Positions 1 through 63,510 are shown, counted from the whole stretch's first letter. The stretch: 63,510 bases of DNA, filler included, from Licmophora abbreviata (GCA_900291995.1; 15 parts of 15 records of this genome joined end to end with filler, not necessarily neighbours in it); one strand, 5' to 3'. Program-made: numbers and translations. The notes: generated by a model not told the origin, from the letters alone.

Positions 1-4
1 TGCG

Positions 5-2404
5 TTGCCAGGCATGGAACGGCGGGCGGAGGCTTTTGCCGCTGCCTTTGGCTGGTCTCGTTGCTGGGATGACGATGCACCCTTGATGGTGGACATATCG
101 GAGGTGCAGCTTCCTGACACTCATTCGAGCATGCACGGAGGTACTGGCGGCGGCGGTTTGAGTGGAAGTCGTCATGGGTTGAGTGGAAGTCGCCATGGAC
201 TGCGAGGCAGTCGACATGGACGCAGGACTCTAGGATTTCGGGCGAGTACGCAAAACAAACAAACGACAGGTCGAGAATTACGAACTTCGGCTACTACGAC
301 AAAGCCCGACAAGGATAAGAAGCGAAGTCAATGGGCAGAGCTCTTGACGCCGTCCATCATTTTTGAGGATGCTCCAACAAGGTAAGAGAGAATGGACGGT
401 TTCCTCTTGAACTGTTTCCCTAGACACCTTGCTTACAATTTCTTTGCGCCTTACGCCTCCAGGAAAGATGACGATCTGAAGCTAGTGGAGCTCCCCGAAT
501 CGGTTCATCCTGTTCGTAGAGCAGAGCAGGCTTTCAAACTGCTCGGCCGCCACGAAGAGTTCATTCAATACTACGAACAGAACCGTTTCGGTGATATGAA
601 GATTGGCGGTGGAAAGGGAGACGACAAGAAAGAAAATCGAAGCTCTCTTTCGTCGCTGACGGGTGACGATGTCACTGTCGGAACCGATCGCATCTTCTTT
701 GCGAAAAGCCTCCCACACTTGTGCTCCAGTGTCGTTGGCTTTAGTGCTGTCGAGGCAGCGCTTGAAGTGGGTAATTTCGGGGATGACGACGAAGAAGATC
801 CCTTTCGGAGTAGTCCTGCCGCAGACGTCAAGAGCACATCGGACAGTGCCGCACGCTTCCGCGACAGCTCTGCTAGGTACGAGCAATCGCTCGTTACAGA
901 ATTGGGCAAACGATTGCGGGGTCGTGCTATTGGAGCGAGCCTGGCGGAGCTTACCCGCTCTTCCTGCCTCATGGCTGCGTTCCGATCAGCGCTCAAGATT
1001 GTTCATCCGAGCTCCACTACTCGTCGCAGCGACAAGGAACTGTTGGCTATGGATGTGGACATTGTTATGACCGCGCTCAAGGTAGCGCAAGATGAGCAGT
1101 TGAAGGCTACCAAAAGGCTTGTCCTTGACGATCGTGGGGATCCGATGTCTGTCCCCCTGTCAGAAGCAAGACGCGAAAGTCGCAAGCGCAGCAGTGACGC
1201 GAACACTATCCCGGACGCAGAAGTTGTCGGGATACCTTTTGGCCTGTCCGATCTCAAACAGAAGCCAACCGATACGGACCAGCAATTCGAAGACCGTCGT
1301 TACAACCAGGGCCCCAAAGACGAATATTACAACTTCTCGCCATCGGTGCCTCAGGTCGTGAGATCTGTGCATGCTCGCTGCATCGCCTGTGCCGCGTTTG
1401 CCTTGAGCCAAGAGGAGCTTGGTCAAGTCTTTTCACAGAAAAAGGGCAGCAGCGGTGCCGCTAGTTACGTCTTGGACTGTGCCGAGGCATGCGTCTCGGT
1501 CGCAGCTGTTGGTATGCAGGACAACGACAACGTCCTCGACGAAGGCTCTGTTGAGAAGGCCGTGCAGACCATGGCGAACATACATGCGCTTCAACACAGC
1601 CTCTCGCGTCTCTTCGGCACATTAATGCGCGGCATGTGCCATGTTGGTATGGTCCGCGCAGACCAACTGGAGGAAACCTTCCAGTATGCCGAAACCACTC
1701 TCAAGGGAGCCGACAAGGCGTGCGATGCGCAAGTGGGTAGTTGCTACTCCCTTGTCTACGAAATCTGCCGAAATAAAATCGACGCACATCTCAACTATGC
1801 TCTCGATGGGTTCCAGTGGGTCGCTAAGAATGTCCGGGAAATGCCCAATGCGTATTGCGAGGGTCTTATTGGCTTTATGCGATCAGTCTTTGCCTCTTTG
1901 GGTGTGATGGACGAAGGTTCTCGTGCTGGTTTGCACTTTTCATGCTGTGGACATGTCGCCGAGCGCCTCGTGAGAATTCTTTCCGAAAAACCCGCATCGG
2001 AGGGTCAAGGTGGAGGGAACGATGATGATCTCCTTTCTCCTATCGTGCGCATTGACGCGTACGGAATCAAGAACTTGGCGCTCGACGTAGAGGAGTTTGA
2101 AACCTTTTGCGAAAGTACCGGGGTCCCTCAGCTCAAAGAATGCTTCAACGAACTCAAGTGCCTGACTTCGGCCATGCTCGATCGCGAGCTCCCGATACTG
2201 TTGCAACCTGGGAACGCTGCCAAACGACAAAGGAAGTATCCTTTCTTGAGCATCGAAAAGATTGGCAATATATTGGACAAGTATGTGGGACAGGGGCTTG
2301 GCAACCAGCTCATGGGCCGTGCCGGAAAGAGTTCAGAGCTTCTGCTGCTGGAGAAGAAGGAGGTAGCACAACTCATCCGACTTTGTCGCGCGCAGCAAAA
2401 GTAG
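5..2404 (+). CDS. SEC15: Exocyst complex subunit Sec15/EXOC6, 5'-partial, intron 382-462
   Basis: C-terminal Sec15-like motifs (HFSCCGHVAERL, IDAYGIKNLALDVEEFE, KYPFLSIEK). A GTAAG...CCAG intron joins ORF 5-385 in frame to ORF 392-2404 (AG|G = Arg). Confidence 0.75.
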
Positions 2405-2816
2405 ATGTGTGGACAACAGCCGTGTCTTTTGCTTTGCACCACGGACATATCATCAGCAGTGACATGCAGTACAATCGAACGAACCCCGCGCGACAAGCGT
2501 CTCCGTGCAAGCTCGGACGAACAGACAGATATCCAATCCCGCGACATGCATGTGTTCCCAAGCAAGAGACCAGCATCATTATCCTTCTCATGGTATCAAC
2601 TGTTGTACGCATCATGGCGCCTGCGGATCAGAATCGAAGCCATGAGCCATGCAGGTTTGATTTCAAGTATGACATGTATGTGTAGTTCTCTAACAGTTAA
2701 ATCTAATACACCACACGTACACAACCACCCAATAAATCAATGAAGCTATTCCTGCTGACGGCCACCCTCCCTTCTAAGCACAAGCATTTTTTAACATGCC
2801 ACTTTCCACACAATTA

Positions 2817-4574
2817 TCAAGGAATCTCCAAGACTTCATCTAAGAGGTGAACGATTCCGTTGCGGCACTTAATGTCTGTTAGACCGACGGTGGCACTGCC
2901 ATTGACCTCGACGGACCTGAAGAACAGACCGAAGAAACGAGAGACGAACGCAACTTCAAAGGTCGAGCCTTGTTTGGTAGTCACGGGTCCTTCTCTCAAA
3001 TCCCCGCCAAAGACATTGCCATCCAAGAGGTGGTACAACAAGACTTGATCAAGATTGGGGTATTCCAATACCTTGCCAAAGTCGTCTTCCAACCTGTCGA
3101 ACGCGAAGTTCAATGGTGCAAAAAGCGTGAATGGGCCGTCCTCGTCGAGTGTCGTGCTCAGTCCCGCGGCGTCCACGGCTTCCTGAAGCCTAGCGAAGAA
3201 TGCTGTCTCTTCAACCAGCTTATAAATGCTCGGAGGAGGCACAAGGACGTTTGAAATAACATGAATGATGCCATTCGTAGCCTCAATGTCATACGTTTCG
3301 ATGCGCGTGGCGTCGTTGAGGAGCCAAGTTCGGAAACGACGTCCAACGTAGAGGTTAGCACCATTCTTGGACTTGACCACGCCCTCTTCCAGGTCTGCAC
3401 GCATCACAGCACCGTCCAACACATGATACGTCAAGACATCAGTCAATTCCTGTACATCCGCCAAGAGATCGTTCAAGCTTCCACTTGGCAAACGATCAAA
3501 GGCAGCGTCCGTAGGGGCGAAGACGGTAAAGGGTCCCTCGCCCTGGAGCGTGGCCGTAAGTCCGGCAGTATCGAGTGCACTCAGCAGCGTTTCAAAGTTA
3601 CCATTCGCTTGTGCCACGCCGATAATGTCATTCGTCACGTCCTGAGCGGCTCCGGCTGGGGGTGGCATCAAGACTTGTTTGACCTCATGAATGATACCGT
3701 TGGCTGCGAGAATGTCCAGCTTGCCAAGACGAACGCCGTCGTTGAGCTCGAGTTTGGGGCTCCAGAAGGAGCCTCCGAACCCGACTTCGATACTGGAACC
3801 GACCAGAGCTGTACTGAGTGGTCCTTCAATATCGGCACTGGGGACGACTCCCGGAAGCACGTGATAAAGCAACAGGTCCTTTAGTTCTGCAACCGACAAG
3901 GCCTCTAGTGTGCCAGGCGGGAGCTTCCCAAAGGCCGTGTCCGTCGGTGCGAAGAGCGTAAAGGCCCCGTCAAGCCCATCGAGCACATCCACCAGCTCCG
4001 CCCGTTCAATGGCAGCCTTGAGAGTGGAGAGGTTGCTCTTCGACGACACTACATCGTAGATGCTCTCGAAGAGAAAGTCAGGCATCAACGGTGCGTCGAT
4101 GACGTGTACAATACCGTTGTCTGCTTCCAAATTGGGCGTCACGACAGTGGCAGTGTCAATGGTAACGTCTCCATTGGAACCGACCATTGCCACAACAGTC
4201 CCTCCCTGCAGCGTTCCCACCTCGACGTTCCCTCCTTCGTCCACAACATCTCCCGCCGAAAGTACGCCTCGAGTCATGTGGTGAAGGAGGACTTGCGTGA
4301 GATGCAAGCGGAAGCTGTCGTCCTCTGCGAAGTCCGTGCTCAAGCTGGACAAAGCCGCGTCGGATGGAGCAAAGACAGTAAATTTCCTTGCCCCGCAGAA
4401 GAGCCAACAGGTGAGAAAGTCATCTAGGTCCGTACGACGGAGAAGGTTTGTGAAGGTACCTAGTTCTCCCCTGCCTTCGACGACTTCCGCAATCGACTCG
4501 CCCTGGACGCCACCGAGGAAGGAGGAGGAGCTGACCAAGAGTAGCAAGCTCAGTAGAAAAGACGGGATCTTCAT
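2817..4574 (-). CDS. Secreted fasciclin (FAS1) protein with four FAS1 domains
   Basis: Signal peptide followed by four copies of the FAS1 H1 (TVFAPTD/SD), YH and H2 (NGIIHVI) motifs. Confidence 0.9.
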   Translation of the reverse strand: MKIPSFLLSLLLLVSSSSFLGGVQGESIAEVVEGRGELGTFTNLLRRTDLDDFLTCWLFCGARKFTVFAPSDAALSSLSTDFAEDDSFRLHLTQVLLHHMTRGVLSAGDVVDEGGNVEVGTLQGGTVVAMVGSNGDVTIDTATVVTPNLEADNGIVHVIDAPLMPDFLFESIYDVVSSKSNLSTLKAAIERAELVDVLDGLDGAFTLFAPTDTAFGKLPPGTLEALSVAELKDLLLYHVLPGVVPSADIEGPLSTALVGSSIEVGFGGSFWSPKLELNDGVRLGKLDILAANGIIHEVKQVLMPPPAGAAQDVTNDIIGVAQANGNFETLLSALDTAGLTATLQGEGPFTVFAPTDAAFDRLPSGSLNDLLADVQELTDVLTYHVLDGAVMRADLEEGVVKSKNGANLYVGRRFRTWLLNDATRIETYDIEATNGIIHVISNVLVPPPSIYKLVEETAFFARLQEAVDAAGLSTTLDEDGPFTLFAPLNFAFDRLEDDFGKVLEYPNLDQVLLYHLLDGNVFGGDLREGPVTTKQGSTFEVAFVSRFFGLFFRSVEVNGSATVGLTDIKCRNGIVHLLDEVLEIP

Positions 4575-5401
4575 CGTTCTTGGGGCTAGTTTTAAGTACC
4601 GGTACCGGGTAGTTTGGTGCTAAGACTAAGGTGCACTTGAAACTTTTTGTGTGTGCAAGTCTGTTTGTTTCCTCATCATCCAAACCAATGAACAAAATTC
4701 ACAAGATTCCCCAAAAATCCGGGACTCCGACCAACAACCAAGCGTGCATATTCATTACTTTGTATTCAGTATCTTCTACATTTATGTCCATGTATATTTG
4801 AGGAGTATCATGACGCAGTCGTGCGTAACGGTCCGGTCCGGTCCGGCGTGATGAGAGTTGAACAAAAATATGAACCCCACTGACGCAACGTACCTTGTAG
4901 CATCATACTCGTACATAACTGGTACCGGTACAACCATGTTTTGCACCCGCGGAAACTATTAAACTAAGAGTACTGTAGTGCCCTGCACCAGGTAGTCTAG
5001 AGACTGCAGCCTAAGTCATCTGGGATCTACAACTGTACAAATAGCGTGCACCCTCTAATACGAACGCAAGGCACACAAGAACACCAAACATAACTGACAA
5101 TAGCGGGAGCTCAAAACAGCCGCGATCGAAGGTTGCGAAGGAACATCTTGATAACATCATTCCAGCTGCGCTACCACTTTCGGTACAGGAAAATGTGTAC
5201 CGGTCAACGGCAAATACTAAGTGTGACGGTACTCTTGTTGAGCAGTATGCAGGCGACAGCCGTCTATCTTCAAGTACACTAGGAAACAGAGCATTTCCTT
5301 CTTAAACATTTATGATATCCTAGGCTGCTTAGCACGCAGCTACGTCGTCTTAAAACGAGTTTTGAGGGATGACAATCCTTTTTGGGCTTCTCGTATTCAC
5401 G

Positions 5402-8400
5402 TTAAATGGGACAAGACTGGGCACCAAAGGCAATGCAGGAAGTATCAACAACGTTCTCGATCGCATCATCGAAGGTGACATCAGCTACATCGGGACATTG
5501 ACCGACGGCGGCGACAGTGTTGCCACTGCCGAACAAGTTCGAGTAGACCGCAACTCCATCAAGGTTGGAAACCATCGTTGAGTCCAAAGAGGTTGCATCA
5601 CCAGAAGCGTCGTTGTTCGTGAAGCAGGAGTTCTGAATGATCGCAGTCGTATGAATAGTTGTCTCAACAATCGATGGGAACACGATCGGACCAGTAATGG
5701 TGTTGCCTGCGAAACTGGTCTCCTTGATGGTAAGCTCAACCTGAGTTGGGTCATCATTCTGTGCATTGGTGCCGTTGTAGTTTGTGACGATTATGTGATC
5801 CCTGTACACGTTGTTCTACAAAGAAAGAAACAAAGAGAAGAAATTATATGAGGTCTCATCATGCCAGAGCTAACTTCCAACAAATCCCCAGTTCGTACCT
5901 CAAACACACAGTCCTCAATCGTCAGGCTGCTGTAAGGAGCAGGCGTCAGCTGGAAGTCTGCCAAACGGGACACTGTGATCGCCGCGTTGCCAGGACTCGG
6001 AGCGACTCCCGGGCCATTGTTCCTGAAGATACAATCTTTGACTAGCATTCCTCGACCAGGGCCGAAGAAGGACATAGTAGAATGAGGAATTGTGTCGATT
6101 TCAAAAAACCCTGATTGCTCGAAGGTCAGACCTTCGATGATCAAACCAGACGAATCAGCCCCTGTATATCCTTCGGGGAGCGAAGTTGGGTAGGACGAAA
6201 GACCTGGGACTAGGAAAGGTAGAAACGGCAAGACGTTCTCGAGGAGGGCTGTACCGAAGATTGAAGAAACGTGCTCTTGGCCACCGCGAAGGACACAGTT
6301 GTTTGAACTCGATCCATCGCTTCCACATCGAATTTTCACGTTGCGGTTGTTAATGATGAGCGGGGCTACTCCTCCGATCACCGTGATACTGGTGGGATCT
6401 GCGAGGTATCCAATGACGATGTTTGTATTTGGGCAGATCTCATAGATGCGTTGCACACTGTCATCGAAATCTGGATTGGTCAAGAACTCTGTAATGTCCT
6501 TGATGGTGATATCTGACGTACTGATCCAGCAGGCGGCCCCCAATGGCGGTGGAACGACGATTCCTTCTCCAATAGTCGGAAATGGTGTCGAAGGAAGGAT
6601 TGGCGCTGCGGTCGGTGCTTCCATCGGCGCTGGTGTGATAGGTGCCGGAGTAACTGGAGCCGGGGTGACGGGGGAGGGAGTGACTGGAGCTGGGGTGATG
6701 GGGGCAGGAGTGATTGGGGCTGCCGTCACAGGCGCTGGCGTGATAGGTGCCGGAGTAACTGGAGCCGGGGTGACGGGGGAGGGAGTGACTGGAGCTGGGG
6801 TGATGGGGGCAGGAGTGATTGGGGCTGCCGTCACAGGCGCCGGGGCGATTGGGGCAGATGTCACAGGCGCCGGGGTCACGGGGGCGGGAGTTACTGGTGA
6901 CGGGGTGACTGGCGAAGGAGTCACGGGAGCAGGGGCGACAGGGGCGGGAGTCACAGGTGCGGGGGCGACTGGGGCCGGTGTCACTGGGGCAGGAGCGACA
7001 GGTGCGGGAGTCACTGGTGCGGGGGCGACTGGGGCTGGTGTCACTGGGTCGGGAGACACTGGACCTGGCGTGACATTCGTCGGCCCTGGCGTAGTAGCGA
7101 CAGGTGCGACAGATGGTGGCGCCAACGGTTCCGTGGGCTCTGGAGTAGTAGCAGGCGCAACACTCGGAGGAACAGTCGCTGGTGCTCTGGTGGGTCCAAC
7201 GGAAGGTGGCACAGGCGAAACTGTACTTGTAGGAGCGGTCGGCGTTCCCGGATTCGCGATCGAGGGAGGAATCAGGACGGTGTCAATAACATGAATAATA
7301 CCGTTGGATGCTACAACATCCGTCGAAGTCGTGGTAGAGTCTCCATTGAGCCCCACACTCGATAGAAACGTGGACCCCTGGAAGTAGTTGAGAGTCACTT
7401 CAATGTCTTCACCCTGTGCTGTAGTAACTGGGCCATTCGACAGGTCTGCTGCCAACACGTTGCCGCCTACAACGTGGTACAACAGGATCTCTCTCAGCGC
7501 CCCCTCTGGATCAGCCAATAGTGTGTCAAGCAGGCCGTCAGGTAGCTTGTCGAACGCCGCATCCGTAGGAGCAAACACAGTAAAGGGACCTCCCCCGAGA
7601 GTGTCAACAAGTCCAGCAGCTTGAATGGCTGCCACTAGAGTCGAGAAGTCTGAGCTACTGGCGGCCGTCCCAACCAGCGTGTCTGGTGGGGTGAGTACAT
7701 GGTCGATAATGTGAACAATACCGTTGCTAGCTTGTATGTTGAACTGCTGCACGTCGGAAAACTTGTTGAAGGTGACACCGATACGAGTCGCCTTCACAAG
7801 AAGGTTGTCACCGTTGAGAGGAGTGACGATACCATCACTCAGGGCTTCGCGACGGATGGTGGCATCAAAGGTATGGTACAGAAGAATGTTCGACAGAGCG
7901 TCCAGGTCGCCAAGAAGGAAGTCGATGGTCTCCTGTCCAAGCGCCTCAAACGCTGCATCGGTCGGGGCCAGAAGGGTGAATGGTTCGTCTGATGCGAGTG
8001 TGTCGAAGAGGCCCGTCAGTATGAGGACGCTGGTCAGTGCCGACAGGTTAGGATTGTCCCTGACCACATCGCTGACGCTTCCGGGGGTCAATACCAGCGA
8101 GGGAGGAATCAGCACTTCGTCAATGACATGGATGATGCCATTTGACGCAAAGATATCCTCCTGGATGACTTCTACGGCGCTATTCACTTGGATACTGGAA
8201 ACCAGGTTGTACGTGCCACTCTTGACTCCGATCCAATTTAGGTCCAGATTCTCGCCTTGAGCAGTCGTCACAGACGACGCAGTCACCTTGGCCCTTGGAA
8301 TGATCGACGGTACTACGTGGTACAGCAGAACGTCCCTTAGCGCACCGGTCGGGTCAGCCAACAGAGCATCCAGCACGTCCTGGGGGACATTGGAAAAGGC

Positions 8401-9039
8401 TTCGTCGGTGGGAGCAAACAATGTAAGCCCCTCTGCTTGGAGATCCTCGACTACACCGGCATCGACAGCAAGCGAGAGAAGCGTCTGAAACATCCCGGCG
8501 TCTTCTGCGATACCGACAATATCTGTCACGAGGAAGGAAGGGACGAGAGCAGCATCGATACCATGCACCACGCCGTTCGTTGCCATGACGTCGGCGGCAA
8601 TCACCTGGGCCTCCTCATTGATGACGACACCACCTTGTCCGTCACTCGTTGCCGTCAAGAACTCGCCTTGTTCAGTTTGTACTTGGTACTGTGCAGCAGA
8701 CAAAATGGTCTGAGCGAGAAGTCTCCCGCGGACCATGTGGTAGAGAATCACAGCACGCAAATGCTCGTCGTACGGCTCTGATGTGAGCTTAGACAAGAGA
8801 GCTGACGGAAGCGCTGCGAAGGCAGTGTTGGTTGGGGCGAAGACAGTGTACGTTGGGCACCATAGTTGAGCACAGTCAAGTTTGGTAACTAAATCAGGAA
8901 TATCCGATACAATGGAAGCTAGAGTTGAAAACTCAGCAGCACCTGCCGCCACTTCCAATATGGTTTGAGTTTGACTTTGGGCGCCCGTAGCGCACCACAA
9001 GGCGACTCCCCATGCCAAGAGACGTGAAAAGCAGTGCAT
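5402..9039 (-). CDS. Secreted protein: four FAS1 domains, Pro/Thr mucin-like stalk, Cys/Asn-rich C-terminal domain; intron 5816-5898
   Basis: Signal peptide, four FAPT...YH...NGxxHxID units, PVTPA repeats. A GTACG...TTGTAG intron joins in frame to ORF 5402-5809. Confidence 0.85.
6626..7070 (-). repeat. Coding 15-bp tandem repeats (P-V/I-T/A-P-A/S pentapeptides), including a near-exact 105-bp duplication
   Basis: Units starting at 6626 and 6731 (GGCGCTGGyGTGATAGGTGCCGG...) are nearly identical. Confidence 0.9.
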
Positions 9040-9797
9040 TCTTCTTCACTTGCTGCGGTCCTCAATCTGTCAACTACGCGATGATGAGGCCTGAGGAACA
9101 AATGTGAGGCCGGAGGTCCGCGGGGTGTGCGGTGTGCGTCACGACAACGGATCGAATTGGGCGAAGTTGGCGGTTGGTCGCACGACGGAGTATCGCTAAA
9201 AGAAAGTGAAACTTTTAATCATTACTGATTACACAGATAGCAAACGTTATGCACGACCCACTTATACTCTCTAGCGTTCCGGTTTTAGAATGTACTCTAT
9301 ATTCCAGGGGTTTCTAAAAGATTTTCACCAGGAAGTCGCTAAAGAGTGTTTATGTATGTGTTTGGCGAGGTCTTTGGTACGATTGCAAGAGTTTGATACG
9401 ATCGCGAGGTTTATTTTGTTTTTAGCTTCCTAGCAAACTCGACGTGTCTCAAGTATATCAGTCGAGCTGGTCGACTTTCATCAGTCGGAGGAGTCGCACT
9501 CGTCATCTCGTGCGTATGTCTTTTTAACACCCGGAGGTATATCTTCGCCTCCGTAGAAACAAGTAGACATTCTACCTGAAAAAATATCATCAGACGTCTC
9601 TGTCAAAACTTCGATGACACGCCTCTCATTTTACGTGAACCGGGAGATGTTGCATGTTTTGAAGCGTTGAAAGCAAAGAGCGTCCTGGATTGTTGCTTTC
9701 ACTGGCCTAACTTGCTGCACACAGAGAAGCTGGAACTAAGGGTTAGGAGGTGTCAGCAGTTTTCGAGAGAGTGAATTCGGTTCTTCTTTGACGGACA

Positions 9798-12700
9798 ATG
9801 TCCTCGCTTAGTGAAGAGAATGAGACCGAAACCGGCTTGGTTTCTCTTGAGTCGATATATGCTGTCGTGTATCCCGGGATGAGGCTAGTGGTGGCCGCTA
9901 TTGCTGTGTACTATGCAAGTGGTTGGTCTACGTAAGTTGGTTTCAGAATCCGGATACATGAAGTATTGTGATTGAATTATCGTGCAGTACGGTCGTCTAA
10001 CCATAGCTTATCCGCTCATCCGGTTCACTGTCCTTAGCAAACCGAGGTTCTTTACCGGAGTCTTGGCTGCTATTTCGTCAGGATTCCTTACCTTTGCGTA
10101 CCTAGAACCCCTATTTCTACCGGTCGGTATGAACCTAGCGGTTGTGGCTTTGTGGGTTCTGACCCTCGACGCTGCCATGTTGGGCATGTCACTCGGGGTG
10201 TTGCTACCCATATTGGTGCCCGGGGTCTGTGCCGGTCTGGCCTTGGCCTTGGCGATTGGAGCAGTAGGCACAATTCAGAACCCCTATTACTTTCCAATTG
10301 CTGCGGCGGTACTGGCTCCTCTTGGAGGGCTGATTTCCGCTAGGTACGATGGAAATACGCGACGAACACGCTGGGATGCATCTCATGTGTTGTATGGTCT
10401 CGATTCTCACATTGATTCCGCCGTTCATATCGTTTTGATAGAGGGAAAAGATCAATCATGCTTTCCATCGGCGTCACGCTGATTGGCGGCGGTGTAGTGT
10501 CAGGAATCGTTTTAAAGTCGATGCACATGTACATGATGGACGTGGCAAGAGGATATCAGTTCCACCCGTCGGATTTCTCGGAGTTCGACGATTACGACTT
10601 TTCAATCCCAACCGAGTTTGTGCTTGGTTTGCTATGGGTGGCATCGACTTTGCTTGTAGCGGCGGCATGTGTATACAGAGACGGCACGTTCGAGGCAGTC
10701 GACGTCTTGTCCTTGTTTCGACGTGGATACAGCCCAGTGCCAACTGTAGACACTGGTATGGCATCCGCGTCTCCAAAGCGAAAGACAGCCACCTCATTCC
10801 ACAGGGATCCTCCTGCGGCGTCGTCGGAGGCATACAACATGTTTGATCCTGTAGATCTACCGCCGCGTTTGGCGGAGTACGCCAACATGGTGTACTCAGC
10901 GTGCGAGGACTTGGGTAACTTTTTTGGCTTTCAGGATGCTTCTGTGAGGAACCAAGCCGAGCACTTGCTCATTCTACTGAGCAACAACCGTCGGTATATG
11001 AGTAGCCATATCCTTCCACCTTCGATACAGCCGCCGAGCCCCATCCACGCGTTGCATGCAAAGGTGTTTTCCAACTACATGAAGTGGTGTCGTGCGATGG
11101 GAGTTCCTCCCAAGTTCTCCAAGATGAACACTTCCATGTCTGCCCCTCCGGCCGTAGCTAGCCGGGTGGTTGATCTTGTACTATTCTTTTGCATTTGGGG
11201 TGAGGGGTGCAATCTACGTCATATGCCGGAATGTCTGTGGTTTCTGTACCACAAGATGATGGAGGAATACACGAAGAGCGAGGGAATCACTCAGACACGC
11301 AGTCTGTACGCTGGTCACTACCTCGACAATGTGGTGACACCGATCTATGAAATTGTAGCATCGGTACGTGACAATGCATCCACTGTTGCTACCGACTCTG
11401 ACGGCTTACTAACCCTCCCACTACTTGAATAATTGATGTGCTTTAGAATATGAATTCAAAGTGCGACCACCAGGACAAGCGAAATTACGATGATTTCAAC
11501 GAGTTTTTCTGGTCAAGAAGCTGTCTCAGATTCCGATATTCATCAGAAATGCCAGGCGAACACGTGGATCTGGAGGGTATAGGCAATACTCCCCTTCCGG
11601 GTGAAGAGCTTCCAGCAATCACGGAGGGCCTGCTTGTTGCACCCAAGACGTTCTTGGAGAAACGATCGTGGCTCCGTGGTATCCTGGCTCTAAGCCGTAT
11701 TCTTGAGTGGCACATTGCCACCTTCTACCTCTTAGCTGTCATTGCGTTTGCTCGCGAGCTAGTTTGGGGCTGGGTTTTTTCTCTCCAGGTTGCCAGTGGC
11801 GTGTTCTGGATCTTCAATGCTCTTCACCTGACTTGGGGACTACTCGAGGTATGGGGTAGCTACCCTGGAATCGAATTGACTGGCACAGCAGTCTGTGGCT
11901 TCGTATTCACCCTTGTGGCAAGATTTCTGATTCTTGTCTACCAGACATTGTATCTGATGTGGGCTTTCTCTCCACAGAGGAGTATCTATCTCGGAATCGA
12001 AGCTGACTCGACGTTCTGGTGGTGGCAGTATGTGTGGCTCTCTCTTATTTGTATGATTCCTTACATTTTGGAATCATTCTTGCAGATCTGGCCTGGCTTG
12101 TCAACCAAGCTGTACTCCAGCCAGAACGATTATTTGCAGTCATTCTTGAACATTCTCTTCCCACTGAGTCGGCTCTATGTAGGGAAGGACGTTCACAACT
12201 CTTTTGGCCACACGGCCGTCTACACGTTGTTCTGGGGGACGTTGATTGTCTGGAAGCTCTTCTTCTCCTATATATTTGAAGTTTACTCGATGGTACTTCC
12301 GACGCTACAATTGACGGACGACTACATCAACTATCCAAACCAGAACTTTGTACAGATGGCCCTTCTCCTCACGATGCGTTGGCTCCCACAATTCATCGTA
12401 TACCTGATTGATATGAGCATCTGGTACGCCGCCTGGCAAGCCTTCGCTGGTACATCTGTTGGATTCTCTGATCACCTTGGGGACGTTCGCACGATTGATG
12501 ATATTCGCCAGAACTTTGGTCGAGCTCCTGAACACTTCTGCAAGAAGATGTTGTCTCCTGACGCGGGAAGCCGCCGAGGCTCTTCCGCGAGCTTTCTAGG
12601 GGGTAGCAGCGGAGGGCTATCAGAAGGATCTTCACTGCTGGGAACTGATCCTCACAAGTTGCAGAGCTATGTCAATCGGCTTCTGGACGTTCGCATCCAG

Positions 12701-15700
12701 AAATGGGTCATGTTCAGCGCAGCGTGGAACGAGATCATTGATCACTTTCGAGAGGAAGACATTGTTTCTACATGGGAAAGCGACAATCTCAAGTTCAGCC
12801 GCTTCGACGGCTTTAGCCAAGCAATCTACCTCCCTGTATTCCAGACGGCCGGGGTGACCGAGAACGTTCTCTCCGAGCTTGAACGACCTGCAGATGAGTA
12901 CAAGTCACCGAAGGGGGAAGTAACAGACGAGGAATACTTCAAGCCCATCAGCAAAAATATCATCATGCAAACCGCAGTCTCAGAGGCTTGGGAGCTGGGC
13001 TCGTACATTTTTGCGACGTTACTTGGATCGGTCCATTCGAAAGACATTGAAGCCATTACAGGGACTATCCTGAAGTGGGCAGAAAATGGAACTCTGGCTT
13101 CAAACCTGAAGCTTGAGAACTTTCGAGGCGTCATGAAACACTTTGTCGGATTGGTTACGCTTCTTGAAAAGGGCATGAACAAGCGGAAGCCAGCTCCGGC
13201 ACCGCGCTCCACAAATGCCAAAAAGATGACGGAAGTAAAGCGTGCGGCCCCTCCTGTTGCAAAGGGGAAAATGCGTCGAGTCGTGAGTGCAGGATCGTTG
13301 ACAAGTCTCGAGCCCGAGCCCCTACAGCTCCAGCCTCCTGGTATGGTAATCACTGACACTAGAGAATTAGCCTCGACACTTCAAATGAATCGGCGCTCCT
13401 CTCCCGAAGAGGTGATCGACGCTCTACGCGACCAGGTCCGCGACAAGTTTCGAAGCCTTTCCTACGCGATTAAAAGCTTGCTGAAGAACACGGAGACTGG
13501 TGCCGAAAGTAAGGATGTCTTGGATCGCCTGACATTCCTTCTCAGCATGGAGAATGGATTCCTTTGGGACGACGAGTACGCGTCTGACATGCTCGACAGC
13601 GTCAGTCAAAACCAGACTTTCTGTGGTGTTCTAAAAAAAGTCCACGGCCTCGTCGCCTGCCACCCTGACGATGTCGAGCCTAAGTCAAAAGAAGTGAGGA
13701 GACGCCTGACATTCTTCGTAAATTCGTTGTTCATGGATATGCCCGACGCGCCATCTATTCACGACATGTTCTCTTGGAACGTACTGACTCCGTACTATTC
13801 CGAGGATGTGACGTACACGAAGGGCGATCTGGAGAGGCGTTCCGATGCTCTCGGTGTTTCTACGCTGCTGTATCTTCAGACGTTGTTCCGGGCTGACTGG
13901 AATAACTTCCTTGAGCGCCTTGGCATCGAGGACGAGGAAAAGATCTGGTCAAAGAAGTACGTTGACGAAACTCGTCGCTGGGCGAGCATTCGTGCTCAAA
14001 CGCTTTCGAGGACCGTGAACGGCATGATGTACTACGAGAAAGCGCTCCGACTCCTGGCGAATCTGGAACGTCTGGACGAAGACACCACAAATGATCTAAT
14101 GGGAGAAAAGTTTGGATATGTCGTGTCTTGTCAGGTTTATGGAAGGATGAAAAGAAATCAGGATAGCAAAGCCAACGATATCGACGCCCTCATGCATCGC
14201 TTCCACCACTTGCGGGTAGCCTACATTGACGAAATTCGTCTCAACCGTGCTGGAGCGTCCGTCTACTACTCGGTTCTCGTCAAGAGTAATGGCAGAGGCG
14301 GCATTCAAGAGATCTATCGCGTTCGTCTACCAGGAAACCCAGTGCTTGGCGAAGGAAAGCCTGAGAACCAGAATCATGCCATGATCTTCACTCGTGCCGA
14401 GTTTGTTCAAACAATTGACATGAATCAAGAGGGGTACTTCGAGGAAGCGCTCAAGATGCGGAACTGCCTGCAGGAGTTTGCGAGACGCGATGGCCCTCTT
14501 CCTACAACCATTCTTGGTCTTCGAGAACACATCTTCACCGGTAGTGTTAGCTCTCTGGCGAACTACATGGCTCTACAAGAGATCTCGTTTGTGACGCTTG
14601 GTCAGAGAGTACTGACTAGGCCGCTACGTATGCGTCTACACTATGGCCACCCAGATCTGTTCGACAAGCTGTTCTTCATCACACGCGGTGGAATTAGCAA
14701 AAGCTCCAAGGGTATCAATCTTTCGGAGGATATTTTCGCGGGTTACAACAACGTTATCCGAGGTGGAGCTGTTGGATTTAAGGAATATCTACAAGTGGGC
14801 AAGGGTCGCGACGTCGGCATGAGCCAGATTTACAAGTTCGAAGCAAAGCTAAGTCAGGGTGCTGCGGAGCAGAGCCTCTCTCGAGACGTCTACCGAATGT
14901 GCAACCGCTTGGACTTTTGTCGTTTGCTCTCGTTCTACTATGGCGGTCTTGGTCACTATTTCTCGAACGTGTTGACAGTCCTGACGGTCTATGTCGTTGT
15001 CTACCTGATGGTATTGCTTGCTATTTTCGACTTCGAGAAGATTGGCGATCGGATAATCACACCGATGGGTACAATTCAAATGCTACTTGGAGGTCTAGGT
15101 CTTCTCCAGACAATTCCCTTGTTTGCGACGCTGGGGGTAGAGCGCGGCTGGATGGCCAGCATTCAAGAAATCTTCCACGTTTTCGTCACTGGGGGTCCTT
15201 TACATTTCATGTTTCACATCCAAACCAAGGCTACTTATATGGCACAAACGATATTGGTGGGCGGTGCCAAATATCGGGCCACGGGCCGTGGCTTTGTGAC
15301 ACAGCATACACCCTTTGACGAGCAGTATCGCTTTTTCGCCTCAAGTCATCTGTACCTTGGAGTGGAGCTCGCCGCAGGACTGATTCTCATGGGCGTCTAT
15401 ACTGATGCGAAACAATACTTTGGAAGGACTTGGTCATTATGGTTGGCATCAATTTCTTTTTTGGCGAGTCCCTTTTGGTTTAACCCTTTGACGCTTGACT
15501 GGAACGTTGTTGTCAATGACTACGAGGCGTGGCTGCGGTGGATGCGTGGAAGCACTGGTGGAGCTTCGAAGAGCTGGGCCATGTGGTGGACCGAAGAGAA
15601 CTCTTTCTACAAGACGATGCCTTTACCCTCAAAGATACTATTCATGATCAAAGCTGTGTTGTACTTGCTCATGATGGAAGGAATTCGACGTTCAAATCTC

Positions 15701-16606
15701 TTCCATTCCGACATAACCCTGAACAAACCGCTCATGAGGGTTGGGAACGTGCTGATTTTTGTCGTTGTTCTCCTCGCACTTGGACGCGTCTTCACAGCCA
15801 CTGAGCAGAGGTTGCGGTATCCAATTCGACGGACGATTGGAATTCTGCTCTCGCTCGGAACTCTCGCTGGCGTTCTGACCGTCTTTATCGAAGATACCAA
15901 CTCGATTCGGTATGCTTTGGCAGCGTACTATGGCGTTGGTGCGATTTGTTTGCTGGGTCTCCTGTCAGGTGTCAAGATGGTGAAGCACTTTTACTTTATC
16001 CACGACATGGTCTGCGGTCACCTGCTTTTCCTCCCTTTGTTTGTTTTGGGAGCCCTTCAGCTTCCGAGTCACATTCAAACCTGGCTCTTGTACCATAATG
16101 CTTTGTCCACTGATGTGGTGGTGAGCGACATTCTGAGGTACGCTCGCAAGACACAGGAATCTGGAAGTGGTGGGGAAGGAGCGAACGAGGACTTGATTGA
16201 ACAAGTGACAGAGCTGCGTAAGATTGTGCAAAAGCAAGAGCAGGTTCTGATCAACGCGGGTTTGCTCAGTCAAACATCATCGTCACCGGGCGGCAATGCT
16301 GTCGCCAACTTGGTCAGCTCAGGCAACGACGGAGTAGCTATTCGAGCTGCCAATACCAGTGATATGATGCAGGCAACCAGCGGTGGGGGACTGGGTGGAT
16401 ACGGTCGAGCCGTGAGTATGTCGGGCATGGACCTATGGAACGACATGGCTCTCGGAGTGAGCAACAATGAAACTTCGTCGACGGGTGCTGTAGAGTCACA
16501 AGTCAGGGTGTCTGACCCACCTGCGACGTCTTCAGGCCTGCCGGTTCAGTCTGCTGGCAATGGCGGCTTCTCGTTTACTCAACCGGACACGATGCCGCCA
16601 AGATAA
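9798..16606 (+). CDS. BGS: 1,3-beta-glucan synthase (GT48, callose/chrysolaminarin synthase); exons 9798-9931, 10038-10343, 10442-11363, 11447-16606
   Basis: FKS1 domain (WGEGCNLRHMPECL, RNYDDFNEFFW) and catalytic motifs (GEGKPENQNHA, IDMNQE, LHYGHPD, NLSEDIFAG). Three in-frame GT-AG introns, with a TACTAAC branch site in intron 3. Confidence 0.92.
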
Positions 16607-17023
16607 ATACATTCGTGTCTGTGTGTGTGCTAGATGTGTCTGTGTTGAATGTGTGTGCCGGGAAATATCGAGGTGGCTTCGGTTACACCAGTCCGCTTCT
16701 GCATTATCGATAACGTAATAGCTACTGCGTTGCTTATGATTATTCGTTGAACCGGAGGAGCATGCGCTGCCAAAGAAGAAGGAAGTACATTTAGAGTAGA
16801 GCTACGACCCCGCACTGCCGTCGAAGAGAGAGAAAAAGTTTGGCGCGAAGAAATGGCCGCCACGCGCGCAAAGTGACATTTTGAGTTTTCGAAAAGATTG
16901 CAATAAAAGACACATCGAAAAAGGAAAAAGGGGTTCACGCCGCGTTTGGTTATTATGATGTGTGTGGCATCGAACCATGTTCGAACGTAACAACAGCAGC
17001 GACCGCCAGAACATTCCTCCACC

Positions 17024-18430
17024 ATGACGACAGCATCACCGACGCCTCTGTCCTCACTCGAGGAGGAGCCTTTTCCTTTTTTGACCCCCACATCCTGCAT
17101 GGATCACTACCAGACCCCCTTGCATGCTTGTAGTGTCGAAGCTACCCCGCATCCTTTGAAAGTAGCATCTAGTACTAGTACTAGTACTAATTCTAGCTCT
17201 ACGGTTTGGCCAGTTGCTATTTCCTGCTATCAATTACAACCAGATGGCTCTCGTCGGGGCCATATGGATGTGTTTTTGGTACAAACTCCCGAGATTGACG
17301 CTCCGCCCCAGGATGAACAGGATGCCGTACTGACAAGATTGAAATTCGGTACGCCGTACTCGATTCACAAGGAGTCTGCTGGAATTTTGGATGGCAAGTG
17401 GCATCCGTCCGTAGATCGGAAGAACTCGTTGTACTACGCAACGGCACTGTCATCGGGACACGTGTCGGTGGATCGATTTGATTTTGGTTATGATGATGAT
17501 GATGATGATGATGTTGCATCAGCAGCAGCAACCGAGGATGAGGAATTCCAGAAACAGAATGACTTACCATCACCGCCATTTCGAGTCACAACCGTGGGAA
17601 AGACCGACGATGCCTCTGACGACCAAGAGAAGTCACACTTGTGCCTCTCTCTCAATTGGGACAACACGTCTCACACTCATGACGACGACGACGACGACGA
17701 CAGCAACAACACTGCCTCCCGTATTGTCTCTACGTACTCGGATGGAAAGATTGCCATTCACGACGTGGCCTTTACAGAATCGTCCGTGCAACTCTTACCG
17801 CGCGACTCATGGACAGCTCATACGTCTTTTGTCGGAGACACAGCAGCCGAAGTGTGGTGTGCCTGCTTTGTGGACGACAAGAATAGTCCGAACAGCGGCA
17901 ATAACACCAACTTGATCCTATCTGGAGGCGACGACAGCAAGATGAAACTTTGGGATCTCCGCAGTACCACCCGTCCTTCTCAAGTTGTACAGCCCTTTGA
18001 TGCAGGCGTGACGGTAGTATCCTGTGACCCCCGTCGGGAGTACTTTGTGGCGTGTGGAAGTTACGACGAGACCGTGGCACTCTACGATGTACGGTATGCC
18101 TCGCGACGACCCATGGCGCGGTCGTCTCCGCTCGGGGGTGGTATTTGGAGGATTCAGTGGCATCCACATGAAGATCAGAGATTGTTATTGGCGTGTATGC
18201 ATGGAGGATGCCGAGTGGTCAATGTTGACATGCTGAATGATGACGAGGTCTTTACGACGACGAGGAAGTTTACGCAGCATGACAGCATGGCGTATGGAGC
18301 GGCGTGGTTGGTGTGTCGACATCCGGTTCCGAAACGAGAAGAGTATTATGAAGCAGCAGTCAGTTGCTCGTTCTATGACAAGGCGGCCTTCTTGTGGAGG
18401 CCTGTAAGGAGCAATGCTGCGGAGATCTGA
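17024..18430 (+). CDS. DPH7: Diphthine methyl ester acylhydrolase DPH7/WDR85 (WD40)
   Basis: GILDGKW, SGGDD, GSYDE, GGGIWRIQWHP, ACMHGG, HDSMAYG and CSFYD motifs. Confidence 0.85.
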   Translation: MTTASPTPLSSLEEEPFPFLTPTSCMDHYQTPLHACSVEATPHPLKVASSTSTSTNSSSTVWPVAISCYQLQPDGSRRGHMDVFLVQTPEIDAPPQDEQDAVLTRLKFGTPYSIHKESAGILDGKWHPSVDRKNSLYYATALSSGHVSVDRFDFGYDDDDDDDVASAAATEDEEFQKQNDLPSPPFRVTTVGKTDDASDDQEKSHLCLSLNWDNTSHTHDDDDDDDSNNTASRIVSTYSDGKIAIHDVAFTESSVQLLPRDSWTAHTSFVGDTAAEVWCACFVDDKNSPNSGNNTNLILSGGDDSKMKLWDLRSTTRPSQVVQPFDAGVTVVSCDPRREYFVACGSYDETVALYDVRYASRRPMARSSPLGGGIWRIQWHPHEDQRLLLACMHGGCRVVNVDMLNDDEVFTTTRKFTQHDSMAYGAAWLVCRHPVPKREEYYEAAVSCSFYDKAAFLWRPVRSNAAEI

Positions 18431-18599
18431 GAAATTTTAGAGTCATGATGGTGTGAAGTGTGTACGTATGGAGTCGACTAGCATTTGTTATAGAGCTGTG
18501 ACTGAAAGCCAATCTCTAGAGGAGGGTTGAAAGAGACTTTCAACTTGTATGCAACTACCTGGTACCGATGGTACTGGTTGTTTTATGATGGAAGCACTT

Positions 18600-21500
18600 T
18601 TATTCTCTCGGACTGTCGGGTAGGGTCTCGACGTCCAGACCATCACCGTTAACTAGTTCGGGGGCCGTGACACCAACTTCTTGGTCATCAAGCTCGAGAG
18701 GCATGATAGAAGCTTCCTCGTCTGCCGCAGTTTCCAAATCCTCAACTTCCTGATCCATTTCGAGCACCTCTAGCGAGTCGGCCTCACGGATGACTTGCTC
18801 GTCCCTAGCATCGGCGTCACCCTTGTCGTCGTCGTCCAGATGAGAGTACTCTTCCGTCAGTTCGAAGCTATCGGCTCCCGGAGGAGCGAGTAAAATCGCC
18901 TCCGTTTCCAACATTTCCTCCTCAACCGCTTCTCGTAGTTCCTCGACCTGCTTTGTGTAGTCTGCATATGACATCGGAGTTTCTTCGACCGGCTCGACCT
19001 GAGCCTCCCATTCTTCGTCGGCCAACATTTGTGAAAGTCGGCACTCTTGTCCATCCGAGCCCACTTCGTCGTGCCACAGCAAGTCACTGTAAACTGAAGA
19101 GTCGATATTGAATGGAAGCTGCGTGGAACCTTCGTCATCGTCCAATTGGACGCCAGGGCGTACTGGTACAGAGCGAGTCCTGCGATTCACGCCCCCTGCT
19201 TCTTCTAGATCACCGACGGCCGTGTCACCCCAAAGCGAAGCAATGCTCGAAAACGATTCAGCGCCGAGTACTTGTCCATTGTCCTCTACCTCGGCAGGAG
19301 ACGAAACACTATCACCCGACCACAGCTGCGTGATCCCCTCGAACTGGTTCTCCTCGTATGACAGCGACGCTGGTTCTGGTACTCCCTCCAGCGCCGACGG
19401 ATCTTCCGGAGGAGCGCCCCACAGTTGCGATATCCCGTCCAGTCTTGTCTGATCATACTTGAGTACTCCATCCAGTTCCTTGCGATCGGGTCGCACCATT
19501 GGAGGGCCTTCCACAGCCCCAACTTTATTTTCCTTGGTCGACACTGAAGTCTCGGTTCCGGGCGACGCTTCCAGAATCTCGGCAGTTTCGCGGAGCTCGT
19601 TGGCCGCAGTTTCGACAATTTCTTTGGCTCGCGATTGAAAATCCTCTAGCGACAAGGCTTCTTCATTCTTTTCCTGTTCCTCAATCTCTTCCTCCCACTC
19701 TTCATCTGAAAGCTGCTCTGAAAGACGATACTCTTTGCCATCCTCTCCGACCTCATCGTGCCAATCCAGGTCGACAAACTGCTCGAAGTTTTCTAGCGAG
19801 AAACTGTAAAGATTGGACTCTTCTTCTCCCTTCTCCTCGGTGACATTCTCTTCCATGAAGGGCGCTTCCTTTTCGTCCGACACTACCGCGCGGACGGTAG
19901 TATCCGTGGAGGGTGTATCATCCCCATTCACCGGTTCACCAACCCCCACCATACCTACAGGGGACAGCTCCGACCTAAGAGCAGACTCAATCACCGATCG
20001 AATCACTGGCTTCAGCGCAGTCAAGTTTTTCATCAAATCCAGATCCTTGGGAATATCTTCGGGCTGCTTCAAGGTGACCGGCGTTCCATCCTCGAGCGTG
20101 TACACCTTGTGCACCGACCGTGTCTCTTCATCGCTCGTGGCATTCCCATTGGAATGTCGAAAGACACCCTCTTCCACCTTGATTTTCTTGGAAATAGAGT
20201 CAATCAGTGTTTCATCGTCTACAACAACTGTAGTATTAGACAAGGTCGCATTCCTCGCTATATCCTCGAGCTCCTCCAGACGCAGCCTTTCCTCGTCATT
20301 TTCTCGCTGGATCCGTTCCGCTTCCTCCCGATCACGCTTTTCCTGCTGCTCTCGTTCCTTCTGCTGCCTGTCTTCTTCCATTTGTGCCAGTTCCTCGACA
20401 CTGTACCCACGAAGCGGTAGGAGATAATCAAAGAGTTCACCATCCCTCAGTCTCTGCGACGAGAATGGTTGTTCTTCAAACGAGTTCATCCATCGCACCG
20501 TCCCACTGTTGGTCTCGGCAATCAGCGTATCGACACAGAGGGGGTCTTCCCCCTTGCCATAATTCTCATTATCATATGGATCCAAGAATTGTTTGGCCAG
20601 ATCAAAGAGTCCCTGATAAAACATGGTCAACAAGCCCGACCCCACGACTCCCAAAACCGGCGACATGCCAACACTAAAACTCATAATGGGATACATCCAC
20701 AAGACAACGTCCACAAGTACTTGTACAATATGCGCATAGGCCAAGGGCATACGCCCCTGCAGTTCATCCCCAATCGCCCCATACTGCGCTCGAATGACAT
20801 GTACTTTTTCCATGAATTGCTGTTCAAATCCCGCACCGCCCACCACATGTCCCGCCTGACGGCCTTCCAGAAAGGCCCGAATGATCCAGAGTATCAAGGC
20901 ATTGTGCCGCTGCGTGGCGGGGACTTTGGCATCCACGAGGACTTGCCGTTCGAGGGGTGTCAGGAGTCCGCGTTCGACGAGGCGGCGCATGCCGCGGGGT
21001 GTGAGAATGGGACGGTGGGAGCGGGTGAAGGAGGCGTAGGTTAAGAGATTGAAGAGTCGAATGTAGCGACTGATGAGTTCCAGTAACTGTCGACTGGCGG
21101 AAGTAAAGGTGGATGGTTCGGTGGGAGAGGCGGGTGTTTTGCGGGAGGCATGTGCTGCGAGGGTCATGCCCAAGTCGTTGAGGCGACCCTGCAGGCGTCT
21201 GGATAGTTCGTAGCACTTGCGCCAGAGGGCGTAGGACTGATTCAGAAAGAAGGTGAGCGTAAAGGTCGTGACCGAGAGAAGCTGTCCCCAGAGTGTACCG
21301 AAGCCGCTGAGATAGTCCGACGTGGCTTGTTTCCCAATGGCTCCCAAAGCAAGGTATACTACAAGTCCCCATCCCATCTTGGCCACCGCACTGGGCCAGG
21401 TTTCACTAAAGACGGTTCCCTTCCAGCGTCTCCAGATGGATCCCGACGAGGGGTCAAAGTGCATCATGATGGTGCGTCGTGCCGAAGTCCGGACCGACTC

Positions 21501-21830
21501 GTCAATGAGGTCGTCGAGTAAATTCTGCGTGGAAGCTTGTTCGATAATGGACTCGGGTGTGGTCAAGACCATGCGATGGATGGTGTGGGAAGAAGAAAAG
21601 GGTCTTGACGAAGGAAAGAGCGTCGTCGACAATGAGCGTTGTTGACGACGCTGAGCCAAAAGAGACATGGATAGATTGATTGGTGTTGTTGTTATTCGAT
21701 GATGCGTACTGCTTTTCAATGGCAAGGCTGTGGTCGAGCAGTAGGGTAACAACAGCAAAAGGAGGTAGCAGAGGGGAGTTCTTGATTGACTTTTCCTTCT
21801 CTTTGCACAGTCGTCGTCCGTATACAGCAT
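18600..21830 (-). CDS. Bestrophin-family anion channel, probably plastid-targeted, with a long acidic C-terminal tail (start codon uncertain)
   Basis: TFTLTFFLNQSYALW, RMPLAY and KQFLDPY motifs. Hydrophobic signal (LLLLLLPYCSTTA|L) followed by a Ser/Thr/Arg-rich transit-like peptide. Confidence 0.75.
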   Translation of the reverse strand: MLYTDDDCAKRRKSQSRTPLCYLLLLLLPYCSTTALPLKSSTHHRITTTPINLSMSLLAQRRQQRSLSTTLFPSSRPFSSSHTIHRMVLTTPESIIEQASTQNLLDDLIDESVRTSARRTIMMHFDPSSGSIWRRWKGTVFSETWPSAVAKMGWGLVVYLALGAIGKQATSDYLSGFGTLWGQLLSVTTFTLTFFLNQSYALWRKCYELSRRLQGRLNDLGMTLAAHASRKTPASPTEPSTFTSASRQLLELISRYIRLFNLLTYASFTRSHRPILTPRGMRRLVERGLLTPLERQVLVDAKVPATQRHNALILWIIRAFLEGRQAGHVVGGAGFEQQFMEKVHVIRAQYGAIGDELQGRMPLAYAHIVQVLVDVVLWMYPIMSFSVGMSPVLGVVGSGLLTMFYQGLFDLAKQFLDPYDNENYGKGEDPLCVDTLIAETNSGTVRWMNSFEEQPFSSQRLRDGELFDYLLPLRGYSVEELAQMEEDRQQKEREQQEKRDREEAERIQRENDEERLRLEELEDIARNATLSNTTVVVDDETLIDSISKKIKVEEGVFRHSNGNATSDEETRSVHKVYTLEDGTPVTLKQPEDIPKDLDLMKNLTALKPVIRSVIESALRSELSPVGMVGVGEPVNGDDTPSTDTTVRAVVSDEKEAPFMEENVTEEKGEEESNLYSFSLENFEQFVDLDWHDEVGEDGKEYRLSEQLSDEEWEEEIEEQEKNEEALSLEDFQSRAKEIVETAANELRETAEILEASPGTETSVSTKENKVGAVEGPPMVRPDRKELDGVLKYDQTRLDGISQLWGAPPEDPSALEGVPEPASLSYEENQFEGITQLWSGDSVSSPAEVEDNGQVLGAESFSSIASLWGDTAVGDLEEAGGVNRRTRSVPVRPGVQLDDDEGSTQLPFNIDSSVYSDLLWHDEVGSDGQECRLSQMLADEEWEAQVEPVEETPMSYADYTKQVEELREAVEEEMLETEAILLAPPGADSFELTEEYSHLDDDDKGDADARDEQVIREADSLEVLEMDQEVEDLETAADEEASIMPLELDDQEVGVTAPELVNGDGLDVETLPDSPRE

Positions 21831-22172
21831 GAAATTGATCTCTGAACTACAGCAAGGATGAGTACTGGTAGTATCTGGTCGTCGTCGTCGTCGGCGGCGG
21901 CGCTTCAAGCTGCTGCTGCTGCTACTGGTCATCATCGTCATCATGGTGAACGGCGCAGCGCGATGGATTTTTTGATTTCTGTTTTGGAGTATTGTACGTG
22001 TAGTAGTGTGATGGAATCGTCGAAAAGGAATCTGAAACATCGTTGAAACGACGAGAACACACAAAAAGAGTACGCAAGTTTAAAGTTTAGACTCATCTCT
22101 CATCTGGCACCATGGCGCAACGTGGTCTACTAGTATTGCAAGTAGTCCTCTCGGTAGAGCTCTTTTGTGCAG

Positions 22173-22272
22173 NNNNNNNNNNNNNNNNNNNNNNNNNNNN
22201 NNNNNNNNNNNNNNNNTTAATTAATTAANNNNNNNNNNNNNNNNNNNNNNNNNNNNNNNNNNNNNNNNNNNN
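22173..22272. other. Artificial contig spacer (N run + TTAATTAATTAA + N run); same spacer at 25309, 30410, 33181, 35474, 38272, 41651, 43626, 47681, 53585, 55942, 57780, 59765, 61884
   Basis: Identical 100-nt spacers carrying stop codons in all six frames. Confidence 0.98.
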
Positions 22273-22706
22273 TACTACGCGTACCCCAAAGTCGCTACGC
22301 CAACAGCGACGTCAACAGCGCGTCTCACAGAAGGCACACTTGCTCGGGGATCGGGGGAGTGCCGGGAAAACACCACCGCCCTCATCAGGCGCCACAAAGA
22401 CGCTCGAGAGATTGACCTTGGCAGCGTCGACGACATCATCTCACGTGGTGGACTACTTTGAAACCCCGCGTGCGGAATCGAGATCGACAAGACATACTCC
22501 TGGCTCGTCGAGCACCGTCTTTGAGACACCTCAATCTGCGTCGATGCTTCCAACAAGTGCATCCAGTGCGACAGCAAGCGGAGCTACCTCTCGTGGTCGT
22601 CCTGCAAGCCTGCCCTTTACACTACTCTCCTCTCCTCCTCTACATTCCACGTCGGCATTCATGACCCCAACTGCGAACCCCCACGACCATTGCGACTCCC
22701 TCCACC

Positions 22707-24737
22707 ATGGATCGCAGTCGCAGCGCCTCGGTCGACCTTCGACGGAACGCCTCGGTCGAACGCTGGCGCAGCGCCGGTCGACTGTACGCCTGTGCCACGT
22801 CAACGAGTACCCAGCGCCGCAGTCGTTCCGCGTCGTCTCCACGCAATGGATGCACTGCTAGACGAGGCGCTGCTCACACAGCTACTACACCCGAGCCACC
22901 ACACTCTCGATCGACCGCAACGTTGCAGAGTGCAGCGAAACTCTATGCGCGAGCAACGGCTTCATCGGTTCCTGCGATAGAAACCACTACTTCTACCCAT
23001 AGCAATTCTAAGAATGACACGACGAAGTTGTGGAGCAGTAAACGTCGATCGCGATCTATCCAGAAAGCACGGAATGCCATGGGACGCAAGGAGCGCCCCA
23101 AGACTCCGGAATTTCCCCGCAGCAATGATCGTCGCAGTCGTACATTGACACCTCCGCGTGGTCGGAATTCTAACACACCCTCCGGTGGCAGCACGAGACG
23201 AAACTTGGACAAGCGGACGGCACGGTTGATGCATGGGACAACCTTTGCGTCGAATATTGTCAAGCATCGACAGCAGTCGGCCTCGCCGCGTCCGGTGCAT
23301 GCCCTCACTATTTTGGAACGAGGCACGGAGGAATACGGTGGAGTGTCGGTGGTAGTTCGCAAGCGTCCCATTTTCGAATACGAGACGCAAGGGGGCGATT
23401 TCGATGTCGTGTTTACGGAAGCGCGCAGCAATCACAGGGATGCCGTTGTGGTATATTCAACCATGATGCATCCTGATATGCGGCAGATGCTTGTCAAGCC
23501 GCATGCGTTCACGTGTTCCGCTGCCTTTGATGAAGACTGTACTAATGACGACATGTATCAAAGTGTTGGACAGCCGCTGGTAGAACGCGTGATCAATGGA
23601 GGCATGGCGACATTGCTTATGTTTGGGCAAACAGGCACTGGAAAGACGCACACCATGACGGGAATGGAGGAGCGCATGGCAATGAGTTTGTTTGACCTTT
23701 TATCGATGGCACCGAGTACGACGGATGTGCACGTGACGGCGCAGTTCGTGGAGTTGAGCGGCAAGCAGTGTCGTGACTTGTTGGAAGGCGGGGATGTCCG
23801 AGTTGCGGAGCATGCAAACGGATCTGTGAAGTTGATGAATGCGGCACGCATGCAAGTGATGTCCGCACAAGAACTGTGCGAATTGATATGTCATGGCAAG
23901 AAACAGCGAGCTACGGAATCTACGGGTTGCAACAGCGTTTCGTCCCGCTCTCATGCCATTTGTCAAATCACGGTCGCCAGCCAAGACGGAGTACGTGCGG
24001 GCTGTGTGTGTGATTATCGCTGTTCTGTAAACTTCTTGCTGACATTCTTCCATTGATCGCAGGAAACAACCCGTCGAGGAGTTCTCACTCTCTTGGATTG
24101 CGCCGGAACTGAGAGACGAAATGACAGCGCCCTTCACTGTCGAGATCGTCAAAAGGAAAGTGCCGAAATCAACTCCAGTTTATGGGCTCTCAAGGAGTGC
24201 ATTCGAGCGCGAGCAGCAGTTGATAAAAGCAAGCGCACGCACGTTCCATACCGATCCAGCAACTTGACACGGATTCTCCGCGAAACTCTGGAGCGAGACG
24301 ATGCCCTGCTGTGCGTCGTTGCAACCGTAGCACCTGGCGCCACAAACACAGAACATACTCTAGAGACTCTCCGAACCGTGTCGAAGTTGGTTGGAATGGA
24401 CGGCGCACTTGAAGACGGCAAAGCTCACGTGGTTTCCAATTCTCCCACCAAAGAAGAAGGGCCCTTGGCTCCTAAACAGTGGAATCATTCGCAACTGGTC
24501 GATTTCCTCAAGCGGAAGCGTTTGTTTGTGAACGACGTTCCTGGCCACATGGACGGACGATTTGTCATGCGCCTTTCTCCCATCCAGCTCAAGAATCTCT
24601 TGTATGACAACCGAGAACATACTGACAAAGGGGACATTTTATTCAAGTCTCTCCGGGCTGAGAATGATCGTGTGTCGCGCATCCTCATCAAGCGTCGACT
24701 AGCCACGTCGCGGGGGCATGGTCCCCTCCCAAAGTAG
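22707..24737 (+). CDS. Kinesin motor protein, kinesin-13-like; intron 23991-24062; N-terminus probably extends upstream across a frameshift near 22680
   Basis: GQTGTGKT P-loop, NSVSSRSH switch I, DCAGTER switch II, INSSLWALKECIRA, HVPYRSSNLT. Phase-0 GTACGT...GCAG intron. Confidence 0.85.
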
Positions 24738-24882
24738 ACTAGTTCTTGAAAATAAGCGCGGAGACTTCTATCTTTCAGACGTTAGTAGATCTGTACCTAT
24801 TCGCGTCTGCTAATTGGTTGTCTGCACCTTCATTGGGGATTGACAGCGTCTCGTTACACTAGTTCTGTACTCGTAGTCGGAC

Positions 24883-27800
24883 TTAGTCCGGTTGCCCCAT
24901 GCTCCGGTGCCCGCTCCTCATGCTCCTGCGGCTGTTGCCCACGCTCCGACGACTGCTACTCACGCTTCTGCGACTGCTGCCCACACTTCTGCGACTGCTG
25001 TTGTCACTAGGGTCCGTCCTGAATTTTGCCATTTTTTCTTCACTGAGTGATCCCTTGATCCGCGATGTGAAACTGCCAATTAATCCGCTTCGTTTCTTTT
25101 TTGGTAGGGGCCTCGGACTCCTTGGCGGCTCTGAGTCACCAATCGTAGAGTCGCTGAAGAGCAAACTATTCATAACTTTCGCAATCTGCGGATTCTCCTC
25201 GGCGAGTCCCAGCTCTTGGAACGCAGCATATGCTTCTGACCAGTTTCTTTTCGCCTTGATATCATCTCCTTGAATTTTATGTATATTGCCGATCATAAAT
25301 AGTACATTNNNNNNNNNNNNNNNNNNNNNNNNNNNNNNNNNNNNNNNNNNNNTTAATTAATTAANNNNNNNNNNNNNNNNNNNNNNNNNNNNNNNNNNNN
25401 NNNNNNNNTAGTACATTCACATAATCGCCATCTTTTCCTGCTTCGTTCTCTCTGCGAATGCGAATGAAATCCTCCAGGAAGACCCGAGCACGATCGAGGT
25501 CCCCGGATCGAAACTCCATTGTTCCCATGTACTGACTAACTGCAGCAACACTCTCGTCGTTTGCACCGTATACAAGGATCCGGATTTTTTGTGCTGTGGA
25601 TGGAAAGCAAGATAGAATGGTAAGTGTACAGTGACTTTGGCTTGCAACAGCAACAGAGTACAAGCCCAGCGCAGAAACTTACCCTCAAGATAGGCACTCA
25701 TAGCGTCATCGATGCGATCCTGGTCGCTGTTGACATTTCCAAGAGCAACCAAGGCATCAGCTACTTTGGCGTGATCGTCACCCAATTCAGATCGACGAAT
25801 GTTTAGGCACTCTTGGTAGCATTCAATCGCCAAATCATACTCCTGTTGTTCACGATGAACGTTGCCAAGATTCTTCAGAGTCTCACTGACCTTGATATGG
25901 TCCTTGTGGTGCTTTCTGACACGAAGCGCATCCCATAGCAGGGACAAAGCCCCGTCGAGATCGCCCCGTCGGGCTTGAAGAAAGCCCATCGTATTGAGAA
26001 TGTCACCGACCTCACTGGCATTCTCGCCCTGCAGGCTCTTACGAATGCTCAGCGCTTCCTCGAAACACTCCAATGCCTCCTCCGGCTGGTCTTTGTGATG
26101 AAGCGTGAAGCCCATTGAGTACAAGGTCGCCGCAACCTCTTCATCTTCAGGCCCAAGACGCTTCCGCCGAATATCGAGAGCGTCAACATAATTCAAATAA
26201 GCCTCATCGTACCGACCAATGTCATCCATGAGGTCACCCACTGCATGCAAAACAGTTGCGACAGACTCGTGTGAGTCTCCGTGAATCAACTTCCTAATTC
26301 GCAGGGCTTCAGCATATGCGACCTCGGCCTTGCTCGTCTTGCCGAGGACCTTGGAGAGGGTGCCGATCTTCTCGTGAGTCAGTGCCACCTTTGCACTGTT
26401 AGGTAGACGCAATTGACGAATCTTTAGTGCTTCTTCCAAACATTTCAAGGCCTTGTCCAGGCGACCCCGCGACTGATGAAGAAACGCCATGTTGAAAAGG
26501 GTGCTGGCCACGTCAAGATGAACAAAGCCCAGTACCTTCCGTCTTGCTTGGAGACTTTCCTCAAATAGCTTCATGGCTTTCTTGTGTTCCCCCTTCATCA
26601 AATACATGCAACCGATCAGATGAAGCAAGGATGCGATCTTTTCCTTTCGGTAGGGGACAACGGTAACAAAAATCTCAAGCGATTTTTCGTAGCACTTGAG
26701 CCCGACGTCTTGACGCCCTGCAAGGTTATTCATTGCACCCTCAATGGATAAGATATCTGCCGCTCTTTCATCTGGCTTCTCTGGATCAAGATCTCTTAAA
26801 CGGATGGCTTCTTCAAAATGGGTGATGGCTTGCTCTGCGTTATTCTCTTCTGAAAAACAATTGCCAATGTGCCGGTAGGTGATGGAAAGCTCTGGATGGT
26901 CATCCCCGAGCTCGACCTTCTTTGATCGAAGAGCATCTTGATAGCACCGCAATGCCTCCGAAACCTCGCCTTTGGAGTAATGAATGCTTCCCATGCTATC
27001 CAGGACATCCCCGATGTCAACTCGATTGCAGCTTGGCTCGATATGCATCACATCGATGCACCATTGATAACTTTCCATCGCCTCGTTGTAATCAGACATT
27101 CCCAAAAATACGTCTCCGATTCTCTGAATCGTCTTGGCATACAGAATGTGTTCCTCCCCATGAATGGCGCCACGGATGCGAAGACACTGCTTCAGCGATG
27201 CCAGAGCCTTCTCGTACTCATTCAGAAACGCATAAACTACTCCGACATTGTACAAGATAGCTGCTACGAACTCAACCATTCCCAGAGATGAAAGCAGCAG
27301 TTCCTGGCTGCTCTCCCAGTGCGCAATCGACGCTTGCCAGCATCGCTGTTCCGCAAGGGAAAAACCGATCTCGTAGTGCGCTCTGCCGGCCTCAATGCAC
27401 CGCGCTCTCTTATCCTCAACTCCCTCTCCTTCGCCATCGGCCGTGATCATCCCACCAATGGCTTGATACGCGCCTTTCATGGCGGTGTGAGGATCAATCG
27501 TGCTTCGAGCTCGTTTCGTTTGCCCCGATAGTAGTTTGAATAAGAGTTCGGTGTCGGTGATGTGGCGTTTGGCAGCATTCTCACGTCCTAGAGCATTGAT
27601 TCTGCCCCTCACAAAGACATTATCAGCGAGGAGTTTGGCCACTTGATCGTACATTCCGGCGCGAAGCATATGCGAAGGGAGCATCTCCACAGCGTAGTCA
27701 CGTGAAGCGTCTGGAAGTTCAGAGTCCCAATCAGCAGGGTTCACCAAGACCGCTTTGGCGAATGCCTTGTTCCATCGACGTTCTGCATCCTGGGTCATCT

Positions 27801-30409
27801 TTCGCATACTTTCGTCGTCGCTGGAAAGAAACTCGCCGTATTCGGTTTGGATGTAGTGCATGATCTGCAAATACCGTTGCTGCTCGCCAAGACTCCCTCG
27901 AGACGTATCCTGGGAGCGCTCGCAATCATCTGCATCTTCATTGTACGCCGTTATCACTTTAAGAACACCGAGTGCAGCAAGAGCTTCTGGTATCAACAAG
28001 GTCGCATCTCGCCTTTGCGTATAGAAGAGACTCCCCTCATGAAACAGGGTCGCTTCTTCCAAGTCGAGTAGAGTTTCAAACAGCAACTCGGCCGTCGAGA
28101 ATGGAATCATGGGCGGGCTCACCGAGGAAACAAAGTTCGAGTGGTAGCTTTCGTTGCAAAAGACAGTCACAAAGGCGGCAAAGCATGCTTTGATGACATT
28201 CGTTGGCTCGCCGTTAACCGCTGGAGAGAAGCTCATGCCCATTATCTCGTATATCATGTCAGCCCGCTGGTTGTCTCCACTTTTCAGAATATTGTCAATC
28301 GACTTAGCCATATCCTCGTGCACTTCCTCAACAGAGTTAACGACGCCCGCAGTAGCGTGCTTTAGATTCAGCCATCTTCCAACAGTTTTGACGGCAAGTG
28401 GGTGGTTTGCACACTCTCGTACAACCGAACGCGCCTCCTTGGACTCAGTCATGACGTGGTCGGACGACTGCCCCGATTCCGTCACAAGCAACTGAATAGC
28501 TTCCATTTCCTCTAACAAATCAATCTCCACTGTATCGGCCTCAGGCAAGAGGTTACGACACCTCGTTGTGACAAGAAGACCAGTCGAGTGGATGTCCTGA
28601 CCGCTTGAGCCCCGACTTACCAGAGACCGCATCGACTTGTTGTTGACCTGGGGTGCTTCAAAGTTGAACCATTCCAAGTCCGATTCAAACAGCACATTGT
28701 CTAAGACAATCAACACATTGCGATTATGAAGTAGCTCTGCAATTGTATCTCGAGCATAAACCATGAAGCCCTCTTCTCGCCGCCAGCGTTTTGATATGGA
28801 TTCTCCTGGAGTGTGCAACAACTCTGCAAAGAGCGGCACACCCTCGTAAAAAACCAGTTGCGACACCAGCTCGCGCAGACACTGCGTATACCGTGCATAC
28901 GTCAACTCCTCCGGTCCTACATAGATCCATGCTACTCCGTCTTTGAAGAATCTCCGCACGTCTATATTGGAGGCCACCATGGCTGCCATGGTCGTCTTGC
29001 CCACACCTCCCATCCCCATAGCCTCTTGATCATTCAGTACTTCTGGAACAGACGATATCGAGATCTTATTGACGCTCCCCGACACTCCAAGCGGATTGCG
29101 AATGGTCGATCGAATCGTAGAAAAGCTATCCAACAAGCTCGGATCCGACAAGGCATGCGGCGGCAAGAGACGCCGTAATATGCTTGACACGACAGAAATT
29201 CGGGGCAGCGGCTCTCCATGAATCTTGTCCAAAACATGCGACGCAGCCGGTGGCATCGGTGCGAGACGTGTCGAATCTTTATGATCTGTTCCCTCACTTT
29301 GTTGGTGTTCTGACGGAACTCCAGCCACCTCACACACCAACGCCAAATCCCTAGTATTCGGACACCATTGATCCGTACTGACCAAGACTTCAAAGCAGAC
29401 TTGCCGAAATAACCAAGTATCATTCGTCACGTACAGTGTTTTCAGTTCTTCCACATGCCCCGTCCGACTCCAAGCACGTCGTAACTCCCCCGTCAATTGA
29501 TATTCCGGAAAGTCATCGCCGTCGCTGTTGCATACTACTGCTAGTTCTAAGACGGATCGATCCAAGAGTTCCAAGAGTGTCACAAAAGCTGTTTCGCTCC
29601 TCGGATTCCATTCGCGCCGTAGCCCCACCCGATGAACTAAATCGCATAGCATGCGTACCAGTAACTGTGTTCGAGCGAGTAGTATCCATACTTGTTCCGT
29701 CATTGTCAGCTCTTCTTCATTCACTATATAGTCTTGCAGTATTGGTTGGACGCTGGCAAAGATACGATCCAGGGTCGGTGCGTGTCCAAAGACAGCATGC
29801 AGTGGTTCCATGACGATGGCTGGTTTAGTGGAAGATTCATTCGGATCATTCGTCTTGCTGGTAGAGTGAAAGGTAGCGTAAAGTTCGAGTTCATCTGAGA
29901 GTTGCAGCAATGCTGCCAATAAGGCTTCGAATCCGTACAATAAATACTGCGCTGGTCGGTTCACGGTATTGCTTGTTGTTGCATACATAGCTTCACCACC
30001 CTGGTCGTTGCCTTCGTCGTTTGGATTGCTACTCCTCTTGTCCTTCATTAATTGTCGAACTCCAAAGGCACTGTTGTAATTATAACCACCGTTACGTTCA
30101 TTGGCCTGTTCCATGGCCAGTCCGAGTTGAAGTATGTTACTTTCGAAGTGTTCCAATGCAGGATTGCGTAAGGTCTTGCCCTGTTCGTGTCGCAAGTGTG
30201 CCAATTGTCGGTGTCGTTGCCGTCGTCGTGTTGAAGCTTCTTCTTCGTCTTGTGCTACTAATTGGAGCATACTAGTAGTACTCCTGGAAGAGGAGAAGGG
30301 TTGCTGATGTTTTTGCGAAAAGATGGAATAAGAGGCAGTGATAAGCGAGTGGGAAAGCGAAGAGACGGTAGTTGTCGTGGGCGATCGACGGTGATGAGAT
30401 GCAGCATCT
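24883..30409 (-). CDS. NB-ARC (STAND NTPase)-TPR protein; intron 25594-25682; continues across the 25309 spacer and probably to 30510-31202
   Basis: GMGGVGKTT P-loop, LIVLDNV Walker B, LVTTR, HPLAV, then many kinesin-light-chain-type TPRs. Contigs overlap by TAGTACATT at the 25309 spacer. Confidence 0.8.
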
Positions 30410-30509
30410 NNNNNNNNNNNNNNNNNNNNNNNNNNNNNNNNNNNNNNNNNNNNTTAATTAATTAANNNNNNNNNNNNNNNNNNNNNNNNNNNNNNNNNNN
30501 NNNNNNNNN

Positions 30510-31202
30510 CGATTGGCGACGACGGGGAGGACGCTGTTCTTCGCTGGGCTCTTGTTGCTTTTCTTCTGCAAGCGAAGTAGAGGACACTGATGCGTCAAGA
30601 TGATGTTCTTCCTCCAAAGATGACGATTCATCTTGATAAAAGTCGTCGTGCAAGGATGTGGCGGTCGATCGACTCGTACCAGTGGCATTACTACGACTCG
30701 TACGTTGCGACTGCGAGTAGTAGGATGCCGCTGATGCGGACGACGACCGTTGTTCTTGTTGTAAAGTAGGAAAAGAAGAAGATGATGCAGCAGAGGAAGA
30801 AAACTTTCGTTCTTGACGTTGTTGGGGAAGAGAATTAGTGAAAGAAGAAGAAGAGGCATCAGCAGAGGTAGAAAAGTCATCTTGTCGTTGTTGTGGCGGC
30901 GATGTTCTGAAAGAGGATGATTCACCACTCAAGTAGGAAGACGACGAAGATGAGGATGCGTCATCATCATCGTCGTCGTGGCTGCTGCCGTATCGACTGT
31001 CGTAAAAGGAAGAAGAAGTGCCCGACTCGCTGCTGCTGCCGGTACTACTGAAGGAATCACCGTCACTTAGATTTCGTGTTCTTCCAATTGGACGCGTCAG
31101 ATAGTCGTCTCCTTCGTCATATTCCAACGACGACTCTTCGTCTTTTTCGTCTCGGTACTGTTGCTGATGCTGCATCATAGTATGATGTTGATGTGTAAGC
31201 AA
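30510..31202 (-). CDS. Low-complexity Ser/Asp/Gln-rich ORF, probable N-terminus of the NB-ARC-TPR gene
   Basis: Open frame running into the spacer on the same strand as the NB-ARC-TPR ORF. Confidence 0.45.
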
Positions 31203-31859
31203 ACACTCTCTCTGTGTGCTCCGAGGTACAGTATGATACGAGTTGGCGGTCGTGCCTCGTGACGGATACCATCACTTTCACAAAATTGACGCGCGGTGGA
31301 TCCGTATGATAGAGAAAAAGTATCTCGCTCATTTTTTCAGTTTTGCCAAAGCGCAATTGGCTCTTTCTGAATTTTATATCATGTATACCTAGCTTAATGT
31401 GGAATAAATTTTTGAATGCTAAAATGGCTGGTTAAAGAGATATAATTAAGAAAGTTAAATCCGTTGAACACACCATAATATAGATCAATACTCGAATATA
31501 TGATAAAAAGGGCCAACGCAACGCACTCGAAGCAAGAAACCCGGAGAACTGGCACCAGTCCTTTCTGGTAACGACTTCCGAAACGTGCAAGTCGGTGGTA
31601 TAGGCTAGAGTATACCGGTAGCTCTACAGCGAGGTTGGTGCCACAGCATGCATAACAAGTCTCACCGTACGTACGAAGCTGGTAATTCGTATTAGCTACT
31701 TTACATTCTTGGAGAGTGGCATCGTACTTTGTCTTCTGCTAGTATCATGATTGTCATGATGGCGTAGCTAGCTTCCCTGATTGTAGAACGATTACTTGCT
31801 TCGAGAGTGATTCGATATCCTTCCACGTTTGCTTGTTCCATTGTTGTTGGATTCAGACA

Positions 31860-33180
31860 CTACCATGGTTGGCCCTGCGCCGCAGCTGTACTTTTTCTTC
31901 TTTTCTTCAAACCAAACCTAGACGCCACAAAGGGGAGGAAGGCCTCCACGTCCAGCGTCACATTCTCGGGCGAATAGTCAATTCGAAACGTACCATCTTC
32001 CTTACACCCCTCAAACTCTTCATATATAAAGTGTTCCACAAAGAGTCCTCTGGCGAACGACCCGAACCATTGGCTACCCAAGAATCGAGCATCCCCGTAC
32101 CACTGCCGCTTGTCTCGTGCTTGGTCCCGAGAGGTCAGATTGACGTTTAGTGGTGGTTCCTGCGGTGCAACTAGAGTACCATCATCGGGACACGCAATCT
32201 CCATGGTGCGAGCGCCTGGGCGGGTAAAGATTAGGTTGGCCAAGTGGGCTCCGTGAGGAGCAATGATACGGGGAAACTTGTTGAAAAGGGCCGCCTGTTG
32301 GTCATAGTTGAGACGCGAGTACTGTGCCCCCCAATGATCGATTTTGACATGATAACGCTCTTCGAGTTTTTCTTTGAGCTCATCCGAATTGACAAGAACG
32401 CGACGTTCGACATTTTTGCGATCGTACAAAAGGATGGGTAGGTCTCGTTTTCTTGTCAGTTCGTCGTCAGACCACTCGTCGGAAACGAGCCCCGGCGTGC
32501 CCTTGAGAGCCATTTTCTGCAATTGCCGGACGCTGCTTCTCGCTAGTTGTCCTTTGGGATATCGATATCCTGAGATACGTGGTACAATGAGCTTCCGAAA
32601 GCACATTGGGTCGCCACGCTGCTGTTGCTGCGGCCGTCGAACGAGCCCGTTGTCAATGTTAATCAGCCCGGTTTGTTTCATAAAATTGCAGCACCACCAT
32701 TGTTCTTCATTCGGGTCATTGCTTGTGGGACACACGTCAAAGAAGCCCCAGAACCCCATGTGAAAGAACTGAGAGTAAAATGGCATCGTTGTAGATTCAT
32801 TCTGTCGGCTCTTCAGGTCGACAGCAAGCGAGAAGGCAACGTCAGTTAAGCAGTGCGCCGGATTCATCCAGAGGTTCATAAAAAACAAGGTTTCCTCTGT
32901 CACAAGCCCCCCGCGACTGTGAGTCTCCCATTCATGAAGGGGTCTCCCCACCGTCTCCACTGAGAATCTTGCCCACCCTGCCTCACCATCATCCAACGGA
33001 AACGCCGAGCGCAAGCTTCCTCCGTCCCTGCTGTACGAGTAGAAGGCTCCAGGGTGACCATCTTCCTCTTGAAACTCGACGATACACACATTTTCAAAGA
33101 CGTCCGCTCCTTCTGAAATCTGGTAGATGCGAGTTTCATTCTCGGTCGATATTTTGGGCACAGAAGTGCCTCGCAGCAGC
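31860..33180 (-). CDS. Glycosyltransferase family 61-like protein, 5'-partial
   Basis: NPAHCLTD, RRVLVN, QQAALF, IAPHGAHLANLIF motifs. Confidence 0.7.
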
Positions 33181-33503
33181 NNNNNNNNNNNNNNNNNNNN
33201 NNNNNNNNNNNNNNNNNNNNNNNNTTAATTAATTAANNNNNNNNNNNNNNNNNNNNNNNNNNNNNNNNNNNNNNNNNNNNATGTCGTATACGACATACAC
33301 AAGACACTTCTGTGCTCTTCGGACTATATATGATACGATATCCAAGGAGGATGAAACTGATTCGATGATGAAAAGATGGATGATGCCGAGGTGATCGGTC
33401 TAAAAGGCATACTTGTACCAGGTTGCTTCTTGCAGTCCCCTTTGGAGCAACCATCATAGCCGATATACTTTACAACTTGCATCTCATAAAGCTGTCATTC
33501 ATC

Positions 33504-34955
33504 ATGGCTGATCCATCACCAGAGCCTCCCCAGTTCTCTCTTTCTGCTATTGCGCTTCTCTTTTGTGTCCCTGCGCTCGGCGGAGCGCTGTTTGGTTTCG
33601 ACATCGGCGCCGCCTCGTATGCGATCACTCAAATGATGAGCGAGGACTTATCGGGAACAAGCTGGTGGCACGCTGTGGAGTCGAGTCCAGCGCTCACAGG
33701 AATTATTGTCTCGTCTGGGTCCTTTGGAGCCCTCATGGGCAGTCTGGCAATTTTCAACATTGCCGATGTTATTGGCAGACGGATGGAACTTCGTGTCGGC
33801 GCAACATTGTACTTAGTGGGAGCGATTCTTGAAGTATCCTCGTCCAGACTGGGCCTCCTTGTCTTGATCGTGGGCCGACTGGTCTTTGGAATTGCGATCG
33901 GAGTGACCATGCATGGTGCACCGACGTACCTAGCCGAAATGGGACCCAGCAGTATTCGAGGGCTCCTCGTGTCATTGAAGGAAGCTTCTATAGTTTTGGG
34001 AATCCTGGTTGGCTACTTGATTGGTTTTTCCTTTTCTACAACCAAAGGTGGATGGACGTACACGTACGCCTCGAGCATGGTTGCAGCAGTGCTTATGCTC
34101 GGCCTATCCTTTGTCATCCCTCGCAGCTACCGCTGGCTCTTGTTGAAGAACTTGGACGACGAAGCTCTGGACTCTGTGCGCTTTGTCTTTTGCGAGAGCG
34201 CCGCGGAACAAGAATTTGCCCAAATGAAAGAAAAGCACGATGAAAACCAAGCAAATATCAGCCAGGACGACCACAAGGCAGTCTGGGACAAGGCCTATCG
34301 AGGTCCCATGGTGGCGGCTGTTGGTTTAGTGGTCTTGCAGCAAGTCACAGGCCAGCCGTCGGTTTTGTCGTACGCAACACCCATTTTTCAGGAAGCCATG
34401 TTGTCCGACTATGCAAGTGTACTTGTTGCAGCTTTCAAGCTCGTGGCCACGCTTGCCGCTGCCGCGACCGTGGAAAAGTTCGGCCGGAAGAATCTTCTCT
34501 ATTCGGGATGCTCGCTCATGCTTGTCGCGTTGATTGTCTTATCCTTTTTGTTTGGCAAGACGGGAAGCGCCACGGAATCTTGTATTCTGTTGGCAATGTT
34601 TCTTTACATTGGAGGATACCAGTTCTCGTTCGGTCCCATTACATGGCTCATTATCAGTGAAGTCTTTCCGTTGAATGTCCGTGGCCAAGCGGTTGCGCTC
34701 TCTGTACAGACGAACTTCTTTCTCAACGCTGTAGTTCAGTTTGGTGTTCCAGTCTTGCAAAAGTTGGTGGGTCTCAATGTGACCTTTGGAATATTTGCCT
34801 TCCTGACAGCGTACAGCATTTACTTCGTACGAGTTCATGTCGTCGAGACGAAGGGTCTTACTCTGGAGGAGATCGAACAGAAGTTCAAAGAACGTGACGC
34901 GACGAGATTGCAGGCTTCCAGAGCAGCCGAGATGGAACCGCTCTTATTGGAGTGA
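33504..34955 (+). CDS. MFS sugar porter (D-xylose/vacuolar glucose transporter-like)
   Basis: GGALFGFDIG, GRR, YLAEMGPSSIRG, QQVTGQPSVLSY, GPITWLIISEVFP, ETKGLTLEEIE; about 12 hydrophobic segments. Confidence 0.9.
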   Translation: MADPSPEPPQFSLSAIALLFCVPALGGALFGFDIGAASYAITQMMSEDLSGTSWWHAVESSPALTGIIVSSGSFGALMGSLAIFNIADVIGRRMELRVGATLYLVGAILEVSSSRLGLLVLIVGRLVFGIAIGVTMHGAPTYLAEMGPSSIRGLLVSLKEASIVLGILVGYLIGFSFSTTKGGWTYTYASSMVAAVLMLGLSFVIPRSYRWLLLKNLDDEALDSVRFVFCESAAEQEFAQMKEKHDENQANISQDDHKAVWDKAYRGPMVAAVGLVVLQQVTGQPSVLSYATPIFQEAMLSDYASVLVAAFKLVATLAAAATVEKFGRKNLLYSGCSLMLVALIVLSFLFGKTGSATESCILLAMFLYIGGYQFSFGPITWLIISEVFPLNVRGQAVALSVQTNFFLNAVVQFGVPVLQKLVGLNVTFGIFAFLTAYSIYFVRVHVVETKGLTLEEIEQKFKERDATRLQASRAAEMEPLLLE

Positions 34956-35609
34956 ATTGCAAGTCCTCTTACATTATGATCGAATCGCACCGTCCGTATT
35001 TATACTTGAAACACCTAATCAAGACGTATCCCACAAATCGAAACAAAGCTCCAGCGGAGACGCTTGTTCGCTTCTCTTTCCGTTCCTTGTTACAGTACTG
35101 CCCGTCACAAACCTCTCACGCGCTTCAGATGTCGCTACGGACAATTTCGTCGTCGATGGGCCAACAAGTTCAGCTGTGGTTCCTCACGCTTCCTGAGTCG
35201 GATCACGGAACATCATGGAACTTGTCAGTCATCGTGGTGGATCATGTCGGTGAGCACTGCAATACCAGGTTCAAGGTATTAGCTAGTGGGTGTAGTCTCC
35301 GGAGAACATTGTGTGATCGAATCCATGAAAGCGACGAGCTCGCGAGCTCCACTATCTCTCTACATCTGTTCGGAGATACGTCACGCTGACGCAGGGCACG
35401 CGGATGACGAAGTCAGTTTGAAGTCCTGAAGTTTGACACTTGAAACATAAACCATGACGACGAGGGACGCTCGNNNNNNNNNNNNNNNNNNNNNNNNNNN
35501 NNNNNNNNNNNNNNNNNTTAATTAATTAANNNNNNNNNNNNNNNNNNNNNNNNNNNNNNNNNNNNNNNNNNNNTGAAACATAAACCATGACGACGAGGGA
35601 CGCTCGAAC

Positions 35610-37298
35610 ATGACACACTTTTCATACCGCATCCCTGCGGCTCTAGCATTGGCTTTCCAGGCATGCCTTAACAGTGCCTTTACATACCAGAATTTAGGTT
35701 TGAGTTCGCGAAAGCTACGTCGTTACACTCTCCAAAATCGCCTTGAACGTGTTGGACGTAGGTCACAGCGGATTCACAGCCTCACCAATCCCAACGACGA
35801 GTGGTCCGATTTTGACGACTTTGTTGGGGATGGCGATGATGACAGCAGTCAATCTTTTCGAAATGTTTTGCAGAATCGAGCTGTCGATGATCTATCGGCG
35901 TGTCAACAACGTCAGTTTTCATTGGGTGCAGACTTGACTCTTTCTGATTTTGCTGGAAGCCTCGGATTCGATGAGGTGACAGACTGGGAGTATTACACCG
36001 TTGACCAAGACGAAGATGGGAATCGTGTGGACAAAACAAAGAAGGTCGTCCAACCCAACCCACTTGATCCCAATCAACCAAAGCGAACTCGGGAAAGCAG
36101 TGGGAGCGTCGTGCGGATTTTCAGGGGAGAATTAGAAGGGGCGCTGGGCAGCACGTTGCGATCGCAGGGACTAGATCGACGTGTACTCGTCAAAGAGTTT
36201 TCTGGAAAACTGGCATTAGACTTGGCGCGTGGAGAATGGCAGTCTATTGGCAAGCTGCAATCTCGGCTCTTATTGGACAAGGAGAAGATCGACCCGGACA
36301 ACAAGGGATCCTGGGTTGAGACGGCGGCGACCCGAACCAGGGAAGCACGAAAAGACAATGCCAACCTTATGACTCTCTTACAGCTGTTATCAAAAGAATC
36401 TTTTGCCGGCATCCTAGGCGAAGTGAACTTGGCCGAACTCGAGGGCAGCTGGGACCCGAACGAGTTCTACCGTGCCTTGGGCGTGCCACCGCCGAAAACT
36501 GGGGCCGTATGGATCGTTTATGAGTACACAGGGCTGTCGACCGTCACCGGGTACTGTCAACCAGCACTGAAACGGCGCCAGTCGCTGCCTGTCCAACGTG
36601 GCTTATTTGGTAATCCCATGCCACCTGCCAGCCTACCTCCTTGGAAAGAACGTGCGAGATATGTGGTTAGTGGCATTATGAAGCAAGCTCTCCAAGCGGT
36701 GGCAATGCTTCACGAATCCACCATTGCTCACCGTAGTATTGGTCGCAGTAGCTTGATTCTGAGTAGCGTCGGCATGGACAAAGCAGAAGCATCTTCCGTG
36801 ATTGCGCTGCTACCAGCACGACTAGTCGTCAAGTTGACCGACTTGGGCTTTTCGGGCTCGTTACAAGACTACAACGACGATCTATTGGCGCGTGCCAACA
36901 CGTTTGGCTTTTCACGAGGAGTACTGAGCAGTGATCCTGCTGCCGTGGCGGCTTTTGCCGTAGCAGAAGATTTGCATGCACTAGGGTTCGTCTTTGTCGG
37001 TCTGTTGCTGACAAGCCTCGCGGAAATACCGTCACCGGAATACAGCTTGCCGGCGACGGACGAAGATACACTACAACGGCTCATGGGTGACATATTTGGA
37101 AAGGACATGGAACAGTTTCGAGAGTACGTCGATGCGGAGGAAAATATATGGTCCAATGTAGTGCAGTTGCTGGACGAGTATGAAGGATGGATGCTGCTAG
37201 AGGAAATGTGTTTTGCGCGAGAGCGAGTCGCCGGTTATTACGCCAAAAATGACACGCTAACCGCACGGGCACTGCTGGCAAGTAAGATGTTTCGATGA
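35610..37298 (+). CDS. Plastid-targeted protein-kinase-fold protein, probable pseudokinase
   Basis: Signal ending NSA|F. Motifs VLVKE, HRSIGRSS (no catalytic Asp), KLTDLGFS, EDLHALG. Confidence 0.65.
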   Translation: MTHFSYRIPAALALAFQACLNSAFTYQNLGLSSRKLRRYTLQNRLERVGRRSQRIHSLTNPNDEWSDFDDFVGDGDDDSSQSFRNVLQNRAVDDLSACQQRQFSLGADLTLSDFAGSLGFDEVTDWEYYTVDQDEDGNRVDKTKKVVQPNPLDPNQPKRTRESSGSVVRIFRGELEGALGSTLRSQGLDRRVLVKEFSGKLALDLARGEWQSIGKLQSRLLLDKEKIDPDNKGSWVETAATRTREARKDNANLMTLLQLLSKESFAGILGEVNLAELEGSWDPNEFYRALGVPPPKTGAVWIVYEYTGLSTVTGYCQPALKRRQSLPVQRGLFGNPMPPASLPPWKERARYVVSGIMKQALQAVAMLHESTIAHRSIGRSSLILSSVGMDKAEASSVIALLPARLVVKLTDLGFSGSLQDYNDDLLARANTFGFSRGVLSSDPAAVAAFAVAEDLHALGFVFVGLLLTSLAEIPSPEYSLPATDEDTLQRLMGDIFGKDMEQFREYVDAEENIWSNVVQLLDEYEGWMLLEEMCFARERVAGYYAKNDTLTARALLASKMFR

Positions 37299-37382
37299 TC
37301 GTAACGAGGATGAGTCATTGAGAGTTGAATATAATTTAGGATACACCACCAACGGCTCCTCAATACAACTAGCATGCGCACT

Positions 37383-38128
37383 CTACCACTTGGTAACCCG
37401 CGTTTCTGAGAGTCACGCACAGCAGAAAACACTGGTGGTAAGCACATGCGGGCGCCGTTCGCACTAATTATGTACAAAGTACAAATATCCCATCGGTACT
37501 CACCTACTGGATTTCGGTCTCGCAGATAGTACAGCTTCGCACGCTTCACCTTTCGCTTCTTCTTAAACACAAAGTTCTCTTCCAAGACTCGTAGACTCTT
37601 GACAAGTGGGGAATGCAAAGGAATCTTGCGTTCGACGGGTTCTCCAAACACCACGTCGCGCAGGTAGATCGAGGTACCGAGTCCCCGGTTGATTTTTCCC
37701 AGCACGACGCCCCGTACTTTCTCGCGTTCCGACGAGTTGACGCCTCCTTGCGGGACTAATTCCAGTTCAATCGCATCGCCAACACGGAAATTGGTGTCAA
37801 AGACTTCCCGACTTGCATCCTTGCTCTTCTCAACTGCCTCCTGCTGCAGTTCGTGCAAGAGCTTGGAGGCGCGCCTGCGTGGCGACTTGAACTTGACGTA
37901 GTTTCGATAGCGAGGACGCTTTCCATGATGCAGCACCGCCTTATCATCGACAAGGAACGACTCATCTTCTTCTCTAGGTGCATTCGACCCATCCACTACG
38001 GTGGCCTCAGAGACAAGAGGAGAAGCAGCGGCAGCCTTAGTCGAGAAGCACCTAAAACTAGTTGGGATATTTCGCGAAGCGAAACTCGCTACCGATGCCC
38101 CGACTCGACCGCAGAAGCGACTAGTCAT
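37383..38128 (-). CDS. MRPL19: Mitochondrial ribosomal protein L19 (bL19m); intron 37406-37503
   Basis: FRVGD, GVVLG, PLHSPLV, KVKRAKLYYLR; Arg/Ser-rich presequence; GTGAGT...CTCAG intron. Confidence 0.85.
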
Positions 38129-38371
38129 GATGGAGGTGTTCAACAACACCATCTCCGTTCTGAAATCTACGAAAGGGATAAAAAATCAAAGGAAACCAGC
38201 ACGATGACATACAACAAAGCGTCTCCAAATCTCATAGTCTTCTTGTGTTTGATGAATGTTTCCGTTTGTACNNNNNNNNNNNNNNNNNNNNNNNNNNNNN
38301 NNNNNNNNNNNNNNNTTAATTAATTAANNNNNNNNNNNNNNNNNNNNNNNNNNNNNNNNNNNNNNNNNNNN

Positions 38372-38494
38372 CTTTTGGGCGTTCGAGACGGATTACGGCG
38401 CGTTTCAGGGCGATTACAACACGGTGAATGCGCTGGTCACGCTGGCGCATGATTGCCGGCGGCCCGAGCTGTTCCGGCCGCAGGTCTTTGCGGC
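38372..38494. repeat. 123-bp inverted copy of 39868-39990 at a contig start, likely an assembly artefact
   Basis: Exact reverse complement of an internal part of the transglycosylase gene. Confidence 0.85.
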
Positions 38495-38537
38495 TAGCAC
38501 CTTGAACCATCGCACCCATCCCGGAGACTGCGCCCCG

Positions 38538-39160
38538 ATGACCCTGCTGATCCGCCTTGTCGCGCTCCTGGCCCTGCCGTTGCTCGCCGCCTGTGCCGGG
38601 CATCCGGGCGGCCCGCCCCCGGCACGCCGCAGGACAAGGCGCGTCTCGAACAGGCCATTCTCGCCATGGGTCCCGGCATCGACCCCGCCGAGGCGACCCG
38701 CGCCGCGCAGATCGCCTATGACTACACCCATCAGCTTGCGCAAAGCTATCAGATCACCGATCCGCCCATCGTTCATAATACGAAGGTCAACATGGGTCTC
38801 AAGCCGCGCGGCCTGTGCTGGCACTGGGCCAAGGATATCGAAGAGCGGCTCAACCGCGAAAACTTCGCCACGCTCCAGATGCACCGCGCCATCGCCAATG
38901 CCGACAATATCCGCCTCGAGCATTCCACCGCCATCATCAGCCGCGCGGGCGACGGCATGTATGACGGCCTCGTTCTGGACCCGTGGCGCAAGGGGGGCGT
39001 GCTGTTCTGGGCGCGCCTGCCCGATGATACCCGCTACGACTGGTATCCCCGCAACGAGGTTCTGGCCGCCAAGCTGGGCCATGACCGCGCTCAGGCGCTT
39101 CTGGCGACCATCGGCGAAACCATCGACACGCCGCGCGTCCCCGCGCCCCCGATCAACTGA
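38538..39160 (+). CDS. Conserved hypothetical lipoprotein with an apparent frameshift near 38615-38620
   Basis: Lipobox LLAAC in one frame; conserved-looking body (HNTKVNMGLKPRGLCWHWA, EHS, LDPWR) in another; poly-C run at the switch. Confidence 0.65.
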
Positions 39161-39170
39161 CGCCTTTGGC

Positions 39171-40340
39171 CTAAAGCCGGTTCAGCAAGGCCCGTGTCGG
39201 CCAGGCATCGGCGGGCAGGCCCAGCTCCTGCTGGACATCCTGCACCGCGGCGCGTGTGCCCGCGCCCAGGATCCCGTCGATCCCGCCCACATCATACCCG
39301 CGCGCCGCCAGCTTGCGCTGCAGCTCTTTCATCGCGTCCCCCGACAGCCCTTGCTCCGGATTGCCCGCCTCGAACACCGGCGCGCCCTGCAGCCGGTTGG
39401 CGAAATAGGCGGCGGTCATCACATAGACAAAGCTCTGGTTCCACTCGAAATAGACGCGGAAATTCGGATAGGCCAGAAAGGCCGGACCGCCGCGCCCCTG
39501 TGGCAGCAACAGGCTCGCCTGCAGTCCCCCCGCAATCTCGCCATGCCTCGGGCGCACCCCCATCGCCGCCCAGTCGGCCCCCGGCTTTTGCGTGCGCAGC
39601 CCGCTCTTTGACCAATCCAGATCGCCCGGCACCGTCACCTCCTGCAACCACGGCTCATCAGGCCGCCAGCCAAGCGCGCTCAGCATCCGTGCCCCCGACA
39701 ACAGCGCATCGGCGGGCGAGCTGGTCAGGCTCACATGCCCGTCGCCATCCCCGTCCGAGCCGTGCTCGATGATGTCGCGCGGCAGCATCTGCACCATGCC
39801 GATCTCACCGGCCCAGGCCCCCGTGGTGGTCGCCGGGTCCAGATCGCCGTTCTCATAAAGCTCCAGCGCCGCAAAGACCTGCGGCCGGAACAGCTCGGGC
39901 CGCCGGCAATCATGCGCCAGCGTGACCAGCGCATTCACCGTGTTGTAATCGCCCTGAAACGCGCCGTAATCCGTCTCGAACGCCCAAAAGGCCAAAAGCA
40001 CACCCCGGTCGATCCCGTAATCGCGCTCGATCCTGTCGAAGATCGCATCATGCCGCTGCGCCAGATCGCGACCCTTGGTCATGCGGTTCTGACTGATCAG
40101 CCGGCGGGCGAAATCGGTGAAGGGCATCTGGAACACGCCCTGCCTCCGGTCCGCCTGAAGAACCGCAGGATCCTGCCGGACCCCGGCAAAGAACCTCTCG
40201 ACCGTGGCGGGCGCATGGCCCCGCGCCACCGCCTCTTGCTTCATCGCTCCGACAAAATCGGCAAAACTGCCGCCGCAGTCCTGGGCGCGCAGCGGCGCGG
40301 CACTCAGGGCCAAAACACAGATCAGGGGCAAGATACGCAT
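39171..40340 (-). CDS. Lytic murein transglycosylase (MltB/Slt35 family) with peptidoglycan-binding domain
   Basis: AFWAFETDYG, GAWAGEIGMVQ, DGDGDG EF-hand, DGILGAGTRAAV. Confidence 0.9.
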   Translation of the reverse strand: MRILPLICVLALSAAPLRAQDCGGSFADFVGAMKQEAVARGHAPATVERFFAGVRQDPAVLQADRRQGVFQMPFTDFARRLISQNRMTKGRDLAQRHDAIFDRIERDYGIDRGVLLAFWAFETDYGAFQGDYNTVNALVTLAHDCRRPELFRPQVFAALELYENGDLDPATTTGAWAGEIGMVQMLPRDIIEHGSDGDGDGHVSLTSSPADALLSGARMLSALGWRPDEPWLQEVTVPGDLDWSKSGLRTQKPGADWAAMGVRPRHGEIAGGLQASLLLPQGRGGPAFLAYPNFRVYFEWNQSFVYVMTAAYFANRLQGAPVFEAGNPEQGLSGDAMKELQRKLAARGYDVGGIDGILGAGTRAAVQDVQQELGLPADAWPTRALLNRL

Positions 40341-40431
40341 GGCAGGACTTTCCTTTAACCGACACGGCACACCCTAAGCCAACCGGATACGCCCGCAAAC
40401 ACTCGAGAACATCACAAAACCGACAGGCCAC

Positions 40432-41358
40432 TCAGCCCGCGATCACCCCGATCACCACAACCAGCGCCAGCGCCGCCGCCCATGTCCGCCACAGCGCAGC
40501 ACAGGCCGCCTCGATACTCGGCGCGCCGATCTCTTTCTCACCAAACCCGTGCACATAGTCGAAATGCTGCAACCGCCCGTCATAGGATCGCGGCCCCGAC
40601 AGCGCCACATCGAGCGCGCGCGCCATCGCCGCCTCGGGCCAGCCTGCATTGGGCGAGCGGTGCTTTCGCGCATCCGCCGCAATCCCGCGCCAGTCTGCCC
40701 GCACGCCCGTTAGCCCGCCATGCGTCACCGCGATCAGCGCCGTGGTCAACCGCGCCGGGATCACGTTCAGCACATCGTCCAGCCGGGCCGCCGCCCAGCC
40801 GAACGCCTCGTGGCGCGGCGTGCGATAGCCGATCATCGAATCGGCGGTGTTGGTGATCTTGTACAAAAGCAGCCCCGGCAGGCCCGCCACCAGAAACCAG
40901 AAGGCCGGGGCGATCACCCCGTCGCTCAGGTTCTCGGCCGCCGATTCGATGGCCGCTCGGGCCACGTCGGCCTCTTGCATGTCGGCAGTGTCGCGCCCCA
41001 CGATCATCGCCACCGCGCGCTTGCCCTCGCCCAGCGACAGCCGCAGCCCATCGGCCACCGCGCGCACATGATCCACCAGCGATCTTTGCGCCAGCAGCAC
41101 CGCCGCCACCAGCACCTCCACCGGCCAGCCCGCCAGCCCCAGCACCCAGCCCAGCACGATGGCACCGCCCGCAAGCGTTGCCATCGCCGCGATGCCCTTG
41201 GCGCGACGCGCAGGCCCTGCATTCCAACGCGAATCCAGCCAGCCCACCGCGCGCCCCATCAGGACCGCCGGATGCGGCGCCCGCTCCCACAGCCAGCGCG
41301 GCTCACCGAATGCCGCATCCAGAACCATGGCCATCGCCAGCAACAGTGCCGTGCTCAT
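40432..41358 (-). CDS. cobD: Adenosylcobinamide-phosphate synthase CbiB/CobD
   Basis: GEP...[35 protein letters not shown]. Confidence 0.93.
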
Positions 41359-42365
41359 AGCGCCGCCTCCAGCTGGGTCCATTGGTCCGGTCCGGGCAGC
41401 CCGAGGCGCAGCCAGGTGTCGGAATAGGGAAACACCCGGCTCCAGATGTGATGCCCGGCCAGCCGCTCCTGCCAGCCGGCGGCATCGCCCACATCATAGA
41501 GCCGAAAGAGCGCGCAGCCGCCGACAAGCTCCGCCCCGCCCCCCGTCACCAGCCGATCCAGACGCGCCGCATCCTCGGGTCAGGCGGGCGCGCGTCTGAT
41601 CCGCCCAGACCCTGTCGCACAGCGCCGCGCGCCCGATCCGCAGCGCCGGGNNNNNNNNNNNNNNNNNNNNNNNNNNNNNNNNNNNNNNNNNNNNTTAATT
41701 AATTAANNNNNNNNNNNNNNNNNNNNNNNNNNNNNNNNNNNNNNNNNNNNCCGGGCGATCAGCTCGGGGTCGCCAATCGCGAAACCCAGCCTCAGCCCAG
41801 CCAGACCCCAGAACTTGCCAAAGCTTTTCAGCACGATGACACCGCGCTTTGCCGCATGGCCGATCAGCGACCGGTCGGGTGCGATATCGGCAAAACTTTC
41901 ATCCACCACCATCAGCCCCGCCTGCAGGCTTGCCGCGTCATGCCAAAGCCCGGTGGGATTGTTGGGATGCACGATCACCCGTGCCTGTGCTGCCGACCCA
42001 TCGGTTTCGGTCACCTCCCAGCCATGCGCGGCAAAACCGGCGGCATGTTCGTTATAGGTCGGTCCCGGAACATGCACCCGCCCCGCAGCCATCAACCCCG
42101 GCAGCCGCGCAATCAGCGCCGAGGCGCCGGGTGCGGCCAGCACAGCCGCCCCGTCGGGCACATCCCAGAAATCACGCGCCGCCGCGATCAGCGCCTCCTG
42201 CGCGCCCCGGTCGGGCAGGGCGGTCCAGGCCTCGTTCGGCAGATCGGGCAGCGGATAGGGCACCGGGTTGATCCCCGTCGAGAGATCGATCCAAGCCTCC
42301 CGCCTGCCGCCATGGCGCGCCACGGCCGCATCCAGACCTCCGCCATGATCGCGCGGGGCCGTCAC
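41355..42365 (-). CDS. cobC: Threonine-phosphate decarboxylase (CobC in aerobic-pathway naming), split by the spacer
   Basis: [41 protein letters not shown]-terminus WLRLGLP overlaps the cobD start. Confidence 0.88.
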
Positions 42366-42370
42366 GCCGG

Positions 42371-42745
42371 TCAGTCTCCGGTGTGCGGCAGCGGCGGGTG
42401 GCGGGTCACGAAATGGCCCTTCACACCTTGGGGCCATTGCTTGAACGGCACCTGCCCGGTTTCGCTTTGCGCGTGCAACTCGGCATAATCGACGATCGCC
42501 GCCGCGGCCGCGTCATCCGGGGTGAAGCGGCCCAGCGTATAGGCCAGCTTGCCCTCGGCCTGAACAGCCACGTTGCAGCCATGCCCGCAGCCCATCAGGC
42601 ACGACACCCGCCGGGTCCTTACATTGCGCCCCTCGGCGTGGCGCTCGACCCGCTCGGCCAGGTCTTCGCCATGACTGCGCGAGTGTGTCGCCTCGTCCCA
42701 ATCGTCGCGCTTGCAGGTGTCGCAGATCGTGATCCAGGTGGTCAT
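42371..42745 (-). CDS. DUF1636 family metal-binding protein (cob-associated)
   Basis: CDTC...CLMGC...C motifs; located directly upstream of cobC. Confidence 0.8.
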   Translation of the reverse strand: MTTWITICDTCKRDDWDEATHSRSHGEDLAERVERHAEGRNVRTRRVSCLMGCGHGCNVAVQAEGKLAYTLGRFTPDDAAAAAIVDYAELHAQSETGQVPFKQWPQGVKGHFVTRHPPLPHTGD

Positions 42746-42840
42746 GTCATGCCTCTTTTGCGGTTCGGTGCCTTTCAAACCCGGATTCGGGCGCGGTGAC
42801 AAGCGGGGTTTGGCCTGTACCGGGATCCTCCACGCCCGCG

Positions 42841-42855
42841 TTAACGATTTGTTAA
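42841..42855. promoter_or_regulatory. CtrA binding site (TTAA-N7-TTAA)
   Basis: TTAACGATTTGTTAA, a perfect match, 60 bp upstream of a response regulator in otherwise GC-rich DNA. Confidence 0.7.
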
Positions 42856-42915
42856 TACTTTGGGCAAGACAAGAGGGGGACCGCGTCGCACAAACTGGCG
42901 GGGCAGGGGGAAAGA

Positions 42916-43278
42916 ATGCAAGTTCTGATCGTCGAAAGCGATCCGGCGCTCGGCGCGCTCTGGCAGCGCCATATGCAACGGCAAGGCATGGCCGTGCGCG
43001 TTGAAACCAGCCAGTCAGGTGCCGCATCGGCGCTTGGCGCGCGGCGCTTCGATGTCATCATCCTCGATCTGATGCTGGATCAGGGCAGCGCGCTCGCGGT
43101 GTCTGACCTGGCCAGCTACCGCCATCCCGACACGCGGGTGATCTTCGTCACCAACAGCGCCTTTTTCTCGGATGGCTCGATCTTTGCGATCAGCAAGAAC
43201 GCCTGCGCCTTCCTGCAATCCGACACCCCGCCCGAAGATCTGACGGCGATGGTCGAACATTACGGGCGTTTTGCCTGA
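42916..43278 (+). CDS. Single-domain response regulator (receiver only)
   Basis: VLIVESD, DVIILDLML, VIFVT; lacks the canonical Lys-Pro motif. Confidence 0.85.
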   Translation: MQVLIVESDPALGALWQRHMQRQGMAVRVETSQSGAASALGARRFDVIILDLMLDQGSALAVSDLASYRHPDTRVIFVTNSAFFSDGSIFAISKNACAFLQSDTPPEDLTAMVEHYGRFA

Positions 43279-43304
43279 GCCTTGCCTTGCCGCGTCGCGC
43301 TGTC

Positions 43305-44187
43305 TCAGCCCGCTTTCGTCACGATCTCCGAATGGCGCTCCAGCGTGCGATGCACCGGGCAACGATCCGCGATCTCGAGCAGCCTTTCGCGTTGCGCGTC
43401 ATCCAGATCACCCTTCAGACGCACCACCCTCGTGAACCGGTCCGCCTTGGCCTCGCTGCGGGTATTGGCATCCTGCGCATGCACCTTGTCATGGCTCACA
43501 TCGACGCTCACATGCTTCAGGGGCCAGCCCTTGCGCCGCGCATACATCCGGATCGTCATCGACGTGCAGGCCCCAAGCCCCGCCGCCAGAAACCCATAGG
43601 GCGACATGCCCTGGTCGGTGCCGCCNNNNNNNNNNNNNNNNNNNNNNNNNNNNNNNNNNNNNNNNNNNNTTAATTAATTAANNNNNNNNNNNNNNNNNNN
43701 NNNNNNNNNNNNNNNNNNNNNNNNNGCCCTCGCTGTCGATCTGCTCCAGCGCATCATGGAAGTTATGCATCACATGGCCCGGATCATAGGGCGCGCCGAT
43801 GGTGACCACCGCCGTGACACTGTCGATCCGCCGGGCCGCCGCCAGAACGGCGGCCCCGCCAAGCGAATGCCCGATCAGCAGCCCCGGCGCCATGCCGCGC
43901 GCCGCCAGCGCCTTGGCGGCCAGCTCCAGATCGGTGATGTTCGAGGTGAAAGAGGTATTGGCGAATTCGCCCTGCGAATGGCCGAGGCCCGTGAAATCGA
44001 AGCGCAGAACGGCGATCCCTGCCCCTGCCAGACGCGCCGCGATCCGGCGCGCGGCGGGAATGTCCTTGGAACAGGTGAAGCAATGCGCCAGCACAGCGGT
44101 CGCCAGATGCGGCCCTTCCGGCAGGTCGAGCCGCGCGGCCAAAGCCTCGCCGGAATGGCCGGTGAAGGTGAAACGCTCGGTCGGCAT
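43305..44187 (-). CDS. Bifunctional alpha/beta hydrolase / OsmC family protein, split by the spacer
   Basis: N-terminal AHCFTCSKD and GHSLGG; C-terminal LGACTSMT and IADRCPVHRTL. Confidence 0.88.
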
Positions 44188-44453
44188 GGCGCGTCCTTTC
44201 GTGCTTTGTCACCCTCAACCTAGGTCCTGCCATCGCCCGCTGCCAGCCATGTGACGGATCCGTCACGCAGTGGTGAAGTCCCGGCTCGCCCACATGGGCA
44301 CGTCTTCGTCGCCTGAGATGGGCGCGTCTTCGGCGCGCGCGGCGGCACGCACGGCGCCGCGTGATGCGCCGCGGCCGCGCAGCCCCTTGCCGACCCTGCC
44401 GGATCGTCGCGGCGATCCGGGGCGCGGGTGCCAAGCGGTTTCGCGAAGGGGCA

Positions 44454-44507
44454 TTGTCACAGGAATTTGTCCAAACCGTCACATGACGGTCGACATGGCC
44501 CTGTCAT
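44454..44507 (+). promoter_or_regulatory. Pho-box-like half sites upstream of the phosphodiesterase gene
   Basis: TTGTCAC (44454), CCGTCAC (44476) and CTGTCAT (44501); spacing imperfect. Confidence 0.4.
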
Positions 44508-44546
44508 GTGAAACCCCATGGATCAACACCACTCGGAGAGAATTTC

Positions 44547-45764
44547 ATGCGCTTGATATCCGCCACGTCCACCGCCATGGCCCTTGCCCTTTGCGCCAGC
44601 GCCGAGCTCGCCGCTGACGGCCTTGTTTATGGGCCGCGTCCCGCCTATCTGATCGACCGGATGGCCGATGGCCCGCTCAAGGACAAGCTCGCGTCCTGCA
44701 TGGGGCAGACGCCCGAGCGTTCGGAGTTTTCCATCGGTCATCGCGGTGCGCCGCTCATGTTTCCCGAACACACCGTCGAATCCAATCGCGCCGCCGCGCG
44801 CATGGGGGCGGGCATCCTTGAATGCGATGTGACCTTCACCGCCGATCATGAACTGGTCTGCCGCCATGCGCAGAACGATCTGCACACGACGACCGATATC
44901 CTCGCCTCGGATCTGGCCCAGACCTGCATCACACCCTTCACGCCGGCGCAGGGCGACACACCGGCCACTGCCGAATGCCGCACGTCCGAGATCACGCTGG
45001 CGCAATTCCGCACGCTGACCGGCAAGATGGACGCCGCCGATACCAGCGCCACCACGGTCGAGGGCTACATGGACGGCACCGCCAAATGGCGCACCGATCT
45101 TTACACGACCGAAGGCGGCACGCTGATGACCCATGCCGAATCGATCGCGCTTTTCAAGGCGCTCGGCGCGAAATTCACGCCCGAGCTGAAATCCCCGTCG
45201 GTCGAGATGCCGCATAACGGCTTCAGCCAGGCCGATTATGCCCAGAAGCTGATCGACGAATACAAGGCCGCGGGCATCCCCGCCGCCGATGTCTGGCCGC
45301 AAAGCTTCAACCTCGACGATGTGCTCTACTGGATCGAGAACGAGCCCGAGTTCGGCGCGCAGGCGGTCTATCTGGACGGGCGCTATGATGTGGAAGGCTT
45401 CGATTACATGGATCCCGCCACGTTCGAGCCCTCCATGCAGGCGCTGGCCGATATGGGCGTTGTCTATATCGCGCCGCCGATGTGGATGCTGCTCACCACG
45501 CAAGCGGGCGAGATGGTGCCATCGCCCTATGCGCTGGCGGCGCAAGATGCGGGTCTGAAGCTGATCACCTGGACGCTGGAACGCTCGGGGCCGCTCACAT
45601 CGGGGGGCGGGTGGTATTTCCAGTCGGTCAAGGACGTGACCGACACGGATGGCGATTATTTCACGATCCTGCACGCCCTGCATGACAAGGTCGGCGTCGA
45701 GGGTGTGTTCAGCGACTGGCCCGCCACGACGACATATTACGCCAATTGCTTCGGTCTGGACTGA
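44547..45764 (+). CDS. Periplasmic glycerophosphodiester phosphodiesterase
   Basis: Signal peptide; IGHRGA, PEHT, ECDV, CRH, PELK, QSF, FSDWP. Confidence 0.9.
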
Positions 45765-45823
45765 CCGCAGCGGTCGGCTCAGCGGTGCGCGCGCCACAGG
45801 CGCGCGCGCTGTTTTCATGATCA

Positions 45824-45900
45824 GGGGGCTCTGCCCCGCCGGCGAAATCCCGAGGGTGATTTCACCGCGCCCCCCGGGATATTTCCGGCCAGAAGAAGCG
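45824..45900. repeat. REP-like intergenic palindromic element
   Basis: GGGGGCTCTGCCCC hairpin, and a GGGATATTT..GCCAGAAGAA motif shared with the element at 60311-60502. Confidence 0.55.
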
Positions 45901-45906
45901 CCGGCA

Positions 45907-46146
45907 TCACAAAAGCCCATCCCGAAGCATCCGGAATTCGCGCATTCGTTCCGCATGGCGCTGTTCGAGAAAGATTTCGCGGTTTTGGTCGACGGATTCG
46001 AGCGCTTCGAGATCCTTCATCCGCACCAGCGCCGCGACGCTGCGCCCATGGCGCGTCAGGATCAGCCGTTCGCCGGTGGCCAGCAGATGATCGACATGCG
46101 CCGAAAGCTGGCTGCGCAGCTTGTCGCTGGAAACTTCGATGACCAT
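45907..46146 (-). CDS. Phd/YefM family antitoxin-like protein (orphan)
   Basis: KLRSQLS...GERLILTRHGRSVAALV pattern. Confidence 0.75.
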   Translation of the reverse strand: MVIEVSSDKLRSQLSAHVDHLLATGERLILTRHGRSVAALVRMKDLEALESVDQNREIFLEQRHAERMREFRMLRDGLL

Positions 46147-46321
46147 GGCGTGACCTCCGGGTGTCGGGAAAGGTCAGGTTGGGTCAAAAAGGTTAGGATT
46201 GTCTGAAGGCGGCGCACGGCGGGGCTGGATCGGCGACTTGCGTACGGGATGGACACAAATCCGGGCCGAGGCGCCGGATTTGGTCCCAATGCCGTGTCGG
46301 TTTCGTACGACCCGTACGGGC

Positions 46322-47356
46322 TCAGGCGCCGCGCACCGTGTCGATCATAAGCTGCACGTTGTCGGGGTCGGCCTCGGGGGTGATGCCATGGCCCAGATTG
46401 AAGATATGCGGCCCGCCCCGGAGCGCCTCGACGATGCGGCGGGTCTCGCGCACAAGGTCGTCACCTCCCGTCACCATATGTTTCGACGCCAGGTTGCCCT
46501 GCACGCAGCCCGAGACCTGCACATGTTCGGCGGCCCATTCCGGGGTGACCGAATCATCGAGTGCGACACAGTCGGCGCCGGTTTTCTCGTGGAATCCGAT
46601 ATACTTGTCGCCGGCTTCGCGCGGAAAGGCGATGATCGGGATATCGCCATGACGCGCCTTGAGTTCGGCGATGATGCGTTTGGCGGGGGCGGTCGCATAG
46701 GTATCGAAATCTTCACCCTTGAGCGATCCCGCCCAGCTGTCGAAGAGCTTGACGCACTCGGCGCCAGCCTCGATCTGGGCCGAGAGATATTCGATCGTGG
46801 CCTCGGTGATCCGCTCCAGCAGGGCCTCGAAAACCGCTTTGTTTTCAGCCTTGAGCGCATGGGCCGGGCCTTGATTCGGGGTGCCGCGCCCGGCGATCAT
46901 GTAGGTGGCCACCGTCCAGGGCGCGCCGGCGAATCCGATGAGTGTGGTTTCGGGCGGAAGCGCCTGCGACAGATTGCGCACGGTCTGGTAAACCGGATTA
47001 AGGGTTTCGTGGATGTCGCTGGCCGGTTTCAGAGCGTTCAACCCGGCTTGATCGGTGATCGTCGACAGGCGCGGACCTTCGCCGGTCACGAACCAAAGAT
47101 CGGCGCCAAGCGCTTGTGGAACCAGCAGGATATCGGCAAAGAGGATGGCTGCGTCAAACCCGTAGCGGCGGATCGGCTGAAGCGTGACTTCGGTTGCCAA
47201 GTCACTGTTATAACACAAGGAAAGGAAATCTCCGGCCTCGGCCCGAGTGGCGCGATATTCCGGCAGGTAGCGGCCTGCCTGGCGCATCATCCAGATTGGA
47301 GGGGTGGTCTGTTTTTCCCCTGCAAGTGCCTTGAGTATCGTCTTTTCCACAGCCAT
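46322..47356 (-). CDS. hemE: Uroporphyrinogen decarboxylase
   Basis: [34 protein letters not shown]. Confidence 0.97.
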
Positions 47357-47442
47357 GTCGCCCTCCGTTTGCCTTGGTGGTCACCCCAAGGCGACACAAT
47401 GTCAAGCACCCTGCGCTTGTCAGGCGCGGTTTACACGTCTAG

Positions 47443-47680
<238 letters not shown>

Positions 47681-47869
47681 NNNNNNNNNNNNNNNNNNNN
47701 NNNNNNNNNNNNNNNNNNNNNNNNTTAATTAATTAANNNNNNNNNNNNNNNNNNNNNNNNNNNNNNNNNNNNNNNNNNNNAGCGTTTCGCGCAAAATCTG
47801 ACGCTCGGTCTTTCGCGAAACGCTGTGCTGCATCCGATCGTGAGGCGCGTTCCATCTTGCGCCGATATC

Positions 47870-49324
47870 TCAGGTTGAAGGCGGAACGCTTTGGTCCCCG
47901 GCGGGAAGCACCTTGCCGGGGTTCATGATGCCCTTGGGGTCCAGCGCCTGCTTGATCGACCGCATCGCCATCAGCGCCACAGGATCCTTGTAGCGGGCCA
48001 TCGAAGGGCGTTTCGCCAGCCCGATGCCATGTTCGGCGGATATGCTGCCGCCGAGCCGGATCGCCTCGGCGTCGACCGCTTCCTTGACGGCCTTCTGCAC
48101 GCCTGGGTCCTCGGTCGAGGGCCAGCCTGCGAAATGCAGATTGCCATCTCCCAGATGCGCCACACAGATCGGGCGCAGGCCGGGATCGATCTCAAGCGCG
48201 CGGGCGGTCACCCCTTCGACCAGCGCCTGCATCTTGTCCAGCGGCACGGCGATGTCATTGTCCACCACATTTGGCCGCAGCCGTGCCACACTGGCCGAGG
48301 CTTCGCGCCGCGCCCACATTTCCTGACGCTGCGTATCCGATTGCGCCACGACCGCATCAAGCAGTTTGCCCTCCTCGAACAGCCCCTCCAGAACCTCCTC
48401 CAGATGGGCTGCGACAGGCACCTTGCCATCCGGGCCGGGGGTGGCGTCGCGCGGCGACAGCGCGCCAACCTCGACCAGAATATTGACGTCATGCGGCGTA
48501 TCGAAGGGTGCGCGCGCCTCGGGATAGCGTTCCAGATATGCTTCGATGAAGGTGCCGGGCATGAATTCGAAGGCCTCCACCGCGCCGCCTGTTTCACGCT
48601 GAAGCCGGTTGAGTAGCGCCAGCCCGTCATTCAGCGACGGCACCGCGACCATCGCCGTAGCATAGGCCAGCGGCTTGGGATGCAGCTTGAGCACGGCGGC
48701 GGTGATGATCCCCAACGTGCCTTCCGCGCCGATCAGCAGATCGCGCAGGTCATAGCCCGAATTGTCCTTGTGCAATTCGCTCATCAGATCGACAATCTCG
48801 CCGGTGGGCAGCACCGCCTCGATCCCGAGGCACAGATGCCGCGCGCTGCCATAGCGCACCACGTTCGAGCCGCCCGCATTGGTCGAGAGCGCGCCGCCGA
48901 TCATCGCCGAGCCGCGCGCGCCGAAAAACAGCGGAAAGATCAGCCCCTCCTGCTCGGCGGCGTCATGGATGCGCGACAGGATCGCGCCTGCCTCTACGAT
49001 GGCGATCCCGGCATCGGCGCGCAACTCACGGATGGCGGACATCCGGTCCAGAGACAGCATGATCACATCTTGGGCCACGGTGCCTTGCACCAGACCCGTA
49101 TTGCCCGAGACCGGCACGATGGGGGTTCCCGTGCGGTTGGCGAGCTTGACGATGTCCGAGACCTGCTGCGTGTCGGCAGGACGCACCACTGCAAGCGGCG
49201 TCCATTGGGCCTGTCCTGTCCATTCCTGGCTCCAGGGGGCGGCATCCGGGCCGGTCGCGACATGGCCCGCGCCAACGATCTCGATCAAGTCCCGGAGAAT
49301 ATGTGAGGATGTCGTTTCGGTCAT
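47870..49324 (-). CDS. FAD-binding oxidoreductase (D-lactate/D-2-hydroxyacid dehydrogenase family)
   Basis: GNTGL, TNAGG, KDNSGYDL, GAEGTLGI, HLGDGNLH, SAEHGIG, MNPGK. Confidence 0.9.
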   Translation of the reverse strand: MTETTSSHILRDLIEIVGAGHVATGPDAAPWSQEWTGQAQWTPLAVVRPADTQQVSDIVKLANRTGTPIVPVSGNTGLVQGTVAQDVIMLSLDRMSAIRELRADAGIAIVEAGAILSRIHDAAEQEGLIFPLFFGARGSAMIGGALSTNAGGSNVVRYGSARHLCLGIEAVLPTGEIVDLMSELHKDNSGYDLRDLLIGAEGTLGIITAAVLKLHPKPLAYATAMVAVPSLNDGLALLNRLQRETGGAVEAFEFMPGTFIEAYLERYPEARAPFDTPHDVNILVEVGALSPRDATPGPDGKVPVAAHLEEVLEGLFEEGKLLDAVVAQSDTQRQEMWARREASASVARLRPNVVDNDIAVPLDKMQALVEGVTARALEIDPGLRPICVAHLGDGNLHFAGWPSTEDPGVQKAVKEAVDAEAIRLGGSISAEHGIGLAKRPSMARYKDPVALMAMRSIKQALDPKGIMNPGKVLPAGDQSVPPST

Positions 49325-49451
49325 GTCGGCGAAGATGCGCCAGCCCCGGGATGGATACAAGGCCTCATCACCGGCGCATCTGGACCTTGCCGCAACCGAG
49401 CCTAAATTAAATTGTACACATGTCGCCACGGAGTTTGATGGAATGTCGAAT

Positions 49452-49991
49452 ATGCTTCGCCGCACCGTTCTTTTGGGGATTGGCCTTGGCGCCGGTTTGC
49501 TGGCTTTGCCTGCCTTGGCCGCACAGGAAGACTGGCGGTTCGAGTCGATAGATGGCGGCACGCTGTCGCTCCAACAGTGGCAGGGGCAACCCGTGCTGGT
49601 GGTGAACACCGCCTCGCGCTGTGGCTTCACACCGCAATATGACGGGCTGCAGGCGCTTTATGATCGGTATCGCGATCGTGGATTGGTCGTGCTGGCCGTA
49701 CCGTCGCAGGATTTCAAGCAAGAGCTGTCCAGCAACGAGGAAGTGGCCGAGTTCTGCGAGATCAATTTCGGGCTCGATCTGCCGATGACCACGATCACCC
49801 ATGTGCGCGGCCCGCAGGCGCATCCGTTCTACAAATGGGTGGCCACCACATCGGGGTTCGAGCCGGCGTGGAATTTCAACAAGATCCTGCTCGGCCCGGA
49901 TGGCTCGGTCGTCGAGACGTTCGGATCGGTGGTCAAACCGGACTCGGCGAAAATCACCAGCCGGATCGAAGCGCTTTTGTCCGGGGGATGA
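49452..49991 (+). CDS. Exported glutathione peroxidase family protein
   Basis: VVNTASRCGFTPQY and WNFNK; twin-Arg-like signal peptide. Confidence 0.9.
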   Translation: MLRRTVLLGIGLGAGLLALPALAAQEDWRFESIDGGTLSLQQWQGQPVLVVNTASRCGFTPQYDGLQALYDRYRDRGLVVLAVPSQDFKQELSSNEEVAEFCEINFGLDLPMTTITHVRGPQAHPFYKWVATTSGFEPAWNFNKILLGPDGSVVETFGSVVKPDSAKITSRIEALLSGG

Positions 49992-50061
49992 TCTGCCCGA
50001 TCGGATCGGGCTTTTTCGCCTTGACCTGATGCAGAGCCTGTCATAACTACCCCCTCGTTCT

Positions 50062-50138
50062 GGCGGAGTAGCTCAGTTGGTTAGAGCAGCGGAATCATAA
50101 TCCGCGTGTCGGGGGTTCAAGTCCCTCCTCCGCTACCA
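50062..50138 (+). tRNA. tRNA-Met (CAT)
   Basis: Cloverleaf GGCGGAG...CTCCGCT ACCA; anticodon arm GCGGA-ATCATAA-TCCGC; GTTCAAGTC T-loop; TTGACC promoter upstream. Confidence 0.95.
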
Positions 50139-50254
50139 AAAACCCCCTGAAAACAAAGACTTAAGATTTTGGTTGACGCATTTTACGCGTAGCGCACCTG
50201 TAGCGCACTTTTCCGTCGCGCAGCTGCGCTTTTGAGCGTAGAATCGACTGTGTT

Positions 50255-50331
50255 GAACACAGTGTTTGAAACACAGGTTTTGAACACAGTGTTTGGCAAC
50301 AACGTCACGAACACAGTATTTGGAAACACTG
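50255..50331. repeat. Array 1 of the AACACAGTGTTTG-like repeat, period about 13-14 bp
   Basis: AACACAG starts at 50256, 50270, 50283, 50310; AACACTG at 50325. Confidence 0.9.
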
Positions 50332-50346
50332 CCGCAACCCGAGGCC

Positions 50347-51918
50347 ATGCCCAAACTCAGCACCCAAACTGTGACACTGCTGGATGGCGATGTTCGCCTC
50401 TTCAAGCGTGACCGCAGCAGGGCATGGCAGGCAACCTTCAAAATTGATGGGCGTTGGGTGCGTGTTAGCACCAAGTGCAAGCAGCTGGCCGAGGCCAAGA
50501 CGCGGGCTCGCGAGCTTTATGTTGAATACCAAGTGCGCTTGAAGAACGGCCTGCCTGTGATCAGCAAGCGGTTTGCAGATGTAGCTGCCGTCACCATTGC
50601 TGAGATGGACAAGCAGGTGGATGCTGGTGCAGGCAAGAAGAGTTACCGCGATTACAAAATCGTACTTGAGAAGTATTTCATCCCCTACTTCGGGGATCGC
50701 TTTGTCACCAGCATCACTTACGAAGATCTGCAGCAGTTCGCCAAATGGCGTGAGCACAAAATGGGGCATGAACCTCGGGCTTCAACGCTGAACACCCATA
50801 ACTCAGCGCTGAACAGAGTGTTCGATGAAGCTGTGGCGCGGGGTTACATGAACCGTACCCATGTGCCTGTGCTGATCAACAAAGGCAGGGACAGCGAACG
50901 CAGACCGGATTTTCGACGTGAAGAATACCGCAAGATGATTGCTACATTGCCGACCTGGATCAACAAGGGGCGTGATGGCAAATCGCGCGATATGCGCCAT
51001 CTGCTGCGCGATTACATCCTGATCTTGGCAAACACAGGCATACGGCACGGAACAGAGGCGCAGAACCTACGCTGGAAGCACATCCATCTGTTTCAGGAGG
51101 ATGGGCTGGCCTACTTGGAAATGCACGTGAATGGCAAAACAGGGCCACGTGACCTGATGTGCCGGATTGGGGTGATCAATTATCTCAAGCGCATTCAATC
51201 CCGCTCGCCTGACATTGCGGATATGACGTTTGAAGAGCTGCTCAAAGCACAGGTGGACAAGCCCGTGTTCCGCTTGCCCGATGGCACTGTGACCAAAAAC
51301 CTGCGTCAGACTTTTCGGCTGCTGATGGAAGACACTGGGCTGCTGAAATGCCCGCGTACAGGTCAAAGCCGAACGCTGTACAGTTTCCGTCATACCTACG
51401 CGACCTTCGCACTGCTGAACGACGGTATGGACGTGCACACGCTGGCCATTCAGATGGGTACGTCGATCCAGATGATTGAGCGTCATTACAGCCATCTTAC
51501 ACCACGTCTGCGCAAGGACATGCTCACAGGCAAGCGGCATGATCTGCCAGCGGAAGAGTTTCGGCGAAAATACAATGTGCAGTCACATGCTGTGAAACAG
51601 AAAGATTTGGCGGATACTGATCCTGATGCAGTGATCGAACCTGACCTGCCGGAAGAGCCGGAGCCGGATGTTGACCCAGACCTTGACGATCAAGCACATG
51701 ATCAGCCGTTATCTGATCCCACGCCGCCACCAACACCCGCTGAGCGAGCGTTTGATCTGTTTGACGGGGGCAAGCTTGGGGAGGCGGGTCTTTTGGCGGC
51801 AGCTGGTGTGACACGTGACGGGTATGTGCCCAGCGAAGCCATCACGCACCGCGCACTGGACGCTGTAGAGCAAGGCAGGTTGAGCGAAGCTGCTCTGATC
51901 AAGCTGCTGGGGGTATAG
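50347..51918 (+). CDS. Tyrosine recombinase/integrase with acidic C-terminal extension
   Basis: TGIRHGTE (R), GKTG (K), YSFRHTYAT (xxRH), MGTS, HYSHL (Y). Confidence 0.92.
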   Translation: MPKLSTQTVTLLDGDVRLFKRDRSRAWQATFKIDGRWVRVSTKCKQLAEAKTRARELYVEYQVRLKNGLPVISKRFADVAAVTIAEMDKQVDAGAGKKSYRDYKIVLEKYFIPYFGDRFVTSITYEDLQQFAKWREHKMGHEPRASTLNTHNSALNRVFDEAVARGYMNRTHVPVLINKGRDSERRPDFRREEYRKMIATLPTWINKGRDGKSRDMRHLLRDYILILANTGIRHGTEAQNLRWKHIHLFQEDGLAYLEMHVNGKTGPRDLMCRIGVINYLKRIQSRSPDIADMTFEELLKAQVDKPVFRLPDGTVTKNLRQTFRLLMEDTGLLKCPRTGQSRTLYSFRHTYATFALLNDGMDVHTLAIQMGTSIQMIERHYSHLTPRLRKDMLTGKRHDLPAEEFRRKYNVQSHAVKQKDLADTDPDAVIEPDLPEEPEPDVDPDLDDQAHDQPLSDPTPPPTPAERAFDLFDGGKLGEAGLLAAAGVTRDGYVPSEAITHRALDAVEQGRLSEAALIKLLGV

Positions 51919-52015
51919 CCGGTTTCCTTATTGTTTTTACCAGTATGAGACGTCTGGTGACATAAGTTGGCTAATGAAGTTGCGGTTGCCGCCGAATTAT
52001 TTGTAAACTTCTCTC

Positions 52016-52258
52016 ATGATTACGCTTGTTCATCATCACGCAAAGCGGCCCAGCTTCTACCGTGTAGATGTGGGCTACAACCTGTTTGGTGAATATTCCG
52101 TGGTCAGGGAATGGGGCGGTAACGGGCGGAACGGCGTGCACCGCATTGCTTGGTTTTCCAATCTGCGTGATGCAGCACAAGCTGCTGATCGGTGGCACAT
52201 GAAGGCTTGTGCTAAGGGCTACGAACTTACAGATCGAGTGGTGGCCGGAACCGCGTAA
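52016..52258 (+). CDS. Stand-alone WGR-domain protein
   Basis: FY...NLFGEYSVVREWGG.G...K..KGY. Confidence 0.8.
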   Translation: MITLVHHHAKRPSFYRVDVGYNLFGEYSVVREWGGNGRNGVHRIAWFSNLRDAAQAADRWHMKACAKGYELTDRVVAGTA

Positions 52259-52271
52259 GGATTGCTGGCTG

Positions 52272-52838
52272 TCACAGCAATTCGACTGCCTCGCTCAGTT
52301 GCTCTGCGTTCACGTCGATGTAGCGCTGCGTGGTTGAGATATGACTGTGTCCCGCCAATTCCGCAAGCAACCGCACACCCACGCCCTTGTTCGCAAGCCG
52401 CGTGATGTAGGTGCGCCGACCGCTATGGCTGCTGGCGTCCTTGAGCCCCACAGCTTTGTAGATATCGAGAAATAGCTGGCACATGGTGTTGGCTGAGAAA
52501 TGCCCGCCCTTCTGGCTTTCGAACAGCGGTCTGTTTGGATCGCTCAAGTTCAAACCGGCAGCATAATCCGCCAATGCACGGCGTAGCCGTTGGTTGAGGT
52601 ATACAGTGCGTGTCTTACCGCCTTTGCTTTGCATAGCTGACAGGATGAATTGTTCACGCACAGCGCCCACTTCGTCGAACACGTCCCCGCGTTTCAGCGC
52701 GGCGATTTCTTTTGCCCTCAGCCCTGCGTAGAAGCTGAATAGGATGATGGTTTCGTCACGTGTCGGATGACGACGACTGCGGCAGTACTGTATAACCCTA
52801 CGCAGCTGAGCTTCGTTCAATGTCTGTGCTTGGCGCAT
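52272..52838 (-). CDS. Small catalytic-domain-only tyrosine recombinase
   Basis: AGLRAKEI, SKGG, SSHSGRRT, LAGH, TTQRY; 188 aa, no arm or core-binding domain. Confidence 0.9.
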   Translation of the reverse strand: MRQAQTLNEAQLRRVIQYCRSRRHPTRDETIILFSFYAGLRAKEIAALKRGDVFDEVGAVREQFILSAMQSKGGKTRTVYLNQRLRRALADYAAGLNLSDPNRPLFESQKGGHFSANTMCQLFLDIYKAVGLKDASSHSGRRTYITRLANKGVGVRLLAELAGHSHISTTQRYIDVNAEQLSEAVELL

Positions 52839-52877
52839 GGCGCGATCCCCCGAAAACCTAATCATTTGCTACAAACG

Positions 52878-52913
52878 ACTATAAAGTCTGAGGTTTTGGT
52901 TGGTCGACCGAAA
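52878..52913 (-). promoter_or_regulatory. Putative promoter TTTCGGTCGACC-N18-TATAGT for the small recombinase
   Basis: 13-bp core identical to 55334-55346, same spacing to a TAnnnT hexamer. Confidence 0.6.
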
Positions 52914-53034
52914 TTGGTGGAAATTGGTCATGCAATGAATTCAACGACTTAAGTCAAAACCTCATACAATGCGTGTTCTATGAGGTTTTGACAGCTGCCG
53001 CGCAGCACTTGGAAAAGCACGCGGCAGTTGATGT

Positions 53035-53274
53035 TTACAGTTTGCTGTGTGCGCCGTCGCAGAGCGGTTGCTTGCTGCTGTGCTTGCATCCACAGAAGAA
53101 GACCCGCTTGCTGGCATCTGCTGTGTATTTGACGGGTGCGATGCCGGTGTCTTTGTGGCTGCCGTCGCAGAATGGTTGTTTGCTGCTCTTACCGCAGGCG
53201 CACCAGAAGTAGCTTTTGCCCTCTTCGACTTCGACAGGGTAGGGCGCTTTCTGCGCGACAATAGGTGCGGTCAT
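53035..53274 (-). CDS. CDGSH iron-sulfur (NEET-type) protein with two CDGSH motifs
   Basis: WCACGKSSKQPFCDGSH and FCGCKHSSKQPLCDGAH. Confidence 0.92.
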   Translation of the reverse strand: MTAPIVAQKAPYPVEVEEGKSYFWCACGKSSKQPFCDGSHKDTGIAPVKYTADASKRVFFCGCKHSSKQPLCDGAHSKL

Positions 53275-54524
53275 GGGTTCTGTCCTCGTTTGTTTGAGTT
53301 GTTGTTCAAGAGGTAGAGTGTGCTCCGCTGTCTGCAACGCTCTCCTCCCAAATCGCGGAGACAGCGGAGCTGCACGACAACTGAGTTGCCGTGAATGCGC
53401 GGCAACGTGGCACAGGGCAACAAATTGACCAAGCAAAATGTTTTCTCGGCAAAACACTTGATAGATTGGGCCGATAAGCTTTCGTCCAACCGTTATGCTG
53501 CGGACGCAATGCTGCTCTGCAGCGTAGGCGCTTGCGGGTATGACACGTCATACCTATGTCGTCGCCAACGGCAGCTTCTCTCCTNNNNNNNNNNNNNNNN
53601 NNNNNNNNNNNNNNNNNNNNNNNNNNNNTTAATTAATTAANNNNNNNNNNNNNNNNNNNNNNNNNNNNNNNNNNNNNNNNNNNNTGGAGCTGCCGACACT
53701 TTCAAGGCGGCGCACATCTCCTCCCTTTGTGCGTCGCCTTTATTTTTGCCCAACACGTTCCACGCCGTTATTGCCCGTCTTTTGCTTAAGTTGATAAATA
53801 AACATGTAAGGCAAGACGCAACTCAAGGCATCGATACAGGCTACAAACGAGATTAAGGTTGGCACGCCGATGATAATAGTGCTGCAAATCCGTCCTGATG
53901 TGAGGGGGTGAGTAAATCCGAACTGCTCGTTGTTCGTCTTCTTCGCACTACCCTGCCATTGCGCGCAGGATGCCTGAAACGCAATCCCACTGGAGAGACA
54001 TCCTTTATCCTGAAAAATGGAAGAGATTTGACGTTTGCGAAGTCGTAATGGTTGGCCGGGAACGCTCGGCGAAAAGTGACACGGATGACAACCTCGTAAG
54101 AGATCTGTGATGACATGGGACAGCCTTGCTGTGTGGGTCCTATGTTTGCGTGGTAGCTGGTAATAGAGATGATCGCAAAACCTGCTCTTCCCTGAAAAAT
54201 GGGTTCAGTTACACAGCCTGATGCGCGACTGCAGATTGCAGCGATGCGCTTTTAGACCGACGCCCAAAGGGGCGTTGGTCTAATGGCTCAGTGCAGATGC
54301 CAAAAGAAAGTAATTCAAACAAAATCAATCACGTAATTCATTCGATGTGTTTGAGCTCTTCGAGTTGAAAACAAACAGCGGCGATTGAGCTGTGAGGCGC
54401 AGCGACAGCAAGCACGAACAGCAAGAGCAGCACACAGATGCAAAGCAGATGTGTTATAACTCCAAAAAAGATCGCCAATTAAGGCCAGACAAATGGCGAG
54501 ATGACCTATTCGAATGAGGTTATT

Positions 54525-54851
54525 TCAATATTCGTCGGCCAACATCACAGTTAAAACTCGAGCTGTGACAGCTGGATCGCTTGCGTCAGGTGAGTGCATC
54601 GTGAAGTCCAGATCGAAATAGTCAAACTTCCAGAATACGGTTTCTCCGCTATGGCGAAACGAGCCGAAGTCATGCTCGCCATAAGGGTCATTGTTTTTGG
54701 TGAATTCATCAAACAGCTGCACTGCACGCATCATAGCATCGATATCTGGCAATGCTTGTATTCCGGGGGTGATCATGACCCGACAGCCCGTGAAGGTCTG
54801 TCGAGCTTGATCGTTCAATTCACGAATACGGCGGGTTTGGTCCTCTGTCAT
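54525..54851 (-). CDS. DUF3768-like protein
   Basis: IRELND, NDPYGEHDFG, FWKFDY, RVLTVMLADEY. Confidence 0.8.
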   Translation of the reverse strand: MTEDQTRRIRELNDQARQTFTGCRVMITPGIQALPDIDAMMRAVQLFDEFTKNNDPYGEHDFGSFRHSGETVFWKFDYFDLDFTMHSPDASDPAVTARVLTVMLADEY

Positions 54852-55279
54852 TTTGCCGCTCGCTTGCGCTCAACTGCACGAGCGATAACTGCGTCCAGCT
54901 CGCCTGCTTGTGCCGCAGCGCGCAAGGCGTCCAGTACAGCGTCGACCTGTTCAAGCTTGCTGACGAACACGGCGTTGTTCTTGCCGTCCACCAGCAGCAC
55001 ACGCGCGCCATAGCGGCACTGCACATACCAACCGCCATCTTGTTCAAAAAACCAAGGTTTAACCTGCCGCTGTGTTTTCACCTGCACACGTTCGCCCTGG
55101 TCATTTGTCATCCATTTGGCGTGCTCTTTGGCGTAGGTTTCGCCTTCGAGCTTGGCGGTGAGCACCAGCTTTTGCTCGTTCAGTGCTGCCACCAGCTTGT
55201 TGCGCCGTTCATGTACGGGGTCTTTGGCGTCTCCTGCGCGTTCCACAGTCTTGAATGATAGCTTGCTCAGTTGGGTCAT
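54848..55279 (-). CDS. DUF6641-like protein, translationally coupled to DUF3768
   Basis: RRNKLVAALNEQ, PWFF, RYG, GELD; ATGA overlap with the next gene. Confidence 0.65.
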   Translation of the reverse strand: MTQLSKLSFKTVERAGDAKDPVHERRNKLVAALNEQKLVLTAKLEGETYAKEHAKWMTNDQGERVQVKTQRQVKPWFFEQDGGWYVQCRYGARVLLVDGKNNAVFVSKLEQVDAVLDALRAAAQAGELDAVIARAVERKRAAK

Positions 55280-55310
55280 CCGCTTGCTCCTGCATCTGCG
55301 TTACATCACA

Positions 55311-55346
55311 AGCGTATGGTCTCTCCAGTGGTGTGGTCGACCGAAA
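55311..55346 (-). promoter_or_regulatory. Putative promoter TTTCGGTCGACC-N18-TACGCT for the DUF6641-DUF3768 operon
   Basis: Same core and spacing as 52878-52913. Confidence 0.6.
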
Positions 55347-55396
55347 ATCATCACATTTTCAATGGCTTGAGGTTTTCTGGGGCTGGGTAGGGGATA

Positions 55397-55456
55397 AAAC
55401 ACAGTTTTTAAAACACAGTGTTTGGACAACAGTGTTTGACGCCAGTGTTTGAACAC
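55397..55456. repeat. Array 2 of the (AACA)CAGTGTTTG-like repeat, period about 13-14 bp
   Basis: AAACACAGTTTTT, AAACACAGTGTTTG, ACAACAGTGTTTG, ACGCCAGTGTTTG, AACAC. Confidence 0.9.
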
Positions 55457-55484
55457 CGCGCAGTGGCGCGTCAGCTCACAAGAA

Positions 55485-55512
55485 AAGGGGCAGACTGTGA
55501 AGCCTGCCCCTG
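55485..55512 (-). terminator. Intrinsic terminator after the AAA+ gene
   Basis: AGGGGCAG...CTGCCCCT stem followed by a T-run on the minus strand. Confidence 0.7.
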
Positions 55513-55517
55513 ATCGT

Positions 55518-55941
55518 TTATTTGCCAGTATGTGTTGGTACCACCGTCAAGCTGGGCTTAGGCGGCTGCGGTAGTAGACCTTGCCGCAATTGCTCGACCC
55601 CTTCCTCCAGCAGCGGCAGCATATCGCGTATGTCGCCGTTGAAGGTGCTCAGCAACACCCGCAAGTCTTGCGTGCTGACGGTAAAGCCTTCCTGCTGCAT
55701 AATTGCCTTCGCACGTGGCACACAATCCTGCAAGCTCGGCGGTGCTAGTTCTAGACGCTCAAACCTGCTTTGCAGCGCAGGCATGATTTTCTGCTTTACG
55801 CCCTGCACGCCCGGCTGTTCGTTCGTAGTTACTATCAATTTCACCGACTTGTGCTTTTCCATCCATGAACGAAATTTCGGCTGGTCTTGCTCCGCAATTT
55901 CATCGAACTCGTTAATCAACAGCACAGCCGCTCCACACGCC
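55518..55941 (-). CDS. Clamp-loader-clade AAA+ ATPase, C-terminal part
   Basis: VLINEFD (Walker B-like), IVTTN (sensor 1), ALQSRF (SRC-like Arg finger), GDIR (sensor 2). Confidence 0.7.
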
Positions 55942-56041
55942 NNNNNNNNNNNNNNNNNNNNNNNNNNNNNNNNNNNNNNNNNNNNTTAATTAATTAANNN
56001 NNNNNNNNNNNNNNNNNNNNNNNNNNNNNNNNNNNNNNNNN

Positions 56042-56252
56042 AGGTCAAGAGCAGCAGGTACCCGGTGACGACCGGCGGCAGGATTAGCGGCAGGTGCACC
56101 AGCCCGTTCAAGACCTGCTTGCCGGGAAAGGACCAGCGCGCCAGAGCATGCGCCACGAAGATGCCAAGCGGCAGCGATACCAGCGTCGCCCAGAACGACA
56201 CCCGCAGCGACAAGGCGACCGCCTCCCATTCCTGTGGGCCAAGCCACCCCAT
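56042..56252 (-). CDS. modB: Molybdate ABC transporter permease, partial
   Basis: LSLRVS...HLPLILPPVVTGYLLL; directly downstream of modA. Confidence 0.92.
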
Positions 56253-56264
56253 GATCAACGTCGC

Positions 56265-57050
56265 CTATGGGTCAAGGACTGTGAATCCTTGCTGCTCGAA
56301 GACCCGGCGTGCCTCAGGGCCGCGCAGGAAGTCCATGAAATCTGCCGGGGCCTGTGCCGCGCGACCGGCGATCCTGGCGGCGGGATAGATGATGGGTGGA
56401 TGGCTGTTTTCGGGAAAGACGCCCAGGATGACTACCGCTTCATCGGCTGCGGCATCGGTTGCATAGACGATCCCATAGGGCGCCTCGCCGGTGGCGATGA
56501 GGGCCAGAGCCGCGCGCACATTGTCGGTTTGCGCCACGTCTGCCGCCACGCTGTCCCACAAGCCCAGACTGCTTAGTGCCGCTTTGCCGTAGATCCCCGC
56601 CGGCACCGCCTCGATCAACGCCATGGCCAGTTTGCCGCCATCCAGAAGCGCCGCAAGATCAAGCTCGGGGCTGATCTGCCCGATGTCTGAAGGGGCCGCA
56701 ACCGATCCATGAGCGACAAGCACGATCCGGTTGCCCAGAAGATCCACCCTTGTGCCCGGTTCGATCAGCCCATCGGATTCCAGCGCGTCCATCCAATCGC
56801 TATTGGCCGATATGAACACATCCGCCGGGGCGCCTTGCTGTATTTGGCGTGCCAGTGCCGATGACCCCGCCAGTGACACGACAAGGTCATGCCCGGTGTC
56901 GGCCTCGAACCGCTTTTCGATCTCCTGCAGGGCATTGGTCATGCTGGCTGCTGCAAAGACCGTGACCCTGTCCGCCAGCGCCGCGCCGGGCAGCAGACTG
57001 ACCAGAACAGATACGGCAAGAAGCGTCTGGCGAAGGACTGGCGCGATCAT
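56265..57050 (-). CDS. modA: Molybdate ABC transporter substrate-binding protein
   Basis: VFAAAS, GSSALARQI, VPAGIYG, NVRAAL, VYATD. Confidence 0.95.
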   Translation of the reverse strand: MIAPVLRQTLLAVSVLVSLLPGAALADRVTVFAAASMTNALQEIEKRFEADTGHDLVVSLAGSSALARQIQQGAPADVFISANSDWMDALESDGLIEPGTRVDLLGNRIVLVAHGSVAAPSDIGQISPELDLAALLDGGKLAMALIEAVPAGIYGKAALSSLGLWDSVAADVAQTDNVRAALALIATGEAPYGIVYATDAAADEAVVILGVFPENSHPPIIYPAARIAGRAAQAPADFMDFLRGPEARRVFEQQGFTVLDP

Positions 57051-57068
57051 CAAGGACTTTCCCACATG

Positions 57069-57092
57069 CGATATATCCACATGGGAATATCG
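57069..57092. promoter_or_regulatory. ModE/Mop binding site (Mo-box)
   Basis: CGATATATC-N6-GGAATATCG resembles CGnTATATA-N6-TATATAnCG and lies just upstream of modA. Confidence 0.7.
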
Positions 57093-57116
57093 AATGCCCC
57101 ACCGGTCTGGCAAGCG

Positions 57117-57491
57117 TTATTTCTGTTCGGGAATATCGCGAAGCATGGCTTTCAGCCGGTCGATATGCGCGGCGCCGGCCTTTTCGGCCACCGCTTCGAG
57201 GCTTCGGAATTCGGTCAACACGGCCTGTCCCGCTTCTGTCAGAACCGCGCCACCGCCTTTGGCGCCGCCTCGGGTGCTTTCCACCAACGGTTCGCGGAAC
57301 ATCGCATTCATGGTCTCGACCAATTGCCATGCCCGCTTGTAGCTCATGCCCATGTCGCGCCCGGCGGCTGCGATGGACCCGGTGCGCGCGATCCCCTCCA
57401 GAAGATCGGCCTTGCCCGGCCCAAGCATCTCGCCGGGGGCAAAGACAAGGCGCAGGCGAAAGCGCGGATCATGGGGGCTGCCTTGGGTCAT
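57117..57491 (-). CDS. modE: ModE-like regulator, winged-helix domain only
   Basis: GPGKADLL...GSIAAAGRDMGMSYKRAW...GGGAVLT. Confidence 0.88.
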   Translation of the reverse strand: MTQGSPHDPRFRLRLVFAPGEMLGPGKADLLEGIARTGSIAAAGRDMGMSYKRAWQLVETMNAMFREPLVESTRGGAKGGGAVLTEAGQAVLTEFRSLEAVAEKAGAAHIDRLKAMLRDIPEQK

Positions 57492-57541
57492 GCCCCTGAC
57501 CTTGCGCTGAAATCCGGCCCGGCACAAGCCGCCCGAATGCC

Positions 57542-58250
57542 CTAGGATCCCTTGCGCAGCGCCGAAGGTGTCGTGTCATAGACCTGCCTGAAGGCCCGGG
57601 CCAGAGCCGCCGGGCTGTCATAGCCGCAGCGCAGGCTGATCTCGGCGATGCCGAGTGCCGTGGCCTCCAGCATCCGCCGTGCCGCAGCCAGCCGTAGATG
57701 CCGGTAGACCGTTCCCGGAGCAGCACCCAACCGCGACCGAAAACGGCGATCAAGGGTGCGGGGTTGCCATGAGAGCGCTNNNNNNNNNNNNNNNNNNNNN
57801 NNNNNNNNNNNNNNNNNNNNNNNTTAATTAATTAANNNNNNNNNNNNNNNNNNNNNNNNNNNNNNNNNNNNNNNNNNNNGCCGCCGCCAGAAGCCATGGC
57901 CCCGCATCCAGTCCCACCACCGTGCGCGCCTTTTTCGCCGCCATGCGAAGCGCCTGCCGGTTCTGTCGCGAGTCGTGGGCCTCGTGGTGATAACTGGCCA
58001 GAACGAAAAGATAATCCCGCTCGCGCATGTCCGACAGGGCGGCATGGGGCATCACCTGCATGCCGCTCGAGGACAGCACCGGCGCACCAGATGGCGTCAC
58101 GATCTGCCAGTCGAAGGCCCGCGTTCGGGTGATCGTATTCGCGGCGCGCAGCGGCTCAAGGCAGTTGGCCAGACACAAGTTCGAGAACTCGTCGAACAAA
58201 AGGAAGGTGATGCGCACGGGCGCGTAGACTGATTTGGTCCATTCCGGCAT
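57542..58250 (-). CDS. GlxA-family AraC regulator (CdhR-like), split by the spacer
   Basis: EPLRAAN and GLDAGPWLLA at the N-terminus; AraC HTH (CGY...ARAFRQVY..TPS) at the C-terminus. Confidence 0.85.
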
Positions 58251-58327
58251 GATTTTTGTCCAATACAGCAAAACATGGCCGCGCACCAGCGCGATACGCT
58301 GACCTTGATCGAGAACAGGAGGGGTCG

Positions 58328-59239
58328 ATGCCGTTAGCCATGAACCGCGAGGTTTTCATCACCTGTGCCGTCACCGGGTCTGGTGCCACGCAGGATCGCA
58401 GCCCTCATGTGCCCCGGTCTCCAAAGCAGATCGCGGATGCCGCGATCGCGGCGGCCAAGGCGGGGGCGGCGGTGGTGCATTGCCATGTGCGCGATCCCGA
58501 GACGGGGGTGCCGTCGCGGGATCTGGGATTGTTCCGCGAGGTGACGGAGCGGATCAGGGATGCGGACACCGATGTGGTGCTGAACCTGACCGCAGGCATG
58601 GGTGGCGACATTACCTTTGGCGGGGTCGAGGCGCCGTTGCCGGTCAATGCCGCCGGAACCGACATGGCGGGGGCCATGGAACGGGTGGCGCATGTGGCCG
58701 AATGCCTGCCGGAAATCTGCACGCTGGATTGCGGCACGATGAACTTCGCCGAGGCCGATTACGTCATGGCCAACACCCCCGGCATGCTGCAGGCGATGGG
58801 CCGCATGATGACCGAGCTGGGCGTCAAGCCCGAGATCGAAGCCTTTGACACGGGCCATTTATGGTATGCAAAACAACTGGTTGCGGATGGTATCCTGGAA
58901 CCTGACGCGCTGGTGCAGCTGTGTATGGGCGTGCCATGGGGTGCGCCGGATGATCTCAATACCTTCATGGCGATGGTCAACAATGTGCCGCCCGAATGGA
59001 CCTTTTCGGCTTTTGCACTGGGGCGCAACCAGATGCCTTACGTGGCCGCCAGCGTGCTGGCGGGGGGCAATGTGCGCGTGGGGCTCGAGGACAATCTGAT
59101 GCTGGATCGCGGCGTGCTGGCGACCAATGCCCAACTGGTCGAGCGGGCCGTGAGCATCATCGAGAACCTCGGCGCGCGGGTCATCGGGCCCGAGGATGTG
59201 CGCCGCAAGCTTAACCTTCGCAAACAGGCTCCGGCGTGA
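58328..59239 (+). CDS. 3-keto-5-aminohexanoate cleavage (BKACE) family enzyme, CdhC-like
   Basis: [30 protein letters not shown]. Confidence 0.9.
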
Positions 59240-59247
59240 AAATCGCG

Positions 59248-59287
59248 CGTCGGTATCACGTCGGTATCACGTCGGTATCGTGTCGGT
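59248..59287. repeat. 11-bp tandem repeat CGTCGGTATCA, about 3.5 copies
   Basis: Copies start at 59248, 59259, 59270 and partially at 59281. Confidence 0.85.
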
Positions 59288-59312
59288 GCGCGCAGCCTGA
59301 AACGGACCGCCG

Positions 59313-59764
59313 ATGAGCGCGCAGCGGGTCGTCATCACCGGCGGCGCGTCGGGCATCGGGCTGACGCTGGCGCGGCGCTTTGCGGCGCGCGGCGACCGGG
59401 TCGCGCTGTGCGATGCGGACGCCGCCGCAGTCGACGCGGCACAGGCCGCGCTGCCCGACACCATCGCGCGCCATGTCGATGTGACAGACGCCACCGGCAT
59501 GGAGGCGTTTCTGTCCGAGGTCGAAACAGCCTGGGGCGGGGTCGATGTGGTCTGCGCCAATGCCGGGACGGGCGGGCCTGCGGGCCGGATCGAGGATCTG
59601 GACTATAACGCATGGCGCGCCTGTCTGGATGTGAACCTGAACGGCGCGTTCCTGACCTGCCGGTGGGCCGCGCGAGTGATGCGGGCGCAGGGCGCGGGGC
59701 TGATCCTGATCACCTCGTCGACCTCGGGGCTGCATGGCGTGCCGTATCGCAGCCCCTATGTGGC
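59313..59764 (+). CDS. SDR oxidoreductase, partial
   Basis: TGGASGIG, ANAG, SPY. Confidence 0.9.
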
Positions 59765-59864
59765 NNNNNNNNNNNNNNNNNNNNNNNNNNNNNNNNNNNN
59801 NNNNNNNNTTAATTAATTAANNNNNNNNNNNNNNNNNNNNNNNNNNNNNNNNNNNNNNNNNNNN

Positions 59865-60282
59865 CGTGGCCACGATGAGCGTCGGGCGGGCGCGGCGCTG
59901 TTTCGATCACGCGTTGGCGCAGGCCGCCGCGCGGTGCCAGTTCGGCCAGCCGATCGGCAGGTTCCAGGGCGTTGGCTTTCAGATCGCCGACATGATCACC
60001 GAGATCGACGCGGCCGATTTCCTGACCCTCGCCGCCGCCTGGCGGCTGGACCGGGGCCTGCCCGCCAATCGCGAGATCGCCAGCGCCAAGCTTTACGCGA
60101 CCGAGATGCTGGCGCGGGTGACCGATGCCACGCTGCAGATCCATGGCGGGATGGGCCTGATGGACGATCTGCCGATCGAGCGGTTCTGGCGCGATGCGCG
60201 GGTCGAACGGATCTGGGACGGCACCAGCGAGATCCAGCGCCACATCATCAGTCGCGAGTTGCTGCGACCGCTGGGCGCCTGA
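59865..60282 (+). CDS. Acyl-CoA dehydrogenase, C-terminal part
   Basis: QFGQPIGRFQ, QIHGGMG, RIWDGTSEIQ. Confidence 0.92.
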
Positions 60283-60310
60283 GGCCGACCCCGGTGACAA
60301 GAGATTTCAT

Positions 60311-60502
60311 GCCTCCGGCGGGGATATTTTCAGCCAGAAGAAACGGGGAAGCGCGCGCGGCCCTTCCCCGTCCTGCGAAACGCTGGGGGGCGTTTCTCCC
60401 GGCGCGGTCATCGGCGTCCCCGCCTGTACCGCCCCATCAGACTGGCATGGAATGGTTAAGAAAGCCTTGTTTCTTCTGGCTGAAAATATCCCCGCCGGAG
60501 GC
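60311..60502. repeat. REPIN/MITE-like element with a perfect 34-bp terminal inverted repeat
   Basis: 60311-60344 is the exact reverse complement of 60469-60502. Confidence 0.85.
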
Positions 60503-60535
60503 TCCCGTCGGCTCCGTGCGCATGAAGGCTTGCAG

Positions 60536-61883
60536 ATGAGGCGCGATCTCAAACGTCTGCTGCGGCCGCGCTCGATCGCGGTGATCGGTGGCGGGGCATG
60601 GTGTGCCAATGTCGTCGAGCAATGCCGCAAGATGGGCTTTGACGGGGCGATCTGGCCGGTGCATCCGACGCGCGAGGCGCTGGCAGGCGTGCCGGCCTTC
60701 GCGGGCATCGAGGACGTGCCGGGCGTGCCCGATGCGGTGTTCATCGGGGTGAACCGGCATGCCACGGTCGAGATCGTCCGACACCTTGCGGGGATCGGCG
60801 CGGGCGGGGCGGTGTGTTTCGCCAGCGGGTTCCGCGAGGCGCAGGCCGAGACCGGCGATGGCGCGGGGCTGCAGGAGGCGCTTTTGCAGGCGGCGGGCGC
60901 GATGCCGATCCTGGGCCCGAATTGCTATGGGATGATCAACTATCTCGACGGGGCGCTCTTGTGGCCCGATCAGCATGGCGGGCAGCGCTGCGACCGGGGC
61001 GTCGCCATCGTCACCCAAAGCTCCAATATCGCGATCAACCTGACCATGCAGGCGCGCGGCCTGCCCATCGCCTATGTGGTGACTGCGGGCAATCAGGCGC
61101 AGACCGGGCTGGCCGATCTGGGCCGCGCGCTTTTGACGGATGATCGGGTCAGCGCGCTTGGTCTGCATGTCGAGGGGATCGGCGATCTGCGCGCCATCGA
61201 GGCGCTGGCCACAGAGGCGCGGGCAAGGCGCAAGCCGATTGTCGCGCTCAAGGCCGGGCGCTCGGATCACGCAAGGGCCGCGGCGGTGTCGCATACCGCG
61301 TCGATGGCGGGCAGCGATGCGGGGGGGCGGGCGCTTTTGGACCGCCTTGGCATCGCCCGGGTCGCGAGCCTGCCCGCGTTTTTGGAGACGCTCAAGCTGG
61401 TGCATTTCGCGGGGCCGCTGCGCTCGAATCGGATCGCGTCAATGTCCTGTTCGGGCGGCGAGGCGAGCCTTGTGGCCGACAGCGCCGAGGGGCGCCACAT
61501 CGTCTTGCCGCCGCTGAGCGAGGGGCAACGCGTGGGGTTGCGCGCGGCGCTTGGGCCCAAGGTGGCGCTGGCCAATCCGCTGGATTACCACACCTACATT
61601 TGGGACGACACACCCGCCATGGGGCGCGCCTTTGCGGCGATGCTGACGGGGGATCTGGGTCTTGGCTGTCTGATCGTCGATTTTCCGCGCGCCGACCGCT
61701 GCAGCATGGCCGCATGGGATTGCGCGATCGAGGCCAGCCGCCTTGCGGCGGGCGGCAGCACCACGCCCCTGGCGCTGATCGCGACCCTGCCCGAAGGGAT
61801 GCCCGAGCCGGTGGCGCAGCGCTGCGTCGAGGCCGGTCTGATCCCGCTTCTGGGGCTTGACGATGCGCTGAGCGCCATCGAGG
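60536..61883 (+). CDS. Acetate-CoA ligase (ADP-forming) family protein, partial
   Basis: PRSIAVIG, ASGFRE, GPNCYG, SHTAS, SGG, NPLDY. Confidence 0.88.
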
Positions 61884-61983
61884 NNNNNNNNNNNNNNNNN
61901 NNNNNNNNNNNNNNNNNNNNNNNNNNNTTAATTAATTAANNNNNNNNNNNNNNNNNNNNNNNNNNNNNNNNNNNNNNNNNNNN

Positions 61984-62137
61984 AGATGCGCGTGCCGGGC
62001 TCGGCCAGCCCCATCATCGAGCCGGGATTGGCGCAATGCGCCGTCACCTCGCGCCCGTCCTCGAGCCGGATATCGGCGAGGAAGCGTTTGTAGCGCCGGA
62101 TCAGGGTCGCCGACTCAAGAGGGGTTTGAAAGCGCAT
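61984..62137 (-). CDS. sfsA: DNA/RNA nuclease SfsA, N-terminal part
   Basis: RRYKRFLAD...AHCANPGSM. Confidence 0.92.
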
Positions 62138-62185
62138 GGCGACAGGCCTATACCGAAGCCACAATCCCATCAAGGAGCGCGCCTC

Positions 62186-62908
62186 ATGCCCAACCCCACC
62201 GCCGCCATGCTGGTCATCGGAGACGAGATCCTTTCCGGGCGCACCCGCGACGCCAACATGCATCATCTGGCCAAGGAACTGACCCATGTGGGCATCGACC
62301 TGTGCGAGGTGCGGGTGGTCAGCGACAAGGCCGATGCGATCACCGATGCGGTCAAGGCGCTCAGCGCGGCCTACACCCATGTGTTCACCTCGGGTGGGAT
62401 CGGCCCCACCCATGACGACATCACCGCCGACAACGTGGCGCGCGCCTTCGGCGTCCCGATCGACGTGCGCGACGATGCCCGCGCGATCCTGCAGGCGCAT
62501 TACGACCGTCAGGGGCTGGAGCTGAACGAGGCCCGGTTGCGCATGGCCCGCATCCCCGGAGGCGCGAAGCTGATCGACAATCCGGTGAGCGCCGCGCCGG
62601 GCTTTATCCTTGGTAATGTGCATGTGATGGCGGGCGTGCCCTCGATCTTCAATGCGATGCTGGCCAGCGTGTTGCCGACCCTGACAGGCGGCGCGCCGGT
62701 GCTGTCGCAATCGCTGATGATCCATCGCGGTGAGGGCGATATCGCCGGGCCGCTGGGGGCGCTGTCCGAGCGTTATCCCGATCTGTCCTTCGGCTCCTAC
62801 CCGTTTCAGCGCGATGGCGCCTATGGCGCGCAGGTCGTGATCCGCGGTCAGGACGGCGCGCGTCTGGATGCCGCCATGACCGAGTTGCACGCGATGTTCC
62901 CCGCATGA
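62186..62908 (+). CDS. CinA-like molybdopterin-binding-domain protein
   Basis: [24 protein letters not shown]. Confidence 0.9.
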
Positions 62909-63510
62909 CGCCTGAGACGTTCCATGCCGTGATCGAGGCCACGTGGCCTGCCGCCGAAACCATGCCGCAAGGTCCATGGACGATCCGCAACGGGCAGGGC
63001 GGCGGCAAGCGTGTCTCTGCGGCCAGTGCCCGACAGCCGGTGACGGCGGCTGACCTCCCCCTTGCCGAGGCGGAAATGCGCGCCTTGGGACAGACGCCGC
63101 TGTTTCTCATTCGCAACGGTGATCTGGGGCTGGATGCGATGCTCGAAGGCTATGGCTATAACGTGGTCGACCCGGTCAACATGTATGCCGGTCCGATCGA
63201 CGCCATCGCCGTGCCGCCGCCGCACGCCACCAGCTTCGCCATATGGGAGCCGCTGGCGATCCAGCTCGAGATCTGGGCCGAGGGCGGCATCGGCCCCGCC
63301 CGGATCGACGTGATGCGCCGCGCGAGCTTTCCCAAAACCTCCATTCTGGTGCGTGATGGTCAGCGCCCCGCCGCGACCGCCTTTTGCGCGCTCCATGACG
63401 GGGTGGCGATGATTCATGCGCTCGAGGTGCGGGCCTCCTGCCGTCGCCGCGGCATGGGGCGGCACGCGGTGCATCAGGCCGCGATCTGGGCGCGGGCCAA
63501 TGGCGCCACG
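62905..63510 (+). CDS. GNAT family acetyltransferase, runs off the window
   Basis: [20 protein letters not shown] acetyl-CoA motif; ATGA overlap with the upstream gene. Confidence 0.8.

Follow-up and report, generated by a model that had tools for sequence, protein, structure and literature searches.

The region at positions 50139-55941 of the window (the whole stretch of 63,510 nucleotides that was analysed, filler included) is probably the attL-proximal 5.8 kb of an island that has inserted at the 3′ end of tRNA-Met and is a member of a family that recurs among Alphaproteobacteria. Its host is a marine Rhodobacteraceae-like bacterium that was co-assembled with a eukaryote. Judged by the published description of tycheposons, what was captured is probably the left end of an integrative island of the tycheposon-like kind. 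In the layout of the family, an inward-facing integrase adjacent to the tRNA is accompanied by a convergent, highly conserved recombinase with the catalytic domain only, variable cargo and a core that comprises DUF3768-DUF6641, a collar-less RFC-like AAA+ ATPase, its partner of 260-310 aa and a divergent gene of ~300 aa. No published description of such an island family was found in the literature searched, which agrees with the view of the initial annotation that the family is distinct and possibly undescribed.

The tRNA-Met end and the two contigs

The tRNA-Met gene (anticodon CAT; 50062-50138, plus strand; ARAGORN; Rfam RF00005, 66.6 bits) is intact and is the integration target. As the integrase gene begins at 50347, the two lie directly beside each other, as in tDNA islands of the Islander type. 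The proposed integrative element at tRNA-Met was supported. The inferred attL core is 45 bp long and extends from the anticodon loop to CCA (50094-50138, plus strand). The identical 45-mer bounds complete relatives; it was found in four copies in Labrenzia, where the tRNA-Met is accompanied by three perfect 45-bp repeats, and in two copies in a Parvibaculaceae MAG, while a Natronohydrobacter MAG has one copy without the tRNA on a second contig. The displaced 3′ part of the tRNA is present as 45-bp repeats in the Labrenzia, Parvibaculaceae and Roseovarius relatives. The duplicated tRNA-Met 3′ end that the initial annotation had proposed to test for exists in complete relatives, but neither an attR nor another copy of the 45-mer lies within the window, in which the contig ends inside the element. 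The GC content per kb is 0.48-0.55 in the island compared to 0.61-0.66 in the flank.

Fifteen short contigs, joined by linkers of N44-TTAATTAATTAA-N44, make up the window, and the region is divided between contig c10 (47781-53584), which holds its left part, and contig c11 (53685-55941; 2,257 bases), which holds the remainder. The linkage of these two contigs, on which the initial reading depended, was established in two ways. In a Roseovarius MAG, the counterparts of positions 53584 and 53685 are 3 bp apart, and a 165-aa frame of that MAG has matches on either side of the gap. Moreover, a read-derived contig of 5,668 bp (from run X1, possibly the source sample) corresponds with its first 3,375 bases to 50210-53584, and hence 2,293 bases extend beyond the end of c10. 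Alignment to the Roseovarius relative and to this contig delimits a conserved stretch across the gap (53281-53759, minus strand; linker 53585-53684).

The lack of an attR in the window would also be expected if the region were the left end of an old, decaying and immobile island that is retained as chromosomal cargo (CDGSH and others), which we consider improbable. Such decay does occur in the family: in the closest chromosomal orthologue, whose integrase is 88% identical, an IS21 copy directly follows the recombinase, the DUF6641/AAA+ core is missing and no att repeat was found in the genome, and fragments of the integrase and the recombinase are present in tandem arrays. Here, however, all eight complete ORFs in the window and the tRNA are intact, the promoter cores and repeat arrays are exact and the contig simply stops within the AAA+ gene. 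In addition, at least 73% of the sampled words are present in each of seven runs, four of which may be the source.

Genes and regulatory motifs of the captured end

Nine ORFs of the region were scanned with Pfam and PHROGs. The inward-facing tyrosine integrase (50347-51918, plus strand; 523 aa) has an acidic/proline-rich C-terminal tail and matches Phage_integrase (27.5 bits) and PHROG_1 (4.8e-42); 23 related loci share 48-88% identity with it, and no arm-binding domain was found by Pfam. Downstream lies an ORF of 80 aa that consists of a WGR domain only (52016-52258, plus strand; Pfam WGR 38.6 bits against a cut-off of 22; 1.2e-9) and has copies that are 82-94% identical at L001, L005, L011, L012 and L015. 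Both genes, the large integrase adjoining the tRNA-Met and the WGR-only ORF, are real.

The short tyrosine recombinase (52272-52865, minus strand; 197 aa; Phage_integrase 2.4e-27, residues 15-188) has intact catalytic motifs that align with those of XerD/XerA, i.e., GLRxxE, KGxKxR, HxxRH/R and GHS..TTQxY, and correspond to the catalytic pattern R..K..HxxR..H..Y. Because the protein aligns to XerD residues 106-287 only, it has no N-terminal domain, and with complete Xer-type motifs and no core-binding domain it differs from the full two-domain Xer-like form, which is consistent with the catalytic-domain-only recombinase that had been noticed earlier. It is 68-95% identical across the family, and in 18 of 19 comparisons its conservation exceeded that of the integrase (e.g., 95% versus 64%). 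Homologues with less than 60% identity occur on 339 plasmids, which fits a resolvase-like role. An inverted repeat of 17 nt with 94% complementarity (52953-52992) separates the recombinase promoter from the stop codon of the gene of a CDGSH iron-sulfur protein with two motifs (53035-53277, minus strand; 80 aa; Pfam zf-CDGSH 70.8 bits against a cut-off of 29.5; 1.1e-19). This score supports its earlier designation as a CDGSH protein, which we also take to be cargo; a CDGSH gene also comes after the recombinase in L011. The next ORF (53853-54116, minus strand; 87 aa) has no assigned family in Pfam or PHROGs, a 72% identical piece of it being found in L015 and a weaker one in L014.

The coupling of DUF6641 and DUF3768 was upheld as well. 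The gene of the DUF6641-like protein (54848-55279, minus strand; 143 aa; PHROG_31551, 7e-17) overlaps by four bases with the start of the DUF3768 gene (54525-54851, minus strand; 108 aa), whose product scores 107.1 bits against a Pfam cut-off of 25 (4.5e-31) and shows 44 invariant columns in alignment A4. With 24.7 bits against PF20346, the DUF6641-like protein falls below the gathering cut-off of 27; however, it has 1007 homologues, precomputed tables list PF20346 for those at 85-86% identity, and its atlas neighbours are DUF6641 clusters. The predicted models of this protein and of the 266-aa partner are confident (pLDDT 81 and 88.5, respectively), yet neither has an informative fold match, and for several conserved core proteins no family or fold is recognisable.

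The AAA+ gene is represented by its 3′ part of 140 codons (55518-55941, minus strand), which is cut by the contig end, matches the PHROG_168 ‘clamp loader’ family at 1.7e-10 and retains Walker B onward, including an SRF (SRC-like) motif. A full-length relative, L075, is 84% identical, has 234 aa and aligns to RFC5 residues 5-204 at 8.6e-14, in accordance with the clamp-loader type that was initially assigned to the fragment. Its motifs, EDKYEPQ (RFC box II-like), GPPGTAKT, INEFDE and SRF, are those of the clamp-loader clade. Like the small subunits of RFC clamp loaders, it thus has the EDKYEPQ box, Walker A/B and SRF; unlike them, it ends at about residue 234, with alignments that stop at RFC residue ~204 of 320, and therefore has no C-terminal collar of the kind that assembles clamp-loader pentamers. 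Its gene is also located on a mobile island and adjoins that of a 260-aa partner. A terminator-like hairpin of 11 pairs with a T run (55486-55511, minus strand) directly follows the AAA+ stop codon.

Two types of cis-motif are shared by both contigs. Array 1 (50242-50325, plus strand) has three AACACAGTGTT-type units with a spacing of 27 bp, at -91, -64 and -37 relative to the start codon (ATG) of the integrase; of four orthologues, L001, L005 and L023 preserve all three positions and L002 preserves two. Array 2 (55398-55451, plus strand) has units of the same type and lies between the DUF6641 promoter and the terminator of the AAA+ gene; L075, a close relative from a metagenome, has it too, and L076 has another copy on the far side of the orf309 gene. 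In a close relative, arrays flank the orf309-orf260-AAA+ module, and in two elements they lie 107-173 bp inside attR. With up to two mismatches, AACACAGTGTTT has 16 matches compared to 3.3 expected, a number that none of 100 shuffles reached; 11 of the 16 form two clusters, 50255-50321 and 55397-55437, one per contig. The second motif is the promoter core TTTCGGTCGACCA, which is present on the minus strand in front of the short recombinase (52901-52913; -35 TCGACC, 18 nt, TATAGT) and of the DUF6641-DUF3768 operon (55334-55346; kept in all eight aligned elements), the exact 13-mer TGGTCGACCGAAA occurring at 52901 and 55334, once per contig. In 695 kb, TTTCGGTCGNCCA with at most one mismatch has 24 matches, of which 20 immediately precede the recombinase (11) or DUF6641 (9). 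The element thus has private cis-elements that are conserved across relatives. Of the three kinds that had been reported on both sides of the gap, the arrays and the promoter core stood, whereas the IHF-like sites did not: the strict IHF consensus WATCAANNNNTTR has six matches in the window, all of them outside 50139-55941. The arrays are putative binding sites, either of the arm type for the integrase or an iteron or operator for an element protein; as Array 2 is internal and away from the element end, a pure arm-site reading does not fit. The shared motifs suggest that the element may have its own regulatory circuit.

The island family and its mode of transfer

The synteny on which the initial annotation had proposed to judge the element is conserved. 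In Roseovarius, Labrenzia, Marimonas, Yoonia and others, the integrase is likewise followed by the short recombinase, DUF3768-DUF6641, AAA+ and the 266-aa partner, in this order. Of the 23 integrase loci, 16 have the short recombinase downstream on the opposite strand, five have WGR and four have the DUF3768-DUF6641 pair within the DNA retrieved. In the fetched pieces of one Roseovarius chromosome, a recombinase copy follows 10 of 11 full-length integrase paralogues and there are six DUF3768-DUF6641 pairs; AAA+ and its partner follow in five further elements. Tandem accretion was seen at both tRNA-Cys and tRNA-Met. A 45-bp 3′ segment of tRNA-Cys is present in six copies with an integrase after each, the units between them measuring 48.7, 39.3, 17.3, 11.3 and 28.5 kb; the third Labrenzia unit, with integrase, recombinase, DUF6641, AAA+ and partner, has 36.8 kb and the Parvibaculaceae unit 37.4 kb. 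Complete relatives bounded by 45-bp repeats therefore range from 11.3 to 48.7 kb, often in tandem and with defence or other cargo, and the epithet ‘small’, which had been given to an element of which the window contains the attL-proximal 5.8 kb only, is not supported.

Families of capsid, relaxase, T4SS and transposase proteins were absent from the nine scanned ORFs in Pfam and PHROGs, as had been noted for the captured part. The scans of relatives (Pfam thresholds of E<=1e-4 or 1e-3; ORFs of at least 70-80 aa called by a simple greedy script) likewise yielded no Pfam match for capsid, portal, terminase, relaxase, T4CP/MOB or T4SS in the family’s own units of G001 and in Labrenzia E3. Neither the captured part nor the scanned complete relatives thus have a standard prophage or ICE backbone, the relaxase, coupling protein and T4SS of an ICE being found neither in the window ORFs nor in the scanned units.

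These results bear on two alternatives. The element could be a phage satellite (PICI-, VEIME- or tycheposon-satellite-like) that excises and replicates on helper infection and is packaged in helper capsids, its core proteins sensing or hijacking the helper. The inward integrase beside a tRNA, the small size and regulation of the core, an AAA+ protein with PHROG ‘clamp loader’ matches and the PHROG match of DUF6641 all favour this idea, as does the att of Labrenzia, which is also occupied by an element of 11.15 kb that encodes capsid, portal and large terminase; tycheposons include satellite-like members (10.1101/2020.12.28.424599). We nevertheless regard a satellite as unlikely, since no terminase, capsid, portal, capsid-remodelling or packaging-redirection genes were found in the scanned family units, whose sizes of 11 to 49 kb are not tied to one capsid size. 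Furthermore, the integrase has no match among phage records at 1e-10, and DUF6641 relatives are absent from IMG/VR contigs and 50,697 phage records. Alternatively, in an IME moved by conjugation, a core protein or the short recombinase would be an atypical relaxase or mobilisation protein that acts at oriT, with the T4SS given by a co-resident ICE or plasmid. No T4SS of the element’s own was found, the short recombinase is the family’s most conserved gene and has the common plasmid relatives mentioned above, and IMEs with non-canonical relaxases are known (PMC5704250). On the other hand, relaxase, T4CP and MOB matches occurred in none of the scanned units, although several conserved core proteins there resemble no known family or fold; DUF6641 matched none of 72,556 plasmids and the complete catalytic motifs of the recombinase fit recombination as well as nicking. 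We regard conjugative mobilisation as unlikely.

Likeness to known elements and proposed life cycle

An integrative island of the tycheposon-like kind accounts best for the region. As in the tycheposon description (Hackl et al., 10.1101/2020.12.28.424599), according to which Alpha-, Gamma- and Deltaproteobacteria have related elements, there is an inward tyrosine integrase at one end, partial-tRNA repeats and islands behind tRNAs, with adaptation or defence cargo and without genes for capsids or conjugation. Tycheposons have an integrase lineage of their own, and primase/helicase are given as their hallmark genes for replication, whereas no primase or replicative-helicase Pfam match was obtained for the core genes of the window and the scanned units. 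The present family has instead the collar-less RFC-like AAA+, DUF6641, DUF3768, the 266-aa partner and the second, short recombinase. The islands also resemble those of Islander/TIGER (PMC4383910, PMC12424338) in having an integrase beside the tRNA, a regenerated target and, here in complete relatives, a displaced tRNA 3′ fragment at the far end. Islander/TIGER, however, is a generic class and not a family, and its databases may already list these islands with the core undescribed. I55, a tmRNA island of Pseudomonas that is transduced by jumbo phages (PMC12595487), shares a tyrosine integrase, direct repeats, defence cargo and no recognised autonomous-transfer genes; it differs in its tmRNA target and host, and the conserved core is not apparent in the consulted part of that report. 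PICI, cf-PICI and other satellites are similar in their end integrase, compact regulated core and a tRNA-like att that is sometimes shared with other elements. Unlike PICI/cf-PICI, the family has no recognised packaging, capsid or helper-interference genes, reaches 49 kb and was not found in the viral collections searched.

Because a transfer gene was recognisable in none of the scanned units, transfer between cells would rely on a helper, which may be a phage, a GTA or a conjugative element. Within the cell, the integrase would recombine the 45-bp core and thereby excise and integrate the element, replication or maintenance of the excised circle may fall to the RFC-like ATPase and its partner, and the short recombinase could resolve multimers or tandem copies.

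Composition of the window and linkage of the island contigs

The 63.5-kb window is not a single molecule and consists of 15 contigs joined by N44-TTAATTAATTAA-N44 linkers. Contigs 1-6 (1-38271) have a GC content of about 0.50 and encode eukaryotic proteins (Sec15, fasciclin, 1,3-beta-glucan synthase, kinesin, NB-ARC/TPR and a sugar transporter), while contigs 7-15 are bacterial, with a GC content of 0.64-0.69 except for the island contigs c10 and c11. The assembly is a eukaryote mixed with its associated bacterium. Within c10 (47781-53584) the finding covers the island portion, and it takes in c11 (53685-55941) entirely. At the DNA level, the chromosomal flank of c10 shares 73-75% identity with Roseovarius gahaiensis, and at the tRNA the GC content falls from 0.61-0.66 to 0.48-0.55 on the island side.

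The initial annotation placed one element across both contigs, and their linkage was confirmed. In the chromosome of a Roseovarius MAG (G001), the positions aligned with the final base of c10 and the initial base of c11 lie 3 bp apart, and a single reading frame matches both sides of the gap. The first 3,375 bases of a 5,668-bp contig from the sequencing run X1 correspond to 50210-53584, so this contig extends 2,293 bases past the end of c10; the length of c11 is 2,257 bases. Because X1 is possibly the source sample, this contig does not count as independent evidence of linkage. The order and orientation of c10 and c11 agree with every relative. A second short contig covering 50112-50215, with the tRNA end and the first 77 bp of the island, was found in X1 and in another run, X7; it differs by seven substitutions and one deletion and has a similar depth. 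These samples contain a second, related tRNA-island junction, which could belong to a tandem neighbour or to another strain. None of the sequencing runs listed as carrying this sequence was an RNA run.

Genes of the island and conservation of the core

All of the genes that had initially been named were recovered. The tRNA-Met (CAT; 50062-50138), which was the sole match in the Rfam scan, is followed by a tyrosine integrase of 523 aa on the plus strand (50347-51918), a WGR-only ORF (80 aa), a short recombinase of 197 aa that comprises the catalytic domain alone, a CDGSH protein (80 aa, two CDGSH motifs), a DUF3768 gene that overlaps the upstream DUF6641-like gene by four bases, and the 3'-terminal 140 codons of an AAA+ ATPase whose matches are of the clamp-loader type. 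The DUF6641-like protein scored 24.7 bits against a Pfam cut-off of 27 and matched PHROG_31551 at 7e-17; its homologues with 85-86% identity carry PF20346. As previously reported, capsid, relaxase, T4SS and transposase families were absent from the nine window ORFs that were scanned. The integrase ends in an acidic, proline-rich tail of about 115 aa (51580-51918) with a conserved C-terminal end, which is common to the tRNA-Met and tRNA-Cys types and missing in a class of 405-412-aa integrases. A GC-rich hairpin (54247-54285), read by eye and unlisted in the terminator scan, lies in a 400-bp ORF-free stretch 3' of DUF3768.

The proposed collection of integrase and DUF6641 homologues revealed recurrent synteny. 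An integrase search with one genome per species yielded 23 loci at 48-88% identity from Roseovarius, Labrenzia, Marimonas, Salibaculum, Marivita, Yoonia, Shimia, SAR116, Parvibaculaceae and other alphaproteobacterial MAGs, and a tRNA-Met was immediately 5' of the integrase in six of the 13 loci scanned for tRNAs. The short recombinase was found downstream on the opposite strand in 16 of the 23 loci, WGR in five, the DUF3768-DUF6641 pair in four and CDGSH in one, and these counts are lower bounds because several loci end less than 3 kb from the integrase. G001 alone had 14 integrase and nine DUF6641 matches in two regions; in the pieces examined, a recombinase copy followed 10 of 11 full-length integrases and six DUF3768-DUF6641 pairs were present. 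In G001 and other relatives, an AAA+ gene of about 265 aa and a partner of 263-313 aa lie upstream of DUF6641 on the same strand, with a gene of about 300 aa divergent from them. As in the window, the AAA+ gene is directly upstream of DUF6641 in the Natronohydrobacter and Labrenzia copies. Two metagenome contigs represent a close relative of c11 (DNA 82%, AAA+ 84%, DUF6641 87% and DUF3768 78% identity), whose gene order is orf309 (minus strand), orf260, AAA+ (234 aa), array, DUF6641 and DUF3768. Among 301 sampled species genomes of the family to which G001 belongs, the recombinase (E<=1e-50) occurred in 10, three of which have multiple copies, PF20346 in 11 and the window-type AAA+ in three. 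The closest chromosomal orthologue of the window (integrase 88%) is decayed, with an IS21 copy after the recombinase, and no att repeat was found in its genome. The IS21-type pair (508 aa and 243 aa, IstB) has three copies in G001 (L033:6860-9114, L037:9252-11503 and L038:5538-7792), one of which directly follows the short recombinase of the window's orthologue.

Against XerC-like, XerA and XerD structures, the short recombinase aligned solely over the catalytic domain (residues 106-287 of XerD), and its catalytic motifs are preserved. In 18 of 19 comparisons its conservation exceeded that of the integrase. Relatives at less than 60% identity were found on 339 plasmids; by annotation, the best plasmid match (Azospirillum) had no further core gene nearby. 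A full-length relative of the AAA+ fragment matched RFC5 residues 5-204 at 8.6e-14 and has the EDKYEPQ box, GPPGTAKT, INEFDE and SRF, terminating without a collar domain; a search for longer homologues of the fragment found none. PADLOC gave a single weak IetA match for this relative (5.9e-4) and assigned no defence family to 15 of the 16 core proteins.

DUF6641 had 1007 homologues, none of them named, and the 266-aa partner had 139 homologues and no Pfam family. Both were modelled confidently (pLDDT 81 and 88.5, respectively), and the structural searches were uninformative: against the PDB, Foldseek returned best E values of 0.78 for DUF6641 and 0.98 for the partner, VIA gave best Z scores of 5.4 (helical coils) and 6.0 (TetR-C-like helices), and the best BFVD match of the partner had an E of 0.18. 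Clusters in the protein atlas were 'hypothetical' or DUF6641 only, PHROGs and NCBIfam held no family for the core ORFs without annotation, and a PDB sequence search produced no match for DUF3768 or orf309. No tblastn match of DUF6641 was found in phages, plasmids or IMG/VR, nor any phage match of the integrase at 1e-10.

Attachment sites, tandem units and shared cis-elements

A duplicated tRNA-Met 3' end had been suggested as a diagnostic of integration, and it was found as a 45-bp repeat in the Labrenzia and Parvibaculaceae relatives, with no second copy of the core within the window. In Labrenzia sp. R4_2, three perfect 45-bp repeats lie behind tRNA-Met. Unit 1 (11.15 kb; L067:3759-14912, G306:C25:81759-92912) is a different element that uses the same tRNA-Met repeats; it encodes an integrase, a major capsid protein, a lambda-type portal, a large terminase and an HTH protein, and looks like a capsid-encoding satellite. 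Unit 2 carries cytochrome bd and other cargo. Unit 3 (36.8 kb) belongs to the same family as the window island and carries, among other cargo, a STAND-WD40 protein, a LuxR regulator and an MCP. The STAND-type NTPase with WD40 repeats is 1598 aa long (L006:12446-17242). A Parvibaculaceae MAG has a 37.4-kb unit from tRNA-Met to a 45-bp repeat, and in a Natronohydrobacter MAG the repeat occurs without a tRNA on a separate contig. Since such repeats bound the relatives, the attL core of the window can be placed at 50094-50138.

In G001, tRNA-Cys is followed by five more copies of its last 45 bp (anticodon loop to CCA), and an integrase comes after each of the six copies (L039-L046, G001:C1:647908-793064), with units of 48.7, 39.3, 17.3, 11.3 and 28.5 kb. 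At least five bounded elements, between 11 and 49 kb long, are stacked in tandem here in a single MAG. The cargo of the G001 units includes an MmeI-type enzyme with helicase and T5orf172, a DUF1156/DUF499/helicase set, WYL, an RTX protein, a two-component system, glycosyltransferases and several IS. Pfam scans of the units (62, 60 and 61 ORFs plus those at chunk borders; ORFs of at least 70-80 aa from a simple caller) detected no capsid, portal, terminase, relaxase or T4SS family in this family's own units. G001 also contains a second element type (L035-L038, G001:C1:2429500-2482000) with integrases of 405-412 aa. In this type the left-end array and the integrase are separated by a DUF6880 gene, of which a truncated copy stands before the next unit.

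Of the three kinds of private motif that the initial annotation saw on both contigs, the AACACAGTGTT arrays and the 13-mer promoter core were substantiated, while no strict IHF consensus site was present within the element. AACACAGTGTT had 16 matches against 3.3 expected, in two clusters, one on each contig. Three units with 27-bp spacing precede the integrase ATG at -91, -64 and -37; all three positions are kept in three related loci (L001, L005 and L023) and two in a fourth (L002). In the Natronohydrobacter element a similar cluster is located 123-173 bp inward of attR, in Labrenzia unit 3 one perfect unit lies 107 bp inward of attR, and further clusters mark the left ends of the B-type units of G001. 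This position near both att arms fits arrays that would bind the integrase as arm-type sites. The second array of the window (55398-55451) lies between a terminator-like hairpin 3' of the AAA+ gene (55511-55486) and the DUF6641 promoter, and the close relative of c11 keeps it and has a further copy beyond the 3' end of orf309, so that direct repeats flank the orf309-orf260-AAA+ module. Arrays around this module and before DUF6641 fit the other reading, in which an element protein would bind them as iterons or operators. The distal copy (L076:173-225) is 53 bp long and 94% identical to the second array of the window. That array was also considered as a mark of attR, and this was rejected as there is no adjoining tRNA-like 3' segment.

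The exact 13-mer TGGTCGACCGAAA occurs at 52901 and 55334, one copy on each contig. In 695 kb of family DNA, TTTCGGTCGNCCA had 24 matches with at most one mismatch, 11 of them 36-50 bp before the recombinase start codon (ATG) and nine upstream of DUF6641, and it was kept in all eight aligned DUF6641 leaders. The recombinase copy contains a sigma-70-like -35 element (TCGACC) followed after 18 nt by TATAGT. Two TTTCGGTCGACCA promoters were recognised, one for the short recombinase and one for DUF6641-DUF3768.

Relation to known islands and proposed working

The island family shares its architecture with Islander-type tDNA islands and with the tycheposons (Hackl et al., 10.1101/2020.12.28.424599); it also resembles the Pseudomonas tmRNA island I55 (PMC12595487), an integrase-plus-defence island without transfer genes. 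The genes that define ICEs and phage satellites were not found among the scanned ORFs of the window and of the family's own units, and on these genes the family fits neither class. A full-text literature search retrieved no paper on DUF3768 or DUF6641, no description of this core was found among the papers listed on Roseobacter and Rhodobacterales islands, and the accessible part of the tycheposon paper PMC9618062 does not mention it. The supplements of the tycheposon and VEIME papers may list related elements.

Anatomy, att sites, tandem accretion and shared promoters were observed directly, and we consider the family-level reading of the island to be probable. The individual steps of its working are tentative, each rated as clearly less likely than not. 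The integrase would recombine the 45-bp core with regeneration of the tRNA, and the arrays would bind either the integrase or an element protein. The RFC-like ATPase and its partner might serve the replication or maintenance of an excised circle, the short recombinase might be a resolvase, and movement between cells might depend on a helper. A further-reaching reading, which we regard as unlikely, would make the family a new class of integrative elements in marine Alphaproteobacteria that replicate themselves and are transferred by helpers. After excision, the collar-less RFC-like AAA+ and the fold-orphan 266-aa partner would assemble on AACACAGTGTT iteron arrays and recruit a host clamp or helicase, whereby the circle would be replicated; the ultra-conserved catalytic-domain-only recombinase, expressed from a DUF6641-DUF3768-type promoter, would resolve multimers and reshuffle the tandem arrays. 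If this were true, the tRNA sites would act as exchangeable racks of defence cargo.

The Roseobacter group and its marine relatives serve as models for algal and ocean microbiomes, and to our knowledge the movement of defence and niche genes among them is only partly understood. In this family, tycheposon-like tandem stacking at tRNA genes occurs outside the cyanobacteria, and its conserved core combines proteins without a known family or fold with a truncated RFC-like ATPase, which is, as far as we know, unusual in bacteria. If this core were replication, resolution or transfer machinery, it would constitute a new type of mobility module, and the short recombinase and the 13-bp promoter core would serve as markers for similar islands.
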